Part shown: in pieces, positions 1 through 64,000 of the stretch
How positions within the stretch are numbered: the first letter of the stretch is position 1
Layout of the letters: every line of letters begins with the position of its first letter
DNA from: Actinomycetota bacterium
Lineage (GTDB): Bacteria > Actinomycetota > Thermoleophilia > Gaiellales > F1-60-MAGs149
Reading direction: 5' to 3'
Length of the DNA: 64,000 nucleotides
Assembly (NCBI GenBank): GCA_016870485.1
Contig: VGBM01000005.1
Coordinates: forward strand, 24,214-88,213
The notes under the pieces: generated by a model
Database searches by the model: none
Seen by the model: the letters and a program-made list of their open reading frames with translations, nothing else
Told to the model about the DNA's origin: nothing
Made by a program: the position numbers and the translations under genes

Positions 1-567
1 ATGGCTGAGCAGGTCTCCACCAACCAGTTCAAGAACGGCATGCACATCGACGTGGACGGGACGATCTACCGGATCGTCGAGTTCCAGCACGTCAAGCCCG
101 GCAAGGGCGGCGCCTTCGTGCGCACCAAGTTGAAGGCGTTTGAGACGGGCGCCGTCGTCGACCGGACGTTCCGGGCGGGGGAGAAGTTCCCGCGCATCCT
201 CACCAGCGTCGCCGACATGCAGTTCCTCTACGACGACGGCACCGACGTCGTGATGATGAACACGGAGACCTACGAGCAGCTGTCGCTCAAGCGCGAGTCC
301 TGCGCGGACGAGCTGCGCTGGCTCAAGGAGGGCGACACCGTCCAGCTCCTGAGCGTGGACGACGTGCCGGCGACGCTGCAGCTGCCCGCCTCCGTCGAGC
401 TGGCCGTCCTGCAGACCGAGCCGGGCATCAAGGGCGACACGGTCTCGAACGTGACGAAGCCCGCCACCCTCGAGACCGGCGCCGTCGTGCAGGTGCCGCT
501 GTTCGTCAACGAGGGCGACGTGGTCAAGGTTGACACCCGCGAGGGCACCTACATTTCGCGCGCCTAG
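1..567 (+). CDS. efp: Elongation factor P
   Basis: 188-aa ORF with ATG at window position 1. MAEQVSTNQFKNGM...VEFQHVKPGKGGAFVRTKLK (KPGKG loop). Classic efp-accB-accC neighbourhood. Confidence 0.95.
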   Translation: MAEQVSTNQFKNGMHIDVDGTIYRIVEFQHVKPGKGGAFVRTKLKAFETGAVVDRTFRAGEKFPRILTSVADMQFLYDDGTDVVMMNTETYEQLSLKRESCADELRWLKEGDTVQLLSVDDVPATLQLPASVELAVLQTEPGIKGDTVSNVTKPATLETGAVVQVPLFVNEGDVVKVDTREGTYISRA

Positions 568-604
568 CCCTCCGACGGGCCACGCCGCTACCCTTGACCC
601 TCGG

Positions 605-2371
605 ATGGCGCGCCTCGTCGACACCTCCCTGCGCCTGCTCGCGCAGGAGCCCCTCGCCGGGCGCGTCCCGGCGTCGCTCGAGCTCGAGGCCTGCGAGCGC
701 CTCGACGAGGCCGGCTTCCACGTGCTCGAGGTGTCGGGGGGCGGCTGCTTCCACGCCGCCGTCCAGCGCGGCACGGAGAGTCCGTGGGAGCGGATCCGCA
801 ACCTCAAGCGCCGCGCGCAGCGCACCCCGCTCGGGATGGCGCTGCGCGGCCGCTTCCTGGTCGGCACGCAGCCGGTCGAGCAGGACCTGATCCGGCGCTT
901 CGTCGACTGCGCGTCCGAGTCGGGCATCGTGGTGTTCCGGATGCACGACCCGATGAACGACCCGGAGGACCTCGTCGGCCCCGCCGAGGCGGTTCGCGAG
1001 GCCGGCGCCCGCCTGCACCTCGGGCTCGTCTACGACGAGGGCCCGGCGGGCCACGAGCGGCTGCTCGCCCGCGCGCCCGAGCTGGCCGCGCTCGGCGCCG
1101 ACCGGCTGCTCCTGCTCGACCCCGCGGGCGCGCTCGACCCCTCGCAGGTCGGCGCGCTGATCACGGGCCTGCGCGACGCGGCGGGCGTGCCCGTCGGCCT
1201 CTACCCGCAGGGCCCCGGCGGCACGTCGCTGTCCGTCGCCCTCGAGGCGGCGCGGGCCGGGGCCGACCCGATCAGCGTCGCCGCGTACCCCCTTGCCGTG
1301 GCCGGCCACCGCGCGAGCTCCGAGCTGCTCAGCCAGGCGATCGACGGGCTCGGGCTCGAGTCCGGGGTGGGGCAGGGCGTCCTCTGGGAGGTCGCTGAGC
1401 TGCTCGACCGCGCGCTCTTCGCCGATCCCACGCTGCCGCCGCCTCTCTCCGCGCACGTCTCGCTGCAGGCGGCCCTGAAGGGCGTGCCCGCCGGGCTCGT
1501 CGCCAACGTCGAGCGCCGCCTCGCCGCGATCGACGCCTCCGACCGCCTCGCCGAGGTGCTCGACGAGATCCAGCGCGTGCGCGAGGATCTCGGCTCGCCG
1601 CCGACCGCCTCGCCGCTCGGTGACGTGATCGTGCGCCAGGCCATCGACCACGTCCTCGAAGGGCGCCGCTGGCACTACGCCGACGCCGAAATGGGCGCCG
1701 TCATCCGCGGCGAGTGGGGCCATCCGCCGCTCACCGTCGACGCCGCGGTGGCCGAGCTCGGCCGCGCCGCGGCCGAGGAGCCGCCCGCGCCCGCCGACCT
1801 CGATGCGGCCCGCGTGGAGGCCGGCTCGCGCGCCACCTCCGAGGAGGAGCTGTGCCTCGTGGCGCTCTTCGGCGCGGGTGCGCTGCCCCTGCTCGAGCGC
1901 CTGCGCGGCCGCCACGAGGCGATCGCGTCAGGCGTCACCAACGAGGAGGAGGACCGCATCCGCGTCCTCGTCGACCTGCTCGAGGAGACGGGCCTCGGCG
2001 AGCTCACGGTCGAGGAGAACGGCACCCGCATCACGCTGCGCCAGCAGGCGCCGGTGCAGCAGGTCGTGCCGGTCGCGCCCGTGGCCGCCGCCCCCGCGGA
2101 GGCCGCCGCGCCGGCCGCTCCCGCGGGCGACGTGATCGCCAGCCCGATGGTGGGCACCTTCTACCGCTCGTCGGCGCCGGGCGAGCCCGCGTTCGTCGAG
2201 GAGGGCCAGCGCGTCGAGGTCGGCCAGGTGCTCTGCATCCTCGAGGCGATGAAGCTCTTCAACGAGTTCAAGTCCGAGACGGCCGGCACCATCCGCCGGA
2301 TCCTCATCGAGGACGCCCAGCCCGTCGAGTTCGGGCAGCCGCTGTTCGAGATCGACCCCAGCGGGGCCTGA
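605..2371 (+). CDS. OadA / transcarboxylase-5S-like carboxyltransferase domain (predicted inactive metal site) fused to a C-terminal biotin carboxyl carrier domain
   Basis: 588 aa from ATG 605 (the track ORF starts at 530). The N-terminal ~450 aa follow the OadA/PycB fold pattern (ESPWERI, ALRGRFLVG, FRMHDPMND, and a PYC_OADA-like PTASPLGDVIVRQA). The C-terminus is a biotinyl domain (VLCILEAMKLFNEF). It occupies the accB slot, 7 nt upstream of accC. Confidence 0.8.
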   Translation: MARLVDTSLRLLAQEPLAGRVPASLELEACERLDEAGFHVLEVSGGGCFHAAVQRGTESPWERIRNLKRRAQRTPLGMALRGRFLVGTQPVEQDLIRRFVDCASESGIVVFRMHDPMNDPEDLVGPAEAVREAGARLHLGLVYDEGPAGHERLLARAPELAALGADRLLLLDPAGALDPSQVGALITGLRDAAGVPVGLYPQGPGGTSLSVALEAARAGADPISVAAYPLAVAGHRASSELLSQAIDGLGLESGVGQGVLWEVAELLDRALFADPTLPPPLSAHVSLQAALKGVPAGLVANVERRLAAIDASDRLAEVLDEIQRVREDLGSPPTASPLGDVIVRQAIDHVLEGRRWHYADAEMGAVIRGEWGHPPLTVDAAVAELGRAAAEEPPAPADLDAARVEAGSRATSEEELCLVALFGAGALPLLERLRGRHEAIASGVTNEEEDRIRVLVDLLEETGLGELTVEENGTRITLRQQAPVQQVVPVAPVAAAPAEAAAPAAPAGDVIASPMVGTFYRSSAPGEPAFVEEGQRVEVGQVLCILEAMKLFNEFKSETAGTIRRILIEDAQPVEFGQPLFEIDPSGA

Positions 2372-2378
2372 GGCCGCG

Positions 2379-3740
2379 GTGCTGCGCCGCTGCCTCGTCG
2401 CGAACCGGGGCGAGATCGCCGTCCGGATCATCCGCGCCTGCCGTGAGCTCGGGATCGGGGCGGTCGCCGTCCACTCGACCGCGGACCGGGACGCCATGCA
2501 CGTGCGCATAGCCGACCAGTCCGTGCAGATCGGGCCGCCGCAGGCCTCCGAGTCGTACCTGCGCGTCGACCGCCTGATCGCGGCCGCGCAGACGACGGGC
2601 TGCGACGCGGTGCACCCGGGCTACGGGTTCCTCGCGGAGAGCACCGACCTCGTGCGGGCCTGCGCCGAGCACGACCTGGTCTGGGTCGGCCCGTCGGCGG
2701 AGGCGATCGAGACGATGGGCGACAAGGCCGTCGCCAAGGACACGATGCGTGCCGCCGGGCTGCCGCTCGTGCCGGGCTCGGGCGGGCGCCTGTCGGGCCC
2801 CGACGAGGCCGCCACGGTGGCCGAGGAGGCCGGCTACCCCGTGCTGCTCAAGGCCGCCGCGGGCGGCGGCGGCAAGGGCATGCGGCTCGTGCGCGACCCG
2901 GCCGACGTGCGCGACGCCTTCCTCGCCGCGAGCACCGAGGCGGAGGCGGCCTTCGGCGACGCCGGCATGTATCTCGAGAAGGCCGTGGTCGATGCGCACC
3001 ACATCGAGATCCAGGTGCTCGGCGACGGGCGCGGCGGCGGCCTCGTCCTCGGCGAGCGCGAGTGCTCGATCCAGCGCCGCCACCAGAAGCTGATCGAGGA
3101 GTCGCCGTCGCCCTTCCTCGCGCCGGAGACCCTGGTCACGATGGAGGCCGCGGCGGCCGACGCGCTCCAGGCCCTCGCGTACGCGGGCGCGGGCACGATC
3201 GAGTTCCTGGTCGGCGCGGACCAGGCGTTCTACTTCATGGAGATGAACACGCGCCTCCAGGTCGAGCACCCCGTCACCGAGGAGGTGACGGGCTTCGACC
3301 TCGTGCAGGCGCAGCTGGCGGTCGCCGGCGGCGACGGCGTGCCCCCGTGGGACCCGTCCGGGCGGCGCGGGCACGCGATCGAGTTCCGGATCAACGCGGA
3401 GGACCCGCGGCACGGCTTCCGGCCGGGGCCGGGCCTGATCACGCGCTTCCGCCCGCCGCTCGGGCCGGGCATCCGCATCGACACGTTCGTGGAGGACGGC
3501 GCGACCGTGCCGCCCTTCTACGACTCGATGATCGCGAAGCTGATCGTGACCGCGCCGAACCGGGCAAGGGCGCTCGACCGCGCGGCGCGGGCCCTCGACG
3601 AGTTCGTGGTCGAGGGTATCCCGACCACGATCCCGCTCCTGCGCGAGATCGTGGACGAGCCCTCGTTCCGGGCCGGCCGCTACACGACGACGTACCTCGA
3701 CGAGGTCGGCGACGCGCTCACGAGCCTCGGGGAGGGCTGA
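2379..3740 (+). CDS. accC: Biotin carboxylase
   Basis: 453 aa, GTG start. LVANRGEIAVRIIRA, GYPVLLKAAAGGGGKGMR, MEMNTRLQVEHPVTE. Confidence 0.95.
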   Translation: MLRRCLVANRGEIAVRIIRACRELGIGAVAVHSTADRDAMHVRIADQSVQIGPPQASESYLRVDRLIAAAQTTGCDAVHPGYGFLAESTDLVRACAEHDLVWVGPSAEAIETMGDKAVAKDTMRAAGLPLVPGSGGRLSGPDEAATVAEEAGYPVLLKAAAGGGGKGMRLVRDPADVRDAFLAASTEAEAAFGDAGMYLEKAVVDAHHIEIQVLGDGRGGGLVLGERECSIQRRHQKLIEESPSPFLAPETLVTMEAAAADALQALAYAGAGTIEFLVGADQAFYFMEMNTRLQVEHPVTEEVTGFDLVQAQLAVAGGDGVPPWDPSGRRGHAIEFRINAEDPRHGFRPGPGLITRFRPPLGPGIRIDTFVEDGATVPPFYDSMIAKLIVTAPNRARALDRAARALDEFVVEGIPTTIPLLREIVDEPSFRAGRYTTTYLDEVGDALTSLGEG

Positions 3741-3741
3741 C

Positions 3742-4167
3742 GTGGCGGACGCGGCGGGGGACGACGGCTCGCGCCGGCAGGCGCGCCGCGCGGCGGTGCT
3801 CCTGCTCTACCAGGAGGACCTGACCGGGCACCCGATGGCGGACATCGTCGCGCGCCACGAGACCGACGCCGGGCGCCCCCTGCCCGCGTACGCGGGCGGG
3901 CTGATCGCGGCCGTGCACGCGCGCCGGGACGCCCTCGACGGGGAGATCGACGACCTCGCGGAGGGCTGGAGCGTGGAGCGGATCGCGCCCGTCGAGCGCG
4001 CCGTCCTGCGCGTCGGGCTGGTCGAGCTCGACGCGGACGATCCGCCGGCCGCGGTGGCGATCGCGGAGGCCGTCGCCCTGGCCGGCCGCTACGCCTCGCC
4101 GGAGGCCGCGACGTTCGTGAACGGGATCCTCGGCGCGGCCGCGCGCAGGCGCGGCACGGGCCGGTAA
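3742..4167 (+). CDS. nusB: Transcription antitermination factor NusB
   Basis: 141 aa. RRQARRAAVLLLYQEDL, AVLRVGLVEL, FVNGILG. GTG start 1 nt after the accC stop, preceded by GGGGAGGG. Confidence 0.85.
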   Translation: MADAAGDDGSRRQARRAAVLLLYQEDLTGHPMADIVARHETDAGRPLPAYAGGLIAAVHARRDALDGEIDDLAEGWSVERIAPVERAVLRVGLVELDADDPPAAVAIAEAVALAGRYASPEAATFVNGILGAAARRRGTGR

Positions 4168-4176
4168 CCTCCCGGC

Positions 4177-4380
4177 ATGGACGAGGCCGATCCCTTCGAC
4201 GAGCTGGTCGCCCGGCTGGAGGCCGCGCGCGCCCGGCTCGACGCGGTCGCGGGCCCCGACGAGGCCGTGCAGGCGCTCGAGGAGCTGCAGGAGACCGCCC
4301 GGGAGATCGCGGCCGAGGTCGACCGCCGGCGCCGCGCGCTGGCCGACGAGCGCGGCGATGGGCAGCTCGACCTCCTCTGA
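4177..4380 (+). CDS. Possible exodeoxyribonuclease VII small subunit (XseB-like)
   Basis: 67-aa acidic helical ORF in the xseB slot directly upstream of the polyprenyl synthase gene. Weak match to the XseB N-terminal pattern (PFDELVARLEAARARLD). No xseA is nearby. Confidence 0.4.
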   Translation: MDEADPFDELVARLEAARARLDAVAGPDEAVQALEELQETAREIAAEVDRRRRALADERGDGQLDLL

Positions 4381-5248
4381 GCACCTCGCCCGCCTCGCGG
4401 GCCTGGTCGAGGCCGAGCTCGACGCGCGCGTCGGCGCGCTGATCGGGGCCGAGCCGGACCTCGCGCCGTTTGCGGCCGCGCTGCGCCACCCGCTCGACGC
4501 CGGCGGCAAGCGCCTGCGGCCCGTGCTCCTCCTCGCGACCCTCGAGGCGCTCGGCCGCGACCTCGCGCCGGGCCTCGCGAGCGCCTGCGCCCTCGAGCTG
4601 ATCCACACCTTCTCGCTGGTGCACGACGACCTGCCCGCGCTCGACGACGACGACCTGCGCCGCGGCCGGCCGACCACGCACGTGGCGTACGGCGAGGACG
4701 TCGCGATCCTCGTCGGCGACGGGCTCTTCGCGCTCGCCTTCCGGCTGATCGCGGAGGACCCGCTGCCGGACCCGGCGGCGCGCCTCGGCGCCGTCGCCGA
4801 GCTCGCCCGCGCGACGGACGGGATGGTGCGGGGCCAGTACCTCGACCTGCACCCGGTGCCCGACCCGGACGAGGCCGCCGTGGCCCGCATGAGCGGGCTC
4901 AAGACGGGCTGCCTGATCGAGGCCGGCATCGGGATGGGCCTCGTCCTCGCCGACGCCGATCCGGACGCACAGGCCGCCTACCGGGCGCTCGGCCGCGAGC
5001 TCGGGGTCGGCTTCCAGATCGTCGACGACGTCCTCGACGCCACGGGCACGAGCGCCGAGCTCGGCAAGACGGCCGGGGCCGACGTGGCCAACGACCGCCG
5101 CACGTTCGTGACGGTGCTCGGGCTCGAGGCGGCGCGCGCGCGGGCCGAGGCCTCGTGGGCGCGGGCCGCGGCCCTGCTCGACGGGCTCCCGGGCGACCCG
5201 GCGGCGCTGCGGGAGGCGGCCGCCCTGATCTACCGGCGGACGCGCTGA
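4358..5248 (+). CDS. Polyprenyl diphosphate synthase (FPP/GGPP synthase, IspA-like)
   Basis: 296 aa. First Asp-rich motif LVHDDLPALDDDDLRRGRPT and second FQIVDDVLD. Overlaps the upstream small ORF by 23 nt. Confidence 0.9.
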   Translation: MGSSTSSEHLARLAGLVEAELDARVGALIGAEPDLAPFAAALRHPLDAGGKRLRPVLLLATLEALGRDLAPGLASACALELIHTFSLVHDDLPALDDDDLRRGRPTTHVAYGEDVAILVGDGLFALAFRLIAEDPLPDPAARLGAVAELARATDGMVRGQYLDLHPVPDPDEAAVARMSGLKTGCLIEAGIGMGLVLADADPDAQAAYRALGRELGVGFQIVDDVLDATGTSAELGKTAGADVANDRRTFVTVLGLEAARARAEASWARAAALLDGLPGDPAALREAAALIYRRTR

Positions 5249-5250
5249 CG

Positions 5251-6051
5251 GTGGCCCGCGAGCGCCTCGACCAGGCGCTGGTGGCGCAGGGCCTCGCGCC
5301 GACCCGCTCGAAGGCCCAGGCGCTCGTCCTCGCCGGGCTCGTCACCGTCGACGGCGCGCCGGCGCGGACGGCCGGGCAGCCCGTGCGCGACGGGCAGGCC
5401 CTCGCCGTCCTCGCCACCCAGCGCTTCGTCTCGCGCGCCGGCGACAAGCTCGACGGCTTCCTCGCCGCCCTCGGCTGGGACGTGGCCGGGGCCGACGTCC
5501 TCGACGTGGGGGCCTCCACGGGCGGCTTCACGGACTGTCTGCTCCAGCGCGGCGCCGCCCGCGCGGTCTGCGTCGACGTCGGCTACGGCCAGCTCGACCC
5601 GCGCCTGCGTGGCGACCCACGCGTGACGGTGATGGAGCGCACGAACGCCCGCGGGCTGACTCCCGACGCCCTGCCGTACGCGCCCGACCTGCTCGTCGCC
5701 GACGTCTCGTTCGTCTCGCTGCGGCACGTGCTCGGGTCCGCGCTCGCCTGCCTGCGCGCGCCGTGGCGGGCCGTGGTGCTGGTCAAGCCCCAGTTCGAGG
5801 CCCAGCCGGCCGACGTCGGCAAGGGCGGCGTCGTGCGCGACCCCGTGATCCGCCGGCGCGCGATCGCCTCAGTCGCCCGCTACGCTTGCGACCTCGGCGC
5901 GATTCCGCTCGTCGCCCGCGACTCGGGGCTACCGGGTCCCGCCGGCAACCACGAGTATCCCATGGCCATCGTCTCCGCCGACCACCCACTCGCCCCCGCG
6001 GGGCGGCCCGATCCCGAGCGCATCGCCGAGGAGGCGGTCGCCGATGGCTGA
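5251..6051 (+). CDS. tlyA: TlyA-family rRNA 2'-O-methyltransferase (hemolysin A-like)
   Basis: GTG 5251, 2 nt after the upstream stop. S4 domain (RLDQALVAQGLAPTRSKAQALVLAGLVTVDG) plus FtsJ-like methyltransferase (FVSRAGDKLDGFL, DVGASTGGFTDCLL). Confidence 0.85.
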   Translation: MARERLDQALVAQGLAPTRSKAQALVLAGLVTVDGAPARTAGQPVRDGQALAVLATQRFVSRAGDKLDGFLAALGWDVAGADVLDVGASTGGFTDCLLQRGAARAVCVDVGYGQLDPRLRGDPRVTVMERTNARGLTPDALPYAPDLLVADVSFVSLRHVLGSALACLRAPWRAVVLVKPQFEAQPADVGKGGVVRDPVIRRRAIASVARYACDLGAIPLVARDSGLPGPAGNHEYPMAIVSADHPLAPAGRPDPERIAEEAVADG

Positions 6052-6880
6052 GGCCGCCCGCATCCTGCTCTTCACCCACGGCGACGCCGCGGTCACCCGT
6101 GACGCGGCGCACGGCCTCGCCCGCGACCTGGCGTCGCGCGGGGTGGAGCTGGTCCTGCCCGCCGACGAGGCGGCCAAGCACCCGGACCTCCCCGGCGCCA
6201 CGATGGAGCGCCCCGACGCCGTCGACCTCGTGCTGGTGCTCGGCGGCGACGGCACGATGCTGCGCGCGCTCCAGCACGCGCTCGCGTTCGGCACGCCCGT
6301 GGTGGGCGTCAACTTCGGCACCTTCGGCTTCCTGACCACGCTGCGCGCCGACGAGCTCGGCGACCGCCTGGGCGACCTCCTCGGCGGCGGCCTCCGGATC
6401 GTCGAGCTGCCGACGGTCGCGGTCGAGACGCCCGAGGGGCGCTTCGTCGCCGTCAACGACGTCCTCGTCACCGCCGACTCGCTCGGTCGCATGGCCGTGC
6501 TCGAGTGGGCCGTCAACGGCGCCGACCTCGGCCAGCGCGGCTGCGACGGCATCCTGATCAGCACGCCGGCGGGCTCCACCTCGTACAACCTCTCTGCCGG
6601 CGGGCCCGTGCTCGAGTGGGAGGTCGACGCCGTCGCCGTGACGTTCGTGGCGCCGCACGCCCTCGACGCGCGCCCCCTGATCCTCTCGCGCGGCCACGAG
6701 GTGCGGATCACGAGCCGCACCCGCGAGGTGGCGAGCCGCGTGGTCGTCGACGGCCACCCGGTCGCGTACCTCGCGTCGGGCGCGACCGCGACGGTGCGGA
6801 TGGCGCCCGAGATGGCGCGGCTGGGGGTGCTCCCGGACCGCCCGTTCCTCTCCCGCTACCGCGACAAGTTCGGGCACTAG
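6044..6880 (+). CDS. nadK: NAD kinase
   Basis: 278 aa. LVLGGDGTMLRA, STPAGSTSYNLSAGGP. 8-nt overlap with tlyA. tlyA-nadK-recN synteny. Confidence 0.9.
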   Translation: MAEAARILLFTHGDAAVTRDAAHGLARDLASRGVELVLPADEAAKHPDLPGATMERPDAVDLVLVLGGDGTMLRALQHALAFGTPVVGVNFGTFGFLTTLRADELGDRLGDLLGGGLRIVELPTVAVETPEGRFVAVNDVLVTADSLGRMAVLEWAVNGADLGQRGCDGILISTPAGSTSYNLSAGGPVLEWEVDAVAVTFVAPHALDARPLILSRGHEVRITSRTREVASRVVVDGHPVAYLASGATATVRMAPEMARLGVLPDRPFLSRYRDKFGH

Positions 6881-6881
6881 G

Positions 6882-8549
6882 GTGCTGGAGCGCCTCGCCG
6901 TCGCCAACCTCGTGGTGCTGCGCCGCGCCGAGCTCGAGCCCGCGCCCGGCCTGACGGTGATCACGGGCGAGACGGGCGCCGGCAAGACGATCCTCGCCGG
7001 GGCGCTTGGGCTCGTCCTCGGCGCCAAGGGCGAGGCGGGCCTCGTCGGCCCGCACGGCGACGCGGTCGAGGTGGAGGCGGTCTTCCGGATCGACGCGGAG
7101 GCCCTCGCCGACGCCGCGCTCGACGGCGTGCGCGAGCTCGTCGACGACCCCGACGACGGCCTCATCGTCACGCGCCGGCTCGGCGCCGACGGCCGCGGGC
7201 GCACGCTCGTCCAGGGGCGCTCCGCCACCCGCGGGGCGCTCGAGGAGGCCGGCGGCCGGCTGGTCGGCGTGGTCTCCCAGCACGAGGCGCGCCGCCTCGC
7301 CCGGCCCGCCGCGCAACGCGCGATCCTCGACGCCGCGGGCGGCGATGCACAGGCCGCGCGGGTGCGGGCGATGGCGGAGGCCTGGCGCGCGCTCGTCGAG
7401 GCCCGAGCCGCGCGGGCGGCGGCCGAGGCGGAGGCCGCAGGCCTCGCAGGCCGCCTCGCCGAGCTCGAGGGGATCGCCGAGCGCCTGCGCGAGGCCGTGC
7501 CGCGCCCCGGCGAGGTGGAGGAGCTCGAGGCCGAGCGCCAGCGGCTGCGCTACGCGGACGTCCTCGCGGCCGGGGCGGGCGCCGCCGCCGCCGCGCTCTC
7601 GCCCGACGACGGGGCGGGCGCGGTCGGGCTCGCCGGCGAGGCCGAGCGGGCCGTGCGCGCCGCGGCCGAGCGCGACCCCGCGCTCGCGCCGATCGCCGAC
7701 GACCTGCGCGAGGCCGTCGTGCGGCTCGAGGAGGCCTCGCGCGAGCTGCACGCCTACGCGGGCCGCGTCGACCACGACCCCGCGCGCCTCCAGGAGGTCG
7801 AGGCCCGCCTCGACCGGCTCGCGGACCTCGTGCGCCGGCACGGCTCGCTCGAGGAGGCGATCGCGGCGGGGGAGGAGGCCGAGCGACTGCTCGCGGTCCA
7901 CGGCGACGAGGCCGGCGGCCTCGAGGCCGTCCGCGCCGCCGAGGCGGCCGCCGCCGGGGCGGCCGAGGCGGCCGCCGCGGCGCTCGGCGAGGCCCGTCGG
8001 ACGCTCGCGCCGCAGCTCGCGGAGGCGGTGCGCGGGCACCTCGCCGACCTCGGCATGGCCGACGCGGCCGTGACGCTCGAGGTGGCGGAGCGCGAGCTCG
8101 GGGCGGCGGGCGCGGACGAGGTGCGGATCCTGCTCGCACCCAACCCGGGCCTCGCGCCCGCGCCGATCGCGGACGCCGCGTCGGGCGGCGAGCTCTCGCG
8201 CGTCGCCCTCGCCCTGCGCGTCGCGGCGCACGACCGCGAGGCCGTCCCGACCCTCGTCTTCGACGAGGTCGACGCCGGCGTCGGGGGCGCCACCGCGCTC
8301 GCCGTCGGTCGCACGCTGCGGGAGCTGGCCGCCTCGACCCAGGTCATCTGCATCACCCACCTCGCCCAGATCGCGGCCCTCGCCGACCGCCACTACCGGG
8401 TCTCCAAGGCCACGGGCGAGCCGACCGAGACGACGATCGAGCTGCTGGACGACGCGGGCGTCGAGGCCGAGCTCGCGCGTATGCTCGGGGGTGACCCCGA
8501 GGCGGCGGAGGCGCTGGAGCTCGCCCGGCGGCTGCGGGCGGGCGCGTGA
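6882..8549 (+). CDS. recN: DNA repair protein RecN
   Basis: 555 aa. Walker A GETGAGKT, long coiled-coil middle, SGGELSRVALAL signature, LVFDEVDAGVGG. Confidence 0.95.
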   Translation: MLERLAVANLVVLRRAELEPAPGLTVITGETGAGKTILAGALGLVLGAKGEAGLVGPHGDAVEVEAVFRIDAEALADAALDGVRELVDDPDDGLIVTRRLGADGRGRTLVQGRSATRGALEEAGGRLVGVVSQHEARRLARPAAQRAILDAAGGDAQAARVRAMAEAWRALVEARAARAAAEAEAAGLAGRLAELEGIAERLREAVPRPGEVEELEAERQRLRYADVLAAGAGAAAAALSPDDGAGAVGLAGEAERAVRAAAERDPALAPIADDLREAVVRLEEASRELHAYAGRVDHDPARLQEVEARLDRLADLVRRHGSLEEAIAAGEEAERLLAVHGDEAGGLEAVRAAEAAAAGAAEAAAAALGEARRTLAPQLAEAVRGHLADLGMADAAVTLEVAERELGAAGADEVRILLAPNPGLAPAPIADAASGGELSRVALALRVAAHDREAVPTLVFDEVDAGVGGATALAVGRTLRELAASTQVICITHLAQIAALADRHYRVSKATGEPTETTIELLDDAGVEAELARMLGGDPEAAEALELARRLRAGA

Positions 8550-9220
8550 CCCGCGTCGTCGACCTGACGCAGCCGCTCGGGCCCGCGACGCCCGGCTGGC
8601 CGGGCGAGGCGCCGCTCGCGGCGACCGTGCGGTGGACCGTCGCCGCCGACGGGGCCTACGGGCGCCGGCTCGACCTGCCGGAGCACCTCGGCACCCACTT
8701 CGACGCGCCGGCGCACTTCGCGGCCGACGGCGCGACCGTCGAGGCGATCGCGGCCGACCGGCTGGTGGTGCCCGCCCGCGTGATCGACATCGCCGCGCGC
8801 TGCGCCGACGACCCCGACGCGGTCCTCACGGCGGACGACGTCGAGGCGCACGAGGCCGAGCACGGACCGCTGCCGGTGGGCGCGGCGCTCCTCGCCCGCA
8901 CCGGCTGGGACCGCCATCTCGGCGACCCGGCGCGCTACGTCGGTGATCTGCGCTTTCCGGGCTTCGGAGCCGATGCGGCGGCGCTCGCCGTCGCGCGCGG
9001 CCTCGCCGGCATCGGCATCGACACCCTCTCGGTCGATCGGGGCACGGACGCGGCGTTCCCCGTCCACCGGACGGCGCTGCCCGCCGGGCTCTGGCAGCTC
9101 GAGGGGCTGGTCGGCCTCGACGCGCTGCCCCCGAGCGGGACGACCCTCGTCGTCGGCGTGCCGCCGGTGGTGGCCGCCTCGGGGTTCCCGGCGCGGGTGC
9201 TCGCGCTCCTGCCGGGCTGA
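8546..9220 (+). CDS. Putative cyclase / arylformamidase-family protein
   Basis: 224 aa. HxGTHxDxPxH motif (EHLGTHFDAPAHF). GTGA overlap with the recN stop. Confidence 0.75.
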   Translation: MTRVVDLTQPLGPATPGWPGEAPLAATVRWTVAADGAYGRRLDLPEHLGTHFDAPAHFAADGATVEAIAADRLVVPARVIDIAARCADDPDAVLTADDVEAHEAEHGPLPVGAALLARTGWDRHLGDPARYVGDLRFPGFGADAAALAVARGLAGIGIDTLSVDRGTDAAFPVHRTALPAGLWQLEGLVGLDALPPSGTTLVVGVPPVVAASGFPARVLALLPG

Positions 9221-9268
9221 CCCGGCGCGTGCGTCCGACTGCCCGCCTAGGATCCCTCCAGCGTCTGA

Positions 9269-10936
<1,668 letters not shown>

Positions 10937-10937
10937 C

Positions 10938-12044
10938 GTGAGCCGCGCCCTCGACCTCTTCCTCGCGCTCGCCCGCCTCGAGACGCCGCCCGGGCGCGAG
11001 CGCGCCGCGATCGACCTCGTGCGCGCCGAGCTGGCCGCGCTCGGCGTCGAGGCCGTCGAGGACGACGCCGGCCCGGCGATCGGCGGCGACGCCGGCAACC
11101 TCCACGCGCGCATCGAGGGCACGGCGCCGGGCACCCCGATCTTCCTCAACGCGCACGTCGACACGGTCCCGCCGGAGGGGCCGATCGACCCCGTCATCGA
11201 GGACGGCTGGGTCGTCAACGCGAACCCCACGATCCTCGGCGCGGACAACAAGGCCTCGGTCGCCGGGATACTGGACGGTATCCGGCGGGTCCTCGAGGAG
11301 GGCATCCCGCACGCGGGGATCGAGCTCGTGATCACCGTGCAGGAGGAGGTCGGCCTGCGCGGTGCGTGGGCGTTCGACTGCGACCGGCTGACCGCGCGGC
11401 TCGGGTTCGTCTACGACGTCGACGGCCCGCCGGGTCGGATCGTGATGCGCGCGCCCAGCCAGATCTCCATGGACGTCGTCCTCCGGGGCCGCGCGGCCCA
11501 CGCCGGCATCGCCCCCGAGGACGGCCGCAGCGCCATCCACGCGGCGGCCCGCGCGCTGGCCGCCCTGGAGTTCGGGCGGCTCGGACCGGGGTCCTCGCGC
11601 AACGTCGGCACGATCGCGGGCGGCCGCCAGCGCAACGTCGTCCCCGACGAGTGCCGGGTCGGACTCGAGATGCGCAGCCTCGACGACGCGGAGGTCGTGC
11701 GGCTCGCCGTGGAGACGACGGCCGCGCTGACCGCGGCCGCGTCCGCGGCGGGCTGCGACGTCGACATCGCCGAGCGGCGCGAGTACACGGCCTACGCCTT
11801 CGGGCCCGACGACCCGGTGGTGGCGATCGCGCGCCGGGCCCTCGTCGCGGCCGGCTGCCCGGTCGAGGAGATCGAGACGGGCGGCGGCGCCGACGCGCAC
11901 GCCTTCAACGCCGCGGGTCTCGCCTGCGTGAACATCTCGTCGGGGATGGAGCTGATCCACTCGGCCGACGAGCGGATCCGGGTCGAGCACGTCGACATCC
12001 TCAGCGACATCACGGTCGAGCTCGTCCGCGCCGCCTGCGCCTGA
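10938..12044 (+). CDS. M20-family metallopeptidase (PepT/tripeptidase-like)
   Basis: 368 aa from GTG 10938, 1 nt after the pyrG stop (the track ORF starts inside pyrG). NAHVDTVPP, GADNKASVAG, ITVQEEVGLRGA. Confidence 0.75.
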   Translation: MSRALDLFLALARLETPPGRERAAIDLVRAELAALGVEAVEDDAGPAIGGDAGNLHARIEGTAPGTPIFLNAHVDTVPPEGPIDPVIEDGWVVNANPTILGADNKASVAGILDGIRRVLEEGIPHAGIELVITVQEEVGLRGAWAFDCDRLTARLGFVYDVDGPPGRIVMRAPSQISMDVVLRGRAAHAGIAPEDGRSAIHAAARALAALEFGRLGPGSSRNVGTIAGGRQRNVVPDECRVGLEMRSLDDAEVVRLAVETTAALTAAASAAGCDVDIAERREYTAYAFGPDDPVVAIARRALVAAGCPVEEIETGGGADAHAFNAAGLACVNISSGMELIHSADERIRVEHVDILSDITVELVRAACA

Positions 12045-12056
12045 GCCGATGCCGGG

Positions 12057-12074
12057 CCGGCACGGGCGTGCCGG
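12057..12074 (+). terminator. GC hairpin downstream of the M20 peptidase gene
   Basis: CCGGCAC-GGGC-GTGCCGG, a 7-bp stem with a 4-nt loop. No U-tract follows. Confidence 0.3.
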
Positions 12075-12087
12075 GCCCCGGTGCCGC

Positions 12088-12093
12088 TAGCAT
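12088..12093 (+). promoter_or_regulatory. -10-like hexamer TAGCAT upstream of ald (leadered transcript with GGAGG Shine-Dalgarno)
   Basis: The same TAGCATCC string recurs upstream of ridA (37783) and rpsB (48360). Confidence 0.35.
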
Positions 12094-12132
12094 CCCGGAC
12101 GGTTCACGACCACTCCGGACCGGAGGTGCGCG

Positions 12133-13257
<1,125 letters not shown>

Positions 13258-13296
13258 CCGGAAGGGACGGCGCGCGGGGAGGCGAACTTCCCCGTT

Positions 13297-14190
13297 ATGC
13301 AGCAGGACCCGCGCATCGCGGACTTCCTCGAGGCGCTCCAGCTCGAGCGCGACGCCTCGCCGCACACGATCACGGCGTACCGCACCGACCTCGCCGAGCT
13401 CCAGGTGTACCTGGAGGCGCGCGGGCTCGACCTCGACCGCGTCGACGGCCGCGACCTCGAGCCGTATGCCCTCGGCCTGCGCGAGCACGGCCTGAGCCCC
13501 GCCACCGTGCGCCGCCGGCTGGCGGCGGCCCGCTCGCTCCTGCGCCACCGCACGCGCGAGGGCGCCCGCGAGTCCGGCGTGCGCGACGTGCCGCTCCCGC
13601 GTGCCCCGCAGGCCCCGCCGCACGCCCTCACCGCCGAGCAGGCGATCGCCCTCTGCGAGCACCCGGGGCCGGACCCGCTCGGGCTGCGCGACCGCGCCGT
13701 CCTCGAGCTGCTCTACGGGGCCGGCCTGCGCGTGTCGGAGCTCGTCGGGCTGCGGCCCGGCGACCTCGACCGCGAGCTCGGCCTGGTGCGCGTGCTCGGC
13801 AAGGGCGGCCGCGAGCGGGTCGTGCCGACCGGCGGCCAGGCCGTCCACGCGGTCGAGCGCTACCTGGCCCGCGGGCGGGCCCTCCTCGGACGCCGGCAGG
13901 ACGTCGACGCGCTGCTCGTCAACAACCGCGGCGGGCGCCTCACGCGGCGCGGCGTGTTTCTGATCGTGCGCCGCCACGCGGAGCCGCTCGGGCTGCCCGA
14001 CTGGGTCGGGCCGCACGCCCTGCGCCACGCCTTCGCGACCCACCTCGTCGAGGGCGGCTGCGACCTGCGCACTGTGCAGGAGCTGCTCGGTCACCAGCGC
14101 ATCGCCACCACCGCGATCTACACGCACGTCGCGGGTACGCACCTGCGCGAGACGTTCCTGGCGGCGCACCCGCGGGCCCGAGCGGCGTAG
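13297..14190 (+). CDS. xerD: Tyrosine recombinase XerC/XerD
   Basis: 297 aa. Core-binding N-terminus ([12 protein letters not shown]). Catalytic C-terminus [37 protein letters not shown]. Lies in the pyrG...xerD housekeeping neighbourhood. Confidence 0.8.
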
Positions 14191-14225
14191 GCGCGGAGGC
14201 GGTTGACGTTCTCTGCGATCGAACC

Positions 14226-14477
14226 ATGACCATCGCGGCCTGCACCGCACCGGGGGAGATCCTGATGATCAACATCGCGCCCCTCGCGTGGGATCAGTGC
14301 GATGTCGCCGACGACCACTCGGTCTGCGTCGACCTCACGGCCGACGACGAGGTGATCGGCATCGAGGTGATCGAGCGGGCCAAGTTCGATCTCGCGGCCG
14401 TGGCCGCCGAGTCCGGCATCTCCGATCTCGTGCCCGCGATCGAGGCCGCGATCGCCGCCGCCAAGCCGGGGCCGTAG
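14226..14477 (+). CDS. Small DUF2283-like protein
   Basis: 83 aa read from the tail of a long track [27 protein letters not shown] resembles the DUF2283 pattern. The start could instead be ATG 14265. Confidence 0.45.
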
Positions 14478-14488
14478 CCCGCGGCGGC

Positions 14489-14494
14489 TAGGCT
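14489..14494 (+). promoter_or_regulatory. -10-like TAGGCT 6 nt upstream of the mutM ATG (leaderless arrangement)
   Basis: TAGGCT-GCGGGC-ATG with no Shine-Dalgarno. Confidence 0.35.
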
Positions 14495-14500
14495 GCGGGC

Positions 14501-15367
14501 ATGCCTGAGCTGCCCGAGGTCGAGACGGTCCGGCGGCGGCTCGCGCCGCACGTCGAAGGCCGCGCGATCGAGGCGGTGGAGGTGCGCGATCCGCGCCTCG
14601 TCGGCCGCGACGACCCGCGGCGGGTGGAGGGGCGGCTGCGCGGCCGCACGGTCACGGCCCTCGACCGGCGCGGCAAGTACCTGCTGTTCCGGCTCGCCGG
14701 CGACGAAACCCTGATCTCGCACCTGCGCATGACCGGCAACTGGCTGATGCCGCCGGCGGGCGAGCCGCCGCACACCCGCGCGGCCCTCGTCCTGTCCGAC
14801 GGCACGGCGCTCTGGTACGCCGACGCGCGGCGCTTCGGCACCTGGGACCTGCTCGCCGACGACGCGGCGGAGGCCTACCTCGCGATCCGGCTCGGCCCGG
14901 AGCCGATCGGCGAGGGCTTCGACGGCGCGGTCCTGCGTGACGCCTTCCGCGGCCGGCGCGCGCCCGTCAAGGCGCTCCTGCTCGACCAGCGGATCGTCGC
15001 GGGCATCGGCAACATCTACGCCGACGAGGCGCTCAACGCCGCGTGCATCCACCCCGACACCCCGGCCGGGCGGCTGCGCCGACCGCAGCTCGACCGGCTC
15101 GCCGACGAGGTCCGCGCTGCGCTCGAGGAGGGGATCCGCTCGCAGGGCTCGTCGATTCGCGATTTCCGCTCGCCGGAGGGCGGCTACGGGTCGATGCAGG
15201 AGCGCTTCCGGGTCTACGGCCGCGACGGCGAGCCCTGCCCGGCCTGCGGCACCGAGATCGTCAAGACGCGCAGCGCGGGGCGGGGCACCCACGTCTGCCC
15301 CGCCTGCCAGCCGCGCCCGCGACGGCGGGGAATGCGCCGGGCCGAGGGGGCGTTGTCGGGGGCATGA
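14501..15367 (+). CDS. mutM: Formamidopyrimidine-DNA glycosylase
   Basis: 288 aa. N-terminal MPELPEVE. C-terminal zinc finger CPACGTEIVKTRSAGRGTHVCPACQ. Confidence 0.93.
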   Translation: MPELPEVETVRRRLAPHVEGRAIEAVEVRDPRLVGRDDPRRVEGRLRGRTVTALDRRGKYLLFRLAGDETLISHLRMTGNWLMPPAGEPPHTRAALVLSDGTALWYADARRFGTWDLLADDAAEAYLAIRLGPEPIGEGFDGAVLRDAFRGRRAPVKALLLDQRIVAGIGNIYADEALNAACIHPDTPAGRLRRPQLDRLADEVRAALEEGIRSQGSSIRDFRSPEGGYGSMQERFRVYGRDGEPCPACGTEIVKTRSAGRGTHVCPACQPRPRRRGMRRAEGALSGA

Positions 15368-15618
15368 AGAAGGTCGAGTTCTACTCCGCGGACTGGTGCC
15401 CGTTCTGCATGCGCGCGAAGGCGCTGCTCGACGCGCGGGGCATCGCGTACGAGGAGATCAACGTCGACCGCATCCCGGGCTTCCGGGAGCAGCTCGTCGA
15501 GATGACGGGTCGGATGACGATCCCGCAGATCATCATCGACGGCGAGCCCGTCGGCGGCTACGACGACATCGCGGCGCTCGACCGCAACGGCGAGCTCCTG
15601 CCGCTCGTCCAGGGCTGA
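15364..15618 (+). CDS. Glutaredoxin
   Basis: 84 aa. The ATG overlaps the mutM stop (ATGA). CPFC active site, TIPQIIIDGEPVGGYDD. Confidence 0.85.
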   Translation: MKKVEFYSADWCPFCMRAKALLDARGIAYEEINVDRIPGFREQLVEMTGRMTIPQIIIDGEPVGGYDDIAALDRNGELLPLVQG

Positions 15619-15624
15619 GCCCGC

Positions 15625-16362
15625 GTGCCCGGCGCGTCCTACGCGACCGAGGCGATCGTGCTGCGCACCTTCCGGACCGGCGAGGCCGACCGCGTCGCGC
15701 ATCTGCTCACGCCGGGCCACGGCCGCGTCGCGGTGATCGCCAAGGGCGCGCGCCGCACGACCAGCAAGCTGGGGGCGCGACTCGAGCCCCTGACCCGCAT
15801 CGACGCGCTCCTCGCGCCCGGGCGCGGCGAGCTGGCGGTGCTCACCTCGGCGGACGTGCTCGACGCGGGCGACGCGGTGCGCGCCGACCCCGTCCGCGCG
15901 CTCGCCGCCTCCGCCTGCGTCGAGGCGGTCGTGCGCCTGTTCCCCGAGCCCGAGCCCGACGAGCGCCTCTACCAGGGCCTCGCCCGCGTGCTCGAGGCCC
16001 TCGCGGGCGACCTCGGGGACGATCCCCGGGCGGGGGCGGACGCGCTCGCGCTCGCCTTCGCGCTGAAGCTGCTCGCGCTCGCGGGGTGGCGGCCCGAGGT
16101 CGCCGCCTGCGCGGGCTGCGGGGGACCGCCCGCGGCCTACGACGCCGCGCAGGGCTGCGCGGTCTGCGCCGACTGCGGGGCGGGCTCGCCGCTCGGGCCG
16201 GAGGCCGCCCGCTGGACGGCGCGCCTCCTCGCCGAGCCCCTGTCGCCCGCGCTCGTGCCCGACCCCGAGTCGCGCACGGCGATCGCGCGGATCGTGCGCG
16301 AGACGGCGGCCGAGCACGGCGACGTGCGCCTGGCCCTCCTCAGCCGCACCGGCCGGGCCTGA
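15625..16362 (+). CDS. recO: DNA repair protein RecO
   Basis: 245 aa, GTG start. N-terminal OB fold (EAIVLRTFRTGEADRV). C-terminal Cys cluster CAGCG...CAVCADCG. Confidence 0.88.
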   Translation: MPGASYATEAIVLRTFRTGEADRVAHLLTPGHGRVAVIAKGARRTTSKLGARLEPLTRIDALLAPGRGELAVLTSADVLDAGDAVRADPVRALAASACVEAVVRLFPEPEPDERLYQGLARVLEALAGDLGDDPRAGADALALAFALKLLALAGWRPEVAACAGCGGPPAAYDAAQGCAVCADCGAGSPLGPEAARWTARLLAEPLSPALVPDPESRTAIARIVRETAAEHGDVRLALLSRTGRA

Positions 16363-17457
16363 TCACGGCACGATCCTGATCAGGCGCCCCGTGCCCGAGG
16401 CCGCGTAGAGCTCGCCCTGGTCGTCCTCGCCGAACGTGGTCAGCTTGGCGAGGGTGACGCCGATCGGCACGCGCGTCGCGTCCTTGCGGGTGATCGACCA
16501 GATCGCGCCCTTGCACCAGTCGCCGAACACGTAGTGGCCGCGCAGGGAGCGGATCGCCCGGCCGCGGTACACGTAGCCGCCGACGACGCTGCAGCCCTGC
16601 GTGTGGTCGTAGGCGGCGATCGGCGTGATCAGGTCGCCACGCGTCGGCTGCGGGGCGTAGGGCCGGTCGCCCTCGAAGGCGTTCCAACCGAAGTTCGGGA
16701 GCGGCGGCGCCGCCTTCGGCACCCAGCTGACCTCCTCGCGCTGGCGCTGGCCGACGTCGCCGACCCAGAGGCCGCCGCCCCGGCGGTCGAACGAGAAGCG
16801 CCACGGGTTGCGCAGGCCGAGCGCCCACACGGCCGGGTCGCCGCCGCCGCCCGCGAAGGGGTTCGTCGGCGGGATCGCGTAGGGGTCGCCGCCATCGACG
16901 TCGATGCGGAGGATCTTGCCGAGCGGCGTCCTCGGGTTCTGGGCGCGGTTGCCCGGGTCGCCGCCGGAGCCGCCGTCGCCGAGCCCGATGTAGAGGAACC
17001 CGTCGGGCCCGAAGGCGAGGCCGCCGCCGTTGTGGTTGGCGTACGGCTGGCGCACCGACAGGATCGTCTTCGCCGACCCCTTGAGCGGCTTGTGGAAGCG
17101 GCCCGTCGTGAAGCGCACGATCTGCGTGTTGCCGGACTGGTCGGTGTAGTTGACGAACAACAGGCGGTTCTCGGCGTAGCGGGGGTGGAAGACGAGCCCG
17201 AGGAGGCCCTGCTCGCCGCCGCCCTGCCCGACGCGGTCGGCGAGGTCGGCGAGCACTAAGACCCGGCCCTTGCGCACCGTCACGATGCGGCCCTTCTGCT
17301 CGGCCACGACGGGGTTGGCGACGCCCGGCCGGAAGGCGATGGCGGTCGGGCTCTGCAGGTCCGTGGCGAGCGTCTCGTAGGACGCGGCGGCGGCCGCGGC
17401 CGGGAGGGCGCCGGCGAGCACGGCCGCCAGCACGGCGATGGGGAGCACCCTGCGCAT
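16363..17457 (-). CDS. PQQ-dependent sugar dehydrogenase (soluble aldose/sorbosone dehydrogenase family), secreted
   Basis: 364 aa. Signal peptide [58 protein letters not shown]. Confidence 0.85.
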
Positions 17458-17464
17458 CGGCCTC

Positions 17465-17470
17465 AGGGTA
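17465..17470 (-). promoter_or_regulatory. -10-like TACCCT 7 nt upstream of the sugar dehydrogenase ATG (leaderless arrangement)
   Basis: Minus strand reads TACCCT-GAGGCCG-ATG. Confidence 0.3.
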
Positions 17471-17513
17471 TCCCCAATCCGCCCGGGCGGGGCGGGCGGC
17501 CGGTCCGAATCGG

Positions 17514-17519
17514 TACCCT
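17514..17519 (+). promoter_or_regulatory. -10-like TACCCT 6 nt upstream of the glyQ GTG (leaderless arrangement)
   Basis: TACCCT-GCCCTC-GTG. Confidence 0.35.
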
Positions 17520-17525
17520 GCCCTC

Positions 17526-18392
17526 GTGCAGACCGACGCGGCGCCGACGACCTTCCAGGACCTGATCCTGCGCCTGCAGGCCTTCTGGGCGACCGAGGGC
17601 TGCGCGGTGGTGCAGCCGTACCACACGGAGGTCGGTGCCGGCACGATGAACCCGGCGACGCTCCTGCGCTGCCTCGGGCCCGAGCCGTGGTCGACGGCGT
17701 ACGTGGAGCCGTCGATCCGCCCGACCGACGGCCGCTACGCCGAGAACCCCTACCGGCTCCAGCACTACTACCAGTTCCAGGTCCTGATCAAGCCGTCGCC
17801 GGAGACCGTGCAGGACGACTACCTGCGCTCGCTGGCCGCGATCGGGATCGACGCCGCGGCGCACGACGTGCGCTTCGTCGAGGATAACTGGGAGGCGCCG
17901 ACTCTGGGCGCGTGGGGGACGGGGTGGGAGGTCTGGCTGGACGGCATGGAGGTCACGCAGTTCACGTACTTCCAGCAGGCCGGCGGCATCGACTGCGACC
18001 CGATCTCCGTCGAGCTGACGTACGGCCTCGAGCGGCTCGCGATGTACCTGCAGGGCGTCGACTCTTGCTGGGACCTCGCCTGGGCGCCGGGGGTCTCCTA
18101 CGCGGACGTGCACGCGCGCGGCGAGCGCGAGTGGTCGGCCTATAACTTCGAGGTCGCCGACACGGACGGCCTGGTGCGCGCCTTCGACCACCACGAGGCC
18201 GAGTGCGGGCGCTGCCTCGGGGCGGGGCTGCCCGTCCCGGCCTACGACCAGGTGCTGAAGTGCTCACACGCGTTCAACCTGCTCGACGCGCGCGGCGCGA
18301 TCTCCGTCACGGAGCGGGTCGCCTACATCGGCCGCGTGCGGGCCCTCGCGCGCGCCGTCGCCCACGCCTACCTCGGTCTGGACCCCGCGTGA
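17526..18392 (+). CDS. glyQ: Glycine--tRNA ligase alpha subunit
   Basis: 288 aa. [41 protein letters not shown]. Confidence 0.95.
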
Positions 18393-20452
18393 GCGCCACG
18401 CTCCTGATCGAGCTCGGCTGCGAGGAGCTGCCCGCCGGGGCCTGCCGCGTCGCCGAGCGCGAGGCCGCGCCGGCCGTCGAGCGGCTGCTCGCCGAGCGGC
18501 GCCTCGCGCCCGCGTCGGTGGAGGCCCTGATCACGCCGCGGCGAATCGCGGTGCTGGCTGCGAGCGTGCCCGCCGAGGCGCCCGCCGAGACGGTCACCGT
18601 GACGGGCCCGCCGGAGCGCGCCGCGAGGGACGACCAGGGCGCCTGGACGAAGGCCGCCGAGGGCTTCGCCCGCAAGCACGGCCTGACGCCCGACCAGCTC
18701 GGCGTCGCTGCGGACGGGCTCCTGACCGCCACCGTGGAGCGCCCGGCCGTCCCGCTCGAGGCCTGCGTGCAGGAGCTGGTCGACGGGCTGATCGAGGGCC
18801 TGCAGATGCCCAAGAACATGCGCTGGGGCACGGGCGCGCTGCGCTTCTCGCGCCCGATCCGGACGCTCTGCGTCCTGCACGGCGAGCGCCTGCTCGAGGC
18901 CGAGGTGCAGGGCGTGGCGAGCACGCGCACGGTGCGCGGGCACCGCGTGCTCCGGCCCGAGGTCGAGCTCGCGAGCGCCGACGACTACGTGACGGAGCTC
19001 GGCGGCGCCGGGGTCGCGGTGCGCACCGCGGACCGCCGCGAGGTGATCGAGGCGCTGCTCGCCTCCTCGGCGAAGATGCACGACGCCGCCTGGGAGGACC
19101 CGGGCCGCGTGCTCGACGAGGTCGTCTACCTGGTCGAGTGGCCGCGCGTCCTCGACGGCCAGATCGCGGAGCGCTTCCTGGAGCTGCCCGACCGCGTGCT
19201 GGTCAGCGCGATGCAGTCGCACCAGCGCTACCTGCCCCTGCGCGGGCAGACGGGCACGCTGCGGCCCGTCTTCCTGACCGTCGTCAACTCCCACCCCGAC
19301 GCCGACCCGGCGGTGCGGGCGGGGAACGAGCGCGTCCTCGCCGGCCGCCTCGACGACGCCGCCTTCTCGCTCGCGAAGGACCGCCAGCGGGGCATCGAGG
19401 CGATGGCCGCCGTGCTCGACCGCATCACCTACCACCAGCGGCTCGGCACCCTCGCCGACCGCACCGCGCGCCTCGTGGAGCTGGCCGGCGCCCTCGCCGA
19501 CGCGGCCGGCGCCTCGGCCGACGACCGCGGGCACGCCGTCGCGGCGGCGCGGCTCGCGAAGGCCGACCTGGCCTCGACGATGGTGGGCGAGTTCGCGGAG
19601 CTGCAGGGCGAGACGGGCATGGAGTACGCGCGCGCCGCGGGCCTGCCCGAGCCGGTCTGCGTGGCGATCGCCGAGCAGTACCGCCCCGACGGCGCGGGCC
19701 GGCCCGTCCCCGACACCCTGCCGGGCGCCCTGCTCGCCCTGGCCGAGCGCCTCGACCAGCTCGTCGCCGTGATCGCGATCGGCGAGCGGCCCACGGGCTC
19801 GCGCGACCCGTACGCGCTGCGCCGGGCCGCCGCCGGCATCGCCGACATCCAGGCCCGCTGGGGCATGCCGCTCGACCTGCCCGCGCTCGTCGAGCGGGCC
19901 CACGGCCTGCTCGTCGGCCAGCGCGCCGACCTCGAGCTCGACGCCGAGGCCGTGCGCGAGGCCGTCGTGCCCTTCGTCCTCGACCGCGTCGACCAGGCCC
20001 TCGGCGAGGAGGGCGTGCCCGTCGACGTCCAGCGCGCCGCCCGCGGCGCCGGTCCCGTCGACCCGGCCCGCCACGCCGCGCGGGCCCGCGCGCTCCACGC
20101 CGCCCGCGACTCCGAGGAGCTCGCCCGCGCGCACGCGGCAGCCGTCCGCTGCAGCCGGATCGGCGGCGGCGAGGCGCCCGCCGACGCGCTCGACCCCGCG
20201 CTCTACGAGGGCGACGCCGAGCCGGCCCTCGCCGCCGCGCTCGCCGACGCGGCGCCGCGGATCGCCGCGGCCGACGACCCGGCGGAGGCCCTGCGCCTCG
20301 CGGCCGGCCTCGCCGACCCCGTCGACGCCCTCTTCGACGCCGTCATGGTCCTCGCCGACGACCCCGCCGTGCGCGCCAACCGCGTGCGCCTCGTCGCCGA
20401 AGCGGCCGCGGCCCTCCGTCCCGTCGGCGACCTCACCCAGCTGCAGCGATGA
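18389..20452 (+). CDS. glyS: Glycine--tRNA ligase beta subunit
   Basis: 687 aa from GTG 18389, overlapping the glyQ stop (GTGA). [14 protein letters not shown]-terminus, MRWG, HQRYL. Confidence 0.9.
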
Positions 20453-21285
20453 GCCCGGACCCCATCGAGATCCACCTCGTCTCGGACTCCACGGGCGACA
20501 CCGCCTCGCGCGTGGCGCGCGCCGTGCAGGCCCAGTTCTCGGCCTCGCCGGTCAGCATCGTCCGCCACCCGCGCGTCACCACCGTGCAGGGCCTCCAGGA
20601 GGTGATCGGCCGCCTGACGGCGGGAAGCCGCAGCGCGGTCTTCTTCACGCTGATCGACACCGCCCTGCGCGAGCGGGCCACCGAGCTCTGCGAGCGCAGC
20701 GGGATCCCGTCCTGCGACCTCCTCGGCGCGCCGCTCGAGGCGCTCCAGGTCGCGTCGGGGGTGACGGCGGAGATGGTGCCGGGGCGTCCGGTCGCGCTCG
20801 AGATCGACTACTTCCAGCGCGTCGCCGCGATGGAGTTCGCGGTCAAGCACGACGACGGGCTCTCGGGCGAGGGGCTCGCCGACGCGGACATCGTCATCAT
20901 CGGCGTGTCGCGCACCGGCAAGACGCCGCTCTCGATGTACCTCGGCTACCTCGGCTACAAGACGGCCAACACGCCGCTCGTGCCCGGCGTCGAGCCGCCG
21001 AAGGAGCTGTTCCGGATCGACCGGGCCAAGATCGTCGGCCTCACGATCGACGCCGAGCGGCTCCAGCGGATCCGCGGGCGGCGCCTGCGGGCGATGGGCG
21101 GGCGGGCGCGCAACAACTACGCCGACCTCGGTAAGATCCTCGAGGAGCTCGACGAGTGCCAGCAGGTCTTCCGGCGGCTCGGCTGCCCCGTGATCGATGT
21201 GTCCAACCTGGCCGTGGAGGAGTCCGCGCTGCGCGTGATCAACCTCTGCGAGGAGCGCGCCGCCCTCGGCGCGGAAGGGAGCTGA
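20449..21285 (+). CDS. Pyruvate, phosphate dikinase regulatory protein (DUF299 kinase/pyrophosphorylase)
   Basis: 278 aa. IHLVSDSTGDTA, P-loop GVSRTGKTPLS. ATGA overlap with the glyS stop. Same position as yqfL after glyQS in Bacillus. Confidence 0.85.
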   Translation: MSPDPIEIHLVSDSTGDTASRVARAVQAQFSASPVSIVRHPRVTTVQGLQEVIGRLTAGSRSAVFFTLIDTALRERATELCERSGIPSCDLLGAPLEALQVASGVTAEMVPGRPVALEIDYFQRVAAMEFAVKHDDGLSGEGLADADIVIIGVSRTGKTPLSMYLGYLGYKTANTPLVPGVEPPKELFRIDRAKIVGLTIDAERLQRIRGRRLRAMGGRARNNYADLGKILEELDECQQVFRRLGCPVIDVSNLAVEESALRVINLCEERAALGAEGS

Positions 21286-21286
21286 G

Positions 21287-21928
21287 ATGGCCTATCGCGA
21301 GATGCGCCGGTCGTACCGCGAGGGCGAGCTCGCCGAGGCCGCGGCGGGCGACGACCCCGTCGCGCTCTTCCGCGGCTGGATCCAGGAGGCGCAGGACTCG
21401 GGCGCGGTGCTGGAGCCCAACGCGATGGCCCTGGCCACCGCCGACCGCGACGGCACGCCGTCCGCGCGGATGGTGCTCCTGAAGGAGGTGACGGCCGCCG
21501 GGGCGTTCGTCTTCTACACGAACCGCGAGAGCCGCAAGGGCGGCGAGCTCGGGGAGCGCCCGCGCGCGGCGCTCGTCTTCTGGTGGGAGCCCCTCGAGCG
21601 GCAGGTGCGGGTCGAGGGCGACGTGGCGCCGACCACGGACGCCGAGACGGCCGACTACTACGCGACGCGCCCGCGCGAGAGCCGGATCGGCGCCTGGGCG
21701 TCGCGCCAGAGCCGGCCCGTCACGGGCCGGCCCGAGCTGGAGGCGCAGTTCCACGAGGCCGACGCGGCGCACCCGGGCGAGGACGTGCCGGTGCCGCCGT
21801 GGTGGGGCGGCTACCGGGTCGTCCCGGACGCGATCGAGTTCTGGCAGGGCCGCACGGGCCGGATGCACGACCGGCTGCGCTACGAGCGCGCGGGCGACGG
21901 CTGGTCGCGCGTGCGGCTGCAGCCCTAG
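21287..21928 (+). CDS. pdxH: Pyridoxamine 5'-phosphate oxidase
   Basis: 213 aa. NAMALATADRDGTPSARMVLLK, IEFWQGRTGRMHDRLRY. Confidence 0.92.
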   Translation: MAYREMRRSYREGELAEAAAGDDPVALFRGWIQEAQDSGAVLEPNAMALATADRDGTPSARMVLLKEVTAAGAFVFYTNRESRKGGELGERPRAALVFWWEPLERQVRVEGDVAPTTDAETADYYATRPRESRIGAWASRQSRPVTGRPELEAQFHEADAAHPGEDVPVPPWWGGYRVVPDAIEFWQGRTGRMHDRLRYERAGDGWSRVRLQP

Positions 21929-21936
21929 GCGCCCGG

Positions 21937-21942
21937 TACCCT
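21937..21942 (+). promoter_or_regulatory. -10-like TACCCT 7 nt upstream of the GntR-family gene ATG (leaderless arrangement)
   Basis: TACCCT-ACGGCCG-ATG. Confidence 0.35.
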
Positions 21943-21949
21943 ACGGCCG

Positions 21950-22591
21950 ATGCCGGAGAAGGTCGCCGTGGAGAGCATGGTCGAGCAGACCCGCGGGATC
22001 CTGCGCGAGCGGATCCGCTCGGGCGAGCTCCCGCCGGGCACGCGCCTGCGCCAGGAGCGCCTCGCGGAGGAGCTCGGGATCAGCCGCACCCCGCTGCGCG
22101 AGGCGCTGCGGCTGCTCGCCGCCGACGGGCTCGTCGAGCTCCAGGTCAACCGCGGCGCCGTCGTCTCGACCCTCTCGCACGCCGACCGCGTCGCCTTCTG
22201 GGAGGCCCGGCTCGCGCTGGAGCCGGGCGCCGCGCGGCTCGCCGCCGAGCGCCGCGACCCGGACGCGATCCGGGCCATGGCCGACACCATCGCCGCCCAG
22301 CGGGCCGCCGCCACGGACACCCAGGGCTTCGCGGCCAACCGCGCCTTCCACCTGGCGCTCGTGGGGGCGGCCGGCAACCCGCACCTGACCCGCTTCACCG
22401 AGGCCCTGTGGGTGCGCACCGTGGGGGCGGCGATCTACCGCACGCAGGCGGCCACCCCCGCGATCGTCGCGGCCTACGCCGACGAGCACGCCGCGATCCT
22501 CGCGGCGATCGAGGCGGGGGACGCCGGCGGCGCCGAGCGGCTGACGCGCGAGCACATCCTCGCGTCGCCCGTGCCCGACGCCGCCGACTAG
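21950..22591 (+). CDS. GntR-family transcriptional regulator (FadR/FCD type)
   Basis: 213 aa. Winged helix-turn-helix LRQERLAEELGISRTPLREALRLLAADGLV, followed by a helical FCD-like C-terminal domain. Confidence 0.85.
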   Translation: MPEKVAVESMVEQTRGILRERIRSGELPPGTRLRQERLAEELGISRTPLREALRLLAADGLVELQVNRGAVVSTLSHADRVAFWEARLALEPGAARLAAERRDPDAIRAMADTIAAQRAAATDTQGFAANRAFHLALVGAAGNPHLTRFTEALWVRTVGAAIYRTQAATPAIVAAYADEHAAILAAIEAGDAGGAERLTREHILASPVPDAAD

Positions 22592-22593
22592 CC

Positions 22594-24786
22594 TCAGTCG
22601 GACAGGCCGATGCGCCCGTGCACGCGGCGCAGCCAGGCCGGGGCCCACCAGTTGGCGTCGCCCGCGATCCGCATCAGCGCGGGCACGAGCAGGCCGCGCA
22701 CGAGGGTGGCGTCGATCAGGATCGCGAACGCGGCGCCGAAGCCGAGCTGCTTGATGTTGGTGACGCCGCTCGCGATGAAGGCGATGAACACGATCGCGAT
22801 CAGGATCGCCGCCGCGGTCACGATGCGGCCGGTGCGCTGGAGGCCGAGCGCCACGGCCTCGCGGGTCGTGCTGCCCTGATCGTGGGCCTCCTTGATCCGC
22901 GACAGCAGGAACAGCTCGTAGTCGGTGGAGAGGGCGAAGGCCACGATGGCGACGATCACGAGCGACCCGAGGTCGAGCGTCCCGGTCTGCTGGAAGTCGC
23001 CGGTCAGCCACCGCAGGTGGCCGTCCTGGAAGACCCAGACGAGGACGCCCAGTGTGGCGCCCAGGCCGAGCAGGTTGAGCAGGAGCGCCTTGAAGGGGAT
23101 CAGGATGCTGCCGGTGTACAGGAAGATCACGATCAGCGTGGTGAGCCCCACCCACAGGGCGACCAGCCACAGGCGCGAGACGACGGAGTCGTTGGCGTCC
23201 TCGAAGGACGCGGTGGCCCCGCCGACGAGCACCTCCGACGCCGGACCGGGGAGCGCCCGGATGGCATCGAGGGCCCTGACGGCGGCGGCGGCGGCGAACG
23301 GCTGGTCGCCGACCGCCACGATGCGCGTCAGGTCGCCGTTGACGAGGCCGGCGCCGTTCGGGTTCGGGGCCGGCGCCTGGCCCGCGGCGATCGTCGAGGT
23401 CGGCGTCTCGACCCGGACGATGCCCGGCACGGCGGCCACGGCCTCCGCGTAGGCGTCGACGCCCGCGGCGTCGGCGTCGCGCAGCACGATCTCGAAGGGG
23501 GTGCCCTCCTCGCCGGGGAACTGCTCGCGCAGGAGCTGGCTGGCCTGCGCCGCCGGGTTGTCGGGCGGCAGGGCGCGGTCGTCGACCTGCCCCGGCACGA
23601 CGCGCAGGGCGGGGATCGCGAGCACGAGCAGGACGGCGACGCAGCCGATCAGGACGGGCCAGGGCCGGCCCATCACGGCGCGCGCGACGCGCGACCAGGC
23701 GCCCTCGTCGGTCGGGGTCAGGTCGCCGCGGCGCAGCTTGAGGCGGTTGACGCGCGGGCCGAGCATGGCCAGCAGCGCGGGCAGGCCGGTGAAGGCGCCG
23801 AGGATGGCCATCAGGCTGACGGCCACGCCGGCGTAGGCGAAGGAGCGCAGGAAGTAGAGCGGGAACACCGTCAGCGACGCGAGCGTGAGGGCGACGGTGA
23901 GGCCGGACACCAGCACCGTGCGGCCCGCGGTGCCCATCATGGCCACGACGGCCTCGTCGCCGCTGCCGAGGCGGGCGAGCTCCTCGCGGAAGCGGTTGAT
24001 CATCAGGAGCGCGTAGTCGACGCCGAGGGCGAGGCCGAGCGCGGTGACGAGGTTGAGCGCGAAGATCGACACGTCGGTCGTGAGCGTCGCGAGGAACAGG
24101 AGGAAGAAGCTGCCGAGCGTCGCGAAGATGGCGACGAGGAACGGCAGCCCGGCGGCCACCACGCTGCCGAACACCCACAGGAGCAGGAGCAGCACGATCG
24201 GCACGGCGATCGCCTCGGCCCGGGCGAGGTCCGAGGAGATGGTCGAGCTGACCTCGCTGATGACGGGTTCGGGACCGGCGAAGCTGATCTCGAGCCCGTC
24301 CTGCGCCCCGCCGAAGCGGTCGACGAGGTCGGTGCTGATCGCCTCGCCGTCCGCTCCCGGGTCGGCGTAGACGAGCGCCTGCGCGTAGCGCCCGTCCTGG
24401 CCGCGCAGCTGGGGCGGCTGGCCGGCGCCCCAGTACGAGATGACGCGGGCGACGCCGGCGGTGGCGGTCATCTCGTCGAGGAGCCCGGTGGCGCTCGCGG
24501 CGACGGCCGGGTCGTCGACGTCGCCGTCGGCGCGGATCACGATCACCGCGATCGGGTCGGCCACGCCGTAGCGGTCCGCGAGGAGCCGCTGGACCTCGCC
24601 CGACTCGCTGCCCGGGTTGTCGAAGCCCTCGCCGCCGAGGTTGGGGAACACGCCGAACCCGACCGCGCCGAAGACGGCGAGCAGCACGACGTAGGCGGCG
24701 AGGACGATGCGGCGCCGGCGCACGACGAAGCGGCTCCAGCGCGCGATCGGGGACGACGAGGGGGCGGCGGGGTGAACGCTGTTCAT
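22594..24786 (-). CDS. MMPL-family (RND superfamily) membrane transporter
   Basis: 730 aa from ATG 24786 (the track start at 24843 would overlap the tetR promoter). Two repeated 6-TM halves, each with a large loop. Typical MMPL length and pattern. Confidence 0.85.
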   Translation of the reverse strand: MNSVHPAAPSSSPIARWSRFVVRRRRIVLAAYVVLLAVFGAVGFGVFPNLGGEGFDNPGSESGEVQRLLADRYGVADPIAVIVIRADGDVDDPAVAASATGLLDEMTATAGVARVISYWGAGQPPQLRGQDGRYAQALVYADPGADGEAISTDLVDRFGGAQDGLEISFAGPEPVISEVSSTISSDLARAEAIAVPIVLLLLLWVFGSVVAAGLPFLVAIFATLGSFFLLFLATLTTDVSIFALNLVTALGLALGVDYALLMINRFREELARLGSGDEAVVAMMGTAGRTVLVSGLTVALTLASLTVFPLYFLRSFAYAGVAVSLMAILGAFTGLPALLAMLGPRVNRLKLRRGDLTPTDEGAWSRVARAVMGRPWPVLIGCVAVLLVLAIPALRVVPGQVDDRALPPDNPAAQASQLLREQFPGEEGTPFEIVLRDADAAGVDAYAEAVAAVPGIVRVETPTSTIAAGQAPAPNPNGAGLVNGDLTRIVAVGDQPFAAAAAVRALDAIRALPGPASEVLVGGATASFEDANDSVVSRLWLVALWVGLTTLIVIFLYTGSILIPFKALLLNLLGLGATLGVLVWVFQDGHLRWLTGDFQQTGTLDLGSLVIVAIVAFALSTDYELFLLSRIKEAHDQGSTTREAVALGLQRTGRIVTAAAILIAIVFIAFIASGVTNIKQLGFGAAFAILIDATLVRGLLVPALMRIAGDANWWAPAWLRRVHGRIGLSD

Positions 24787-24811
24787 ATCGGGACTATGGC
24801 AGCCCGATGTG
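24784..24811. promoter_or_regulatory. Inverted repeat, candidate TetR operator in the MMPL/tetR divergent region
   Basis: CATATCGGG-N10-CCCGATGTG with 8 of 9 arm positions complementary. It spans both start codons. Confidence 0.4.
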
Positions 24812-25438
24812 AACGATGTCAAGATACGGGGCGTGAGCCGCACCCGCTACCACCACGGCGCCCTGGCCGAGGCCCTCGTCGACGTCGCCGTCGGGCAGGT
24901 GCGGGCCCAGGGGTCGGAGCGCGTGACGCTGCGCGGCGTCGCGCAGGCGGTCGGCGTCTCGCCGAGCGCGGCCTACAACCACTTCGCCGACAAGGACGCC
25001 CTGCTCGCCGCGGTGGCCCTGCGCGGCCAGGCCGAGCTCGACCGGCGGATCGGGGCGGCGCTGGCCGCCGGCGGCGACGACGACGCGGCGGCGATCGGGC
25101 GGCTGCGGGCGATCGCCCGCGCCTACATCGGCTTCGCCCACGACGACCCCAACCTGTTCCGGCACGCGTTCGGGCCGCACCTCAAGGGCGCGGCCGGGGG
25201 GCACGGCGCCTCGGAGGCCTACGCCATGCTCAACGCGGTCCTCGACGACCTCGACGGCCGCGGGCTCCTGCGCGACGGGGCGCGGCCGGGTCTCGACCTC
25301 GTGGTCTGGTCGACGGTGCACGGCTTCGCGGGCATCGCGCTCGACGGGCTCTGCGCGTGGGAGGCCGCCGACGAGCTGCTCAACGGGATGGAGCGCGCGA
25401 TGCTGACCGCGGCCGGCCTCGGCCTGGCCCTCCGCTAG
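24809..25438 (+). CDS. TetR-family transcriptional regulator
   Basis: 209 aa. Helix-turn-helix VTLRGVAQAVGVSPSAAYNHFADKDALL. Start is GTG 24809 or GTG 24833. Confidence 0.85.
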   Translation: MNDVKIRGVSRTRYHHGALAEALVDVAVGQVRAQGSERVTLRGVAQAVGVSPSAAYNHFADKDALLAAVALRGQAELDRRIGAALAAGGDDDAAAIGRLRAIARAYIGFAHDDPNLFRHAFGPHLKGAAGGHGASEAYAMLNAVLDDLDGRGLLRDGARPGLDLVVWSTVHGFAGIALDGLCAWEAADELLNGMERAMLTAAGLGLALR

Positions 25439-26889
25439 GACACGGAGCCGTCGAGGATCTGGAGGGTCTCCAGGTCCGCGTAGAAGTCGAGCGCGTAGTC
25501 GCCGCCCTCCCGGCCGATGCCGCTCCAGCCGACGCCGCCGAAGGGCGCGGTCAGGTCGCGCACGAGGAAGCAGTTGACCCAGACGGTGCCGGCGCGGATC
25601 GCACGGCCGACGCGCTCGGCGCGCTCGGCCGAGCCGGTGAAGACGATGCCCGAGAGGCCGTAGCGGGTCGAGTTGGCGAGCGCGATCGCCTCATCCTCCG
25701 TGGCGAAGGTCTGGAGGGTGAGGACGGGGCCGAAGACCTCGTGCTGGACGATCTCGGACTCGTTCGAGGCCGGGTAGACGAGGGTGGGCTCGTACCAGAG
25801 GCCGCCGATCACGGGCTGGCGGCCGCCGCGCACGATCTCGTCGCCCGCGGCGCGGGCGCGCTCCACGAAGCCGCTGACCCGGGCCAGGTGGTCGGCGTGG
25901 ATGAGGGGGCTGATCGTGGTCGCCTCGTCACGGGGGTCGCCGAGGACGTGCGCGTCGACGCGGGCGTGGAAGCGCTCGAGAAAGGCGTCGCGGACCGACT
26001 CCTCGACGAGGAGCCGCGTGCCCGACAGGCAGACCTGCCCCGCGTCGTCGTACTGCAGCGCGGCCTTCTGGGCGGCGAGGTCGAGGTCGGCGTCGGCGAA
26101 GACGACGAGCGGGTTCTTGCCGCCGAGCTCCGCCGTGAAGGGGACGATCCCGTCGGCGGCGGCGCGGCCGATGATGCGCGCCGTGTCGGTGGAGCCCGTG
26201 AAGCTGAGCCGGCGCACGCGCGGGTCGGCGGTCAGCGCGGGGCCGACCTCCTCGCCGATGCCCTGCACGAGGTTGAAGACGCCGGGCGGGAAGCCCGCCT
26301 CGTCGACGAGGTCGAAGAGCATGGAGCAGGAGAGCGGCGACCACTCGGCGGGCTTCAGCACCACGGTGCAGCCCGCGGCGAGCGCCGGCGCCGTCTTCCA
26401 GGTCGAGAGCATGAAGGGCGCGTTCCAGGGGGTGATCACGACGGCGGGCCCGCTCGGGCGGCGCAGCACGCGGTTGACGGTGCCGTTCGACTCCCAGACG
26501 CGCTCCGCGTAGGCCACGGACAGGTCCGCGTAGGCCCGGAAGTTGCGGGCGCCGCGGCCGATCACGCGCGCCTTCAGGGAGCGCTCGAGCATCGCCATGT
26601 CGAGGCACTCGACCTCGGCGATCCGGTCCACGTTGGCGTCGATCAGCTCGGCGAGGCGGTGCAGGTGCGCGGCCCGGCCCTCCGGGCCGAGCGCCGCCCA
26701 GGCCGGGAACGCCTCGGTGGCGGCGGCCAGCGCCTGGTCCGCCGTCGCGGCGTCGCCCCGGCTGACCTCGGCGAGCAGCGTCCCGTCGATCGGGGAGCGG
26801 TCCTCGAACGTCTGCGCGGAGCCGACGCGGCGGCCGCCGATGTAGTGCTCGGTCGAGACCGAGTGGCCCGCGACGTCGACGCGGGTCAT
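25435..26889 (-). CDS. NAD(P)+ aldehyde dehydrogenase (hydroxymuconic-semialdehyde-dehydrogenase-like by context)
   Basis: 484 aa from ATG 26889 (ATGA overlap with the upstream gene). ELGGKNP, catalytic Cys in GQVCLSGTRLLV. Confidence 0.88.
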   Translation of the reverse strand: MTRVDVAGHSVSTEHYIGGRRVGSAQTFEDRSPIDGTLLAEVSRGDAATADQALAAATEAFPAWAALGPEGRAAHLHRLAELIDANVDRIAEVECLDMAMLERSLKARVIGRGARNFRAYADLSVAYAERVWESNGTVNRVLRRPSGPAVVITPWNAPFMLSTWKTAPALAAGCTVVLKPAEWSPLSCSMLFDLVDEAGFPPGVFNLVQGIGEEVGPALTADPRVRRLSFTGSTDTARIIGRAAADGIVPFTAELGGKNPLVVFADADLDLAAQKAALQYDDAGQVCLSGTRLLVEESVRDAFLERFHARVDAHVLGDPRDEATTISPLIHADHLARVSGFVERARAAGDEIVRGGRQPVIGGLWYEPTLVYPASNESEIVQHEVFGPVLTLQTFATEDEAIALANSTRYGLSGIVFTGSAERAERVGRAIRAGTVWVNCFLVRDLTAPFGGVGWSGIGREGGDYALDFYADLETLQILDGSVS

Positions 26890-27692
26890 GCCCCGGCCGT
26901 GTAGTCGCGGACGGTCTCGAGGTCGTCCACGGAGTAGGCGAAGGTGAAGCGGTGGCCCTTGCCGACGCGGACGGGGGCCAGCGCGATGTGCTCCTCGTTC
27001 GGGGCGTCGCCGAAGGACAGGGTCGCGTCGCCCTCCCAGATGGTCGAGATCGAGCGGTCGAAGCTCTTGGCGCGCACCAGCTCGTGGACCGCCGGGTCGT
27101 CGTGGTGGCCCTGCGCGAGGCGCGGGAAGTGGCGGCGGTTGACCAGGGGCGGCGCGTTGTGGACGGGGCCGTCGGCGCTCTCGCCGGTGAGGGCGACCGT
27201 GGTCTCGATCAGGCGCCGGTCGTTGGCGGCGAGGGTCCCGCCGAAGACGGAGCCCGGGCCGATCGCCGGGTCGGCCGGCGTGCCGAGGCCGAAGCTGCGC
27301 GTCATCCAGACCGAGCCGAGCTTCTTCGGGAAGCCCTGGATCCAGCCGCGCACGAGCGCGAAGTCGCGGTCGACCCAGATGTACGGGCAGGTCGTGACGA
27401 CCTCGCCGTCGAGGACGCCCGTGACGACGATGAAGGCCTCCTTGTACTGGCTGCGGGCCGGGTCGAGGAGCTCGGCGCCGCCGGTGGTGCAGGACTGCCA
27501 GTCGGCGAAGATGACGGCCGCGCGCCCCGGGTCCTCGGTGAAGGGCTCGATGCCCTCCGGCAGGACGGCGGCGCAGGCCGCGGGGTCGGCCCAGTAGTCG
27601 ATGACCAGGAAGTCGCCGACGTAGTGCCACGGCGGCGGCGGCACGAGGCCGGCGGAGCCGTCGGGGGAGAGGGGGAGGCTGAAGCCCTTCAT
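26886..27692 (-). CDS. Acetoacetate decarboxylase (ADC)-family protein
   Basis: 268 aa from ATG 27692. The N-terminus FSLPLSPDGSAGLVPPPPWHYVGDFLVIDYWADPAACAAVLPEGIEP follows the ADC-family pattern (P..P.yp.PP..y....l.i.Y.tD......LP.pLEP). Confidence 0.7.
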   Translation of the reverse strand: MKGFSLPLSPDGSAGLVPPPPWHYVGDFLVIDYWADPAACAAVLPEGIEPFTEDPGRAAVIFADWQSCTTGGAELLDPARSQYKEAFIVVTGVLDGEVVTTCPYIWVDRDFALVRGWIQGFPKKLGSVWMTRSFGLGTPADPAIGPGSVFGGTLAANDRRLIETTVALTGESADGPVHNAPPLVNRRHFPRLAQGHHDDPAVHELVRAKSFDRSISTIWEGDATLSFGDAPNEEHIALAPVRVGKGHRFTFAYSVDDLETVRDYTAGA

Positions 27693-28624
27693 GCGTCCTC
27701 CAGAGGCGGGAGCTGCTCGCCGCGCGCCTCGCGCTGGTGGCGCTCGTAGTCGACCGCGACGTCGTCGAAGCGGAAGTACGAGCGCGGGGGCAGGATGCCC
27801 CACGTGTTGGAGCCCCAGGCGTCGTCGGGCCAGGTGCGGGGCGTGTGCGGCAGGCGCAGGATCTCCATGTCGCAGTAGAGCTCGACGAAGAGGTTCTCCT
27901 CGGGGATGCGCACGTAGGCGCAGAGGTTGCGCGCGAGGTTGTGGCGGACGGGCCCCCAGCCGAGCCAGCGGCCGTGGCGGCCGAGGTGGTCGAGGAAGAT
28001 GCGCAGCTGGCCCCAGTCGACGATGTCGAAGGCGAGGTGGTGGAAGTGGGCGGGCGCCATCGCCACGAGCGCCATCTGGTGGTGCTCGGGATGGACGTGG
28101 AACCAGATCCCGGCGTCGCCGAGGCGGTCCGAGACGTGCATCCCGAGGACGTCCGTGTAGAAGGCGGTCATCGTGTCGATGTTCGGGGCGAGCACGTTGA
28201 CGTGGCCGAGCCGGCGCGGGTGCATCCCGAACGGCGGGGCGGTGCGCCGGCCGATGTCGGGCCAGAGCTCGATCGGGGTGCGCTCGCGGTAGGCGACGAG
28301 CTGCAGCCCGCTCCCCGACGGGTCGACGAGGCGCAGCGAGCCGTCGGCCTCGCGCTCGTGGTGGACGCCGCAGGCGTCGAGGTGCGCGGCGGCCTCCTCG
28401 AGCGTGCAGTCCGGGGCGAGCTCCCAGGCCGAGTGGTCGTGGTCGGGCTCCGCGTCGGGCACCAGCTCGAGGCAGTAGTCCTCGCTGTCGCAGCGCAGGA
28501 GCGCGCGGCCCGGCTCCCGCGCCACGACCTCGAGCCCGAACTGGACGCTCCAGCGCGCGGTGGCCTCGTCGAGGTCGAGGACGCGCAGGCAGACGTGGTG
28601 GAGGTCGTGCAGGCGGATGCCCAC
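27689..28624 (-). CDS. Two-domain VOC-superfamily extradiol ring-cleavage dioxygenase
   Basis: 311 aa, GTG start. Repeated glyoxalase/VOC modules (LHHVCLRVLDLDEATARW and LGHVNVLAPNIDTMTAFYTDVLGM). Confidence 0.8.
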   Translation of the reverse strand: MGIRLHDLHHVCLRVLDLDEATARWSVQFGLEVVAREPGRALLRCDSEDYCLELVPDAEPDHDHSAWELAPDCTLEEAAAHLDACGVHHEREADGSLRLVDPSGSGLQLVAYRERTPIELWPDIGRRTAPPFGMHPRRLGHVNVLAPNIDTMTAFYTDVLGMHVSDRLGDAGIWFHVHPEHHQMALVAMAPAHFHHLAFDIVDWGQLRIFLDHLGRHGRWLGWGPVRHNLARNLCAYVRIPEENLFVELYCDMEILRLPHTPRTWPDDAWGSNTWGILPPRSYFRFDDVAVDYERHQREARGEQLPPLEDA

Positions 28625-28625
28625 G

Positions 28626-29483
28626 TCAGTCGACCTCCCCGGCGGCGACGCGCCGCTCGGCCTCGTCCTCGGGGATCGCGAGCGCCACGTGGAGGGTGTT
28701 CGCGGAGGTCTCGGGCTGGTCGCCCGGCCCGGTCAGGTCGACGTCCCAGTCGACGACGGTGTTGCGGAGGGCCGGCAGGCCCTCGACCTCGACCTCGACC
28801 ACGTCGCCGGGCGCCATCGGGCGCGAGTTGGCGGGCGTGCCGGTCAGGACGACGTCGCCCGGGCAGAGGGTGATCGTGCGGCAGAGGTCGGCGAGCTGGT
28901 AGCGGTAGTCCCAGATCAGGTCCTCGCCGTCGCCCGACTGGACGACCTCGCCGTTGATCCGCGTGGTCAGCCGGAAGCCCCCGTCGGGCGTCCACGCGTC
29001 GGCGGTGACCATGGCGGGGCCGAGCGGCAGGAAGCCGTCCTGGCCCTTGACGCGCAGCATCGAGCCGCGGTCGGCGTGGCGGAAGTCGTGCAGGCCGACG
29101 TCGTTGGCGGGCGCGAAGCCGGCCACGTGGGCGTGGGCGTCCTCGGGGCGGACGCCCTTCATCTCGCGTCCGATGATGACGGCGAGCTCGCCCTCGTAGT
29201 TGAGGAAGCGGGTGCCGGTGGGGCGGCGCAGCTCGCCGAGGTGCCCGTTGAGGGTGGTCGGCGGCTTCATGAAGTAGGAGGGCTCGGCCGGCATCCTGGC
29301 CTGGTACTCCTCGAGCCGCGAGCGGTAGGTGAGGTGGACGGCGATGATCTTGGTCGGCTCGGCGGGGGCGAGCCAGCGGGCCGTCGCGGGGTCGGCCGAG
29401 CCGCCGCCGTCGAGGCGGATCTCGCCGTCCGCGAGCTCGCCCCAGGCGGGGGCGCCGTCGTGGAGGATGCGGACGCGCAGCAT
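28626..29483 (-). CDS. Fumarylacetoacetate hydrolase-family isomerase/decarboxylase (HpaG-like)
   Basis: 285 aa from ATG 29483. The upstream part of the track ORF has poor third-position GC. NYEGELAVIIG, GDVVLTGTPAN. Confidence 0.85.
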   Translation of the reverse strand: MLRVRILHDGAPAWGELADGEIRLDGGGSADPATARWLAPAEPTKIIAVHLTYRSRLEEYQARMPAEPSYFMKPPTTLNGHLGELRRPTGTRFLNYEGELAVIIGREMKGVRPEDAHAHVAGFAPANDVGLHDFRHADRGSMLRVKGQDGFLPLGPAMVTADAWTPDGGFRLTTRINGEVVQSGDGEDLIWDYRYQLADLCRTITLCPGDVVLTGTPANSRPMAPGDVVEVEVEGLPALRNTVVDWDVDLTGPGDQPETSANTLHVALAIPEDEAERRVAAGEVD

Positions 29484-29579
29484 CAGCGGTCGCTCGGGCG
29501 GTGGCGGGGGTTCGCGGACACGGGCTCCTCCGGGACGGGATCGTACGGCGTCCGCGCGGCCGGGGCCGGCGGACGGCTC

Positions 29580-29784
29580 GATGGATACTGTATCCAATCC
29601 ATTCGGCCGCGTCGATCCCGGGCAGGAGGTCCGCGGGCCAGCCGGGGGCGCCGTGCGGGCCGTAGTCGGGGCCCGCCTCCACCAGGAGGACGTCCGCGCC
29701 GGCCTCGGCGAGGCGCGCGGCGACGACGGCGCCGGCCGAGCCGCCGCCGATCACGGCCACGTCCGCGCGGACCTCCGCGCTCAC
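29580..29784 (-). pseudogene. 5' remnant of a GMC-family FAD oxidoreductase gene
   Basis: GTG 29784 overlaps the cupin stop (GTGA). About 65 codons encode a GMC N-terminus (DVAVIGGGSAGAVVAARLAEAGADVLLVEAGPDYG...WPADLL...EWIGY). Beyond about 29590 the frame only reads Arg/Pro-rich text out of frame with the downstream genes. Confidence 0.45.
29583..29595. promoter_or_regulatory. Perfect palindrome GGATAC-T-GTATCC in an AT-richer patch ~100 bp upstream of the ring-cleavage operon (operator/promoter candidate)
   Basis: 6-bp arms with a 1-nt centre. The minus strand reads TACAGT (-10-like) inside it. Confidence 0.35.
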
Positions 29785-30137
29785 GGCGCGAGGTCCTCCC
29801 AGTCGGTGGTGCCGTAGGTGACGGCGAGGAAGACGCAGTCGGACCCGGCCGCGGCGCCGTGGTAGTGGCGCTCGCCAGCCGGCGCGTCGACGAAGTCGCC
29901 CGGCCGGAGCACCACCTCGCCGTCGGCCGTGCCGACGCACCCCGTGCCGGACAGCACCAACAGCTGCTGGCCGCCCGGGTGGCGGTGCCAGAAGGTGCAG
30001 GCGCCGTCGGCGAAGGACACGCGCGCGATGTCCGGACGCCCCTCGGCCTCCGCCGCCTGGAGCATCTCGAGGCGCACCGCGCCCGTGAAGCGCCCGCCGT
30101 AGAGCTCCGACGCCTCGCCGCCCGTGTGAATCCGCAT
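29781..30137 (-). CDS. Cupin-domain protein
   Basis: 118 aa. Two cupin motifs: FWHRHPGGQQLLVLSGTG and GERHYHGA. Confidence 0.7.
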   Translation of the reverse strand: MRIHTGGEASELYGGRFTGAVRLEMLQAAEAEGRPDIARVSFADGACTFWHRHPGGQQLLVLSGTGCVGTADGEVVLRPGDFVDAPAGERHYHGAAAGSDCVFLAVTYGTTDWEDLAP

Positions 30138-30143
30138 GGCGGC

Positions 30144-30149
30144 ATCATG
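30144..30149 (-). promoter_or_regulatory. -10-like CATGAT 6 nt upstream of the cupin ATG (leaderless arrangement)
   Basis: Minus strand reads CATGAT-GCCGCC-ATG. The same hexamer and spacing occur at rpe. Confidence 0.3.
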
Positions 30150-30200
30150 GCGGATCGCGGCATTGCGGCCCACTGCGCCCGTCACGGGGGTGCCGTTGAC

Positions 30201-30206
30201 TAGGCT
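30201..30206 (+). promoter_or_regulatory. -10-like TAGGCT 9 nt upstream of the ppdK ATG
   Basis: TTGAC-TAGGCT-GCCCGTCTG-ATG. Confidence 0.3.
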
Positions 30207-30215
30207 GCCCGTCTG

Positions 30216-32891
30216 ATGGCTTCCGTTGACCGGGCCACGGCCCCCACGTACGTCTACGACCAGTCCGAGGGCTCCGCCGAGATGCGGGGCCTGCTCGGCG
30301 GCAAGGGCGCCAACGTCGCCGAGATGCAGCGCATCGGCGTGCCCGTGCCTGACGGCTTCACGGTCACGACCGAGGCCTGCGTCGCCGCGATGGACGCGGA
30401 CGGGGCGTGGCCCGACGGGCTCTGGGAGGCCGTCCTCGACCGCCTCGCCGCGCTCGAGAAGCGGACGGGGCGCCGGCTCGGCGACCCCGAACGGCCGCTC
30501 CTCGTGAGCGTGCGCTCCGGCGCCGTCTTCTCGATGCCGGGGATGATGGACACGATCCTCAACCTCGGGATCAACGACGCCGCCGTCCGCGGCCTCGCCG
30601 CCGAGTCGGGCAACCCGCGCTTCGCCTGGGACTCGTACCGGCGCTTCGTGCAGATGTTCGGGGAGGTCGTGCTGGGCGTGCCGTCCGACGACTTCGAGCA
30701 CGCCCTCTCGCAGCTCAAGCGCGAGCGCGGCGTGGCGCTCGACACCGACCTGACGGCCGAGGACCTCGAGGGCCTCGTCGCCATGTTCAAGCGGATCACC
30801 GAGGAGTCGGCGGGGGCGGGCGCGTTCGGCGACGACCCGCGCGAGCAGCTGCGCCTCGCGATCAACGCGGTCTTCGCGTCCTGGCAGAACCCGCGCGCCG
30901 CCGTCTACCGGCGCGCCAACGACATCCCCGACGAACTCGGCACCGCCGTCAACATCATGCAGATGGTGTTCGGCAATCTCGGCGAGACCTCGGGCACGGG
31001 CGTCTGCTTCACCCGTAACCCCGCCACCGGCGCCAAGGAGCTGTACGGCGAGTTCCTCGTCAACGCCCAGGGCGAGGACGTCGTCGCCGGCATCCGCACC
31101 CCGCGGCCTATCGCCGAGATGGAGGCCGCGCTGCCCGAGGCCTACCACGAGCTGGTGGCCACGATGGCGCGGCTCGAGGCGCACTACGGCGACATGCAGG
31201 ACATCGAGTTCACGGTCGAGCAGGGCCGCCTGTACCTCCTGCAGACCCGCACCGGCAAGCGCACCGCGCAGGCCGCCGTGCGCGTCGCCTGCGAGTTGGT
31301 CGCCGAGGGCGTGATCACCCGCGACCAGGCCGTCCAGCGGATCGACCCCCGCCAGCTCGACCAGCTCCTGCATCCGACGATCGACCCCGACGCGCCCCGC
31401 GACCTGCTCGCGACGGGTCTCAACGCCTCGCCCGGCGCGGGCGTGGGGGAGGTCGTGCTCGACGCCGACACGGCCGAGCGGCGCGGCAAAGCCGGCACCC
31501 CGGTGATCCTCGTGCGCTGGGAGACGACGCCCGACGACATCCACGGCGTGATCGTGGCCCAGGGCGTGATCACGGCCCACGGCGGCATGACGTCGCACGC
31601 GGCGGTCGTGGCGCGCGGGATGGGCAAGCCCTGCGTGGCGGGCGTCGACGGCCTGCAGATCGACCGCGAGGCGCGCACCATCGCGATCGGCGGGCGCGTC
31701 CTGCGGGAGGGCGACACGATCACGATGGACGGCTCGACCGGCGAGGTGCTGGCCGGCGGGTCGCCGCTCGTGCCGCCGCGCTTCGACGACCACTTTCGGG
31801 AGATCACCGCCTGGGCGGACGAGATCCGGCGGCTGCGGGTGCGCGCGAACGCCGACACGCCGGAGGACGCCGAGCGCGCCCGCGGCTTCGGGGCGGAGGG
31901 CATCGGGCTGTGCCGCACCGAGCACATGTTCATGAGCGAGGAGCGACTGCCGAGCGTACGCCGCATGATTCTCGCCAGCGACGAGGCGGACCGCCTCGCC
32001 GCCCTCGCCGAGATCGCGCCGATGCAGCAGGGCGACTTCGAGGGGATCCTGCGGGCGATGGACGGGCTCCCCGTCACGATCCGCCTGCTCGACCCGCCGC
32101 TGCACGAGTTCCTGCCGAGCCTGCTCGAGGCCTCCCGCGACGTGGAGCGCATCCGCGGGCACGGCGCCCCCGGCGACCTCGTCGCCGCCGAGGCGCTGCT
32201 TGCCCGCGTCAAGGAGCTGACCGAGGCCAACCCGATGCTGGGGACCCGCGGCTGCCGGCTCGGGCTGCTCTTCCCCGAGATCTACACGATGCAGGCCCGC
32301 GCGATCGTCGACGCGGCGCTCGCGGTCCGCGCCGCGGGCGGCGACCCGCGCCCCGAGATCATGATCCCGCTGGTCGGGTTCGCGGAGGAGCTGCGGCGGA
32401 TGCGCATCCTGGTCGAGGAGGTGGTGCGCGAGGAGACCGAGCGGGCCGGCGTCGACTTCCCGATCCAGGTGGGCACGATGATCGAGCTGCCGCGTGCGGC
32501 GGTCGTCGCCGACCAGATCGCCACCGAGGCCGACTTCTTCTCGTTCGGCACGAACGATCTCACGCAGACCGTGCTCGGGCTGTCGCGCGATGACGCGGAG
32601 GGCAAGTTCCTGACCCAGTACCTCGAGGACGGCGTGATCGATAAGAACCCGTTCCAGACGATCGACGTCGACGGGGTCGGCGCGGTCGTGCGGATGGGCT
32701 GCGAGCAGGGCCGCGCCGTCAAGCCCGACCTCAAGCTCGGGGTCTGCGGCGAGCACGGCGGCGACCCCCTCAGCGTCGGCTTCTTCCACGACGTCGGCGT
32801 CGACTACGTCTCCTGCTCGCCCTTCCGGGTGCCGATCGCGCGCCTCGCGGCCGCGCAGGCCGCGCTCGGCGCCTCCTTCAAGGACCGCTAG
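30216..32891 (+). CDS. ppdK: Pyruvate, phosphate dikinase
   Basis: 891 aa. GGKGANVAEM, phospho-His region GGMTSHAAVVARGMGKPCV, FFSFGTNDLTQ. Confidence 0.96.
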   Translation: MASVDRATAPTYVYDQSEGSAEMRGLLGGKGANVAEMQRIGVPVPDGFTVTTEACVAAMDADGAWPDGLWEAVLDRLAALEKRTGRRLGDPERPLLVSVRSGAVFSMPGMMDTILNLGINDAAVRGLAAESGNPRFAWDSYRRFVQMFGEVVLGVPSDDFEHALSQLKRERGVALDTDLTAEDLEGLVAMFKRITEESAGAGAFGDDPREQLRLAINAVFASWQNPRAAVYRRANDIPDELGTAVNIMQMVFGNLGETSGTGVCFTRNPATGAKELYGEFLVNAQGEDVVAGIRTPRPIAEMEAALPEAYHELVATMARLEAHYGDMQDIEFTVEQGRLYLLQTRTGKRTAQAAVRVACELVAEGVITRDQAVQRIDPRQLDQLLHPTIDPDAPRDLLATGLNASPGAGVGEVVLDADTAERRGKAGTPVILVRWETTPDDIHGVIVAQGVITAHGGMTSHAAVVARGMGKPCVAGVDGLQIDREARTIAIGGRVLREGDTITMDGSTGEVLAGGSPLVPPRFDDHFREITAWADEIRRLRVRANADTPEDAERARGFGAEGIGLCRTEHMFMSEERLPSVRRMILASDEADRLAALAEIAPMQQGDFEGILRAMDGLPVTIRLLDPPLHEFLPSLLEASRDVERIRGHGAPGDLVAAEALLARVKELTEANPMLGTRGCRLGLLFPEIYTMQARAIVDAALAVRAAGGDPRPEIMIPLVGFAEELRRMRILVEEVVREETERAGVDFPIQVGTMIELPRAAVVADQIATEADFFSFGTNDLTQTVLGLSRDDAEGKFLTQYLEDGVIDKNPFQTIDVDGVGAVVRMGCEQGRAVKPDLKLGVCGEHGGDPLSVGFFHDVGVDYVSCSPFRVPIARLAAAQAALGASFKDR

Positions 32892-32896
32892 GCCGC

Positions 32897-33613
32897 GTGG
32901 CTTTGACCCTGCACGCCGCGCTCGGGCCGCTGGACGCCGCGCCCGCGGACGTCGCGATCGTCGTCGACTGCATCCGCGCCACGACGACCCTGTCGCACGC
33001 CCTCGCCGCGGGCTACCGCGAGGTGGTCTGCGTCGGCGAGGTCGACGACGCCCACGCCGAGCGGGCCGACGGGGTCGTGCTCGGCGGCGAGCGCCACGGC
33101 GTCCTGATCGAGGGCTTCGACCTCGGCAACTCGCCCGCCGAGTACGCCACGCCGCGCGGCGAGGTGCTGGTCCTGACCACCACGAACGGCACCCGCGCGA
33201 TCCTGCAGTCCGCCGCCGAGGCCGAGACGGTGCTGGTCGGCGCGCTCGTCAACGCCGCCACCCTCGTCGACCGGGCGCTCGCGGCGCTGCCCGCCGACGG
33301 CACCCTCGCGGTGCGCTGCGCCGGGGTCCGCGGCGACGTGGCCCTCGACGACGTCTACGTCGCCGGCGTCCTGCTCGCCCGCGCGGCCGCGCGCCTCGAC
33401 GGCGCCTTCGCGACCGACGCGGCGCGCGTGGCGATGGCCGTGGCACGCGCCTACCCCGACGCCCAGGCCGCGCTCGACGACTCCCAGAGCAGGCGCGACC
33501 TCGACGGCACGGGGCACGAGGCGGACGTCACGCGCTGCGCCGCCCTCGACGTCCTGGTGGTGGCGCCCTGCGTGGCGAGCGCCGGACCGGGCCGCGTCGT
33601 CGTGACGGCCTAG
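32897..33613 (+). CDS. 2-phosphosulfolactate phosphatase (ComB) family protein
   Basis: 238 aa, GTG start. VVDCIRATTTLSHALAAGY, TTTNGTRA. Confidence 0.75.
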   Translation: MALTLHAALGPLDAAPADVAIVVDCIRATTTLSHALAAGYREVVCVGEVDDAHAERADGVVLGGERHGVLIEGFDLGNSPAEYATPRGEVLVLTTTNGTRAILQSAAEAETVLVGALVNAATLVDRALAALPADGTLAVRCAGVRGDVALDDVYVAGVLLARAAARLDGAFATDAARVAMAVARAYPDAQAALDDSQSRRDLDGTGHEADVTRCAALDVLVVAPCVASAGPGRVVVTA

Positions 33614-33924
33614 CCCTCGAGGGCTTCGGCGATCTCGGGCATCGTCTTCTGCGCGGCCCGGTTGAACTCCGACACGTAGCGGTCGGCCGTGCCGTCGCCG
33701 TCGTCGAGGGTCTCGGCGTAGCCATCGCGCATCGCGGCCAGCTCCTCGGCCGCCCAGTCGAGCTCGTCGGCGTAGTCGCCGTAGCGCTCCTCGGCCGCGT
33801 CCCGGTCGGACGTGCGGTACGCGGAGCGGGCCTCGCGGATCGCCTCCAGGCGGTCGCCGTGGTCCGCGGCGAAGACCCGGAGCTGGCGGTCGATGAGGTC
33901 GCCGAACTGCCTGCGTCGGAACAT
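33610..33924 (-). CDS. Hypothetical acidic helical protein
   Basis: 104 aa with high third-position GC. No family recognised. Confidence 0.5.
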   Translation of the reverse strand: MFRRRQFGDLIDRQLRVFAADHGDRLEAIREARSAYRTSDRDAAEERYGDYADELDWAAEELAAMRDGYAETLDDGDGTADRYVSEFNRAAQKTMPEIAEALEG

Positions 33925-33968
33925 GGGCCTGATGCTAGCGGGGACCGCGACCCCGTACGCTTCGGGGG

Positions 33969-35102
33969 ATGCCCGATACCGTCGCGATCCGCGCCCAGTT
34001 GCCCGCCGTCACCGCGCAGGCGTACTTCAACACCGGCACCTTCGGCCCGCTGCCCGCCCCCGCCGTGGAGGCGATGGCCGCCTACACCGACGAGGCGTTC
34101 CGGGGCGGGCGGATCGGTGACGTCAGGTACGCGCGGCAGGCGGGGATCGAGCAGGCCGCCCGTGAGGCCCTGGCCCGCATGGTCGGCGCCCCGGCCGACC
34201 AGATCGCGCTCGCGCACTGCACCTCCGACGGCCTCAACCTGGTCGTCGGCGGGATCGACTGGGCGGAGGGCGACGAGGTCCTGATCGGCGACTACGAGCA
34301 CCCCGGCCTGACCGTCCCGCTCGACGTGATGGGCCGTCGCCGCGGGATCGTGACGCGCGTCGTGCCGATCACCGAGGCGCCCGACCCGGCGCAGGCGATC
34401 GCCGACGCCCTGACCCCGCGCACGCGGCTCGTCGCGCTCTCGCACGTGATCTGGACGACCGGCCGCGTGATGCCGATCGCGCGGATGGCCGAGGCGGTGC
34501 GGGCGCACGGGGCGCTGTTTCTGGTCGACGCGGCGCAGGGCCCGGGCTGCATCCCGGTCTCGGTGCCCGAGCTCGGCTGCGACTTCTACACGATCAGCGG
34601 CCAGAAGTGGCTGTGCGGCCCCTCCGGCACGGGCGGGCTGTGGGTGCGCCCCGACGCCGTCGAGCGCATCCACCCGGCGTTCCCCGGCTACCCCACGATG
34701 GAGAAGACCCCCGACGGGCCGCGGATGTGGCCCGGCGCGCGGCGCCTCGAGCCCGGCACCGTCACGCACACGGCGCTCGTGGGGCTGACGGCGGCGATCG
34801 AGTGGCGCGAGGGCCTCGGAGTCGAGGCGGGGCACGCCGACGCGATGCGCCTCGCCGGGCACCTGCGTGAGCGCCTCGCCGCCGAGGTGCCGCGGGCGCG
34901 CGTCGCGGAGGTCGACCACGGCTCGCCGTTCGTGGCCTTCGAGACGGAGAGGCTCACCGCCGTCGAGGTGGTGCGCCGGCTCGAGGCCCGGGACGTCGTC
35001 GTGCGCTCCCTGCCCCGGACCGAGCTGACGCGCGTGTCCGTCGGCCCGTGGAACGACGCGAGCGACGTCGACCGGCTGATCACCGCGCTCGTCGCGCTCT
35101 AG
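33969..35102 (+). CDS. Class V aminotransferase-fold PLP enzyme (cysteine desulfurase/epimerase-like)
   Basis: 377 aa. LFLVDAAQG, PLP-Lys context ISGQKWLCGPSGTGGLWV. Confidence 0.85.
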   Translation: MPDTVAIRAQLPAVTAQAYFNTGTFGPLPAPAVEAMAAYTDEAFRGGRIGDVRYARQAGIEQAAREALARMVGAPADQIALAHCTSDGLNLVVGGIDWAEGDEVLIGDYEHPGLTVPLDVMGRRRGIVTRVVPITEAPDPAQAIADALTPRTRLVALSHVIWTTGRVMPIARMAEAVRAHGALFLVDAAQGPGCIPVSVPELGCDFYTISGQKWLCGPSGTGGLWVRPDAVERIHPAFPGYPTMEKTPDGPRMWPGARRLEPGTVTHTALVGLTAAIEWREGLGVEAGHADAMRLAGHLRERLAAEVPRARVAEVDHGSPFVAFETERLTAVEVVRRLEARDVVVRSLPRTELTRVSVGPWNDASDVDRLITALVAL

Positions 35103-35671
35103 GCGGGCAGGCCGAGCTCGCCGGCGACCGGCTGCAGGGCCGCGACCACGTTGCGGATGTGGTCGTCGAGCTCGATCCCGAGCAGCTCCGGCCCCGCGTA
35201 GACGTCGTCGCGGTCGACCCCGGCGGCGAACGACGGCTGCTTGAGCTTCTTCTTGACGCTCTTGGGCTCGAGGCCCTCGAGGCCGTTCGGGCGCACGAGA
35301 CCGCAGGCGTGCACGAACCCGGACAGCTCGTCGCAGGCGAAGAGCGTCCGCTCGAGCGGCGTCTCACGGGGCAGCTCGAGGTGGTTGGCGTGCGTCAGGA
35401 TCGCGTGTCGGAACCAGTCCGGGTAGCCGTGCTCGGCGAGGATCGCCTCGCCCGCCTGCGGGTGCTGCTCGAGCGTGGGGTGGATCTCCCAGTCGAAGTC
35501 GTGCAGGAGCGCCACGTTGCCCCAGGCGGCCTCGTCCGCGCCCGCCTGGCGCGCGTACCAGCGCACGGAGGCCTCGACGGCGCGGCAGTGGCGGCGCAGC
35601 GCCTCGGACTGGATGTGCTCGCAGACGATCCCCCAGGCGGCGTCGCGGTCGCGCACGAGGTCGTCGGCCAT
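35099..35671 (-). CDS. HD-domain phosphohydrolase
   Basis: 190 aa from ATG 35671 (the track uses TTG 35680). LRRHCRAVE...ALLHDFDWE. Confidence 0.8.
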   Translation of the reverse strand: MADDLVRDRDAAWGIVCEHIQSEALRRHCRAVEASVRWYARQAGADEAAWGNVALLHDFDWEIHPTLEQHPQAGEAILAEHGYPDWFRHAILTHANHLELPRETPLERTLFACDELSGFVHACGLVRPNGLEGLEPKSVKKKLKQPSFAAGVDRDDVYAGPELLGIELDDHIRNVVAALQPVAGELGLPA

Positions 35672-35717
35672 CGGACGCAAGCGTATCCGAGCCGGGGCCC
35701 CGGGGAGGGTCGACGGC

Positions 35718-35723
35718 TACGAT
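35718..35723 (+). promoter_or_regulatory. -10-like TACGAT 7 nt upstream of the murA GTG (leaderless arrangement)
   Basis: TACGAT-TGGCCGC-GTG. Confidence 0.35.
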
Positions 35724-35730
35724 TGGCCGC

Positions 35731-37047
35731 GTGAGCGCGACTGCGGCGACCCGTGGCGGCCTCGGCGACCTCCTCGTGATCGAGGGCGGCCACCCCCTCG
35801 AGGGGCGCGTCCGCGTCGGCGGCAACAAAAACGGCGCGCTGCCGATCATCGCCGCCTGCCTGCTCACCGAGCAGGAGTGCGTGATCGACAACGTGCCGCG
35901 CATCCGCGACGTCGAGGTGATGGCGGAGCTCGTGCAGGCCACGGGCGCCGACGTCGAGTGGACCGCGACCAACACCCTGCGGATCCGCGCCGCCGGCGAC
36001 CTGACGGCGTCGATCGACCGCATGCTGAGCGTCCGCATCCGCGCCTCGATCCTGCTCGCAGGCCCCCTGCTCGCCCGCTGCGGCTCGGTGCTCGTGCCGC
36101 CGCCCGGCGGCGACGTGATCGGGCGGCGCCGGATCGACACGCACCTGCACGCGTTCGCCGCCCTCGGCGCGGACGTCGAGGTCGATCGCGACTTCACCCT
36201 GCGCGCGGCGGACGGGCTGGTCGGCACGCGCTTCTTCATGGACGAGCCGAGCGTGACCGCGACCGAGAACGCGATCATGGCCGCCGTCCTCGCCAAGGGC
36301 GAGACCAAGCTGATCAACGCGGCCTGCGAGCCGCACGTCCAGGACCTCTGCCGCTTCCTCGTGGCGATGGGGGCGGAGATCGACGGGGTCGGCTCGAACG
36401 TGCTCACGATCCGCGGCCGCGCGGCGCTCGGCGGCGCCCACCACACGATCGGCCCCGACCACATCGAGGTCGCGTCGTTCATCGGCCTTGCGGCCGTCAC
36501 ACCCGGCGTGCTGGTGATCGAGGACGTCGAGCCGGAGGACCTGCACCCGGTGCTGCACGGCTTCGAGCGGCTTGGGGTGCGTATCGGGCTCGACGGGCGG
36601 GACCTGACCGTCCCCGACGACCAGGAGCTCGTGATCCGGGACGACGTCGGCGGGCAGGTGCCCAAGCTCGAGGACGGGCCCTGGCCGCAGTTCCCCGCTG
36701 ACGTGACGTCGATCGCGGTCGCCGTGGCCACGCAGGCCACCGGGACCGTCCTGATCTTCGAGAAGATGTTCGAGAACCGCCTCGTCTTCACCGACAAGCT
36801 CGTCTCGATGGGCGCGCGGATCGTGCTCTGCGACCCGCATCGGGCGCTGATCACGGGGCCGAGCCGCCTCGTCGGCGAGCGCGTCGAGAGCCCCGACATC
36901 CGCGCCGGCATGGCGATGCTGATCGCCTCCCTGTGCGCCGAGGGCACCACGACGATCGGCAACGTGGGGCAGATCGACCGCGGCTACGAGCGCATCGACG
37001 AGCGGCTGCGCGCGCTGGGCGCGCGGATCGAGCGGATCAGCGGCTGA
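35731..37047 (+). CDS. murA: UDP-N-acetylglucosamine 1-carboxyvinyltransferase
   Basis: 438 aa. GGNKNGALPIIAACLL. The active-site loop reads PPGGDVIGRRRIDTH, with Asp where E. coli has Cys115. Confidence 0.95.
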   Translation: MSATAATRGGLGDLLVIEGGHPLEGRVRVGGNKNGALPIIAACLLTEQECVIDNVPRIRDVEVMAELVQATGADVEWTATNTLRIRAAGDLTASIDRMLSVRIRASILLAGPLLARCGSVLVPPPGGDVIGRRRIDTHLHAFAALGADVEVDRDFTLRAADGLVGTRFFMDEPSVTATENAIMAAVLAKGETKLINAACEPHVQDLCRFLVAMGAEIDGVGSNVLTIRGRAALGGAHHTIGPDHIEVASFIGLAAVTPGVLVIEDVEPEDLHPVLHGFERLGVRIGLDGRDLTVPDDQELVIRDDVGGQVPKLEDGPWPQFPADVTSIAVAVATQATGTVLIFEKMFENRLVFTDKLVSMGARIVLCDPHRALITGPSRLVGERVESPDIRAGMAMLIASLCAEGTTTIGNVGQIDRGYERIDERLRALGARIERISG

Positions 37048-37432
37048 GGCCGTCCCGGTCGAGCGCGCGCCGGAGCCCACCGTCATTGGTCAGCACGGGG
37101 CCGCCGACCTCGGCGCTCAGCGCCGCATACGAGGCGTCGTAGGCGGACAGGCCGCGCGACGACCAGCGTGCCACCCCGTCGAGGTCGGGGTCGGTGCGCG
37201 TGATCGTCAGGCGCTCGAGCGCCTCGACGAGGCGCACGAGCTGGTCCTCCGACAGGCCCCGGCGCCGGGCCGCCACGTTCAGCACCTCGAGGTCCATGAT
37301 CGTCGGCGCGAACACGTCGACGTCCGGGTCGTCGATCAGCGCGTCGAGCCCGAGCTGGTCGTCATCGCCGGGGGCAGGCAGGATCAGCGGGACCACGACG
37401 GACGCGTCGACGACGTGGGGGGTCGGCCTCAT
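37037..37432 (-). CDS. vapC: PIN-domain toxin VapC
   Basis: 131 aa. Acidic PIN residues in VVDASVVV, DLEVLN and AYDASYAAL. 4-nt overlap with the upstream antitoxin gene. The 3' end overlaps the murA 3' end by 11 nt. Confidence 0.8.
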   Translation of the reverse strand: MRPTPHVVDASVVVPLILPAPGDDDQLGLDALIDDPDVDVFAPTIMDLEVLNVAARRRGLSEDQLVRLVEALERLTITRTDPDLDGVARWSSRGLSAYDASYAALSAEVGGPVLTNDGGLRRALDRDGLSR

Positions 37433-37734
37433 GCCGGCGATCCGCTCCCGGGCACCGCGCTGCGGTCCACACGCTCCGCCCGCTCGTCCCGCATCCGGCG
37501 GATCTCCATCCATGCCGGCATGTGCGGTCCGTAGATCGGAGGCGCTTCGGCCAGGATCTCCCGGATCTCGGCGAGGACCTGCCGGTTGATCTCGGCCTTC
37601 GTGGGCGGCGGGCCGCCCAGCGCCTCCTGCGAGCGGGCGGCGAGCCACGCGCTCCGCGACAGGCCCGAGGCCTGCGCGGCGGCGTCGATGCGCTCCAGGA
37701 GCTGCTCGTCGAGGGAGACCAGGACCTTCTTCAC
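37429..37734 (-). CDS. vapB: Ribbon-helix-helix (CopG-like) antitoxin VapB
   Basis: 101 aa from GTG 37734. VKKVLVSLDEQLLERIDAAAQASGLSRSAWLA is an RHH motif. Confidence 0.7.
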   Translation of the reverse strand: MKKVLVSLDEQLLERIDAAAQASGLSRSAWLAARSQEALGGPPPTKAEINRQVLAEIREILAEAPPIYGPHMPAWMEIRRMRDERAERVDRSAVPGSGSPA

Positions 37735-37741
37735 GCCCCAC

Positions 37742-37756
37742 AGTATATCTGGATAT
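37742..37756 (-). promoter_or_regulatory. vapBC promoter/operator: -10-like TATACT 7 nt upstream of the vapB GTG, overlapping inverted repeat ATATC-TG-GATAT
   Basis: Minus strand reads GGATATCCAGATATACT-GTGGGGC-GTG. This is the most AT-rich patch in the neighbourhood. Confidence 0.4.
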
Positions 37757-37782
37757 CCGGCTGCTGCCCCGGGCCACGCGTC

Positions 37783-37788
37783 TAGCAT
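37783..37788 (+). promoter_or_regulatory. -10-like TAGCAT upstream of ridA (leadered, Shine-Dalgarno GAGGAG)
   Basis: The TAGCATCC string is shared with the ald and rpsB upstream regions. Confidence 0.35.
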
Positions 37789-37821
37789 CCGCGGGCACAC
37801 GCGAACGCCACGAGGAGCACC

Positions 37822-38208
37822 ATGGCCAAGGAGATCATCCGCACCGACAACGCGCCGGCCCCGCTGGGCGGCGCCCCGTACAACCAGGCGGTCAAGGCCG
37901 GCGGCCTCGTCTTCCTGGCCGGGCAGATCCCGCTCGACGCCGAGTCGGGCCAGCTGGTCGAGGGCGGCATCGTCGAGCAGACCCACACGTGCTTCGACAA
38001 CGTGGCGGCGATCCTCGAGGCGGCCGGGTCCGACCTGACCAAGGTGATCCGCGCGCAGGTCTACATGATCGACCTCGGCGAGTTCGGCGAGATGAACGGC
38101 GTCTACAGCGAGCGCATGGGCCAGCCGTACCCGGCCCGCTCGACGTTCCAGGTCGCCAACCTGCCGGCCGGTGCGCGCGTCGAGATCGAAGTCGTCGCGG
38201 AGGCGTAG
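37822..38208 (+). CDS. ridA: RidA-family reactive intermediate deaminase
   Basis: 128 aa. APAPLGGAPYNQAVKAGGLVFLAGQIPLD, RSTFQVANLPAGARVEIE. Confidence 0.9.
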   Translation: MAKEIIRTDNAPAPLGGAPYNQAVKAGGLVFLAGQIPLDAESGQLVEGGIVEQTHTCFDNVAAILEAAGSDLTKVIRAQVYMIDLGEFGEMNGVYSERMGQPYPARSTFQVANLPAGARVEIEVVAEA

Positions 38209-38211
38209 CGG

Positions 38212-39435
38212 ATGGGCGCGCGCGCAGGCGAACCCGACGCGCGCGCCCTCCTCGCCGCCTCGACCCGCGTCCGCGACGCCGTGCCGCGGATCGTCGCGGC
38301 GGCCGAGCCGGGCCAGCGCGTGGCCCTGGTCGGCGGCGTCGTGCGCGACCTCTTCCGCGGCGAGGAGCCGCGCGAGGTCGACGTGGTGGTGGAGGGCGAC
38401 GGCGTCGCCTTCGCCGAGCGGCTCGCCGCGCTGACGCGCTCCGAGGTCGTCGCCTACCGGGCCTTCGGGACCGCGACGGTGCGCTCGCGCCCGCCGGTCG
38501 ACGTGGCGGGCGCCCGCACCGAGTCCTACCCGCAGCCCGGCGCCCTGCCCGTGGTGGCGCCGGCCGGGCTCGAGGCCGATCTCGCGCGCCGCGACGTGAC
38601 CGTCAACGCGGTGGCGGCGGTGGTCGCGGGGCCCGACGCCGGACGGGTGCTCGACCCCCACGGCGGGCTCGCCGACCTCGCCGCGGGGACGCTGCGGCTC
38701 CTGCGCCCCGACGCCTTCGAGGAGGACGCGACGCGGGTCGTGCGCGCCGCGCGCTACGCCGTGCGCCTCGGGCTCGCCCCGGACGCGACGCTCGACCACG
38801 CCGCGGCCGCGGCCGCCCACGGCGGCTTCGTCGCCCTGACCGGCAGCGCGCGGATGGCGGACGCCGTGGCGCTCGTCTTCTCGGAGTCGGACCCGGCCGC
38901 CGTGCTCGGCGTCCTGGCGGGCTGGGGCGCCCTCGACGCGATCGAGCCGGGGCTGGCGGCCGACCCCGCGGCGGTGCGCGCCGCCTGGGCGCTGGCCGCG
39001 GACGAGGCGCGCGACGCGGACCGGGTCGCGCTCGGCCTCGGGCTCCTGCTCGCCGGTGTGCCGGAGGACCGCCGCGCTGTGTGGCTCGACGCGGCGGGTC
39101 GCGACCGCCACACGACCCGTGCCGCGCTCGCGGCCGCCCGGGCGGCTGACCTGCGCGTCGCGCTCACCGGAGCCGGCGACGCCGCGGTGGACCGCGCCTG
39201 CGCGGGGCAGCCCCTCGAGGCCGTCGTGGCCGCGGGCGGGCCGGAGGCGGCCGCCTACCTCGGGCGGCTGCGGCACGTCGCGCTGGCCGTCGATGGCGAC
39301 GACGTGGTGGCGGCGGGCCATGCGGGCCCGGCCGTGGGGCGGGAGCTCGCCGAGCTCCGGGCGGCCGTCATCGAGGGCGCCGTCGGCCCCTCCCGCGACG
39401 CGCAGCTCGCCTGGCTCGCCGCCCGCGCGGGCTAA
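38212..39435 (+). CDS. CCA-adding enzyme / poly(A) polymerase-family nucleotidyltransferase
   Basis: 407 aa. Head domain VALVGGVVRDLFRGEEPREVDVVVEGD. No C-terminal HD domain is evident. Confidence 0.7.
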   Translation: MGARAGEPDARALLAASTRVRDAVPRIVAAAEPGQRVALVGGVVRDLFRGEEPREVDVVVEGDGVAFAERLAALTRSEVVAYRAFGTATVRSRPPVDVAGARTESYPQPGALPVVAPAGLEADLARRDVTVNAVAAVVAGPDAGRVLDPHGGLADLAAGTLRLLRPDAFEEDATRVVRAARYAVRLGLAPDATLDHAAAAAAHGGFVALTGSARMADAVALVFSESDPAAVLGVLAGWGALDAIEPGLAADPAAVRAAWALAADEARDADRVALGLGLLLAGVPEDRRAVWLDAAGRDRHTTRAALAAARAADLRVALTGAGDAAVDRACAGQPLEAVVAAGGPEAAAYLGRLRHVALAVDGDDVVAAGHAGPAVGRELAELRAAVIEGAVGPSRDAQLAWLAARAG

Positions 39436-39529
39436 CGACCGTCGCCGGCCACGAGGCCGAAGCCGGCGAACGCGATCGCGATCAGGGCCATCGCGATCCC
39501 GGCCCAGAGCAGGGAGCGGTCGCGCACGG

Positions 39530-40192
39530 CTAGCCGCCCGCGATGGTGAACAGGAACCGCGCGATCGGGTCGGCGATCGCCCCGATGATCTCGAACAGCG
39601 GCCGGAAGAACAGGATCGCGCCCATCAGGATGATGAAGCCGTACTGGTCGAGGCGCGACCAGGACTCGGCCATCTCGCGGGGCATGATGGCGGCGATGAC
39701 GCGGCTGCCGTCGAGCGGCGGGATCGGCAGCATGTTGAACACCGCCAGCCAGATGTTCATGAAGAAGGCGAGGACAAGTGCGTTGGCCCAGATCCCGTCG
39801 CCGAGCGGCACGTGCGCGAGGGGCAGCGCCAGGAGGAAGGCGATCAGGATGTTCGTGAGGGGGCCGGCGATGGCGACGATCGCGAAGTCGCGCTGCGGGT
39901 GGTTGAAGAAGCGCGGCTGGACGGGGATCGGCTTCGCCCAGCCGAACAGGAACGTGCCGCCCGAGGCGAGCCACGACAGCCCGAACATCGCCGAGCCCAT
40001 CGGGTCGATGTGGCGGACCGGGTTGGGGGACAGGCGGCCCAGCATGCGCGCGGTGGGGTCGCCGAGGCGGTTGGCGACGTAGCCGTGGGCCATCTCGTGG
40101 AGGGTCATCGAGATGATCAGGACGGGCAGGAGCAGCAGCAACTGCTCGAGCTTGTCCGCGCTGAAGGCCGATTCGAAGTTCCCGAACACCAC
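39530..40192 (-). CDS. M50-family (site-2 protease-like) membrane metalloprotease
   Basis: About 220 aa from GTG 40192 or 40189. HEMAHG zinc motif, NMLPIPPLDGSRV. Multi-pass membrane protein. Confidence 0.8.
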   Translation of the reverse strand: MVFGNFESAFSADKLEQLLLLLPVLIISMTLHEMAHGYVANRLGDPTARMLGRLSPNPVRHIDPMGSAMFGLSWLASGGTFLFGWAKPIPVQPRFFNHPQRDFAIVAIAGPLTNILIAFLLALPLAHVPLGDGIWANALVLAFFMNIWLAVFNMLPIPPLDGSRVIAAIMPREMAESWSRLDQYGFIILMGAILFFRPLFEIIGAIADPIARFLFTIAGG

Positions 40193-40196
40193 CGGC

Positions 40197-40202
40197 AGCC
40201 TA
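40197..40202 (-). promoter_or_regulatory. -10-like TAGGCT 4 or 7 nt upstream of the two candidate M50 protease GTG starts
   Basis: Minus strand reads TAGGCT-GCCG-GTG-GTG. Confidence 0.3.
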
Positions 40203-40215
40203 CCGGCAGGGGGGC

Positions 40216-40221
40216 TACCCT
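40216..40221 (+). promoter_or_regulatory. -10-like TACCCT 7 nt upstream of the pgeF ATG (leaderless arrangement)
   Basis: TACCCT-CCGACCC-ATG. Confidence 0.35.
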
Positions 40222-40228
40222 CCGACCC

Positions 40229-40996
40229 ATGCCGCTGCACTGGGACGCCTGGGACGCCTTCCCGCTCCTGCGCTGGCAGGGTCCGGACGGGATCGTGGTG
40301 GCGTTCAGCGGCCGCCAGGGCGGCGTCTCGACGGGGCCGTACGCCGCGCTCAACCTCGGCCTCCTGACCGACGACGACCGTGACGCGGTGCGCGAGAACC
40401 GCCGCCGGCTGTGCGCCGCCGTCGGGGCCGATCCGGCCCGCACGGCCCAGAACCACCAGGTCCATGGGGCGCTGGTGCGCGAGGCCGCGCCGCTCCCCGG
40501 CGGGTTCCTCGACCCGGAGGGCGAGCTGCCCCCGGCCGACGCCCTCGTCACCCGCGAGGCCGACCTCGCGCTCGTCGCGCTCGCCGCCGACTGCGTGCCG
40601 ATCGTGGTCGCCGCGCTCGACGGGTCGGCCGTGGCGGTGGTGCACGCGGGCTGGCGCGGGCTCGTCGCCGGCGTCGTCGAGGCGGCCGTGGCCGCGATCG
40701 ACGGGCCCTGCGCGGCCGCCGTCGGGCCGTGCGCGGGGCCGCTCGCCTACGCCGTCGGCGACGACGTGGCGGGGCCCCTGCGCGAGCGCTTCGGCGCGGA
40801 GGCGGCGCACGGCGGGACCGCCGACCTGCCGCACTGCGCGGGCCGCGCCCTGCTCGCCGCCGGGCTCGCCCCCGACGCGATCGACATCGCCGGGATCTGC
40901 ACCATCACGGACGCCGAGGGGTTCTTCTCGCACCGGCGGGACGGCGGCGTCACGGGCCGCCAGGGCGTGATCGCGTACCGTGCGGGGGACGCATGA
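40229..40996 (+). CDS. pgeF: YfiH/PgeF (DUF152, laccase-domain) purine nucleoside enzyme
   Basis: 255 aa. NHQVHG, ADCVPIVV, HAGWRG, FFSHRRDGGVTGRQ. Confidence 0.85.
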   Translation: MPLHWDAWDAFPLLRWQGPDGIVVAFSGRQGGVSTGPYAALNLGLLTDDDRDAVRENRRRLCAAVGADPARTAQNHQVHGALVREAAPLPGGFLDPEGELPPADALVTREADLALVALAADCVPIVVAALDGSAVAVVHAGWRGLVAGVVEAAVAAIDGPCAAAVGPCAGPLAYAVGDDVAGPLRERFGAEAAHGGTADLPHCAGRALLAAGLAPDAIDIAGICTITDAEGFFSHRRDGGVTGRQGVIAYRAGDA

Positions 40997-41679
40997 GCAC
41001 GGACCCGGAGGCAGTCAGGGCGGGCGTCGCGGCGACGCGTGAGCGGATCGACGCGGCCTGCGCGCGCGCGGGCCGCGAGCCCGGGGTGGTGGAGATCGTC
41101 GCGGCCGTCAAGTACCTCGCGGTCGAGGACCTGCCGCTGCTGCACGCCGCCGGCGTCCGCCGCGTCGGGGAGAACCGCACCGACCAGCTGCTCGCCAAGC
41201 AGGCCGCCTGCGGCGACCTCTTCACCTGGGACTTCATCGGGCACCTGCAGAGCCGCAAGGTCAAGGACATCGCGGGGCGCGTCGACCTGATCCACTCGCT
41301 GTCCACCGCGTCGACGGCGGCGCAGGTCGACGGCCGCTCGCCCGCCCCGCAGGACGTCCTCGTCGAGGTCAACACGGCCCGCGACCCCGACAAGGAGGGC
41401 GTCGCACCGGAGGACCTCGACGCGTTCCTCGAGCTGCTCGCCCCGCTCGCGAACGTGGCCGTGCGGGGGCTGATGACGATGCCGGCCTTCGCGACCGAAC
41501 CCGAGGCCTCGCGCGGGGCCTTCGCGGAGCTCCGCGCGCTCGCCGCCCGGGCCGCCGAGCGGTGGGCGGGCACGCACGCCTTCGGGCACCTCTCGATGGG
41601 GACCAGCCAGGACTTCGAGGTCGCCGTCGAGGAGGGGGCGACGCTCGTGCGCGTCGGATCCGTCCTGCTCGGGCGGTAG
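40993..41679 (+). CDS. yggS: YggS-family PLP homeostasis protein
   Basis: 228 aa. ATGA overlap with pgeF. PLP-Lys in VEIVAAVKY, HFIGHLQSRK, LSMGTSQDFE. Confidence 0.88.
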   Translation: MSTDPEAVRAGVAATRERIDAACARAGREPGVVEIVAAVKYLAVEDLPLLHAAGVRRVGENRTDQLLAKQAACGDLFTWDFIGHLQSRKVKDIAGRVDLIHSLSTASTAAQVDGRSPAPQDVLVEVNTARDPDKEGVAPEDLDAFLELLAPLANVAVRGLMTMPAFATEPEASRGAFAELRALAARAAERWAGTHAFGHLSMGTSQDFEVAVEEGATLVRVGSVLLGR

Positions 41680-41716
41680 GGTGCGCGCCGGGGTCGTCAC
41701 TCGTTACACTCCGCGC

Positions 41717-42295
41717 ATGGTCAACGGCAGCATCTGGCATCGCACGCTCGTCTACTTCGGCCTCGCCGAGGACGACACCATGTACGACGACATGACGGGC
41801 GGCCACGAGGAGCCCGCGCCGAAGCAGTCGCGCGGCTCGAGCGTGCGCCGGCTCGACCGCCGCCGCAGCGCCTCCACGGCCACCCTCGACGAGGCCGACG
41901 ACCTCTTCTCCGAGGAGGAGACGTCGCCGGGCCGGCGCCGGCGCTCGCCCGCCGGGGGCGGAGCGGGGGAGATCGGCGTCCTGCGCTCCGCCGGGGGCGG
42001 CACGACGGCGAGCAGCGTGCGCGTGCACGTGATCGCGCCGCGCTCGTACAACGACGCGCAGCAGATCGCGGACCGCTTCAAGAACGGCGTCCCGGTGATC
42101 ATGAACCTGCAGACGACCGAGCCGGACCTCTCGAAGCGCCTGATCGACTTCGCGTCGGGCATGACGTACGCGCTCGAAGGCGCGATCCAGCGCATCGCCG
42201 AGAAGGTGTTCCTGCTGACGCCGGCCAACGTCGAGGTGTCGGCGGAGGACCGCCAGCGGCTCGTCGACCAGGGCTTCTTCAACCCCAACGGGTAA
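41717..42295 (+). CDS. sepF: Cell division protein SepF
   Basis: 192 aa from ATG 41717. WHRTLVYFGL N-terminus, disordered linker, and a conserved C-terminus (APRSYNDAQQIADRFKNGVPVIMNL...FLLTPANV). Confidence 0.85.
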   Translation: MVNGSIWHRTLVYFGLAEDDTMYDDMTGGHEEPAPKQSRGSSVRRLDRRRSASTATLDEADDLFSEEETSPGRRRRSPAGGGAGEIGVLRSAGGGTTASSVRVHVIAPRSYNDAQQIADRFKNGVPVIMNLQTTEPDLSKRLIDFASGMTYALEGAIQRIAEKVFLLTPANVEVSAEDRQRLVDQGFFNPNG

Positions 42296-42350
42296 TCCGG
42301 GCCGCCGCCGCGGTGTAGGGTTTCCCGCGCAGCGAGCCGGAGGAGGGGAC

Positions 42351-43691
42351 GTGGATCTCGAGGAGCTCACGGAGCTGGTCGCCGTCGGCGAGGTCGACAC
42401 CGTCATCCTCGCCATGACGGACATGCAGGGGCGGCTACAGGGCAAGCGCCTCGACGCGGACGCGTTCCTCGGCGACATCGCCGCCCACGGGGCGGAGGCC
42501 TGCAACTACCTGCTCGCCGTCGATATGGAGATGACCACGCTGCCGGGCTTCGCGCTGACCTCGTGGGAGTCCGGCTACGGCGACTTCGTCCTGCGCCCCG
42601 ACCTCGCGACCCTGCGCCGCGCTACGTGGCTCGAGGGCACGGCGATCTGCCTCGCCGACGTCGAGCATCACGACGGCTCGCCGGTGGTGGAGTCGCCGCG
42701 CCAGATCCTGCGCGCGCAGCTCGACCGCCTCGCCGCGCGCGGCTGGCAGGCCATGGTCGGGTCCGAGCTCGAGTTCGTCCTCTACCGCGAGACGTACGCC
42801 TCGGCGCGCGACAAGGGCTACCGGGACCTCGTCCCCGGCAACGCCTACAACGTCGACTACTCGATCCTCGGCACGGCGATGGTCGAGGACGTGATCCGGC
42901 CGATCCGCCTCGCGATGAAGGCGGCGGGCCTGACCGTCGAGGACTCGAAGGGCGAGTGCAACCTCGGCCAGCACGAGATCAACTTCCGCTACCAGGACGC
43001 GCTGCGGATGGCCGACGAGCACGTGCTCTACAAGCTCGCCGCCAAGGAGATCGCCCACCAGCGGGGCGCGGCGCTCAGCTTCATGGCCAAGGTCAACGAG
43101 CGCGAGGGCAATTCGTGCCACATCCACTGCTCCTTGTGGGCGGGCGGCGAGCCGCTCTTCGCGGGCGACGGGCCGCACGGGCACGCGCCGCTCTACGACC
43201 AGTGGATCGCCGGCCAGCTCGAGCGCACCCGCGAGCTCGCCTACCTGTACGCCCCGAACGTCAACTCGTACAAGCGCTACGCGCACGGCTCGTTTGCCCC
43301 GACCACGCTCCTCTGGGGGCGGGACAACCGGACCTGCGCGTTCCGGTCGGTCGGGCGTGGGCCGTCCCTGCGGCTCGAGACGCGCATCGGCGGCGGCGAC
43401 GCCAACCCGTACCTGGCCTTCGCCGCGGTCATCGCCGCCGGCCTCGACGGCGTGGACCGCGCCCTCGTGCCGCCCGCGCCGCTGCCGGGCAGCGCCTACG
43501 ACGCCGAGGGGCCGCGGCTGCCCACGTCGCTGCGCGAGGCCGTCGACCTCCTCGACGGCTCGGCGCTCGCCCGCGCCGCGTTCGGCGACCGCGTCGTCGA
43601 CCACTACGTGACCAGCGGCCGCCACGAGGTCGAGGCCTTCGAGGCGGCGGTCACGGACTGGGAGATGGTCCGCAACTTCGAGCGGTCCTAG
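42351..43691 (+). CDS. Glutamine synthetase-family gamma-glutamyl-(poly)amine ligase (GlnA3/PuuA-like)
   Basis: 446 aa, GTG start. GSELEFVLY, NLGQHEINFRY, NSCHIHCSLW, NSYKRY. Confidence 0.85.
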   Translation: MDLEELTELVAVGEVDTVILAMTDMQGRLQGKRLDADAFLGDIAAHGAEACNYLLAVDMEMTTLPGFALTSWESGYGDFVLRPDLATLRRATWLEGTAICLADVEHHDGSPVVESPRQILRAQLDRLAARGWQAMVGSELEFVLYRETYASARDKGYRDLVPGNAYNVDYSILGTAMVEDVIRPIRLAMKAAGLTVEDSKGECNLGQHEINFRYQDALRMADEHVLYKLAAKEIAHQRGAALSFMAKVNEREGNSCHIHCSLWAGGEPLFAGDGPHGHAPLYDQWIAGQLERTRELAYLYAPNVNSYKRYAHGSFAPTTLLWGRDNRTCAFRSVGRGPSLRLETRIGGGDANPYLAFAAVIAAGLDGVDRALVPPAPLPGSAYDAEGPRLPTSLREAVDLLDGSALARAAFGDRVVDHYVTSGRHEVEAFEAAVTDWEMVRNFERS

Positions 43692-43709
43692 GCGCCCGGG
43701 GCGCGCCGC

Positions 43710-43715
43710 TAGGCT
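43710..43715 (+). promoter_or_regulatory. -10-like TAGGCT 6 nt upstream of the amidotransferase ATG (leaderless arrangement)
   Basis: TAGGCT-GCCGGC-ATG. Confidence 0.35.
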
Positions 43716-43721
43716 GCCGGC

Positions 43722-44450
43722 ATGCGACCCCGGATCGGCATCACCGCCTACTGGCGCGACGCCTCATGGGGGCCGTGGACGTCGATGCCGGCGTGCCTCG
43801 CCCCGCAGGCCTACGTGGACTCGATCACCGTGGCGGGCGGCTTCCCGCTGCTCGTGCCGCCCCTGCCGGAGATGGACGGCTTCGCCGACGAGACGCTGGC
43901 CTCGCTCGACGGGATCGTCCTCGTCGGCGGCGATGACGTCGGCTCCGCCAACTACGGCGCCGAGCCGCACCCGACGGCCGATCCCCCGAACGTGCGCCGC
44001 GACGCGGCCGAGCTCGCGCTGCTGCGGGGCGCCCTCGACCGCGACCTGCCCCTGCTCGGCATCTGCCGCGGCTTCCAGCTGCTCAACATCGCCTACGGCG
44101 GCACCCTCGAGCAGCACCTCGACGACGTCGTCGACGGCGACGTCCACCGGGTCCGGCTCGGCGAGTGGTCGAACCACCCGGTCGAGGTCGTCGGGGGGCG
44201 CCTCGCGGAGCTCGTGCCGAGCGGCACCGAGATCCACTCGCACCACCACCAGGGGATCGGCGAGGTGGGGGCGGGGCTCGAGGTGACGGCGTACGCGCCG
44301 GACCGCACCGTGGAGGGCCTTGAGGACCCGACGAAGGCCTTCTGCCTCGGGGTCCTCTGGCACCCCGAGGAGGCCGCGACGGGCTCGGGCGCGCCGGTCT
44401 TCCGGGCGCTGGTCGAGGCCGCCGCGGCGTACGCCGCGACGCGCCGCTGA
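43722..44450 (+). CDS. Gamma-glutamyl-GABA hydrolase-like class I amidotransferase (peptidase C26, PuuD-like)
   Basis: 242 aa. Nucleophile context LLGICRGFQLLN, HHHQG, LWHPE. Confidence 0.85.
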   Translation: MRPRIGITAYWRDASWGPWTSMPACLAPQAYVDSITVAGGFPLLVPPLPEMDGFADETLASLDGIVLVGGDDVGSANYGAEPHPTADPPNVRRDAAELALLRGALDRDLPLLGICRGFQLLNIAYGGTLEQHLDDVVDGDVHRVRLGEWSNHPVEVVGGRLAELVPSGTEIHSHHHQGIGEVGAGLEVTAYAPDRTVEGLEDPTKAFCLGVLWHPEEAATGSGAPVFRALVEAAAAYAATRR

Positions 44451-44460
44451 CGATCGCGGG

Positions 44461-44862
44461 CTAGGTGCCCGCGGCTCGGGTCGGGAGCCCGTCCGGGACC
44501 TCCCAGTCGGCGCGCGCGTCCCACCAGATGTGCTCCGCCGAGGCCAGCCCGGACGGCTCGTCGACGGTGCCCGCGGCGATCGAGACGGCGTCGCGGCCCG
44601 GCATCCGCCAGAACAGGCTGGAGCCGCAGTGACGGCAGAAGGCGCGCTCGGCCGACGTGGCGGAGGCGGGGCTCGCGATCCAGGTCAGGCCGTCGTCCGC
44701 GACCAGCTCGAGGTGGTCGGCGGGGCAGGCCGTGTACGGGGCGGCGCCGCCGTGCATCCGCCGGCACTCGCCGCAATGGCAGGTGATCACGTCGCGCAGG
44801 GGCCCGTCGACGCGGTAGCGGACGGACCCGCACAGGCAGCCCCCGGAGTGCGTCTCGGCCAT
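44461..44862 (-). CDS. GFA/CENP-V family zinc protein
   Basis: 133 aa. GGCLCGSVRY, CHCGEC, CRHCGSSLF. Confidence 0.8.
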   Translation of the reverse strand: MAETHSGGCLCGSVRYRVDGPLRDVITCHCGECRRMHGGAAPYTACPADHLELVADDGLTWIASPASATSAERAFCRHCGSSLFWRMPGRDAVSIAAGTVDEPSGLASAEHIWWDARADWEVPDGLPTRAAGT

Positions 44863-44884
44863 GGACCTACCGTACACTAACCGC

Positions 44885-45691
44885 ATGTCCACGGGCACCC
44901 TCGGGCTGATCGGCGCCGGCCGCCTGGCCTCGGCGCTGGTCCAGGGGTGGGTCGCGGCCGACCCCGCCTGCGCCGAGCGGATCTTCGCGACGGACCGCGT
45001 CGCGGGCGTCGCCGAGGCGCTCGCGGCCGCGCACGGCATCCGCACGGCCGCGGACCCCGCAGCGGTCGCGGCCTCCGCCGACCTCGTGATCCTGCTCGTC
45101 AAGCCGCAGGACATCGCCACCGCCGCGGCGGCGATCGGACTCGCGCTCGGCGACGGGGCCTGCGTCGCCAGCGCCGCCGCCGGCGTCGAGCTGGCCGGGA
45201 TCCGCGCCGCACTCGGGACCGGGGCGCCGCTCGCCCGCTTCATGCCCAACATCCCCGTCGCGGTCGGCGGCGGCGTCTCCGCGGTCTGCGGCGACCCGGC
45301 CGCCGTCGAGCGGCTCGTGCCGTGGCTCGACGCGGTCGGCAGCGCCGTGGCGATGGACGAGTCGATGTTCGACGCCGCGACCGCGATCTCCGGGTCGGGG
45401 CCCGGTCTCTACGCCTACGTGATCGAGCAGTTCGAGGCCGCGGCGCGCACGCTCGGCTTCGGGCCCGACGAGGCGCGCCGGCTCGCCGTCGACACGTTCG
45501 CGGGCACCGGCCGCTACCTGGCCGAGACGGGCGAGTCGCCCGCCGCCCTGCGCGAGCGCGTCACCTCGCCGGGCGGCACGACCGCCGCGGGCCTCGCGCA
45601 GCTCGAGGCGCACGGCCTCGGGGCGGCCGTCGAGGCCGCGGCCGGCGCGGCCCGCGACCGCGGCCGCGAGCTCCGGGAGGGGGGCGCATGA
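44885..45691 (+). CDS. proC: Pyrroline-5-carboxylate reductase
   Basis: 268 aa from ATG 44885. GLIGAGRLASAL, LVKPQD, VTSPGGTTAAGL. Confidence 0.88.
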   Translation: MSTGTLGLIGAGRLASALVQGWVAADPACAERIFATDRVAGVAEALAAAHGIRTAADPAAVAASADLVILLVKPQDIATAAAAIGLALGDGACVASAAAGVELAGIRAALGTGAPLARFMPNIPVAVGGGVSAVCGDPAAVERLVPWLDAVGSAVAMDESMFDAATAISGSGPGLYAYVIEQFEAAARTLGFGPDEARRLAVDTFAGTGRYLAETGESPAALRERVTSPGGTTAAGLAQLEAHGLGAAVEAAAGAARDRGRELREGGA

Positions 45692-45969
45692 TCGAGTTCG
45701 ACCGCGCGCTGATCGCCACGTTCGTGAGCAGCCTCACGATCGTCTACACGATCATGATCATCGCCTACGCCCTGCAGTCGTTTGTCCCGATCGGCTACTC
45801 GGCGCCCGTGATGGCGGTGCGTCGCTTCCTCGACGACACCGTGGCGCCGCTCCTGCTGTGGCTGCGGCGCTTCATCCCGCCGCTCGGGCCGCTCGACCTG
45901 TCGGCGATGGTGGCTGTGTTCGGGCTGTGGATCCTGTCGGGGATCCTGCAGCGCATCATCGCGGGCTAG
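45688..45969 (+). CDS. yggT: YggT-family membrane protein
   Basis: 93 aa. ATGA overlap with proC. Two TM segments, FLDDTVAPLL...PPLGPLDLS. Confidence 0.8.
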   Translation: MIEFDRALIATFVSSLTIVYTIMIIAYALQSFVPIGYSAPVMAVRRFLDDTVAPLLLWLRRFIPPLGPLDLSAMVAVFGLWILSGILQRIIAG

Positions 45970-46006
45970 GCAGGAGTCGGGGCGCGGGCGGCGAAGGCGC
46001 CGCCGC

Positions 46007-46507
46007 ATGGCCCTCGTGCCCGCAGAGATCCGCAACGCCGCCCTCGGGCGCGCCCTCCTCGGCTACCGCCGGGGCGAAGTCGACGAGCTGCTTGAGCGGC
46101 TCGCCGACGCGCACCAGGAGCTCTGGCAGGAGCGCGTGGACCTGCGCGAGCGCGTCGACGCGCTCGAGGCCGAGGTGCAGCGCCACCGCGACATGGAGGA
46201 GCTCCTGCGGCGCACGCTCGTGTCGGCGGAGAAGCACGCCGCCGACCAGAAGGAGGCGGCGCGCCAGGAGGCCCAGCGGATCGTGCGCGAGGCCGAGCAG
46301 GAGGGCCGCGAGATCCTCGGCGAGGCGCACCACCAGCGCGCGGCGGTCTGGCGCGACATGCAGGACCTCGAGCAGCGCGGACGCGAGATCGAGGCGCGCT
46401 ACCGCGCGTTCCTCGCCACGGCGGTGGCGATCCTCGACGAGGCCGGCGCGGACGACGACCGCACCGAGGAGCGCGAGCCGCTCGCGGACGCGATCACCCT
46501 GCACTAG
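46007..46507 (+). CDS. divIVA: DivIVA-domain protein
   Basis: 166 aa. PAEIRNAALGRALLGYRRGEVDELL N-terminal DivIVA motif followed by a coiled coil. Confidence 0.85.
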   Translation: MALVPAEIRNAALGRALLGYRRGEVDELLERLADAHQELWQERVDLRERVDALEAEVQRHRDMEELLRRTLVSAEKHAADQKEAARQEAQRIVREAEQEGREILGEAHHQRAAVWRDMQDLEQRGREIEARYRAFLATAVAILDEAGADDDRTEEREPLADAITLH

Positions 46508-46522
46508 GGGCGGGGAGCGGGG

Positions 46523-46543
46523 CCGCCGCCTGTGGGGCGGCGG
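46523..46543 (+). terminator. GC hairpin after divIVA
   Basis: CCGCCGCC-TGTGG-GGCGGCGG, an 8-bp stem, followed directly by TATGGTT. Confidence 0.4.
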
Positions 46544-46549
46544 TATGGT
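46544..46549 (+). promoter_or_regulatory. -10-like TATGGT 6 nt upstream of ATG 46556 (leaderless arrangement)
   Basis: TATGGT-TGGGAC-ATG. This supports 46556 rather than 46532 as the start. Confidence 0.35.
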
Positions 46550-46555
46550 TGGGAC

Positions 46556-46900
46556 ATGGATCCGGCTGCGGCTCGCACCGCGCTCACCCATGAGCGCGAC
46601 CGCCTCCAGCGCGACCTCGCGCACCTGCGCGGCGACGCCGACGCGGAGCCGCGCGACTCGGCCGACCGGCTCGACGCCGGCCCGGACGACGCCGTCGCCA
46701 CCCACGACCACGAGTTCGACGAGAGCGTGGCCGAGGGCCTCGAGGCGGCGCTCGCCGAGGTCGGGGAGGCGCTCGGGCGCATCGACGCGGGCACGTACGG
46801 CCGCTGCGTCGACTGCGGCGGGGAGATCCCGCCGAAGCGGCTCGCCGCGCTGCCCGCCTCCGTGCGCTGCGTGGAGTGCCAGCGCAAGCGGGAGCGCTAG
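46556..46900 (+). CDS. DksA/TraR-family C4 zinc-finger protein
   Basis: 114 aa. GTYGRCVDCGGEIPPKRLAALPASVRCVECQ. Confidence 0.75.
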   Translation: MDPAAARTALTHERDRLQRDLAHLRGDADAEPRDSADRLDAGPDDAVATHDHEFDESVAEGLEAALAEVGEALGRIDAGTYGRCVDCGGEIPPKRLAALPASVRCVECQRKRER

Positions 46901-46904
46901 GGCC

Positions 46905-47429
46905 GTGCCAGAGCTGCCGCCCGCGCCGCGGCCGGACCCGATCCCGGGCCGCCCGCCCCGCACGCCCGCCGACGCCCTGCAGTGGGTCGGGCTGCTCGCC
47001 GTCGCCACGGTGACGATCGTCGCCGACCAGGTCACGAAGGTGATCGCGCGGCGCTCCTTCACGCCGGACGACCCGTTGGACGTGCTGCCGTTCTTCCAGT
47101 TCACGAACACCCGCAACACGGGCATCGCGTTCGGGCAGTTCCAGGACCGGCAGGTGATCGTGATCGCCCTGTCGGTCGTCGCGATCGGCTGGATCTTCGT
47201 GTACTTCGCGCGCTCCGGCGGGCGCCACCCGCTCCTGCCGGTCGCGCTCGGCCTGCTCGCCGGCGGGGCGCTCTCGAACCTCTTCGACCGGCTTGCACAG
47301 GGCTACGTGACGGACTTCCTGCACCTCGCCAACTTCCCCGTCTTCAACCTGGCGGACGTGGCGATCACGATCGGGGTGGTGCTGCTCCTGATCGTCCTCC
47401 TGCGCGGGGAGCGCCAGGCGGCGACGTGA
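46905..47429 (+). CDS. lspA: Lipoprotein signal peptidase (signal peptidase II)
   Basis: 174 aa from GTG 46905. FTNTRNTGIAFG, NLFDRL, FNLADV. Confidence 0.88.
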   Translation: MPELPPAPRPDPIPGRPPRTPADALQWVGLLAVATVTIVADQVTKVIARRSFTPDDPLDVLPFFQFTNTRNTGIAFGQFQDRQVIVIALSVVAIGWIFVYFARSGGRHPLLPVALGLLAGGALSNLFDRLAQGYVTDFLHLANFPVFNLADVAITIGVVLLLIVLLRGERQAAT

Positions 47430-48352
47430 TCGAGCTCGTCGTCGACGCCGAGCAGGCGGGGACGCGCCTCGACCGGCTCGTGCATGAGCGGGTCCCCGGG
47501 ATCTCGCGGGCGGAGGCCCAGCGCCTCGTCGACGAGGGCCGGGTCACGGTCGACGGGTCGCCGCGGGCGCGCAGCCTGCGCGTGCAGCGCGGTATGGCGG
47601 TGCGGATCGAGCCGGCCGCGGCCGCCCCGGCGGCGCCCGAGCGGGCCGCGCCCGCGCTGGCGCCGCGCGTCCTCCTCGAGGACGCGCACCTCGTCGTCGT
47701 CGACAAGCCCGCCGGGCTGACCACGCACGCGGCGCCCGGGGCGCCCGGCGCGTCGCTCGCGTCGCACCTGGCGGCGCAGGGCCTCGCGGGCGGGGGCGAG
47801 GCGGACCGGCCGGGCATCGTGCACCGCCTCGATCGGGACACCTCCGGGGTGCTCGTGGTCGCCCGCGACGCCGCGACCCTGAGGCGCCTGCAGCGGCTGA
47901 TGCGCAAGCGGGGCATCGAGCGCGAGTACGTCGTGCTCGTGCACGGCCGCCCGCCGAGCCGTGCGGGCCGGATTGAGGCGCCGATCGGCCGCGACCCCGC
48001 CAACCGCACGCGGCGGGCGATCGACGGCGTGGGGGCACGGCCCGCGGTCACGCACTTTGTGCTGGAGGAGGCCCTGCCCGAGCACTCGCTCCTCGCCGTG
48101 CGCCTGGAGACGGGGCGCACGCACCAGATCCGCGTGCACCTCGCCGCGATCGGCCACCCCGTCGTCGGCGATCCCGTCTACGGCCCGGCCTCGGCCGACG
48201 GCCGCGGCCTCGGCCGCCAGGCGCTGCACGCGCGCCGGATCGCGTTCGACCACCCGCTGACCGGGGAGCGCGTCGACGTCACGGCGCCTCTGCCCGCCGA
48301 CCTCGAGCGGCTGGTGCGGGACCTGCGCGCCGAGCAGCGCCCGGCCCCCTGA
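47426..48352 (+). CDS. rluD: RluA-family 23S rRNA pseudouridine synthase (RluD-like)
   Basis: 308 aa. GTGA overlap with lspA. S4 domain plus catalytic HRLDRDTSGVLVVARD. Confidence 0.9.
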   Translation: MIELVVDAEQAGTRLDRLVHERVPGISRAEAQRLVDEGRVTVDGSPRARSLRVQRGMAVRIEPAAAAPAAPERAAPALAPRVLLEDAHLVVVDKPAGLTTHAAPGAPGASLASHLAAQGLAGGGEADRPGIVHRLDRDTSGVLVVARDAATLRRLQRLMRKRGIEREYVVLVHGRPPSRAGRIEAPIGRDPANRTRRAIDGVGARPAVTHFVLEEALPEHSLLAVRLETGRTHQIRVHLAAIGHPVVGDPVYGPASADGRGLGRQALHARRIAFDHPLTGERVDVTAPLPADLERLVRDLRAEQRPAP

Positions 48353-48359
48353 GCGCTGG

Positions 48360-48365
48360 TAGCAT
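48360..48365 (+). promoter_or_regulatory. -10-like TAGCAT with upstream TGg (extended -10 pattern) for rpsB-tsf
   Basis: CTGGTAGCATCC. It would give a 5' UTR of about 115 nt. Confidence 0.35.
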
Positions 48366-48386
48366 CCGCAGCCGTTGACCCACTCC

Positions 48387-48448
48387 CCCGCCGGGGAGGG
48401 CCGCACCGGGTGGTGCCGACGCAGTCGGTCCCGGACGGCACCGGCGGG
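48387..48448 (+). promoter_or_regulatory. Structured rpsB 5' leader (nested/alternative GC helices)
   Basis: Outer helix CCCGCCGG (48387-94) pairs with CCGGCGGG (48441-48). Inner helix GGTGCCG(AC) (48412-20) pairs with CGGCACC (48436-42), enclosing CCGAC-GCA-GTCGG. An alternative pairing is GCACC (48403-07) with GGTGC (48412-16). Confidence 0.35.
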
Positions 48449-48485
48449 CGCACGTCCCCGTAACCCACGCGAAGGAGCCCTTTCG

Positions 48486-49514
48486 ATGGCCGCAGCCACC
48501 ATGCGCGAGCTGCTCGAGGCCGGAGTCCACTTCGGCCACCAGACGCGCCGCTGGAACCCCAAGATGCGCCGCTTCATCTTCACGGAGCGCGGCGGCATCT
48601 ACGTGATCGACCTGCAGAAGACGCTGACCCTGGCGGAGGAGGCGCACGAGATGGTGCGCGACATCGCCGCCACCGGCGGGACCGTCCTCTTCGTGGGCAC
48701 GAAGAGGCAGGCCCGCGAGGCGGTCCGCGCCCAGGCGGAGCGCTGCGGCATGCCGTACGTGAACCACCGCTGGCTGGGCGGCCTCCTGACCAACTTCCGC
48801 ACCATCACGGACCGCATCCAGCGCCTGCACGACCTGCGCCGCCTGCGCGACGAGGGCCAGCTCGACCTCCTGCCCGCGAAGGAGCGGCTGGTGCGCCTGC
48901 ACGAGCTCGAGAAGCTCGAGACGAACCTGTCGGGCGTGGCGGGCATGGTCAAGCTGCCGTCCGCCGTGTTCGTGATCGACCTCAACGCGGAGCAGCTGGC
49001 GGTGCGCGAGGCGCGCCGCCTCGGCATCCCGCTGATCGGGCTCGTGGACACGAACTGCGACCCGGACGAGGTCGACCTCGCGATCCCGGGCAACGACGAC
49101 GCGATCCGGGCCAACGACCTGATCAGCCGCGTCGTCGCCGACGGCGTGATCGAGGGCCGCAAGCACCTGCCCGCGGGCGCCGAGGGCCTGACGGGCGCCG
49201 AGGCCGCCGCGGTCGACGAGGCCGTCCAGGAGATCCTGGCCGCCGCCGAGCAGGCCGACGAGACGGCGCTCGAGGCCGTCGCCGTCGCCGACCAGGCGGA
49301 GGCCGCGGCCGCTGAGGCCCTGGCCGACCCGGCCGTCTCCGACGAGGCGGCCGCCGAGGCCGTGGTCGAGGCGGTCATCGCCGAGGCCGTCGCCGAGGAG
49401 GCGGTCGCCGAGGCGGTCGTCGCCGACGAGATCGCCGAGGTGGCCGTGGAGCTGGCCGTCGAGGGCGAGGCCGCGGCCGAGGCCGCGGACGACGAGGGCA
49501 CCCCGTCCGCCTAG
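48486..49514 (+). CDS. rpsB: 30S ribosomal protein S2 with a long Ala/Glu/Val-rich C-terminal extension
   Basis: 342 aa from ATG 48486, with Shine-Dalgarno GAAGGAG. MRELLEAGVHFGHQTRRWNPKM. The conserved core ends near aa 226 and the remaining ~116 aa are low complexity. Confidence 0.95.
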   Translation: MAAATMRELLEAGVHFGHQTRRWNPKMRRFIFTERGGIYVIDLQKTLTLAEEAHEMVRDIAATGGTVLFVGTKRQAREAVRAQAERCGMPYVNHRWLGGLLTNFRTITDRIQRLHDLRRLRDEGQLDLLPAKERLVRLHELEKLETNLSGVAGMVKLPSAVFVIDLNAEQLAVREARRLGIPLIGLVDTNCDPDEVDLAIPGNDDAIRANDLISRVVADGVIEGRKHLPAGAEGLTGAEAAAVDEAVQEILAAAEQADETALEAVAVADQAEAAAAEALADPAVSDEAAAEAVVEAVIAEAVAEEAVAEAVVADEIAEVAVELAVEGEAAAEAADDEGTPSA

Positions 49515-49558
49515 GCGGGCACCGACGAGCACGGACGATCCGGAAGAGGACCGACGAG

Positions 49559-50161
49559 ATGAGCGACTACAAGCCGGCTGCGGCCGATGTGAAGACCCTC
49601 CGCGAGCAGACGGGCGCGGGCATGATGGAGGTCCGCGACGCGCTCGTGGAGACCAAGGGCGACCTCGACGCGGCCAAGAAGGCGCTGCGCGAGAAGGGCC
49701 TCGCGAAGGCCGCCAAGCGCGGCGGCCGCGCGACCAGCGACGGCAAGATCGCCAGCTACATCCACGGCGGGGGCACCAAGGGCGTCCTCGTCGAGGTCGG
49801 CTGCGAGACCGACTTCGTCGCGAAGACGGACAAGTTCCAGGAGTTCGCGAAGGACATCTGCCTGCAGATCGTCTCGATGGACGCGACGCGCTACATCGCG
49901 ACCGCGGACGTGCCGGAGGAGGCGAAGGAGGCCGAGCTCGAGATCTACCGCTCGCAGGCCGCCGACAAGCCCGCCGAGGTCCAGGACAAGATCGCCGAGG
50001 GCAAGCTGCGCAAGTGGTACGAGGAGGTCTGCCTCCTCGAGCAGCCGTACTTCCGCGACGAGGACCAGACCGTCGAGCAGGTGCGCGCCGCCCTCTCGTC
50101 CGAGATGGGTGAGAACATCGAGATCAAGCGCTTCGCCAGCTTCGTCCTCGGCCAGGAGTAA
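49559..50161 (+). CDS. tsf: Elongation factor Ts (short form)
   Basis: 200 aa. VKTLREQTGAGMMEVRDAL, TDFVAKT. Confidence 0.93.
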   Translation: MSDYKPAAADVKTLREQTGAGMMEVRDALVETKGDLDAAKKALREKGLAKAAKRGGRATSDGKIASYIHGGGTKGVLVEVGCETDFVAKTDKFQEFAKDICLQIVSMDATRYIATADVPEEAKEAELEIYRSQAADKPAEVQDKIAEGKLRKWYEEVCLLEQPYFRDEDQTVEQVRAALSSEMGENIEIKRFASFVLGQE

Positions 50162-50164
50162 CCC

Positions 50165-50926
50165 GTGACCACCACGCCGTTCAGCCGCGTCCTCCTGAAG
50201 CTCTCGGGGGAGTCGCTGATGGGCGGCGCCGGCTACGGGATGGACCCGGCGCGCCTCGCGGAGATCGCCCACGCGGTCAAGCAGGTGCGCGAGCTCGGCG
50301 TGGAGATCGCGATCGTCGTCGGCGGCGGCAACATCTTCCGCGGCATGGCGGAGTCGGCGAAGGGCATGGACCGCGCCTCAGCCGACTACGCGGGCATGCT
50401 CGCGACCGTCCTCAACGGCATCGCCGTGCAGGACGCGTGCGAGCGGATCGGTGTCTTCACGCGCGTGCTCAGCGCTCTCGACATCCAGGAGGTCGCGGAG
50501 CCGTACATCCGGCGCCGCGCGATCCGCCACCTCGAGAAGGGCCGCGTCGTGATCTTCGCGGGCGGCACGGGCAACCCGTACTTCACGACCGACACCGCCG
50601 CGGCGCTGCGCGCCTGCGAGATCGGCGCGCAGTCGATCCTGATGGGCAAGAACGGGGTGGAGGGCGTCCTCGACAAGGACCCCCGCGAGTATGGGGACGC
50701 GGCCCTGATCGATGAGATCACGCACCTCGAGGCCGTCGAGCGCGGCCTCAAGGTGATGGACACGACGGCGCTGACCCTCTGCATGGAGAACGACATGCCG
50801 ATCCGGGTCTTCAATGTCAACGACGCCGAGAACATCGTGCGGGTCGTCCTTGGCGAGCCGATCGGCACCCTCGTCGCGAGCGGGACGCGGGTCGCCCCGG
50901 TCGCGCCGAAGGAGCCCCGCGCCTAG
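50165..50926 (+). CDS. pyrH: UMP kinase
   Basis: 253 aa, GTG start. [29 protein letters not shown]. Confidence 0.95.
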
Positions 50927-50937
50927 GCTGGGGTCCG

Positions 50938-51501
50938 ATGGGCCGCTCCGAGAAGACCGAGTCCGCCGACGAGCGCGAGGCGCGCCGGCGCATCGCCCAG
51001 GCGCAGATCCGCCAGTTCCCGGACCCGGTGCTGCGCTCCGAGACGCATCCCGTCGAGGACTTCGGTGACGACCTCAGGGCGCTCGCCGCGCGCATGTTCG
51101 AGCTCGCCGACGACGCGGTCGGCGCGGGCCTTGCGGCGCCGCAGATCGGCCTCCTGCGCCGCTTCGCCGTGGTCAGCCTCGACGACGACGAGGGCTGGAT
51201 CGCGCTGGCCAACCCGGAGATCACCGCCTCCTCCGACGAGACCGAGGTCGGCGGCGAGGGCTGCCTGTCCCTCGACCTCCTGCTGCGCGAGGGGCACTCG
51301 GTGCCCGTCGCCCGCGCGACGCGCATCACGGTGCGCTGGCAGGACCTCGACGGGGCCTGGCAGGAGCGCGAGCTCGTCGACCTGCCGGCCCGGATCATCC
51401 AGCACGAGGTCGACCACCTCGACGGCGTCCTCACGCTCGACCGGGCCGAGCCCGAGGCGCGTCGCGAGGCGATGCGCCTGCTCCGGGAGGGGACGCGCTG
51501 A
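50938..51501 (+). CDS. def: Peptide deformylase
   Basis: 187 aa. GAGLAAPQIG, EGCLS, QHEVDHLDG. Confidence 0.92.
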   Translation: MGRSEKTESADEREARRRIAQAQIRQFPDPVLRSETHPVEDFGDDLRALAARMFELADDAVGAGLAAPQIGLLRRFAVVSLDDDEGWIALANPEITASSDETEVGGEGCLSLDLLLREGHSVPVARATRITVRWQDLDGAWQERELVDLPARIIQHEVDHLDGVLTLDRAEPEARREAMRLLREGTR

Positions 51502-52421
51502 GCGTCCGCGCGCCGTTCGCGGGCACGTCCGCGTTCGGCGCCGCCGTCCTGCGCGGCCTCGTCGAGCGTGGGGTCGAGGTGCCGCTCGTCCTGTCGCAGC
51601 CCGACCGGCCCGCGGGGCGCAACCGCCGCCCGACGCCGCCGCCCGTCGCCGCGCTCGCGCAGGAGCTCGGCCTGCCGCTGGTCCAGCCCGAGCGCGCGAT
51701 CGACGCCCACGACGCCCTCGCGCGCCTCGGGCCCGCCGCGATCGCGATCTGCGCGTACGGCAAGATCCTGCCGCCCGAGCTCCTGCAGATCGCCCCGTGG
51801 CTCAACCTGCACCCGTCGCTCCTGCCCCGCTGGCGCGGGGCGGCCCCGATCGAGCGGGCGCTGATGGCGGGCGACGCCGAGACGGGCGTGGCCGTGATGC
51901 GCACCGACGTCGAGCTCGACGCGGGCCCCCTGGTCAGCATCGAGCCCTTCGGCATCGACCCCGACGACGACGCGGGCGCGGTCGAGCGCCACGCCCTTGA
52001 GCGCGGCGTGCCCGCGCTCGTGCTCGCGCTCGCGGAGGCCGCGGCCGGCACCCTCGACTGGGTGCCGCAGGCGTCGGACGGGGTCACCTACGCCGCCAAG
52101 CTGGAGCGCGCCGACCGCCTGATCGACCCGCTCGCCGACGGCGCGTGCGAGACGGCCAACCGGGTGCGCGCGCTGCGCCCCCGGCTCGGCGCCCTGCTCA
52201 ACCTCGACGGCGAGACGACGGTGATCTGGCGGGTCGCGCCGACCGCGGAGCCGCTCGCGCCGGGCGAGGCGCGCGTCGTCGGCGACTCGCTCGCGATCGG
52301 TCTGTGGGGCGGCTCCCTGCGCGTGGAGGAGCTGCAGTCGCCCGGCAAGCGCCCGCTCCCCGTCGCCGACTGGCTGCGCGGGCGCCGGACGCCGCCCACG
52401 GCCTGCACGAAGCCCGCATGA
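51498..52421 (+). CDS. fmt: Methionyl-tRNA formyltransferase (start codon non-canonical or unresolved)
   Basis: The homologous N-terminus (VRAPFAGTSAFGAAVLRGL...SQPDRPAGR) begins upstream of the first ATG/GTG/TTG, which is GTG 51579. The only plausible initiator is CTG 51498, which overlaps the def stop (CTGA). Confidence 0.8.
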   Translation: MSVRAPFAGTSAFGAAVLRGLVERGVEVPLVLSQPDRPAGRNRRPTPPPVAALAQELGLPLVQPERAIDAHDALARLGPAAIAICAYGKILPPELLQIAPWLNLHPSLLPRWRGAAPIERALMAGDAETGVAVMRTDVELDAGPLVSIEPFGIDPDDDAGAVERHALERGVPALVLALAEAAAGTLDWVPQASDGVTYAAKLERADRLIDPLADGACETANRVRALRPRLGALLNLDGETTVIWRVAPTAEPLAPGEARVVGDSLAIGLWGGSLRVEELQSPGKRPLPVADWLRGRRTPPTACTKPA

Positions 52422-53686
52422 GCGACGCCCGTTCGGTCGCGCTCGAGGCGCTCCTGCGCGTCGAGGCGGATGGCGCCTGGGCCGACCGCGCGCTGGCCTC
52501 CGCCGCGGCCCGGGCCGGCCTCGACGCCCGCGACCGCGCCCTGGCCGCGCGCCTGACCGCCGACGCCGTCAAGGGCCGACGCCTGCTCGACGCCGCCGTC
52601 TCCGCCCTCGCCGACCGCGACCCCGCCAAGCTGGACCCCGAGAGCCGCGCCATCGTGCGGCTCGGCGCCTGCCAGCTGCTCCTGCTCGACCGGGTCCCCG
52701 CGCACGCCGCGGTCTCCACCGCGGTCGACCTGGCCCGGGCCCGACGCGGGGCGGGCGCCGCCGGCCTCGTCAACGCGCTCCTGCGCCGCGTCGCCGAGCA
52801 CGGGCGGGCGTGGGTCGACGACCTGCCCGACCGGACGCCGGGCGAGGCGGCGCTCCGGCGCTCCTACCCGGACTGGATCGCGGAGGCGTGGTGGGCCGCC
52901 TACGGGCCGGAGGCCGCGCGCGCCCTGTTGGACGCCGGCAACGCGCCACCGGAGCTCGCGCTGCGGATCAACCGCCTGCGCGCGGGCGCCGAGGAGCGGG
53001 TCGAGGCGGAGCTGACGGGGCTCGGGGCGGTGCTCGCACGCGACCCGGACGCGCCCGACGCGCGCGTGGTCGAGGGCGCCGTCGACCTGGCCGCGACCCG
53101 CGCCTTCGCCGACGGCGACCTCGTGCCGATGAGCCGCTCGGCGCAGCGCATCGCCCCCTTCCTCGGCGTCGAGCCCGGGCGGCGCGTGCTCGACGCCTGC
53201 GCGGCGCCCGGCGGCAAGGCCGGCCACCTCGCGGCGCTGCTCGGCGGGGGCGCGGGGCTCGACTGCGTCGAGCGCGACCCGGGCCGGGCGCGCCAGCTCG
53301 CGGAGGCCCTCGCCCGGCAGGGGGTGGAGGGACACGACCTGCTCGCGATCGACGTGTTCCAGCTGCCGGCGGAGCGCACGGACTACGACTGCATCCTCAT
53401 CGACGCTCCCTGCACGGGCCTCGGCACGGTCGGGTCGCGCCCCGACCTGCGCTGGCGTCGCGAGCCGGCCGACGTGGAGCGGCTCGCCGCGCTCCAGCGC
53501 GGCATGGTCGACTTCCTGCGGCCGCGGCTCGCGCCCGGCGGCGCGCTCGTCCTGTCGCTCTGCACGCTCGGGACGGCCGAGGCGCAGGCGGCTGACGAGC
53601 ACCCCGTCGAGGCCCGGCTCGAGCTGCGCCCCGACGCGGGTGCGGGCGAGGGCTTCGTCGCGGTCCGGGTCAGCGCGGCCCCGTAG
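52418..53686 (+). CDS. rsmB: 16S rRNA (cytosine-C5) methyltransferase RsmB/Sun
   Basis: 422 aa. ATGA overlap with fmt. NusB-like N-terminus, DACAAPGGK, IDAPCTGLGT. Confidence 0.85.
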   Translation: MSDARSVALEALLRVEADGAWADRALASAAARAGLDARDRALAARLTADAVKGRRLLDAAVSALADRDPAKLDPESRAIVRLGACQLLLLDRVPAHAAVSTAVDLARARRGAGAAGLVNALLRRVAEHGRAWVDDLPDRTPGEAALRRSYPDWIAEAWWAAYGPEAARALLDAGNAPPELALRINRLRAGAEERVEAELTGLGAVLARDPDAPDARVVEGAVDLAATRAFADGDLVPMSRSAQRIAPFLGVEPGRRVLDACAAPGGKAGHLAALLGGGAGLDCVERDPGRARQLAEALARQGVEGHDLLAIDVFQLPAERTDYDCILIDAPCTGLGTVGSRPDLRWRREPADVERLAALQRGMVDFLRPRLAPGGALVLSLCTLGTAEAQAADEHPVEARLELRPDAGAGEGFVAVRVSAAP

Positions 53687-53698
53687 CGCCGCGGCTGC

Positions 53699-53704
53699 CA
53701 TGAT
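53699..53704 (+). promoter_or_regulatory. -10-like CATGAT 6 nt upstream of the rpe ATG (leaderless arrangement)
   Basis: CATGAT-GCGCGC-ATG. Confidence 0.3.
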
Positions 53705-53710
53705 GCGCGC

Positions 53711-54412
53711 ATGGCGCGCGACGAGTCGTGGCTCACCGAGGTGCAGGTCTGCCCGTCGATCCTGGCGGCGGACTTCGGGGCGTTCCGCGCTCAGGTCGTC
53801 GAGCTGATGGACGCCGGCGCGCGCACGTTCCACGTCGACGTGATGGACGGGCACTTCGTGCCCGTGATCACCTTCGGCCACGAGGTCGTCGAGGCGATCG
53901 CAGACGAGGTCCACAGCCGCGGCGGGGCGCTCGCGGTGCACATGATGGTGCAGGAGCCCGAGCGGCTCGCGGCCGACTACGCGAAGGCCGGCGCGGACTC
54001 GTTCACGATCCACGTCGAGGCGACGCGCGACATCCACCGCGCGCTCCAGATCGTGGGGGAGCTCGGGATGGTGCCGGGCGTCACCCTCAACCCGGCGACC
54101 CCCGTGGCGGCGATCGCCGAGGCGGCGCGCTACGCCCGCAACCTGCTCTGCATGAGCGTCAGCCCCGGCTGGGGCGGCCAGGCCTTCATCGGCGCCACGC
54201 TCGAGCGGCTGCCGCAGTTTCGCGCGCTGGCCGGTGCCGGCGTCGGCGTCGAGGTCGACGGCGGCATCGGGCCCGACACGATCGCCGGGGTCTACGCGGC
54301 GGGGGCGAACCGCCTCACCGCGGGCTCGGCGATCTACCGCCAGCCCGATCCGGGCCAGGCCTACGTCGACCTGGTCGAGCGCGTGCGCGCCGCGGGCGCG
54401 ACGATCGCCTGA
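53711..54412 (+). CDS. rpe: Ribulose-phosphate 3-epimerase
   Basis: 233 aa. CPSILAADF, HVDVMDGHFVP, VDGGI. Confidence 0.93.
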   Translation: MARDESWLTEVQVCPSILAADFGAFRAQVVELMDAGARTFHVDVMDGHFVPVITFGHEVVEAIADEVHSRGGALAVHMMVQEPERLAADYAKAGADSFTIHVEATRDIHRALQIVGELGMVPGVTLNPATPVAAIAEAARYARNLLCMSVSPGWGGQAFIGATLERLPQFRALAGAGVGVEVDGGIGPDTIAGVYAAGANRLTAGSAIYRQPDPGQAYVDLVERVRAAGATIA

Positions 54413-54431
54413 GCCGGCGGTCCGGCTCGCC

Positions 54432-54437
54432 TACCCT
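54432..54437 (+). promoter_or_regulatory. -10-like TACCCT 6 nt upstream of the ribD GTG (leaderless arrangement)
   Basis: TACCCT-TCCCGC-GTG. The intergenic region is only 31 nt, which leaves no room for an FMN riboswitch. Confidence 0.35.
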
Positions 54438-54443
54438 TCCCGC

Positions 54444-55559
54444 GTGATCGACGACGCCGATCGCCTGCTCCTCGCCCGCGCGCTCGAGCTCGCCGAGCGC
54501 GGCGCGCGCACGGCCGCCCCGAACCCGCTCGTCGGCTGCGTGATCGCGCGGCACGGCACGGTGGTCGCGGAGGGCTTCCACGTGCGGCCCGGCGAGCGCC
54601 ACGCGGAGGCGATGGCGCTCGAGGTCGCGGCGGAGGGCGCGCGCGAGGCCACGGCCTACGTGACGCTCGAGCCGTGCGCCCACCACGGCCGCACGCCGCC
54701 CTGCGCGGACGCCCTCGTCGCCGCCGGGGTGGGGCGCGTGGTGGTGCTGGCCGGCGACCCCGCGCCGCACGCCGCGGGCGCGGGCCTCCTGCGCCTCGCC
54801 GACGCCGGCATCCCGGTCGACGTGGCCGACGACGACGACCCGCTCGCCATCGCGGCGCGACGGCAGAACGCGGGCTTCCGCACCTGGCACCTGCTGGGCC
54901 GGCCGCACGTCACCTACAAGGCCGCGCAGACCCTCGACGGCCGCACCGCGACCCGCGCCGGCGACAGCCGCTGGATCTCGGGCGAGGCGTCGCGCGCGCG
55001 GGTCCACGAGCTGCGCGCGCGGGCCGGGGCGGTCCTGGTCGGCGCCGGCACCGCGCTCGCCGACGACCCCGAGCTGACGGCGCGCGACTGCGTGCCGGCG
55101 GCCGAGCACCAGCCCCTGCGCGTCGTCTGGGACCGGGGCCTGCGGCTCGCCGCCGACGCGCGCCTCGTCCGCACCACGGACCGCGGCCCGGTGCTCGTGC
55201 TGTGCGCCCCCGGCGCGGACCCCGCGCGGCGGGCGGCGCTCGAGGCGGCCGGGGTGGAGGTGGCGGAGGCCGCCGACCTCGCGGCCGGGCTCGCGGTCCT
55301 GCACGCGCGCGAGGTGCAGAGCGTGCTCTGCGAGGGCGGCCAGGCGCTGGCGGGCGCGCTGCTCGGCGCCGGCCTCGTCGACCGCATGCTGGTCGTGACC
55401 GCGCCGAAGCTCCTCGGCGACCCCGAGGCGCCGGGCCTCGTCGGGGCGACGGGGACGGTCGTGGCGCGGATGGACGAGGCGACCGGCCTCGCGGCGCTCG
55501 CCTGCGAACAGGTGGGCGAGGATCTGTGGATCGACGTGTGGCTCCGGGAGCCGCGCTGA
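54444..55559 (+). CDS. ribD: Bifunctional riboflavin biosynthesis deaminase/reductase
   Basis: 371 aa, GTG start. Deaminase HAEAMAL...PCAHHGRTPPC followed by a reductase domain. Confidence 0.9.
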   Translation: MIDDADRLLLARALELAERGARTAAPNPLVGCVIARHGTVVAEGFHVRPGERHAEAMALEVAAEGAREATAYVTLEPCAHHGRTPPCADALVAAGVGRVVVLAGDPAPHAAGAGLLRLADAGIPVDVADDDDPLAIAARRQNAGFRTWHLLGRPHVTYKAAQTLDGRTATRAGDSRWISGEASRARVHELRARAGAVLVGAGTALADDPELTARDCVPAAEHQPLRVVWDRGLRLAADARLVRTTDRGPVLVLCAPGADPARRAALEAAGVEVAEAADLAAGLAVLHAREVQSVLCEGGQALAGALLGAGLVDRMLVVTAPKLLGDPEAPGLVGATGTVVARMDEATGLAALACEQVGEDLWIDVWLREPR

Positions 55560-55573
55560 TCGGAGGCCGAGAC

Positions 55574-56185
55574 GTGTTCACCGGGATCATCCAAGAGGTC
55601 GGCGAGGTGGCGGCGGTCGCGCCCGAGGCGAACGGCGCGCGCATCACCGTGCGCATGCCGGGCCTCGCGACGGAGATCGGCATGGGCGACAGCGTGGCCG
55701 TCAACGGCACCTGCCTGACCGCCGTCGAGCTCGGCCCGGAGCTGATCGCCTTCGAGGTGATGGGGGAGACGCTCGCGCGTACCACGACGGGCGCGCTGGG
55801 GCCCGGCAGTCGCGTCAACCTCGAGCCCGCGCTGCGGCCCACGGACCGCATGGGCGGGCACGTCGTGCAGGGCCACGTGGACGGCGTCGGCGAGGTGCGC
55901 GGCACCCGGCCCGACGGGATCGCGAAGGTCGTCGAGATCGCGGCGCCGCCCGCGGTGCTGCGCTACGTGGTCGAGAAGGGCTCGATCGCCGTCGACGGCG
56001 TCTCCCTGACCGTCTCGGCGGAGACGGACGGCGGCTTCGAGATCTGGCTGATCCCGCACACCTGCGAGGCCACCACGTTCGACGCGCTGGCGCCCGGCGA
56101 CCGCGTGAATCTGGAGGCCGACGTCCTTGCGAAGTACGTGGAGAGGTTGACCGGCGACCGCGGCGATGGTGCTGCGGCCGGCTGA
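55574..56185 (+). CDS. ribE: Riboflavin synthase
   Basis: 203 aa, GTG start. FTGIIQEVG and two lumazine-binding repeats. Confidence 0.9.
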   Translation: MFTGIIQEVGEVAAVAPEANGARITVRMPGLATEIGMGDSVAVNGTCLTAVELGPELIAFEVMGETLARTTTGALGPGSRVNLEPALRPTDRMGGHVVQGHVDGVGEVRGTRPDGIAKVVEIAAPPAVLRYVVEKGSIAVDGVSLTVSAETDGGFEIWLIPHTCEATTFDALAPGDRVNLEADVLAKYVERLTGDRGDGAAAG

Positions 56186-56231
56186 GCGGCCTTCCCGTAG
56201 AGTAGGAATCCGCCCCCGACCTGGGACCCAG

Positions 56232-57536
56232 ATGCACACGCCCGAGCCCCCCTTCAGCCCCATCGAGGATGCCCTCGAGGACATCCGCCGGGGCAAGATG
56301 ATCATCATCGTCGACGCGCCCGACCGCGAGAATGAGGGCGATCTGTGCATGGCCGCTGAGTTCGTGACCGCGGACGACATCAACTTCATGGCCACCCACG
56401 CGCGCGGCCTGGTCTGCCTGACCCTGACCCCGGAGCGCTGCGACACCCTCGGCCTGCAGCCGATGGTTGCGCACAACGTGACCACGTTCGAGACGGCCTT
56501 CACCGTCACGATCGAGGCCAAGGAGGGCATCTCCACCGGCATCAGCGCCGCGGACCGCGCGCACACGTGCCGCGTCGCCGTCGACCCCGCCAAGGGCGCC
56601 GACGACATCCAGATGCCGGGCCACATCTTCCCGCTGCGGGCCCGCCCGGGCGGCGTGCTCGAGCGCACCGGGCAGACGGAGGCCTCCGTCGACGTGGCGC
56701 GGCTCGCCGGCTGCACGCCCGCGGGCGTGATCTGCGAGGTGATGAACCCGGACGGCACGATGGCCCGCGTCGACGACCTCGCGCGCTTCAAGGACGAGCA
56801 CGACATCAAGATCATCACCGTCGCCGACCTGATCGAGTACCGCCGGCGCACCGAGCAGCTCGTGGAGCGCGTCGCGGAGGTCAACCTGCCGACCGCGTAC
56901 GGCGACTTCCACGCGATCGGGTACCGCGAGACGCTGCACGACAAGCAGCACCTGGCCCTGATCTACGGCGAGGTGGACGGCCGGGAGGACGTGCTGGTGC
57001 GCGTCCACTCCGAGTGCCTGACGGGCGACGTCTTCCACTCCCTGCGCTGCGACTGCGGCGAGCAGCTGAACCTGGCGATGCAGCAGGTCGTGCAGGCCGG
57101 GAGCGGCGTCGTGCTGTACATGGCGCAGGAGGGCCGCGGCATCGGGCTGCTCAATAAGCTGCGCGCCTACGAGCTGCAGGAGCAGGGCCGCGACACCGTC
57201 GAGGCGAACGTCGAGCTCGGCTTCATGGACGACCAGCGCGAGTACGGGATCGGCGCCCAGATCCTCGCCGACCTCGGCCTCTCGACGATCAAGATCCTCA
57301 CGAACAACCCCCGCAAGATCATCGGCCTCGAGGGCTACGGCCTGAAGGTCACCGAGCAGGTGCCGATCGAGGTCGAGCCGGGCGAGCACAACGCCGACTA
57401 CCTGCGGGTCAAGCGCGAGAAGCTCGGCCACGCGCTGCACCACCAGCACATCAAGGCCGCCGACATCCTGCCGGGGACGCCCCCGACCGGTGCGGTCGAC
57501 CCGGCGGCCGGGGAGCCGGCGGGCGCGCAGCCGTGA
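56232..57536 (+). CDS. ribBA: Bifunctional DHBP synthase / GTP cyclohydrolase II
   Basis: 434 aa from ATG 56232. DRENEGDL, CLTGDVFHSLRCDCG. Confidence 0.93.
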   Translation: MHTPEPPFSPIEDALEDIRRGKMIIIVDAPDRENEGDLCMAAEFVTADDINFMATHARGLVCLTLTPERCDTLGLQPMVAHNVTTFETAFTVTIEAKEGISTGISAADRAHTCRVAVDPAKGADDIQMPGHIFPLRARPGGVLERTGQTEASVDVARLAGCTPAGVICEVMNPDGTMARVDDLARFKDEHDIKIITVADLIEYRRRTEQLVERVAEVNLPTAYGDFHAIGYRETLHDKQHLALIYGEVDGREDVLVRVHSECLTGDVFHSLRCDCGEQLNLAMQQVVQAGSGVVLYMAQEGRGIGLLNKLRAYELQEQGRDTVEANVELGFMDDQREYGIGAQILADLGLSTIKILTNNPRKIIGLEGYGLKVTEQVPIEVEPGEHNADYLRVKREKLGHALHHQHIKAADILPGTPPTGAVDPAAGEPAGAQP

Positions 57537-58036
57537 CGCAGCCCGACGCGGCCGACAGCATCCAGCCGCCGGCGGGCGCGCGGCGGATCGAGCCCGCGGG
57601 GCTCGACGCGGGCACGCGCGTCGCGATCGTGGCCGCCGAGTACCACACGGACATCGTCCAGGAGCTCGTCAACGGCGCCGTGCGGGAGCTCGTGGAGCGC
57701 GGCGTCGCGGCGGACGCGATCGACGTCGTACCGGTGCCGGGCGCCTTCGAGATCGGGCTGGCCGCGCAGCGCTGCGCGGAGCGCGGGTACGACGCGGTGA
57801 TCGCCCACGGCTGCGTGATCCGCGGCGACACGCCGCACTTCGACTACGTCTGCCAGGCCGCGATGAGCGGCGTCGCCGACGCCTCGCGCGCCACGGGCGT
57901 GCCGATCGCCTTCGGGGTGCTGACCGTGGAGACGCACCAGCAGGCGCTCGACCGGATCGGCGGCGACGAGGGGCACAAGGGCCGCGAGGCCGCCGCGGCG
58001 GCGCTCGGCCTGCTCGCCACGCTGCGCGCGCTCTGA
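57533..58036 (+). CDS. ribH: 6,7-dimethyl-8-ribityllumazine synthase
   Basis: 167 aa. The GTG overlaps the ribBA stop (GTGA). VPGAFEI, GDTPHFDYV. Confidence 0.92.
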   Translation: MTQPDAADSIQPPAGARRIEPAGLDAGTRVAIVAAEYHTDIVQELVNGAVRELVERGVAADAIDVVPVPGAFEIGLAAQRCAERGYDAVIAHGCVIRGDTPHFDYVCQAAMSGVADASRATGVPIAFGVLTVETHQQALDRIGGDEGHKGREAAAAALGLLATLRAL

Positions 58037-58049
58037 GGGGCGCGGCGCC

Positions 58050-58241
58050 CTAGAGGGCGCGCTGCACCTTGCCGGCCTTGAGGCAGCGGGTGCAGACGTA
58101 GGCGCGGACGGCGACGCCGTCCTTGAGGATGCGCAGCTTCTGCAGGTTCGCGTCGGAGCGGCGCTTCGTGGCGACCATGGAGTGGCTGCGGTTGTTGCCG
58201 AAGGAGGGACCCCGGCCGCAGGAACTGCAGACGCGCGACAT
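58050..58241 (-). CDS. rpmB: 50S ribosomal protein L28 (Cys4 zinc-ribbon form)
   Basis: 63 aa from ATG 58241. MSRVCSSCGRGPSFGNNRSHS...CTRC. Confidence 0.88.
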   Translation of the reverse strand: MSRVCSSCGRGPSFGNNRSHSMVATKRRSDANLQKLRILKDGVAVRAYVCTRCLKAGKVQRAL

Positions 58242-58294
58242 GCGCGCAGTATGCTGGACCCATCGATTGGCCGCAAACGGCAACCGTCGCGCCC

Positions 58295-60025
58295 GTGCCC
58301 GAACCGCCCGCTCCCACGCCGCTTGACCTCGCGCTCGGCGCCCGTGCGGCGCTCGCCCGCGAGCGCGAGCGGCTCAACGCGATCAACGTCTACCCGGTCG
58401 CCGATGGCGACACGGGCTCCAACATGCTGGCCACCGCGGACGCCGTGGTGCGGGCGCTGCGCGAGGGGCCGGCGGACCCGGCCCGGGCGGCGGGCGACGC
58501 GGCGCTCCTCGGCGCGCGCGGCAACTCGGGCACGATCCTGTCGGCGATGGTGCGCGCCCTCGCGACGGGCCTCGCCGCGGGCCCGGTCGACGGCCCCGCG
58601 GTCCGGGCCGCGCTGGTCGCGGCCGCGGAGGCCGGCTACCGGGCCGTGCCCGAGCCGGTCGAGGGCACGATGCTGACCGTCGCCCGCGCGCTCGGCGCGT
58701 CGGCGGAGGGCGCGGACGCCCGCGCGGCGGTGGCCGCCGCGCTGGCGGGAGCGCAGGCGGCGTTGGCGGCGACGCCGGACCAGCTGGCCGTGCTCCACGA
58801 GGCGGGCGTGGTCGATGCCGGGGCGGCGGGCCTCGTGGCGCTCGTCGAGGGAGCGCTGGCCGCCCTCGACGGCGAGCGCTTCCCCGACGCGGCGCCGGCG
58901 GCGGTGGAGATCGAGGCGCACGTGCACGACCCGACCAGCCGCTACCGCTACTGCATCGGGTTCGTCGTGCGGGGCGCCGAGCCGGACGGGCTGCGGGCGG
59001 CGGCGCTCGGCTGGGGCGACTCCGTGGTCGTGGTCGGTGACCGCGAGCTGGCCCGCGTCCACGTCCACGCCGACGATCCCGCGCAGGTGCTGGCGGCGGC
59101 TGCGGCGCTGGGGGCGGTGGAGGGCGAGGCGGTCTCCGACATGCGCGCGCAGATCGCCGAGCGCCACGGCGGTGCGGCGCCCGCGGGCGGGGTGGCGATC
59201 GTCTACGACTCGACGGCGGACCTGCCGACCCCTGAGCGCGCCTCGTGGCGGATGGTGCCGCTGACCGTGGCCTTCGGGGCGGACGAGCTGCGCGACTACG
59301 TCGACCTCGACGCGGACGCGTTCTACGCGCGCCTCGCGCGCGACCCGCACCACCCGACGACGTCGCAGCCCTCGCCCGGTGCGTTCGCCGCCGTCTACCG
59401 CGAGCTGCTCGAGGCCCACGACCACGTGCTCTCGATCCACATCTCGTCGCGGCTGAGCGGCACCCTCGCCTCGGCGACCGCGGCCGCGGCGGACTTCCCC
59501 GGGCGGGTGACGGTGGTCGACTCCCTCAGCGTGTCGATGCCGCTCGCCCTGACCCTGGTCCGCGTGCAGGAGGCGCTCGACCGCGGGGCGGACCCGGCCG
59601 AGGCGCCGGCGATCATCGCCGGCCTGCGCGCGCGCTCGGCGTGCCTGTTCAGCGTGTCGACCCTGGAGTTCCTGCAGCGCGGCGGGCGCATCGGCCGCGC
59701 CCAGGCCCTGCTCGGCGGCGTGCTCGGGGTGCACCCGATCCTCGCCGTCGAGGACGGCGAGGTGGTGCCGGCGCTGAAGGTGCGCGGCCGGGACAACGTG
59801 CTGCCGGCGCTGGTCGGGGAGATGGTGCGCCGCTCGGCGCCGTACGCGGAGGTCGACGTGGCGATCGCGCACGCCTCGGACCCCGTGCGGGCCGCGCAGC
59901 TCGAGGCGCTCGTGCGCGCGGCGCGGGGCGGAATCCGCTCGGTGCGCACCCTGACCCTCGGCGCGGTGGTCGGGGCGCACGCGGGGCCCGGGGCGCTGGG
60001 CCTCGGCTACGTCGGCGTGGACTGA
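58295..60025 (+). CDS. DhaL (DAK2, FakA/YloV-type) domain fused to a DegV (FakB-type fatty-acid-binding) domain
   Basis: 576 aa. N-terminus YPVADGDTGSNM...GARGNSGTILS (DhaL). YloV-type middle domain RYRYCIGFVV...GDSVVVVG...VHVHADDP. C-terminus IVYDSTADLP, TTSQPSPGAF, IHISSRLSGT, LEFLQRGGRI, GAHAGPGALG (DegV). Confidence 0.8.
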   Translation: MPEPPAPTPLDLALGARAALARERERLNAINVYPVADGDTGSNMLATADAVVRALREGPADPARAAGDAALLGARGNSGTILSAMVRALATGLAAGPVDGPAVRAALVAAAEAGYRAVPEPVEGTMLTVARALGASAEGADARAAVAAALAGAQAALAATPDQLAVLHEAGVVDAGAAGLVALVEGALAALDGERFPDAAPAAVEIEAHVHDPTSRYRYCIGFVVRGAEPDGLRAAALGWGDSVVVVGDRELARVHVHADDPAQVLAAAAALGAVEGEAVSDMRAQIAERHGGAAPAGGVAIVYDSTADLPTPERASWRMVPLTVAFGADELRDYVDLDADAFYARLARDPHHPTTSQPSPGAFAAVYRELLEAHDHVLSIHISSRLSGTLASATAAAADFPGRVTVVDSLSVSMPLALTLVRVQEALDRGADPAEAPAIIAGLRARSACLFSVSTLEFLQRGGRIGRAQALLGGVLGVHPILAVEDGEVVPALKVRGRDNVLPALVGEMVRRSAPYAEVDVAIAHASDPVRAAQLEALVRAARGGIRSVRTLTLGAVVGAHAGPGALGLGYVGVD

Positions 60026-60027
60026 TC

Positions 60028-60045
60028 GGGGCCGCCGCCGGCCCC
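60028..60045 (+). terminator. GC hairpin just after the DhaL-DegV gene
   Basis: GGGGCCG-CCGC-CGGCCCC, a 7-bp stem. No U-tract follows. Confidence 0.3.
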
Positions 60046-60105
60046 CGCCTGGGCCGCCCGCTTCGCCTTGATCTCGGACGCGAGCCTCGCGCCCTGGACC
60101 ACCGC

Positions 60106-60198
60106 TCAACCGGGGCCGTAGACGGGGCGCTTGAGGATCGTGGTCACGACGGCCATCACGGCCCAGGCCACGATCAGGGCGATCACCCACCATTCCAT
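60106..60198 (-). CDS. Possible 30-aa single-TM micro-protein
   Basis: MEWWVIALIVAWAVMAVVTTILKRPVYGPG. ATG start, high third-position GC. Below the ORF-track size cutoff. No other support. Confidence 0.25.
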   Translation of the reverse strand: MEWWVIALIVAWAVMAVVTTILKRPVYGPG

Positions 60199-60234
60199 AC
60201 CAGGCAGAATAGCGGGGCCGCCGGGCGGCCATGT

Positions 60235-60240
60235 TATAGT
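60235..60240 (+). promoter_or_regulatory. -10-like TATAGT 7 nt upstream of ATG 60248 (leaderless arrangement)
   Basis: TATAGT-GGCTCAC-ATG. Confidence 0.4.
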
Positions 60241-60247
60241 GGCTCAC

Positions 60248-60553
60248 ATGAGCGAATACCAGATCACCTACTGGCGCGACATCCCGTCGCTCGTGACGGC
60301 GCGCGACGGCGACGACACGGCCAAGGCATCGCTGCCCCAGCGCTTCCAGGAGGCGATCGACGAGGCCGCCATGCGGCTCGGCGAGGCCGACGCGGACGCC
60401 TACATGGCCGGCTGGCGCCGCGGCGACTGGACGCCCGCCGAGGGCGTGCCCGCCGCGGTGGCCGACCGCGTCGCCGGGGAGCTCGAGGCCGAGCTCGACG
60501 CGGACGCCCTCAACGCCCTGCTCGACGCACTGGGTCCGCCCCAGGAGGCCTGA
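60248..60553 (+). CDS. Small 'virulence factor'-domain-like protein (the type found next to homocysteine methyltransferase domains)
   Basis: 101 aa from ATG 60248. The N-terminal YQITYWRDIPSLVTA matches my memory of the PF13769-type pattern. The gene lies 2 nt upstream of the methyltransferase gene. Confidence 0.6.
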   Translation: MSEYQITYWRDIPSLVTARDGDDTAKASLPQRFQEAIDEAAMRLGEADADAYMAGWRRGDWTPAEGVPAAVADRVAGELEAELDADALNALLDALGPPQEA

Positions 60554-60555
60554 CC

Positions 60556-61440
60556 ATGAGCGGCATGCTCGAGACCCTGGGGTCCGGTGGTCGCCTCCTC
60601 GGCGACGGCGCGATGGGCACGATGCTCCAGGAGGCCGGCCTCACCGACGGCGGCGCGCCCGAGCTCTGGAACGTCGAGCAGCCCGAGAAGGTCGAGGGCA
60701 TCCTCGAGGCGTACGCCGCGGCCGGCGCCAACCTGATCACCACCTGCACCTTCGGCGGCACCCGTCCGCGGCTCGAGATGCACGACCTCGGCGATCGCGT
60801 CGAGGAGCTCAACCGCGCCGGCGCGGAGCTCGCGCGGCGCGTGGCCGACCGCCACCCCGGCAGCTACGTGCTCGGCGACGTCGGCCCCTCCGGCGAGCTG
60901 ATGGAGCCGATGGGCACGCTCACGCCCGAGACGGCGCAGGAGCTCTTCCGGGAGCAGATCCGCGGCCTCGTCCAGGGCGGGGCGGACGCGATCCTGATCG
61001 AGACCATGTCGGACCTCGGTGAGGTCGAGGCCGCCGTCGAGGCCGCCAAGGCCGAGGCCCCCGGCCTGCCGATCCTCGTCACGATGTCGTTCGACACGAA
61101 CCTGCGCACGATGATGGGCGTCAAGCCCGGCCAGGCCGTCGCGGCGGTCGGGGCGATGGGCGCCGACGTGGTCGGCGCCAACTGCGGCCGCGGCCCCGAC
61201 GAGATGCGCCAGATCGCCGCCGAGCTGACCGAGGCCCGGCCCGCGGGACTCTTCCTGATGACGCAGTCGAACGCCGGCCTGCCCCAGCTCGTCGGCGACG
61301 AGTTCCGCTACGACGGCACCCCCGAGGTCATGGCCGACTGGGCCCACGACATGCGCGCGCTCGGGATCGACGTGATCGGGGCCTGCTGCGGCTCGACGCC
61401 GGAGCACATCGCCGCGATGCGCGACGTCGTGCTCGGCTGA
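60556..61440 (+). CDS. Stand-alone homocysteine S-methyltransferase-domain protein (MetH N-terminal / MmuM-like)
   Basis: 294 aa. LGDGAMGTML, zinc ligands in GANCGRGP and IGACCGSTPEHI. Confidence 0.88.
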   Translation: MSGMLETLGSGGRLLGDGAMGTMLQEAGLTDGGAPELWNVEQPEKVEGILEAYAAAGANLITTCTFGGTRPRLEMHDLGDRVEELNRAGAELARRVADRHPGSYVLGDVGPSGELMEPMGTLTPETAQELFREQIRGLVQGGADAILIETMSDLGEVEAAVEAAKAEAPGLPILVTMSFDTNLRTMMGVKPGQAVAAVGAMGADVVGANCGRGPDEMRQIAAELTEARPAGLFLMTQSNAGLPQLVGDEFRYDGTPEVMADWAHDMRALGIDVIGACCGSTPEHIAAMRDVVLG

Positions 61441-61444
61441 TCCC

Positions 61445-62134
61445 TCAGCCGGACCGGGTCAGCCAGTCGGATAGCCGCCGGCGCAGGGTCGGCCGGGGGT
61501 ACAGCCGCGCGGCCTCCGCGGCGGTGATGCCGAGGTGCGCGCGCGGGAGCCGCTGCGCGGACGGGGCGTAGCGGGGCAGGGGGCCGAGCGGGTCCGTGCC
61601 CGGGTCGATCACGACGGGCACCCCGTAGACCTCCTCGAGGAGCGGGGCGAGCTCCTCGGCCGGCACGGCCCGCAGCTGGCCCGCCTCCCAGGTGAAGGCG
61701 AAGCAGAGCCCGTCGGTCGTGGCCGCGTGCACCGTCAGCCGCGTCGGGTAGGCGTGCTCGGCGCGCCAGCCGCGCTTGTGCCGCAGGACGGCGCCCCACA
61801 GAGCGACCTCGCCGGAGACGGCGCGCAGGCCGCGCGTGTCGGCGGCGTCCATCAGGGCCGCGCCCTCCGAGCGCCAGGCGTGGACGCCGCACGTGCAGCC
61901 CTCGGCCGGGGCGTCGTGGCCGGCGGGAGCGCGGCTAACGGGGCGGACGCCGAGCGGTGAGGTCCAGGTCGAGACGCCGCAGCGCGCGCCATGGGTCTGG
62001 CGGGGCTCCCAGATGGTGCGCCGGTACGGCGACGCGAGCACGGGGTCGCCGGAGGGGTGGATGCGCACCGTCCACGAGCGGTAGCCGAGGACCGGCTCGA
62101 TCAGGTCGGGGACGACGTAGGCGCCGTCCGTCAC
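61445..62134 (-). CDS. Uncharacterised Cys/His-motif protein (operon gene C)
   Basis: 229 aa from GTG 62134, which overlaps the upstream micro-ORF stop (GTGA). GYRSWTV, ARCGV...GHDAPAEGCTCGVHAW, GEVALWGAVLRHKRGWRAEHAYP. No family recognised. Confidence 0.6.
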   Translation of the reverse strand: MTDGAYVVPDLIEPVLGYRSWTVRIHPSGDPVLASPYRRTIWEPRQTHGARCGVSTWTSPLGVRPVSRAPAGHDAPAEGCTCGVHAWRSEGAALMDAADTRGLRAVSGEVALWGAVLRHKRGWRAEHAYPTRLTVHAATTDGLCFAFTWEAGQLRAVPAEELAPLLEEVYGVPVVIDPGTDPLGPLPRYAPSAQRLPRAHLGITAAEAARLYPRPTLRRRLSDWLTRSG

Positions 62135-62286
62135 GCCGGCACGGGCTCCTCGCGCGGGACGGGCGCCGGCGCCGGCTCGGGCCGGGGGTCGGGAGCGGGC
62201 GCCTCGGCCGGCTCGGGCTCGCGCGCGGGCACCGGCGGGGTCGCCGGTTCGATCACGATGCGCTCCTCCTCCTCGCCGATGTCCAC
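62131..62286 (-). CDS. Pro/Glu-rich 51-aa micro-ORF (operon gene B)
   Basis: VDIGEEEERIVIEPATPPVPAREPEPAEAPAPDPRPEPAPAPVPREEPVPA. Nearly every codon ends in G or C, which is the coding-frame signature here. It fills the gap between genes A and C exactly. Confidence 0.4.
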   Translation of the reverse strand: MDIGEEEERIVIEPATPPVPAREPEPAEAPAPDPRPEPAPAPVPREEPVPA

Positions 62287-62295
62287 GGCGGAAAC

Positions 62296-63075
62296 CTACC
62301 CGCAGACGAGGCTCGGAGGCACCAGCATCGCGCCCTCGCGCGGGTCCCCGGGCGGGGGCAGGCGCAGGGCACGGCCGAGGTCGCGGGCCGTCGACAGGCG
62401 CAGCGCGCTCGCCGTCGCGTCGAAGGCGTCCTCGCTGTCCGCGGCGCGGCCGAGCTGGCCGCGGGTGAGATCCGCGTGGCGGCGCAGCCACGTGCGGCGC
62501 TCCGCCGGCCGCGACTTCGCCACGGGCCCGGTCAGGAGGCGCGGCCAGATCTCGCAGACCGCGTGCCGGCCGGCCGGCTGGAACGGCCAGATCGCCCAGC
62601 CGGCCGCGGCGAGGTGCGGCAGGTGGGGGATCCCTCGGACGGTGCCCGTGCCGACGGCGCCCGCGCCGCCGATCTGGAACACGCTCTTTGGGGTGATCCC
62701 GGACACGCTCCAGCCCTCCTCGCAGGCCCGCAGCTGGGTCTCCGGGCCGCGTCGGGTCCCGGGCCGGCCCCAGAACGGCGCGGGGCAGTCGGCGAGCCAG
62801 CGCTCGCCGTGCTCCGCCACGCCCGCCCAGACGTCCGCGGGGCGGCGCCAGCCGTGTGCGTCGAGGAACCAGGCCGGGTACGAGAAGGCGAAGTCGATCC
62901 CGACCACCGCGCGCGGCACCTCCCGGCGGCGCGCGCACAGCCAGTCGACCACGGCCGCGCGGTCGCGGCCGCCCTCGAGTCGCTCGAGGCGGCCGTCGAC
63001 GGCCTCGGCGATCCAGATCGTGCGCGCCGCGCCGGTCCGCGCGCCCGACCAGTCGACGGCGATCACGCGGGCCAT
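62296..63075 (-). CDS. Uncharacterised DUF429-like / RNase-H-fold-like protein (operon gene A)
   Basis: 259 aa from ATG 63075. MARVIAVDWSGA, VVGIDFAFSYP, PKSVFQIGGAGAVG, CEIWP, SEDAFDATASAL. The family assignment is from memory only. Confidence 0.6.
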   Translation of the reverse strand: MARVIAVDWSGARTGAARTIWIAEAVDGRLERLEGGRDRAAVVDWLCARRREVPRAVVGIDFAFSYPAWFLDAHGWRRPADVWAGVAEHGERWLADCPAPFWGRPGTRRGPETQLRACEEGWSVSGITPKSVFQIGGAGAVGTGTVRGIPHLPHLAAAGWAIWPFQPAGRHAVCEIWPRLLTGPVAKSRPAERRTWLRRHADLTRGQLGRAADSEDAFDATASALRLSTARDLGRALRLPPPGDPREGAMLVPPSLVCG

Positions 63076-63081
63076 GGGGGG

Positions 63082-63087
63082 ATGCTC
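63082..63087 (-). promoter_or_regulatory. -10-like GAGCAT 6 nt upstream of the gene A ATG (leaderless arrangement)
   Basis: Minus strand reads GAGCAT-CCCCCC-ATG. Confidence 0.3.
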
Positions 63088-63115
63088 GCACACCCCGGAC
63101 CGGAGGGCCGTGCGC

Positions 63116-63121
63116 GAGAAT
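63116..63121 (+). promoter_or_regulatory. -10-like GAGAAT 6 nt upstream of the recG GTG (leaderless arrangement)
   Basis: GAGAAT-CCCGAC-GTG. Confidence 0.3.
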
Positions 63122-63127
63122 CCCGAC

Positions 63128-64000
63128 GTGCCCGCGCCCTTCCCCGGAGTCGACGCCCTCGCATCCCCGCCGCGCCCGCGCACCTGGCCGGACCCCGCGC
63201 TCCTCGCCGCACCGATCGGCGGCCCGAAGCGCCGCCTCGAGGGGCTCCATGCGATGGGCCTGCACACCCGGTCGGACCTGCTCGAGGCGCTGCCCTTTCG
63301 CTTCGAGGACCTGCGCCGCGTGCGCCCGATCGCGGAGGCGATCCTCGCGGGCGACGCCGACGTGACCGTGATCGGCCGGGTCGGGGCGATCCGCGAGCGC
63401 CCGACGCGCCGGCGCGGCCTCAGGATCCTCCAGACCACGCTCTCCGACGAGACGGGCTCGGTCTCCCTGACGTGGTTCAACCAGCGCCACCTCGCGCGCA
63501 CCCTCGAGCCGGGGGCGCGGCTCGTGGCGCGCGGCACGCTCAAGCGGGGGGCGCACGGCGTCGACCTGGCGGTGCGCTCGCACGAGCTGCTCGATGGCCC
63601 GGGCGACGAGGAATCCGCGGCGGGCGGGCTCGTGCCCGTGTACCACGCCTCGGCGCGGGTCTCGACGGCCGTCCTGCGCGGCCTCGTCGACGACGCCCTG
63701 CGCGACGTCGGCGACCGCATCCCCGACCCCGTGCCCGTCGACCTGCGCGTGCGCCACCGGCTGCCCCTGCGCCGCGACGCCATCACCGCGGGACACCGGC
63801 CCCGGCGGCAGGGTGAGCAGCGCACCGCGCGCCGGCGGCTCGCCTACGAGGAGCTCCTGCTCCTGCAGCTCGCGCTGCTCCTGCACCGCGACGCAATCGA
63901 CCAGCGGGCGGGCGCCGTGCCGCTCGGGCCGCCGGGCGGCCTCTCGGAGCGCTTCCGGGCCGGGCTGCCGTTCGCGCTGACGGCGGCCCAGGAGCGGGCG
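63128..64000 (+). CDS. recG: ATP-dependent DNA helicase RecG (5' part; runs off the window)
   Basis: Absent from the ORF track because no stop lies in the window. My own translation from GTG 63128 gives ...LHAMGLHTRSDLLEALPFRFEDL, the wedge OB domain VTVIGRV...LQTTLSDETGSVSLTWFNQ, and LPFALTAAQERA at the window edge. Confidence 0.88.
   Translation, partial: MPAPFPGVDALASPPRPRTWPDPALLAAPIGGPKRRLEGLHAMGLHTRSDLLEALPFRFEDLRRVRPIAEAILAGDADVTVIGRVGAIRERPTRRRGLRILQTTLSDETGSVSLTWFNQRHLARTLEPGARLVARGTLKRGAHGVDLAVRSHELLDGPGDEESAAGGLVPVYHASARVSTAVLRGLVDDALRDVGDRIPDPVPVDLRVRHRLPLRRDAITAGHRPRRQGEQRTARRRLAYEELLLLQLALLLHRDAIDQRAGAVPLGPPGGLSERFRAGLPFALTAAQERA

Follow-up and report, generated by a model that had tools for sequence, protein, structure and literature searches.

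What serves as biotin carrier in a bacterium whose gene between efp and accC encodes 588 residues, most of them related to a different enzyme? The question is raised by a 64,000-nucleotide stretch of DNA from a member of the Gaiellales (hereafter the window), an order that ranks among the most abundant Actinomycetota of soil and freshwater. The names given to the protein by the sources are in conflict, ranging from oxaloacetate decarboxylase alpha and 2-oxoglutarate carboxylase to AccB, biotin/lipoyl protein and hypothetical protein. On balance, we favor the reading that the gene encodes the AccB of a multi-subunit acetyl-CoA (or acyl-CoA) carboxylase (ACC), in which an inactivated pyruvate-type carboxyltransferase (CT) domain has been kept as an assembly scaffold.

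Architecture of the fusion gene and its locus

The fusion is encoded by one forward-strand ORF (530/605..2371), and homologues starting with MARLVDT or MTRLVDT support the ATG at 605 and thus a product of 588 residues (605..2371, stop codon included). It is preceded by efp (1..567, forward strand; Pfam EFP_N, EFP and Elong-fact-P_C). Only 7 nt past its stop codon starts accC, which codes for a biotin carboxylase of 453 residues (2379..3740, forward strand; PF00289, PF02786 and PF02785; PRK08591 at 616 bits, cut-off 597), and nusB forms the downstream flank of the block (3742..4167, forward strand; PF01029 at 6e-23). The order efp, fusion, accC, nusB is found in all Gaiellales loci by synteny comparison, and wherever a related locus continues beyond the fusion gene and has an accC match, accC comes directly after it. 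An earlier note on this DNA had described a single 588-residue ORF between efp and accC, with an N-terminal OadA/PycB/5S fold, so that the BCCP beside accC is not a canonical AccB of about 160 residues; the ORF listing, the Pfam matches of the flanking genes and the comparisons below bear this out.

Residues 447-588 make up a complete AccB, comprising N-terminal module, Pro/Ala linker, thumb and EAMK motif. The N-terminal module (EDRIRVLVDLLEETGLGELTVEENGTRITLRQ, residues 447-480, 1943..2044, forward strand), recognized through TIGR00531, 4hr7_B and alignments with canonical AccB, is homologous to the AccB N terminus, a putative biotin carboxylase binder. It is followed by a flexible Pro/Ala-rich linker (residues 481-507, 2045..2125, forward strand), which is of low pLDDT and variable in length in the alignment, and by the biotinyl domain (residues 508-585, 2126..2359, forward strand), which matches PF00364 (residues 510-583, 2e-20 in Pfam) and 1bdo. 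The latter contains the AccB-type thumb TFYRSSAPGEPAF (residues 518-530) and the biotinylation motif EAMK (residues 547-550), with Lys550 encoded at nt 2252-2254. TIGR00531 covers residues 451-584 with positions 5-155 of its 156 at 133 bits, above its cut-off of 115.2, and almost the full length of the E. coli AccB chain 4hr7_B can be aligned (positions 24-175 on residues 450-583, 5e-28). Whereas the E. coli BCCP 1bdo matches at 6.5e-23 (84.6 bits), the BCCP of PycB (5ks8) reaches just 12.7 bits. Canonical AccB genes of about 150 residues at efp-accB-accC loci match residues 446-588 with 43-51% identity. Judged by its sequence, the C-terminal part of the fusion is AccB: the description of an ordinary biotinyl domain in the earlier note is right about the EAMK domain and too narrow for the rest, a full-length AccB including the N-terminal module.

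Residues 1-440 form a CT domain of the PycB/OadA/5S type. It consists of a TIM barrel of the DRE-TIM or HMGL-like CT fold (residues 1-270, 605..1414, forward strand), as seen in alignments to 5ks8, 2nx9 and 1rqb, in the AF2 model and by Foldseek, and of the helical C-terminal ‘conserved carboxylase’ domain (residues 283-436, 1451..1912, forward strand), where PF02436 matches residues 293-430 at 1e-11 in Pfam. The PycB model PRK09282 matches the fusion end to end at 322 bits, under its cut-off of 402, TIGR01108 gives 279 with a cut-off of 756, and the score lies below every curated PycB, OadA and 5S cut-off. The Pfam alignment proposed earlier as a check came out mixed: PF00364 and PF02436 match, while PF00682 stays below its cut-off (20 vs 29 bits). 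The AF2 model has a pLDDT of 85.2, with alternating strands and helices at a pLDDT of about 90 or higher in the barrel, low confidence in the C-terminal region between the CT part and the AccB module, and values <50 over residues 482-505. Foldseek places it at a TM score of 0.84-0.87 and an rmsd of ~3 Å from 1rqb (5S) and 2nx9 (OadA), and at an E-value of 3.5e-38 from 5ks8. The predicted CT fold is intact, even though, as described below, the catalytic residues are lost.

Lost and retained residues of the carboxyltransferase part

The metal ligands were mapped by phmmer alignments to 5ks8, 2nx9 and 1rqb and verified via the 2nx9 numbering. The earlier claim that all four are gone proved correct: Asp17 is replaced by Leu11 (codon 635-637), the carbamylated Lys178 of K-D-M-A-G by Leu171 (codon 1115-1117), His207 by Tyr200 (codon 1202-1204), and His209 by Gln202 (codon 1208-1210). 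The catalytic Thr/Ser of GGM(I/L)(S/T)N is Ala300 (1502-1504), in a degenerate loop of the C-terminal domain that reads VPAGLVAN. In the L-R-D-x-H-Q-S block, just Asp, His and Ser are lost; the reported loss of R-D-x-H hence stands for Asp and His and falls for Arg, retained as Arg10. Together with Arg10, Gln14 and Arg81 are kept, aligned with the Arg, Gln and Arg that bind pyruvate in pyruvate carboxylase (PC; Arg548, Gln552 and Arg621 in the R. etli numbering).

These replacements characterize a large family. A homologue search with the fusion returned 4,607 matches from independent assemblies; the family comprises thousands of Gaiellales/Thermoleophilia sequences and spans 41 to 100% identity, and a protein identical to that of the window (P0001, 100%) is present on 13 contigs. 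A second search, with a Gaiellaceae query, gave 6,433 matches at E <= 1e-50 among 8,000 candidates scored; these are only metagenome or MAG sequences, and Gaiella occulta is absent among the matches listed. In all 120 matches listed of the 4,607, the Asp position lies within R-L/I-L, almost always as Leu, and His-x-His reads Y/F-x-Q. In an alignment of 37 family members, Gln202 is invariant and position 200 is Tyr or Phe, and Leu12, Pro16, His114 and Pro116 are, like these two, replaced positions that are near-invariant. Arg10, Gln14 and Arg81 are invariant in this family. Position 171 can be L, H, N, Q, M, S, A or D, and the pocket-closing loop 292-301 varies freely. At around 30 further positions without variation among active relatives, this family varies, and 24 positions are switched between the dead and active clades. 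Conserved ligands at shifted positions were sought as well, and the family alignments contain no shifted or alternative conserved set of Asp, His or Cys. The family-specific Cys48 and His114, and the His that many members have at position 171, were considered as replacement metal ligands and rejected: Gaiellaceae have Val in place of Cys48, and position 171, a Leu in the window protein, varies widely. With ligands, Thr/Ser and some 30 otherwise invariant positions gone, the CT part is without catalytic residues and is predicted to be a pseudo-enzyme, in support of what the earlier note had proposed.

The dead CT domain is under purifying selection. The 37-sequence alignment contains 100 invariant columns, of which 70 fall in the CT part (residues 1-440). 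In two genome pairs, dN/dS is 0.23 and 0.13 for the CT part, 0.22 and 0.11 for accC, and 0.24 and 0.12 for efp, values used only between genes of one genome pair, as a GC3 of 95-98% depresses dS. CT divergence amounts to 1.1-1.25 times AccC divergence in the dead family, compared with about 1.0 in the active clade. The constraint is unevenly distributed. Set against the active clade, region 271-360 with the catalytic loop is less conserved (ratio 0.57-0.73), the helices 410-436 (1.22) and the AccB N-terminal module (1.31) are more conserved, and the first barrel half matches active enzymes in its degree of conservation. The fusion is real and no artefact: it is found throughout an order and is maintained by purifying selection. 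Frameshifted copies occur in some nanopore MAGs (L021, L033 and L040).

Related fusions in other lineages

How far does the architecture reach beyond the Gaiellales, across which it is general? A CT-AccB with intact catalytic residues occupies the accB slot in Peptococcaceae, Desulfosporosinus, Desulfitobacterium, Syntrophomonas, Thermincola and Coriobacteriia (loci L024-L035), and an active-looking form also lies next to accD-accA in Bacteroidales (L038). Several further degenerate lineages exist outside Gaiellales. The active-looking fusions, which are uncharacterized, have the architecture and junction of the window protein, an AccB-type BCCP and accC downstream; in their CT part they share just 30-34% identity with it. 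They keep DTTLRD(A/G)HQS, KDMAG, HxHxH and PGGM(I/T)SN and are thus probably catalytically competent. At L029 the synteny includes asp23 and nusB, and several other loci of this kind have a nusB match downstream. In Desulfosporosinus the order is spoIIIAE-AH, fusion, accC, asp23, nusB, a slot that we take to be the position of accB in Bacillus subtilis. An NJ tree of the CT domains joins the three most degenerate lineages, a grouping in which long-branch attraction is possible.

Classical Actinomycetes presumably have no accBC between efp and nusB. The slot thereby offers a natural series, from canonical AccB through intact and dead CT-AccB to the absence of accBC, and a rare chance to follow the conversion of a catalytic domain into a permanent structural component of a different enzyme.

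Candidate roles and comparison with known systems

Why would a domain that has lost every catalytic residue be conserved like an enzyme? This combination points to a probable structural role within acetyl-CoA carboxylase; we infer both the ACC role in the source organism and the scaffold function. In the proposed mechanism, Lys550 would be biotinylated, AccC would carboxylate the biotin, and the swinging BCCP domain would hand the carboxyl group to a separate CT encoded elsewhere, either AccA/AccD or a beta subunit of the PF01039 type. The CT part is predicted to be unable to bind the catalytic metal or to deprotonate pyruvate, so it should neither make nor split oxaloacetate. It may instead be what is left of a bifunctional PycB-AccB ancestor, whose intact form would survive in Bacillota and Coriobacteriia, and would most likely serve as a platform for dimerization or assembly, on which AccC and the AccB N-terminal module are kept together. 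If the pseudo-CT dimerizes like CT domains, the result would be an ACC with a BC-BCCP core unlike that of E. coli.

The link to ACC is drawn in part from two related fusions that directly follow accD-accA, in L038 (a Bacteroidales MAG) and L085. When the L085 accD and accA were used as tblastn queries over the window and all loci, only L085 and L038 gave matches, and neither gene was found anywhere in the window or up to 10 kb from the fusion at any Gaiellales locus; Pfam likewise found no accA, accD or PF01039 among the ten largest confident ORFs of the window. Against a pure scaffold we count the strongly conserved first half of the barrel and the invariant Arg10, Gln14 and Arg81. This conservation appears to exceed what a scaffold obviously needs, and a ligand could still be bound.

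A broader reading, which we put forward tentatively and regard as the less probable one, treats CT-AccB fusions as a widespread, undescribed class of carboxylase hub, whose intact forms are dual-use and whose pyruvate site has repeatedly been converted into an indispensable non-catalytic module. If this is true, the intact forms of Bacillota, Coriobacteriia and Bacteroidales would use a single BC and a single carrier for pyruvate as well as acetyl-CoA carboxylation, and the pyruvate site would have been inactivated independently in Gaiellales plus at least four further lineages. The dead module would then be either the architectural core of a new type of ACC holoenzyme or a sensor of 2-oxo acids through which fatty-acid synthesis is coupled to anaplerosis.

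The sensor function can also be considered for the Gaiellales protein by itself: the remodelled barrel would bind a 2-oxo acid (pyruvate, oxaloacetate or another) via Arg10, Gln14 and Arg81 without turning it over, and tune the BC-BCCP half-reaction of ACC to central carbon metabolism. The invariance of the three residues, the near-invariance of several replaced positions, the enzyme-like conservation of the first barrel half and a dN/dS equal to that of accC are all consistent with such a sensor. However, the free variation of position 171 and of the pocket-closing loop argues against it, as does a related dead lineage (L037/P0237) in which Gln14 and Arg81 are not kept; the trio is therefore no general requirement of dead CT-AccB proteins. 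We consider the sensor unlikely.

Far less probable still is a working beta subunit of a two-subunit PC, or a working alpha subunit of oxaloacetate decarboxylase (the name used in many databases), that uses other residues or no metal. The full-length likeness to PycB and OadA models, the neighboring biotin carboxylase gene, reminiscent of pycA/pycB pairs, and the retained Arg10, Gln14 and Arg81 would fit such an enzyme. Yet its scores fall under all curated cut-offs, the four ligands and Thr/Ser are replaced by residues unable to coordinate a metal or transfer a proton, no other conserved Asp, His or Cys set takes their place, and we know of no DRE-TIM metallolyase that dispenses with its metal. 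Neither oadB nor oadG was matched by Pfam in the scanned flanking genes or the ten large window ORFs. The partner subunit is a further argument: in two-subunit PC of the Mf type (alpha2beta4), the BT-like domain is composed of an Ala-rich C-terminal helix of the alpha subunit (~471 residues) and of beta-subunit sheets that sit between CT and BCCP (PMC5059739), whereas the window AccC, whose alignment with AccC models reaches position 444 of 451 and whose sequence ends in YLDEVGDALTSLGEG, is without this helix. Metabolic reconstructions that read the fusion as a sodium-pumping decarboxylase or a pyruvate carboxylase are almost certainly wrong. Finally, the lost catalytic residues and the frameshifted nanopore copies might raise the suspicion that the N-terminal domain has no function and is in the course of disappearing, or that the ORF is an assembly or frameshift artefact joining two genes. 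As far as computation goes, both readings are refuted by the recurrence of the single ORF in thousands of sequences from independent projects over a wide span of identity, the invariant columns, the ratio of CT to AccC divergence, a dN/dS (0.13-0.23) equal to that of accC and efp, and the confidently predicted fold.

Finally, we would place the scaffold-bearing AccB that we favor among the carboxylase components already known. Literature searches found no description of a CT-AccB fusion protein; the sole relevant mention in PMC6544083 is an indel in the AccC of Patulibacteraceae. With E. coli AccB (TIGR00531; 4hr7, 1bdo), the fusion shares the N-terminal module, Pro/Ala linker, thumb and EAMK, and with canonical AccB in general the location upstream of accC, here within the efp...nusB block; in contrast to the 150-170 residues of canonical AccB, which has no CT domain, it carries 440 extra residues at the N terminus. 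PycB of Methylobacillus flagellatus (5ks8), OadA (2nx9) and 5S (1rqb) are its best matches in sequence and fold: in all of them a CT fold of TIM barrel and PF02436 domain is followed by a BCCP, and genes of the PycB type are, like the fusion, paired with a biotin carboxylase gene. Unlike in these enzymes, Asp, carbamyl-Lys, both His and Thr/Ser are all replaced, the BCCP is of the thumb-bearing AccB type rather than that of PycB, and the segment between CT and BCCP is an AccB N-terminal module instead of the BT-like beta-sheet of PycB. The retention of a dead member of a carboxylase component family in an ACC system has a counterpart in plants, whose BADC proteins are non-biotinylated, BCCP-like subunits of heteromeric ACCase (PMC12706156). 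In BADC, however, the carrier is dead and forms a separate regulator polypeptide, whereas in the window protein the carrier looks functional and the pyruvate-type CT fused to it is dead.

The fusion gene, its domains and its metal site

The earlier note had seen, in the accB slot of the window, a biotin carrier protein fused to a carboxyltransferase (CT) domain whose metal site appeared abolished. The reading frame, on the + strand, has candidate starts at 530 (TTG) and 605 (ATG) and ends at 2371; because its homologues begin MARLVDT or MTRLVDT, we place the start at 605, giving a product of 588 aa. It lies between efp (1..567) and accC (2379..3740, 7 nt downstream), which is followed by nusB, xseB, ispA and a tlyA-like gene in that order, and its GC3 of 95% is similar to that of its neighbours. 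Downstream, xseB and ispA overlap by 23 nt, and the longest ORFs of ispA (4358-5248) and the tlyA-like methyltransferase gene (5155-6051), both on the + strand, share 94 nt; the tlyA-like gene probably begins further downstream than its longest ORF does.

In the HMM comparison that the earlier note had proposed (PF00682, PF02436 and PF00364), Pfam recovers the biotinyl domain at residues 510-583 (2e-20) and the PYC_OADA domain at residues 293-430 (1e-11), with the HMGL-like barrel reaching only 20 bits against a threshold of 29. Among NCBIfam models, the PycB model PRK09282 aligns end to end at 322 bits (curated cut-off 402), the OadA and 5S models score far under their cut-offs, and the AccB equivalog TIGR00531 clears its cut-off of 115 with 133 bits over residues 451-584. 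The first 400 residues match the structures of PycB of a two-subunit pyruvate carboxylase (5ks8, 1.6e-53), OadA (2nx9, 8e-49) and transcarboxylase 5S (1rqb, 9e-42). Residues 450-583 align with almost the full length of E. coli AccB (4hr7_B, 5e-28), while the C terminus gives only 12.7 bits against the carrier domain of 5ks8. On these matches, the fusion therefore consists of a CT domain of the pyruvate type followed by an entire AccB, in which the N-terminal module (EDRIRVLVDLLEETGLGELTVEENGTRITLRQ), Pro/Ala linker, thumb (TFYRSSAPGEPAF) and biotinylation motif EAMK at Lys550 are all present.

Alignment to 2nx9, through which the numbering of that structure was counted, bears out the loss of the metal site: Asp17, the carbamylated Lys178, His207 and His209 are replaced by Leu11, Leu171, Tyr200 and Gln202, and the Thr/Ser of GGM(I/L)(S/T)N by Ala300. 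The Arg of the L-R-D block had been reported lost but is actually kept as Arg10, as are Gln14 and Arg81, three positions that in pyruvate carboxylase bind the pyruvate. The CT fold is intact in the predicted structure, with a regular barrel in the AF2 model (mean pLDDT 85.2) and Foldseek TM scores of 0.84-0.87 at about 3 Å rmsd to 1rqb and 2nx9. Two candidate replacement ligands were rejected: Gaiellaceae have Val in place of Cys48, and at position 171 any of L, H, N, Q, M, S, A and D may occur. No alternative conserved ligand set was found across the family sequences compared. With the ligands and the Thr/Ser replaced and no such alternative, the pseudo-enzyme interpretation gains support; all known DRE-TIM metallolyases require the metal. 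As far as its sequence predicts, the N-terminal domain cannot carry out pyruvate-type carboxyl transfer.

A constant family under selection

A word-index search with the fusion returned 4,607 matches, the best 120 of which are all about 590 aa long, share 48-100% identity and, where a name is given, belong to Gaiellales, Thermoleophilia or Actinobacteria MAGs; in all 120 the Asp position reads R-(L/I)-L and the His-x-His motif (Y/F)-x-Q. Mapped onto GTDB representatives, as the earlier note had suggested, the dead fusion is present in Gaiellales, Gaiellaceae, Thermoleophilia and unclassified Actinomycetota MAGs, without exception in the order efp / fusion / accC / nusB. A whole family in constant order shows that the fusion in the accB slot is real and not an accident. 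With a single Gaiellaceae sequence as query, 6,433 of the 8,000 candidates scored matched at E <= 1e-50, chiefly from soil metagenomes. Source names conflict, ranging from oxaloacetate decarboxylase (Na+ extruding) subunit alpha and 2-oxoglutarate carboxylase large subunit to AccB, biotin/lipoyl-containing protein and hypothetical protein; the family is widespread and mis-annotated, and our literature search found no description of a Gaiellales CT-AccB protein. Three MFD nanopore MAGs (loci L021, L033, L040) carry a frameshifted fusion gene with intact neighbours, most likely reflecting long-read indel errors in 70-75% GC DNA rather than pseudogenes. One Gaiellaceae protein (P0350, 986 aa) runs on into biotin carboxylase domains (PF00289, PF02786) and could be a genuine triple fusion, or the product of a lost stop codon or assembly error.

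In an alignment of 37 sequences, 100 columns are invariant, and the CT part (residues 1-440) accounts for 70 of these. The dN/dS values, meaningful only in relative terms since dS is depressed by GC3 bias, are 0.23 for CT, 0.24 for the AccB part, 0.22 for accC and 0.24 for efp between the window and related locus L001, and 0.13, 0.21, 0.11 and 0.12 against L002. CT divergence is 1.1-1.25 times that of AccC (78 pairs), compared with about 1.0 in the active clade, the CT-AccB fusions that keep all four ligands. Relative to that clade, conservation is lowered in residues 271-360, a region that contains the catalytic loop (ratio 0.57-0.73), and barrel strands 5-8 (0.85), unchanged in strands 1-4 (0.96), and raised in helices 410-436 (1.22) and the AccB N-module (1.31); the strongest constraint adjoins the AccB part expected to contact AccC. 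Seventy CT columns conserve the same residue in the two clades, a further 24 are conserved with a switched residue, and 30 positions invariant in active proteins vary freely in the dead family. This pattern is plausibly the signature of a CT domain that has lost catalysis and kept a structural job.

Active-looking and degenerate relatives

The Gaiellales fusion belongs to a wider group of CT-AccB fusions that has gone undescribed. Active-looking members, which keep DTTLRD(A/G)HQS, KDMAG, HxHxH and PGGM(I/T)SN, occur in Coriobacteriaceae (L025), an Actinomycetota MAG (L026), Desulfitobacterium, Desulfosporosinus, Peptococcaceae, Syntrophomonas and Thermincola (L027-L035) and a Bacteroidales MAG (L038). 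They share architecture and junction with the window fusion, but only they have intact catalytic motifs. At L024-L032, L034 and L035, a fusion with all catalytic residues fills the accB slot, for which we found no description in the literature. In Desulfosporosinus fructosivorans (L029, fusion at 9959-11890) the order is spoIIIAE-AH / fusion / accC / asp23 / asp23 / nusB, which places the fusion where Bacillus subtilis has its accB; in canonical genomes (Nitrospiraceae, Staphylococcus and others; L043-L080) that slot holds an accB of 150 aa. In Peptococcaceae, Syntrophomonas, Thermincola, Desulfitobacterium and Coriobacteriia, one biotin carboxylase and one carrier may serve pyruvate carboxylase and acetyl-CoA carboxylase alike.

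An exhaustive representative search with residues 1-440 gave 2,338 matches; the full Asp/Lys/His/His set is present in 42 of the top 150, which also include several further degenerate lineages, most with AccB-type thumbs. One, the S-K-D/N-D family (P0178, P0229, P0231, P0245, P0250), has the motifs DLSLRSLGKI and IEVNIDNAGG; P0178 (L083:6001-7860) lies in the context aroC-aroK-aroB-aroQ-pepP-efp / fusion / accC / asp23. Another, in Actinomycetes bacterium Ww508 (L037, 2262-3998; order efp / fusion / accC / nusB) and of the same type as P0237 and P0249, retains the Asp ligand (VDTTLRDLATPP) but none of Lys, the two His, Gln14 and Arg81, and shares a Q-x-P-G-G motif with the Gaiellales family. 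Partly degenerate forms, with Lys replaced by Met or Asn, occur in Bacillota (P0167 and P0170, both Met; P0167, from a MAG, at L081:6001-9244 and followed by a biotin carboxylase gene) and Hydrogenedentota (P0192 at L084:6001-7797, a locus with no carboxylase neighbours); P0235 is a second degenerate protein from Hydrogenedentota. The fusion type is tied to acetyl-CoA carboxylase by two loci at which it lies directly downstream of accD-accA: the Bacteroidales MAG (L038, 826-4514), with intact ligands, and GCA_964589825.1 (L085, 4155-7986; P0184), with Lys replaced by Asn and a degenerate catalytic loop. Degenerate-ligand proteins lacking the carrier thumb were also observed (P0191, P0193, P0220, P0253, P0183, P0201, P0214; the first five with a LEAMKMQND-type carrier), so dead CT domains of the pyruvate type also occur outside AccB fusions. 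The neighbour-joining tree of CT domains is too rough for counting inactivation events.

Proposed role, history and comparison with two-subunit pyruvate carboxylase

Every AccB sequence hallmark at the C terminus, together with the accB position, leads us to read the fusion as the carrier subunit. AccC would carboxylate its carrier part, which would pass the carboxyl group on to a CT whose gene lies elsewhere; no CT gene was found by a Pfam scan of ten large window ORFs, by tblastn with accD/accA across the entire window, or in the 10-kb flanks of related Gaiellales loci. A scaffold role in assembly is plausible but unproven for the pseudo-CT domain, and its sequence, with Arg10, Gln14 and Arg81 kept and strands 1-4 tightly conserved, leaves room for ligand sensing. 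In the simplest history, a pycB-like CT fused to accB, the product turned into a bifunctional hub, a form that would persist in Bacillota and Coriobacteriia, and Gaiellales may then have lost the pyruvate reaction after the CT domain had become needed for assembly. The pyruvate phosphate dikinase of the window (30216-32891, + strand; PF01326, PF00391, PF02896) bears on the pyruvate/PEP node if the organism is without pyruvate carboxylase of this type. The family is of interest to both carboxylase enzymology and pseudoenzyme evolution. In the structurally characterised two-subunit pyruvate carboxylase, the biotin carboxylase subunit carries an Ala-rich terminal helix, and a BT-like sheet lies between CT and carrier domains (PMC5059739). 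In contrast, the window AccC (453 aa) is without such a helix, and the segment between the two domains of the fusion is the AccB N-module.

Follow-up and report, generated by a model that had tools for sequence, protein, structure and literature searches.

A predicted single-chain fatty acid kinase joining FakA-type kinase and middle domains to a DegV (FakB) domain in an Actinomycetota genome

To our knowledge, all work on fatty acid kinase (Fak) has concerned Firmicute pathogens, where the system consists of two proteins. The DegV-family carrier FakB cycles to the membrane for ligand exchange, and the kinase FakA comprises an N-terminal Dak2/DhaL domain (FakA_N), a middle domain (FakA_L) and a C-terminal domain (FakA_C). 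In this two-component enzyme FakA_C only docks FakB, lowering the Km about ten-fold: Staphylococcus aureus FakA_NL, which lacks FakA_C, is an active kinase that phosphorylates free FakB1 with a roughly ten-fold higher Km. In the crystal structure from Streptococcus suis, FakA_C touches the N-domain of the partner protomer as well as FakB. Work on S. aureus FakA has also established the role of a Cys-His-His triad in the middle domain, and the FakA_L–FakA_C linker is 9 residues long (PMC9136124). A substrate-binding domain and a kinase domain do share one chain in the ATP-dependent dihydroxyacetone kinase of Citrobacter freundii, a dimer in which an EDD-fold substrate domain is joined to DhaL (PMC10848957). 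According to a 2021 heliorhodopsin preprint, an article from 2006 (Erni et al. 2006) reported Dak2–DegV fusions; as worded in this citing preprint, through which the 2006 fusion is known to us, the term may mean the architecture described below or canonical YloV. That statement excepted, we found no published assay or description of a natural FakA–FakB fusion in the literature searched, which took in the two structural papers, a review and work on Fak of E. faecalis.

Here we report on a gene in a 64-kb stretch of DNA (the window, 64,000 nucleotides) that quite probably specifies a fatty acid kinase complete in one chain, with activity and ligand predicted from the features described below. 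The open reading frame lies at 58295..60025 on the forward strand, stop codon included, starts with GTG and specifies 576 aa, exactly as first described. An earlier note on this DNA had divided the product into a DhaL domain, a YloV-type middle domain and a DegV domain, a division borne out by the reading frame, by Pfam and NCBIfam models and by all ten motifs quoted at the time. These are the Dak2/DhaL motifs ADGDTGSNM (residues 36–44) and GARGNSGTILS (73–83), the middle-domain motifs RYCIGFVV (218–225), GDSVVVVG (241–248) and VHVHADDP (255–262), and the DegV motifs IVYDSTADLP (302–311), TTSQPSPGAF (355–364), IHISSRLSGT (381–390), LEFLQRGGRI (457–466) and GAHAGPGALG (560–569). GC3 of the gene is 0.97, in line with real genes nearby; the codon-position GC pattern of an overlapping 949-aa antisense reading frame is its mirror image, marking that frame as a high-GC artefact.

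Pfam calls three domains in the product. The Dak2/DhaL ATP–Mg domain (PF02734, 7e-27) occupies 58394..58858 (+; residues 34–188) and is followed at 58943..59161 (+; residues 217–289) by the FakA middle domain, a dimerisation and catalytic zinc-finger unit (PF21645, FakA-like_M, 3e-16). A short linker, ...ERHGGAAPAGG..., at 59162..59191 (+; residues 290–299; pLDDT <50 at residues 292–297) leads into a predicted full-length DegV/FakB fatty-acid-binding domain at 59192..60013 (+; residues 300–573), which thus forms part of a 576-aa chain, unlike the free-standing monomeric DegV/FakB proteins of ~280–310 aa. The match to PF02645 covers profile positions 2–278 of 280 with 242.8 bits (cut-off 27; 6e-72), and the DegV domain model TIGR00762 scores 251.9 bits against a cut-off of 99.7. 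The canonical FakA C-domain, PF13684 (FakA_C), has no Pfam match in the protein. In keeping with this, the YloV model TIGR03599 aligns only over profile positions 8–302 of 530 and scores 250.9, under its cut-off of 396.1; the FakA model NF038248 scores 143.3, under its cut-off of 975; and a solved FakA chain is covered by the query only over residues 15–319 of 554. The linker, which varies from ~8 to 45 residues among homologues, takes the place of the FakA_L–FakA_C linker of canonical FakA. The FakB1 equivalog model NF038249 (saturated-fatty-acid type) has a cut-off of 350 and gives the query 123.7 bits, a score that assigns no acyl-chain class.

Comparison with solved structures leads to the same picture. 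The Dak2 part aligns to the FakA_N chains 7ed6, 8vip, 7rm7 and 7w7h_A, the middle domain to 7w7h_A, and the DegV part to 22 solved DegV/FakB sequences, many of them crystallised with bound fatty acid. An AF2 model of the whole chain has a mean pLDDT of 88.1, with a pTM of only 0.54. Its N-domain superimposes on Thermus thermophilus FakA_N (7ed6) with a TM of 0.88, and its C-domain on fatty-acid-loaded FakB/DegV crystal structures with TM 0.84–0.90 and an rmsd of ~2.5 Å over 276–288 residues, showing the two-subdomain DegV fold, including insertions absent from FakA_C. FakA_C and DegV have a common fold and could be mixed up by eye; that the C-terminal region is simply a normal FakA C-domain, or else that two genes have been joined artificially in this reading frame, is nevertheless vanishingly improbable. 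The former is excluded by the full-length DegV call with no PF13684, by the fold search and by comparison with a four-domain homologue (P0044) that carries both domains, to whose DegV the query DegV is 52% identical (E = 9e-78) and to whose own FakA_C the similarity is not significant (E = 0.38). The latter is ruled out by the identical 576-aa product on 12 independent metagenome contigs and by the size of the family, ~140 cluster representatives at 50% identity having the same single-stretch form. The claim of the earlier note that the C-terminal ~280 aa are a bona fide DegV domain standing in place of the FakA C-domain therefore holds, and its suggestion of a covalently linked kinase and substrate-presenting unit gains support from Pfam, the fold match and the P0044 alignment, with the activity of that unit predicted.

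Residue conservation was assessed across a set of 34 homologues, which are 34–93% identical to the query and share its architecture. Twelve Dak2 residues (D37, G38, D39, T40, G41, N43, G76, N77, G79, E123, T125 and D174) are invariant. So too, in 34/34, are C220, H256 and H258, the equivalents of the Cys240/His282/His284 triad of S. aureus FakA, which also align to S. suis FakA motifs. Gap-free alignments with constant offsets mapped T356, S388 and H562 to the carboxylate-binding T61, S93 and H264 of SsFakB2, and R465 to its catalytic arginine, R170; these four are likewise invariant. In other words, every experimentally defined FakA/FakB residue mapped in this way (roles from PMC9136124 and PMC10848957) is invariant among the 34 homologues. 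R497 corresponds to the docking and membrane-wedge arginine (SsFakB2 R202) and is kept as Arg in the query.

The gene also sits where fakA would be expected. Its conserved left neighbour, the divergent rpmB (ribosomal protein L28; Pfam PF00830), lies at 58050..58241 on the reverse strand, and the two are separated by an intergenic region of 53 bp read at 58242..58294. On the right, recG, the usual neighbour of fakA, is pushed ~3 kb away by inserted genes; its 5' part, recognised by Pfam RecG_wedge and by a tblastn match at ~63170, occupies 63110..64000 (+) and is cut by the window end. In related loci recG directly follows the fusion gene and the rpmB neighbour is also kept, and relatives occupy the rpmB/asp23–fakA–recG slot, from which plsX–acpP is only a few genes further downstream. 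A tblastn search found no plsX, plsY, asp23 or DUF1295 gene in the 64-kb window, and no plsX was called between yceD and acpP in a close relative (L091); both absences count against the kinase model. In other phyla the three-domain gene is not in the asp23–recG slot; it is followed by DUF1295 and/or plsY. DUF1295, a membrane protein resembling reductases and methyltransferases, is a frequent partner there, and a Pfam-confirmed plsY adjoins the three-domain gene in 10 loci. PlsY is an acyl-phosphate-dependent acyltransferase, and its adjacency in these ten loci thus favours an acyl-phosphate as the product.

The FakA/FakB systems of Firmicutes (S. aureus, S. suis and Bacillus subtilis YloV/DegV) have much in common with this protein: the Dak2/DhaL domain, the Cys-His-His middle domain, the Thr/Ser/His/Arg set of DegV, the chromosomal slot (rpmB/asp23–fakA–recG … plsX–acpP) and, presumably, the reaction. 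They differ in that the query has kinase and carrier in one chain without PF13684 and with a carrier:kinase ratio fixed at 1:1 per chain, and in that asp23 is absent from its clade. The C. freundii kinase is a mechanistic analogue from a different family: its domain order is reversed (DhaK, then DhaL), it has no middle zinc-finger domain, and its substrate is covalently bound dihydroxyacetone, whereas a buried fatty acid is predicted in the query.

We infer kinase activity (EC 2.7.2.18) from the conserved residues, the fakA slot and the plsX/plsY neighbours in relatives. One fatty acid would lie in the DegV tunnel with its exposed carboxylate held by T356, S388 and H562, and ATP·Mg would be held by the N-terminal Dak2/DhaL domain through D37-G-D39-T-G-x-N43. 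The middle domain would provide dimerisation and the Cys220/His256/His258 cluster required for catalysis, phosphotransfer within the predicted dimer running in cis or in trans, and R465 of DegV would stabilise the acyl-phosphate product, which could then pass to PlsY or PlsX and into phospholipid synthesis. A tether of ~10 residues would stand in for the missing FakA C-domain. Given the contact between FakA_C and the N-domain of the partner protomer, loss of FakA_C may need structural compensation. One point against the single-chain model is that it would require a tethered dimer of ~124 kDa to cycle to the membrane.

It might be argued that the kinase half also, or mainly, serves free FakB/DegV proteins encoded elsewhere, in which case neither stoichiometry nor specificity would be fixed. 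Such use has precedent in the phosphorylation of free FakB1 by S. aureus FakA_NL and in the typical pairing of one Firmicute FakA with several FakBs (PMC10848957); representative Gaiellaceae genomes, moreover, have separate degV genes beside fakA, and the query retains R497, the docking and membrane-binding arginine. Yet no site at which a free FakB could dock is known once FakA_C is gone, binding of FakB to FakA_N or FakA_L alone went undetected in published work, and a tethered DegV would win over free carriers by local concentration. The 64-kb window, for its part, holds no second DegV or Dak2 gene. We consider this reading rather unlikely. Another possibility is that the protein is a lipid binder and not a fatty acid kinase, either phosphorylating some other DegV-bound ligand or acting as a lipid sensor or regulator. 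The function is indeed wholly inferred, the FakB1 equivalog score is far under its cut-off, and the frequent pairing with DUF1295 in other phyla hints at a modified lipid substrate there. Against this stand the invariant Thr/Ser/His/Arg set for carboxylate binding and phosphotransfer, the many matched homologues solved with a fatty acid in place, and the genomic setting, namely the fakA slot, plsX nearby in relatives and the ten adjoining plsY genes, so that we regard a non-kinase role as very unlikely and retain the single-chain fatty acid kinase as the preferred interpretation.

The earlier note had implied that such a fusion is rare, which proved not to be the case. Among the best 150 cluster representatives (50% identity), around 140 match the query at full length in a single stretch and share its architecture, and all ten candidates from other phyla checked by Pfam (10/10) are true Dak2–M–DegV fusions, extending the family to about nine phyla and to cultured members including Lysobacter, Pseudoxanthomonas, Labilibaculum and Vagococcus. 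The query is thus confirmed as a member of a large multi-phylum family already present in databases, where PGAP and IMG name it "DegV family protein". The three-domain proteins of Xanthomonadales, Bacteroidota, Gemmatimonadota, Desulfobacterota, Spirochaetota, Marinimicrobia and others agree with the query in architecture and catalytic residues, average ~30–33% identity to it and fall in separate clades. On balance we favour the view that the three-domain proteins are self-sufficient kinases that arose repeatedly after fakA–fakB fusion and constitute the main non-Firmicute Fak, often beside plsY. If true, fatty acid activation through acyl-phosphate would reach Xanthomonadales, Bacteroidota, Gemmatimonadota, Thermoleophilia and other phyla. 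With the kinase half hidden under the "DegV family protein" label in about nine phyla, this route of free-fatty-acid activation would be missed in metabolic reconstructions. A natural single-chain Fak would also be a simpler structural target, in which a kinase–carrier complex that is hard to trap is covalently joined. For the 64-kb window itself, the outcome is a confident functional annotation, with a predicted activity, and not a new kind of system.

How the fusion arose can be approached through the relatives. The query's lineage contains both adjacent fakA–degV pairs and, in the same chromosomal slot, four-domain FakA–DegV fusions. These four-domain Dak2–M–FakA_C–DegV proteins (~821–854 aa; Gaiellales/Thermoleophilia) share lineage and syntenic slot with the query, to which they are up to 55% identical in DegV and 45–47% in the N–M part, and they keep a complete FakA_C (one of them, P0064, aligns to residues 12–553 of the 554 of S. 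suis FakA). In evolutionary terms they likely mark the step from a pair of neighbouring genes to the three-domain protein. The presence of gene pairs and four-domain fusions in one slot suggests that adjacent fakA and degV genes first gave a four-domain FakA–DegV protein, from which the redundant FakB-docking domain, FakA_C, was subsequently lost, the direction of the steps being our reading of these forms. Neighbour-joining trees of the DegV domain and of the N–M domains, bootstrapped and with limited sampling, are consistent with this. In the DegV tree a single clade with 100% bootstrap unites the query clade and the other actinobacterial three-domain proteins with every four-domain protein and with the free DegVs encoded beside fakA; this clade stands apart from the three-domain proteins found in other phyla. 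Both domain trees recover another three-domain subclade as the sister of four-domain proteins at 100%. Bootstrap support for joining the query clade to the actinobacterial group in the N–M tree is only 36–76%.

The opposite course, in which the three-domain form is ancestral and canonical FakA arose as its fused DegV degenerated into FakA_C, would fit the description of FakA_C as a stripped-down DegV/EDD fold (PMC10848957), the weak PF13684 matches given by several fusion-protein DegV domains and the distribution of the form across many phyla. In the query's lineage, the clustering of its DegV with free fakA-adjacent DegVs and four-domain fusions argues otherwise, as do the four-domain proteins themselves: since they hold both FakA_C and DegV, the latter comes there on top of a full FakA and is not the precursor of FakA_C. 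An ancestral three-domain form thus seems distinctly improbable as a general account, although it may apply to the deep pan-bacterial clade. Fusion followed by loss of FakA_C is the course that we prefer for the query's lineage.

Fate of the docking arginine differs along the same series of forms. The free adjacent DegVs all keep it (9/9), as do 5/6 of the four-domain proteins; among three-domain proteins the share is only 11/29 (Fisher p = 4e-4, a statistic that ignores phylogeny), and those from other phyla mostly have Phe or Leu instead. This pattern suggests that the docking arginine may have been relaxed where the carrier is tethered and FakA_C lost. The family would thereby offer an independent evolutionary check on the roles that mutagenesis has assigned to the domains, with the docking domain lost and the docking arginine relaxed once the carrier is tethered, and, if its members are indeed self-sufficient kinases, a natural experiment confirming FakB docking as the only essential role of FakA_C. 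On the FakA_C side of the interface, the docking glutamate E538 of S. suis FakA appears to be matched by Cys in P0064 when the alignment is read by eye, an observation too specific to one lineage for us to build on.

We confirmed that the fusion gene at window 58295–60025 (+) has the three parts attributed to it in the earlier note. Pfam recovers a Dak2 domain at residues 34–188 (7e-27), a FakA-like_M domain at residues 217–289 (3e-16) and a DegV domain at residues 300–573 (6e-72, profile positions 2–278 of 280), all on the + strand, with no match to FakA-like_C (PF13684) anywhere in the 576-aa protein. NCBIfam agrees, the protein scoring 251.9 bits against the DegV model (cut-off 99.7) and covering only the first 302 of 530 positions of the YloV model, and all ten sequence motifs quoted previously were located at real positions. 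The ORF begins at the first possible start codon past the upstream stop, its GC3 (0.97) is similar to that of the adjoining genes, and gene calls on 12 independent metagenome contigs give the identical 576-aa product. A 949-aa antisense ORF (window 57398–60247, −) covers the fusion gene over its full length; with GC1 0.91 and GC3 0.80 it shows the mirror codon-position composition, so we rejected it as a high-GC artefact.

The C-terminal part might simply have been the FakB-docking C-domain of canonical FakA (FakA_C). Residues 300–575 nevertheless align end to end with solved DegV/FakB chains (top match Thermus thermophilus 2dt8, 5e-50), while residues 15–286 align with only residues 15–319 of the 554-residue Streptococcus suis FakA. 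An AlphaFold2 model built from 34 homologues (mean pLDDT 88.1, low confidence confined to two linkers, residues 203–214 and 292–297) matches, in its C-domain, crystal structures of fatty-acid-loaded FakB/DegV (TM 0.84–0.90, ~2.5 Å over their full 276–288 residues) and, in its N-domain, T. thermophilus FakA_N, the Dak2/DhaL domain (TM 0.88). As an internal control we used P0044, a four-domain relative carrying both FakA_C and DegV: the query C-domain matched its DegV part with 52% identity (E = 9e-78), whereas the top match to its FakA_C reached only E = 0.38. Pfam, structure superposition and this control thus rule out a FakA C-domain; a true DegV/FakB domain stands there in place of FakA_C, as the earlier note had suggested.

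In the window, rpe – ribD – ribE – ribBA – ribH and then rpmB (minus strand) precede the fusion gene. On its 3' side come genes for a 'Virulence_fact' protein (PF13769; 60248–60553) and a homocysteine S-methyltransferase (60556–61440), then three minus-strand genes (229, 51 and 259 aa) without Pfam match, and finally recG, which the window end truncates. The layout recurs in relatives at 63–68% identity, where it continues into rsmD – coaD – yceD – (plsX) – acpP – rnc – smc. Genes for the more distant three-domain (Dak2–M–DegV) relatives (~41% identity) and those for the four-domain proteins lie directly in rpmB – asp23 – [fak] – recG … plsX – acpP, the classical yloU–yloV–recG slot. Since its relatives occupy that slot, the fusion gene is fakA's positional orthologue. 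The 64-kb window contains no other DegV, Dak2, plsX, plsY or asp23 gene. The ~3-kb block that separates the fusion gene from recG (60106–63075) is kept within the query clade (loci L091 and L092) and missing in more distant relatives, and asp23 is missing from its usual upstream place in the same clade. A 719-aa minus-strand gene without Pfam match lies at the expected recG position in L092. Between yceD and acpP, plsX is present in L092 and more distant relatives; none is called there in L091 (63% identity; 18853–20015), where the gap is only ~400 bp.

The query belongs to a large three-domain fusion family without a name of its own. The curated definition of FakA does not cover it, since FakA_C is absent and its scores fall under the family-model cut-offs; nor is it a free-standing FakB, its DegV domain sitting in a three-domain chain. 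In a search of 1.84 billion cluster representatives (50% identity) with the family profile, the best 150 matches were almost all single-stretch and full-length (573–667 aa), still scored >508 bits at rank 150, and included only seven four-domain proteins (821–854 aa). Species-representative genomes yielded 39 loci with contiguous matches across both halves, and Pfam confirmed a Dak2–M–DegV ORF in 10 of 10 checked (Eisenbacteria, Krumholzibacteriota, Marinimicrobia, Syntrophales, Labilibaculum filiforme, Maridesulfovibrio, Longimicrobiales, Pseudoxanthomonas sp. Root630, Vagococcus salmoninarum and Lysobacter daejeonensis). Family-wide, the linker between M and DegV is ~8 to 45 residues long. 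Among longer proteins, P0038 (679 aa) has ~100 residues ahead of Dak2, possibly from a mis-called start, P0107 (680 aa) has ~90 residues between M and DegV, and P0095 (641 aa) also carries extra length. Kinase–carrier fusions of 570–650 aa are uniformly named 'DegV family protein' (PGAP, IMG); NCBIfam holds no model specific for the three-domain architecture, and the kinase half is therefore invisible in annotations. Databases already show the family and the literature mentions it: a 2021 preprint states that Dak2–DegV fusions were reported in 2006 and describes such fusions near heliorhodopsin genes. Our literature search found no biochemical study of the fused form. Our analysis adds an evolutionary series, a relaxed docking residue and an association with plsY.

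The query's actinobacterial group holds three states, namely fakA next to a separate degV ORF (L053, L081 and, judged from ORF structure, the Gaiellaceae representatives), four-domain proteins and three-domain proteins. The four-domain class (821–854 aa), found in Gaiellales/Thermoleophilia, joins an entire FakA to an entire FakB (L009 8001–10466, L010 8001–10478, P0044, P0045, P0053, P0064, P0092 and others) and shares the asp23–[fak]–recG slot with the three-domain form. In neighbour-joining trees (200 bootstraps) of the N–M and DegV parts separately, the three-domain subclade P0050, P0058, P0066 and P0091 was sister to four-domain proteins with 100% support in both. The DegV tree united the three actinobacterial states in one clade (100%), apart from three-domain proteins of other phyla, and paired the query clade with four-domain P0044 at 66%; the N–M tree grouped the query clade with the actinobacterial set at only 36–76%. 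The adjacent, separate arrangement is the likely precursor of the fusions, and the simplest account has neighbouring genes fuse and FakA_C disappear afterwards, more than once, in an order of steps that we infer. In several phyla we also observed, between asp23 and recG, fakA followed directly by a separate degV ORF in another frame: L071 (Paenibacillus aceris), L058, L078, L079 and L082 (Bacillota), L063 (Anaerolineales), L067 (Bacteroidota), L053 and L081 (Actinomycetota), and L085.

Published mutagenesis has defined the DhaL Mg/nucleotide site of FakA (PMC9136124, PMC10848957), the Cys240/His282/His284 triad of the Staphylococcus aureus FakA middle domain (PMC9136124), and the FakB carboxylate ligands T61, S93 and H264 and catalytic R170 (S. 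suis FakB2 numbering; PMC9136124, PMC10848957). Across 34 three-domain homologues (34–93% identity), D37, D39, T40, N43, C220, H256, H258, T356, S388, R465 and H562 are invariant. S. aureus FakA without its C-domain remains an active kinase with a ~ten-fold higher Km for FakB, FakA_C being its only domain with detectable FakB binding (published), and a 9-residue linker leads to FakA_C in canonical FakA (PMC9136124). In the query a tether of ~ten residues joins M and DegV at that place, and would supply the proximity otherwise given by docking. Since the C-domain-less enzyme is active and such a tether would give proximity, we propose a single-chain fatty acid kinase, probably dimeric, that would make acyl-phosphate for PlsX or PlsY. 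Within what computation can show, the earlier description and its interpretation as such a kinase are correct.

Published mutagenesis also defined the FakB arginine R202/R205, which docks into FakA_C (PMC9136124, PMC10848957). Its equivalent, R497 (window 59783–59785), is Arg in the query and kept in only 22 of 34 homologues. Scored at this column in alignments A1 and dv_dom, the arginine is kept in 9/9 free fakA-adjacent DegV proteins, 5/6 four-domain proteins, 6/10 actinobacterial three-domain proteins and 5/19 of those from other phyla (mostly Phe or Leu instead); Phe, Leu or Tyr often replaces it in three-domain proteins, while catalytic and carboxylate-binding residues are essentially fixed in all DegV classes. 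The contrast between proteins that have a FakA_C partner and those that lack one (Fisher p = 4e-4) is indicative only, as it is uncorrected for shared ancestry, and the relaxation may be a signature of lost docking function.

The three-domain gene adjoins a Pfam-confirmed plsY (PF02660), which encodes the acyl-phosphate-consuming acyltransferase and usually lies immediately downstream, in ten loci of other phyla (L017, L020, L025, L038, L040, L042, L043, L066, L076 and L088), including Lysobacter, Pseudoxanthomonas, Bacteroidaceae, Cytophagia and Spirochaetota, which independently supports an acyl-phosphate-making kinase.

DUF1295 often follows in three-domain loci of other phyla. This membrane protein (PF06966), which resembles steroid 5-alpha-reductase and PEMT, is encoded within a few bases of the three-domain gene in 15 or more loci spread over several phyla (L025 7741–8517; L056 7759–8535; tblastn matches in L016, L018, L021, L026, L027, L037, L042, L044–L046, L050, L051 and L084), and the 2021 preprint describes DegV associated with DUF1295 near heliorhodopsin genes.
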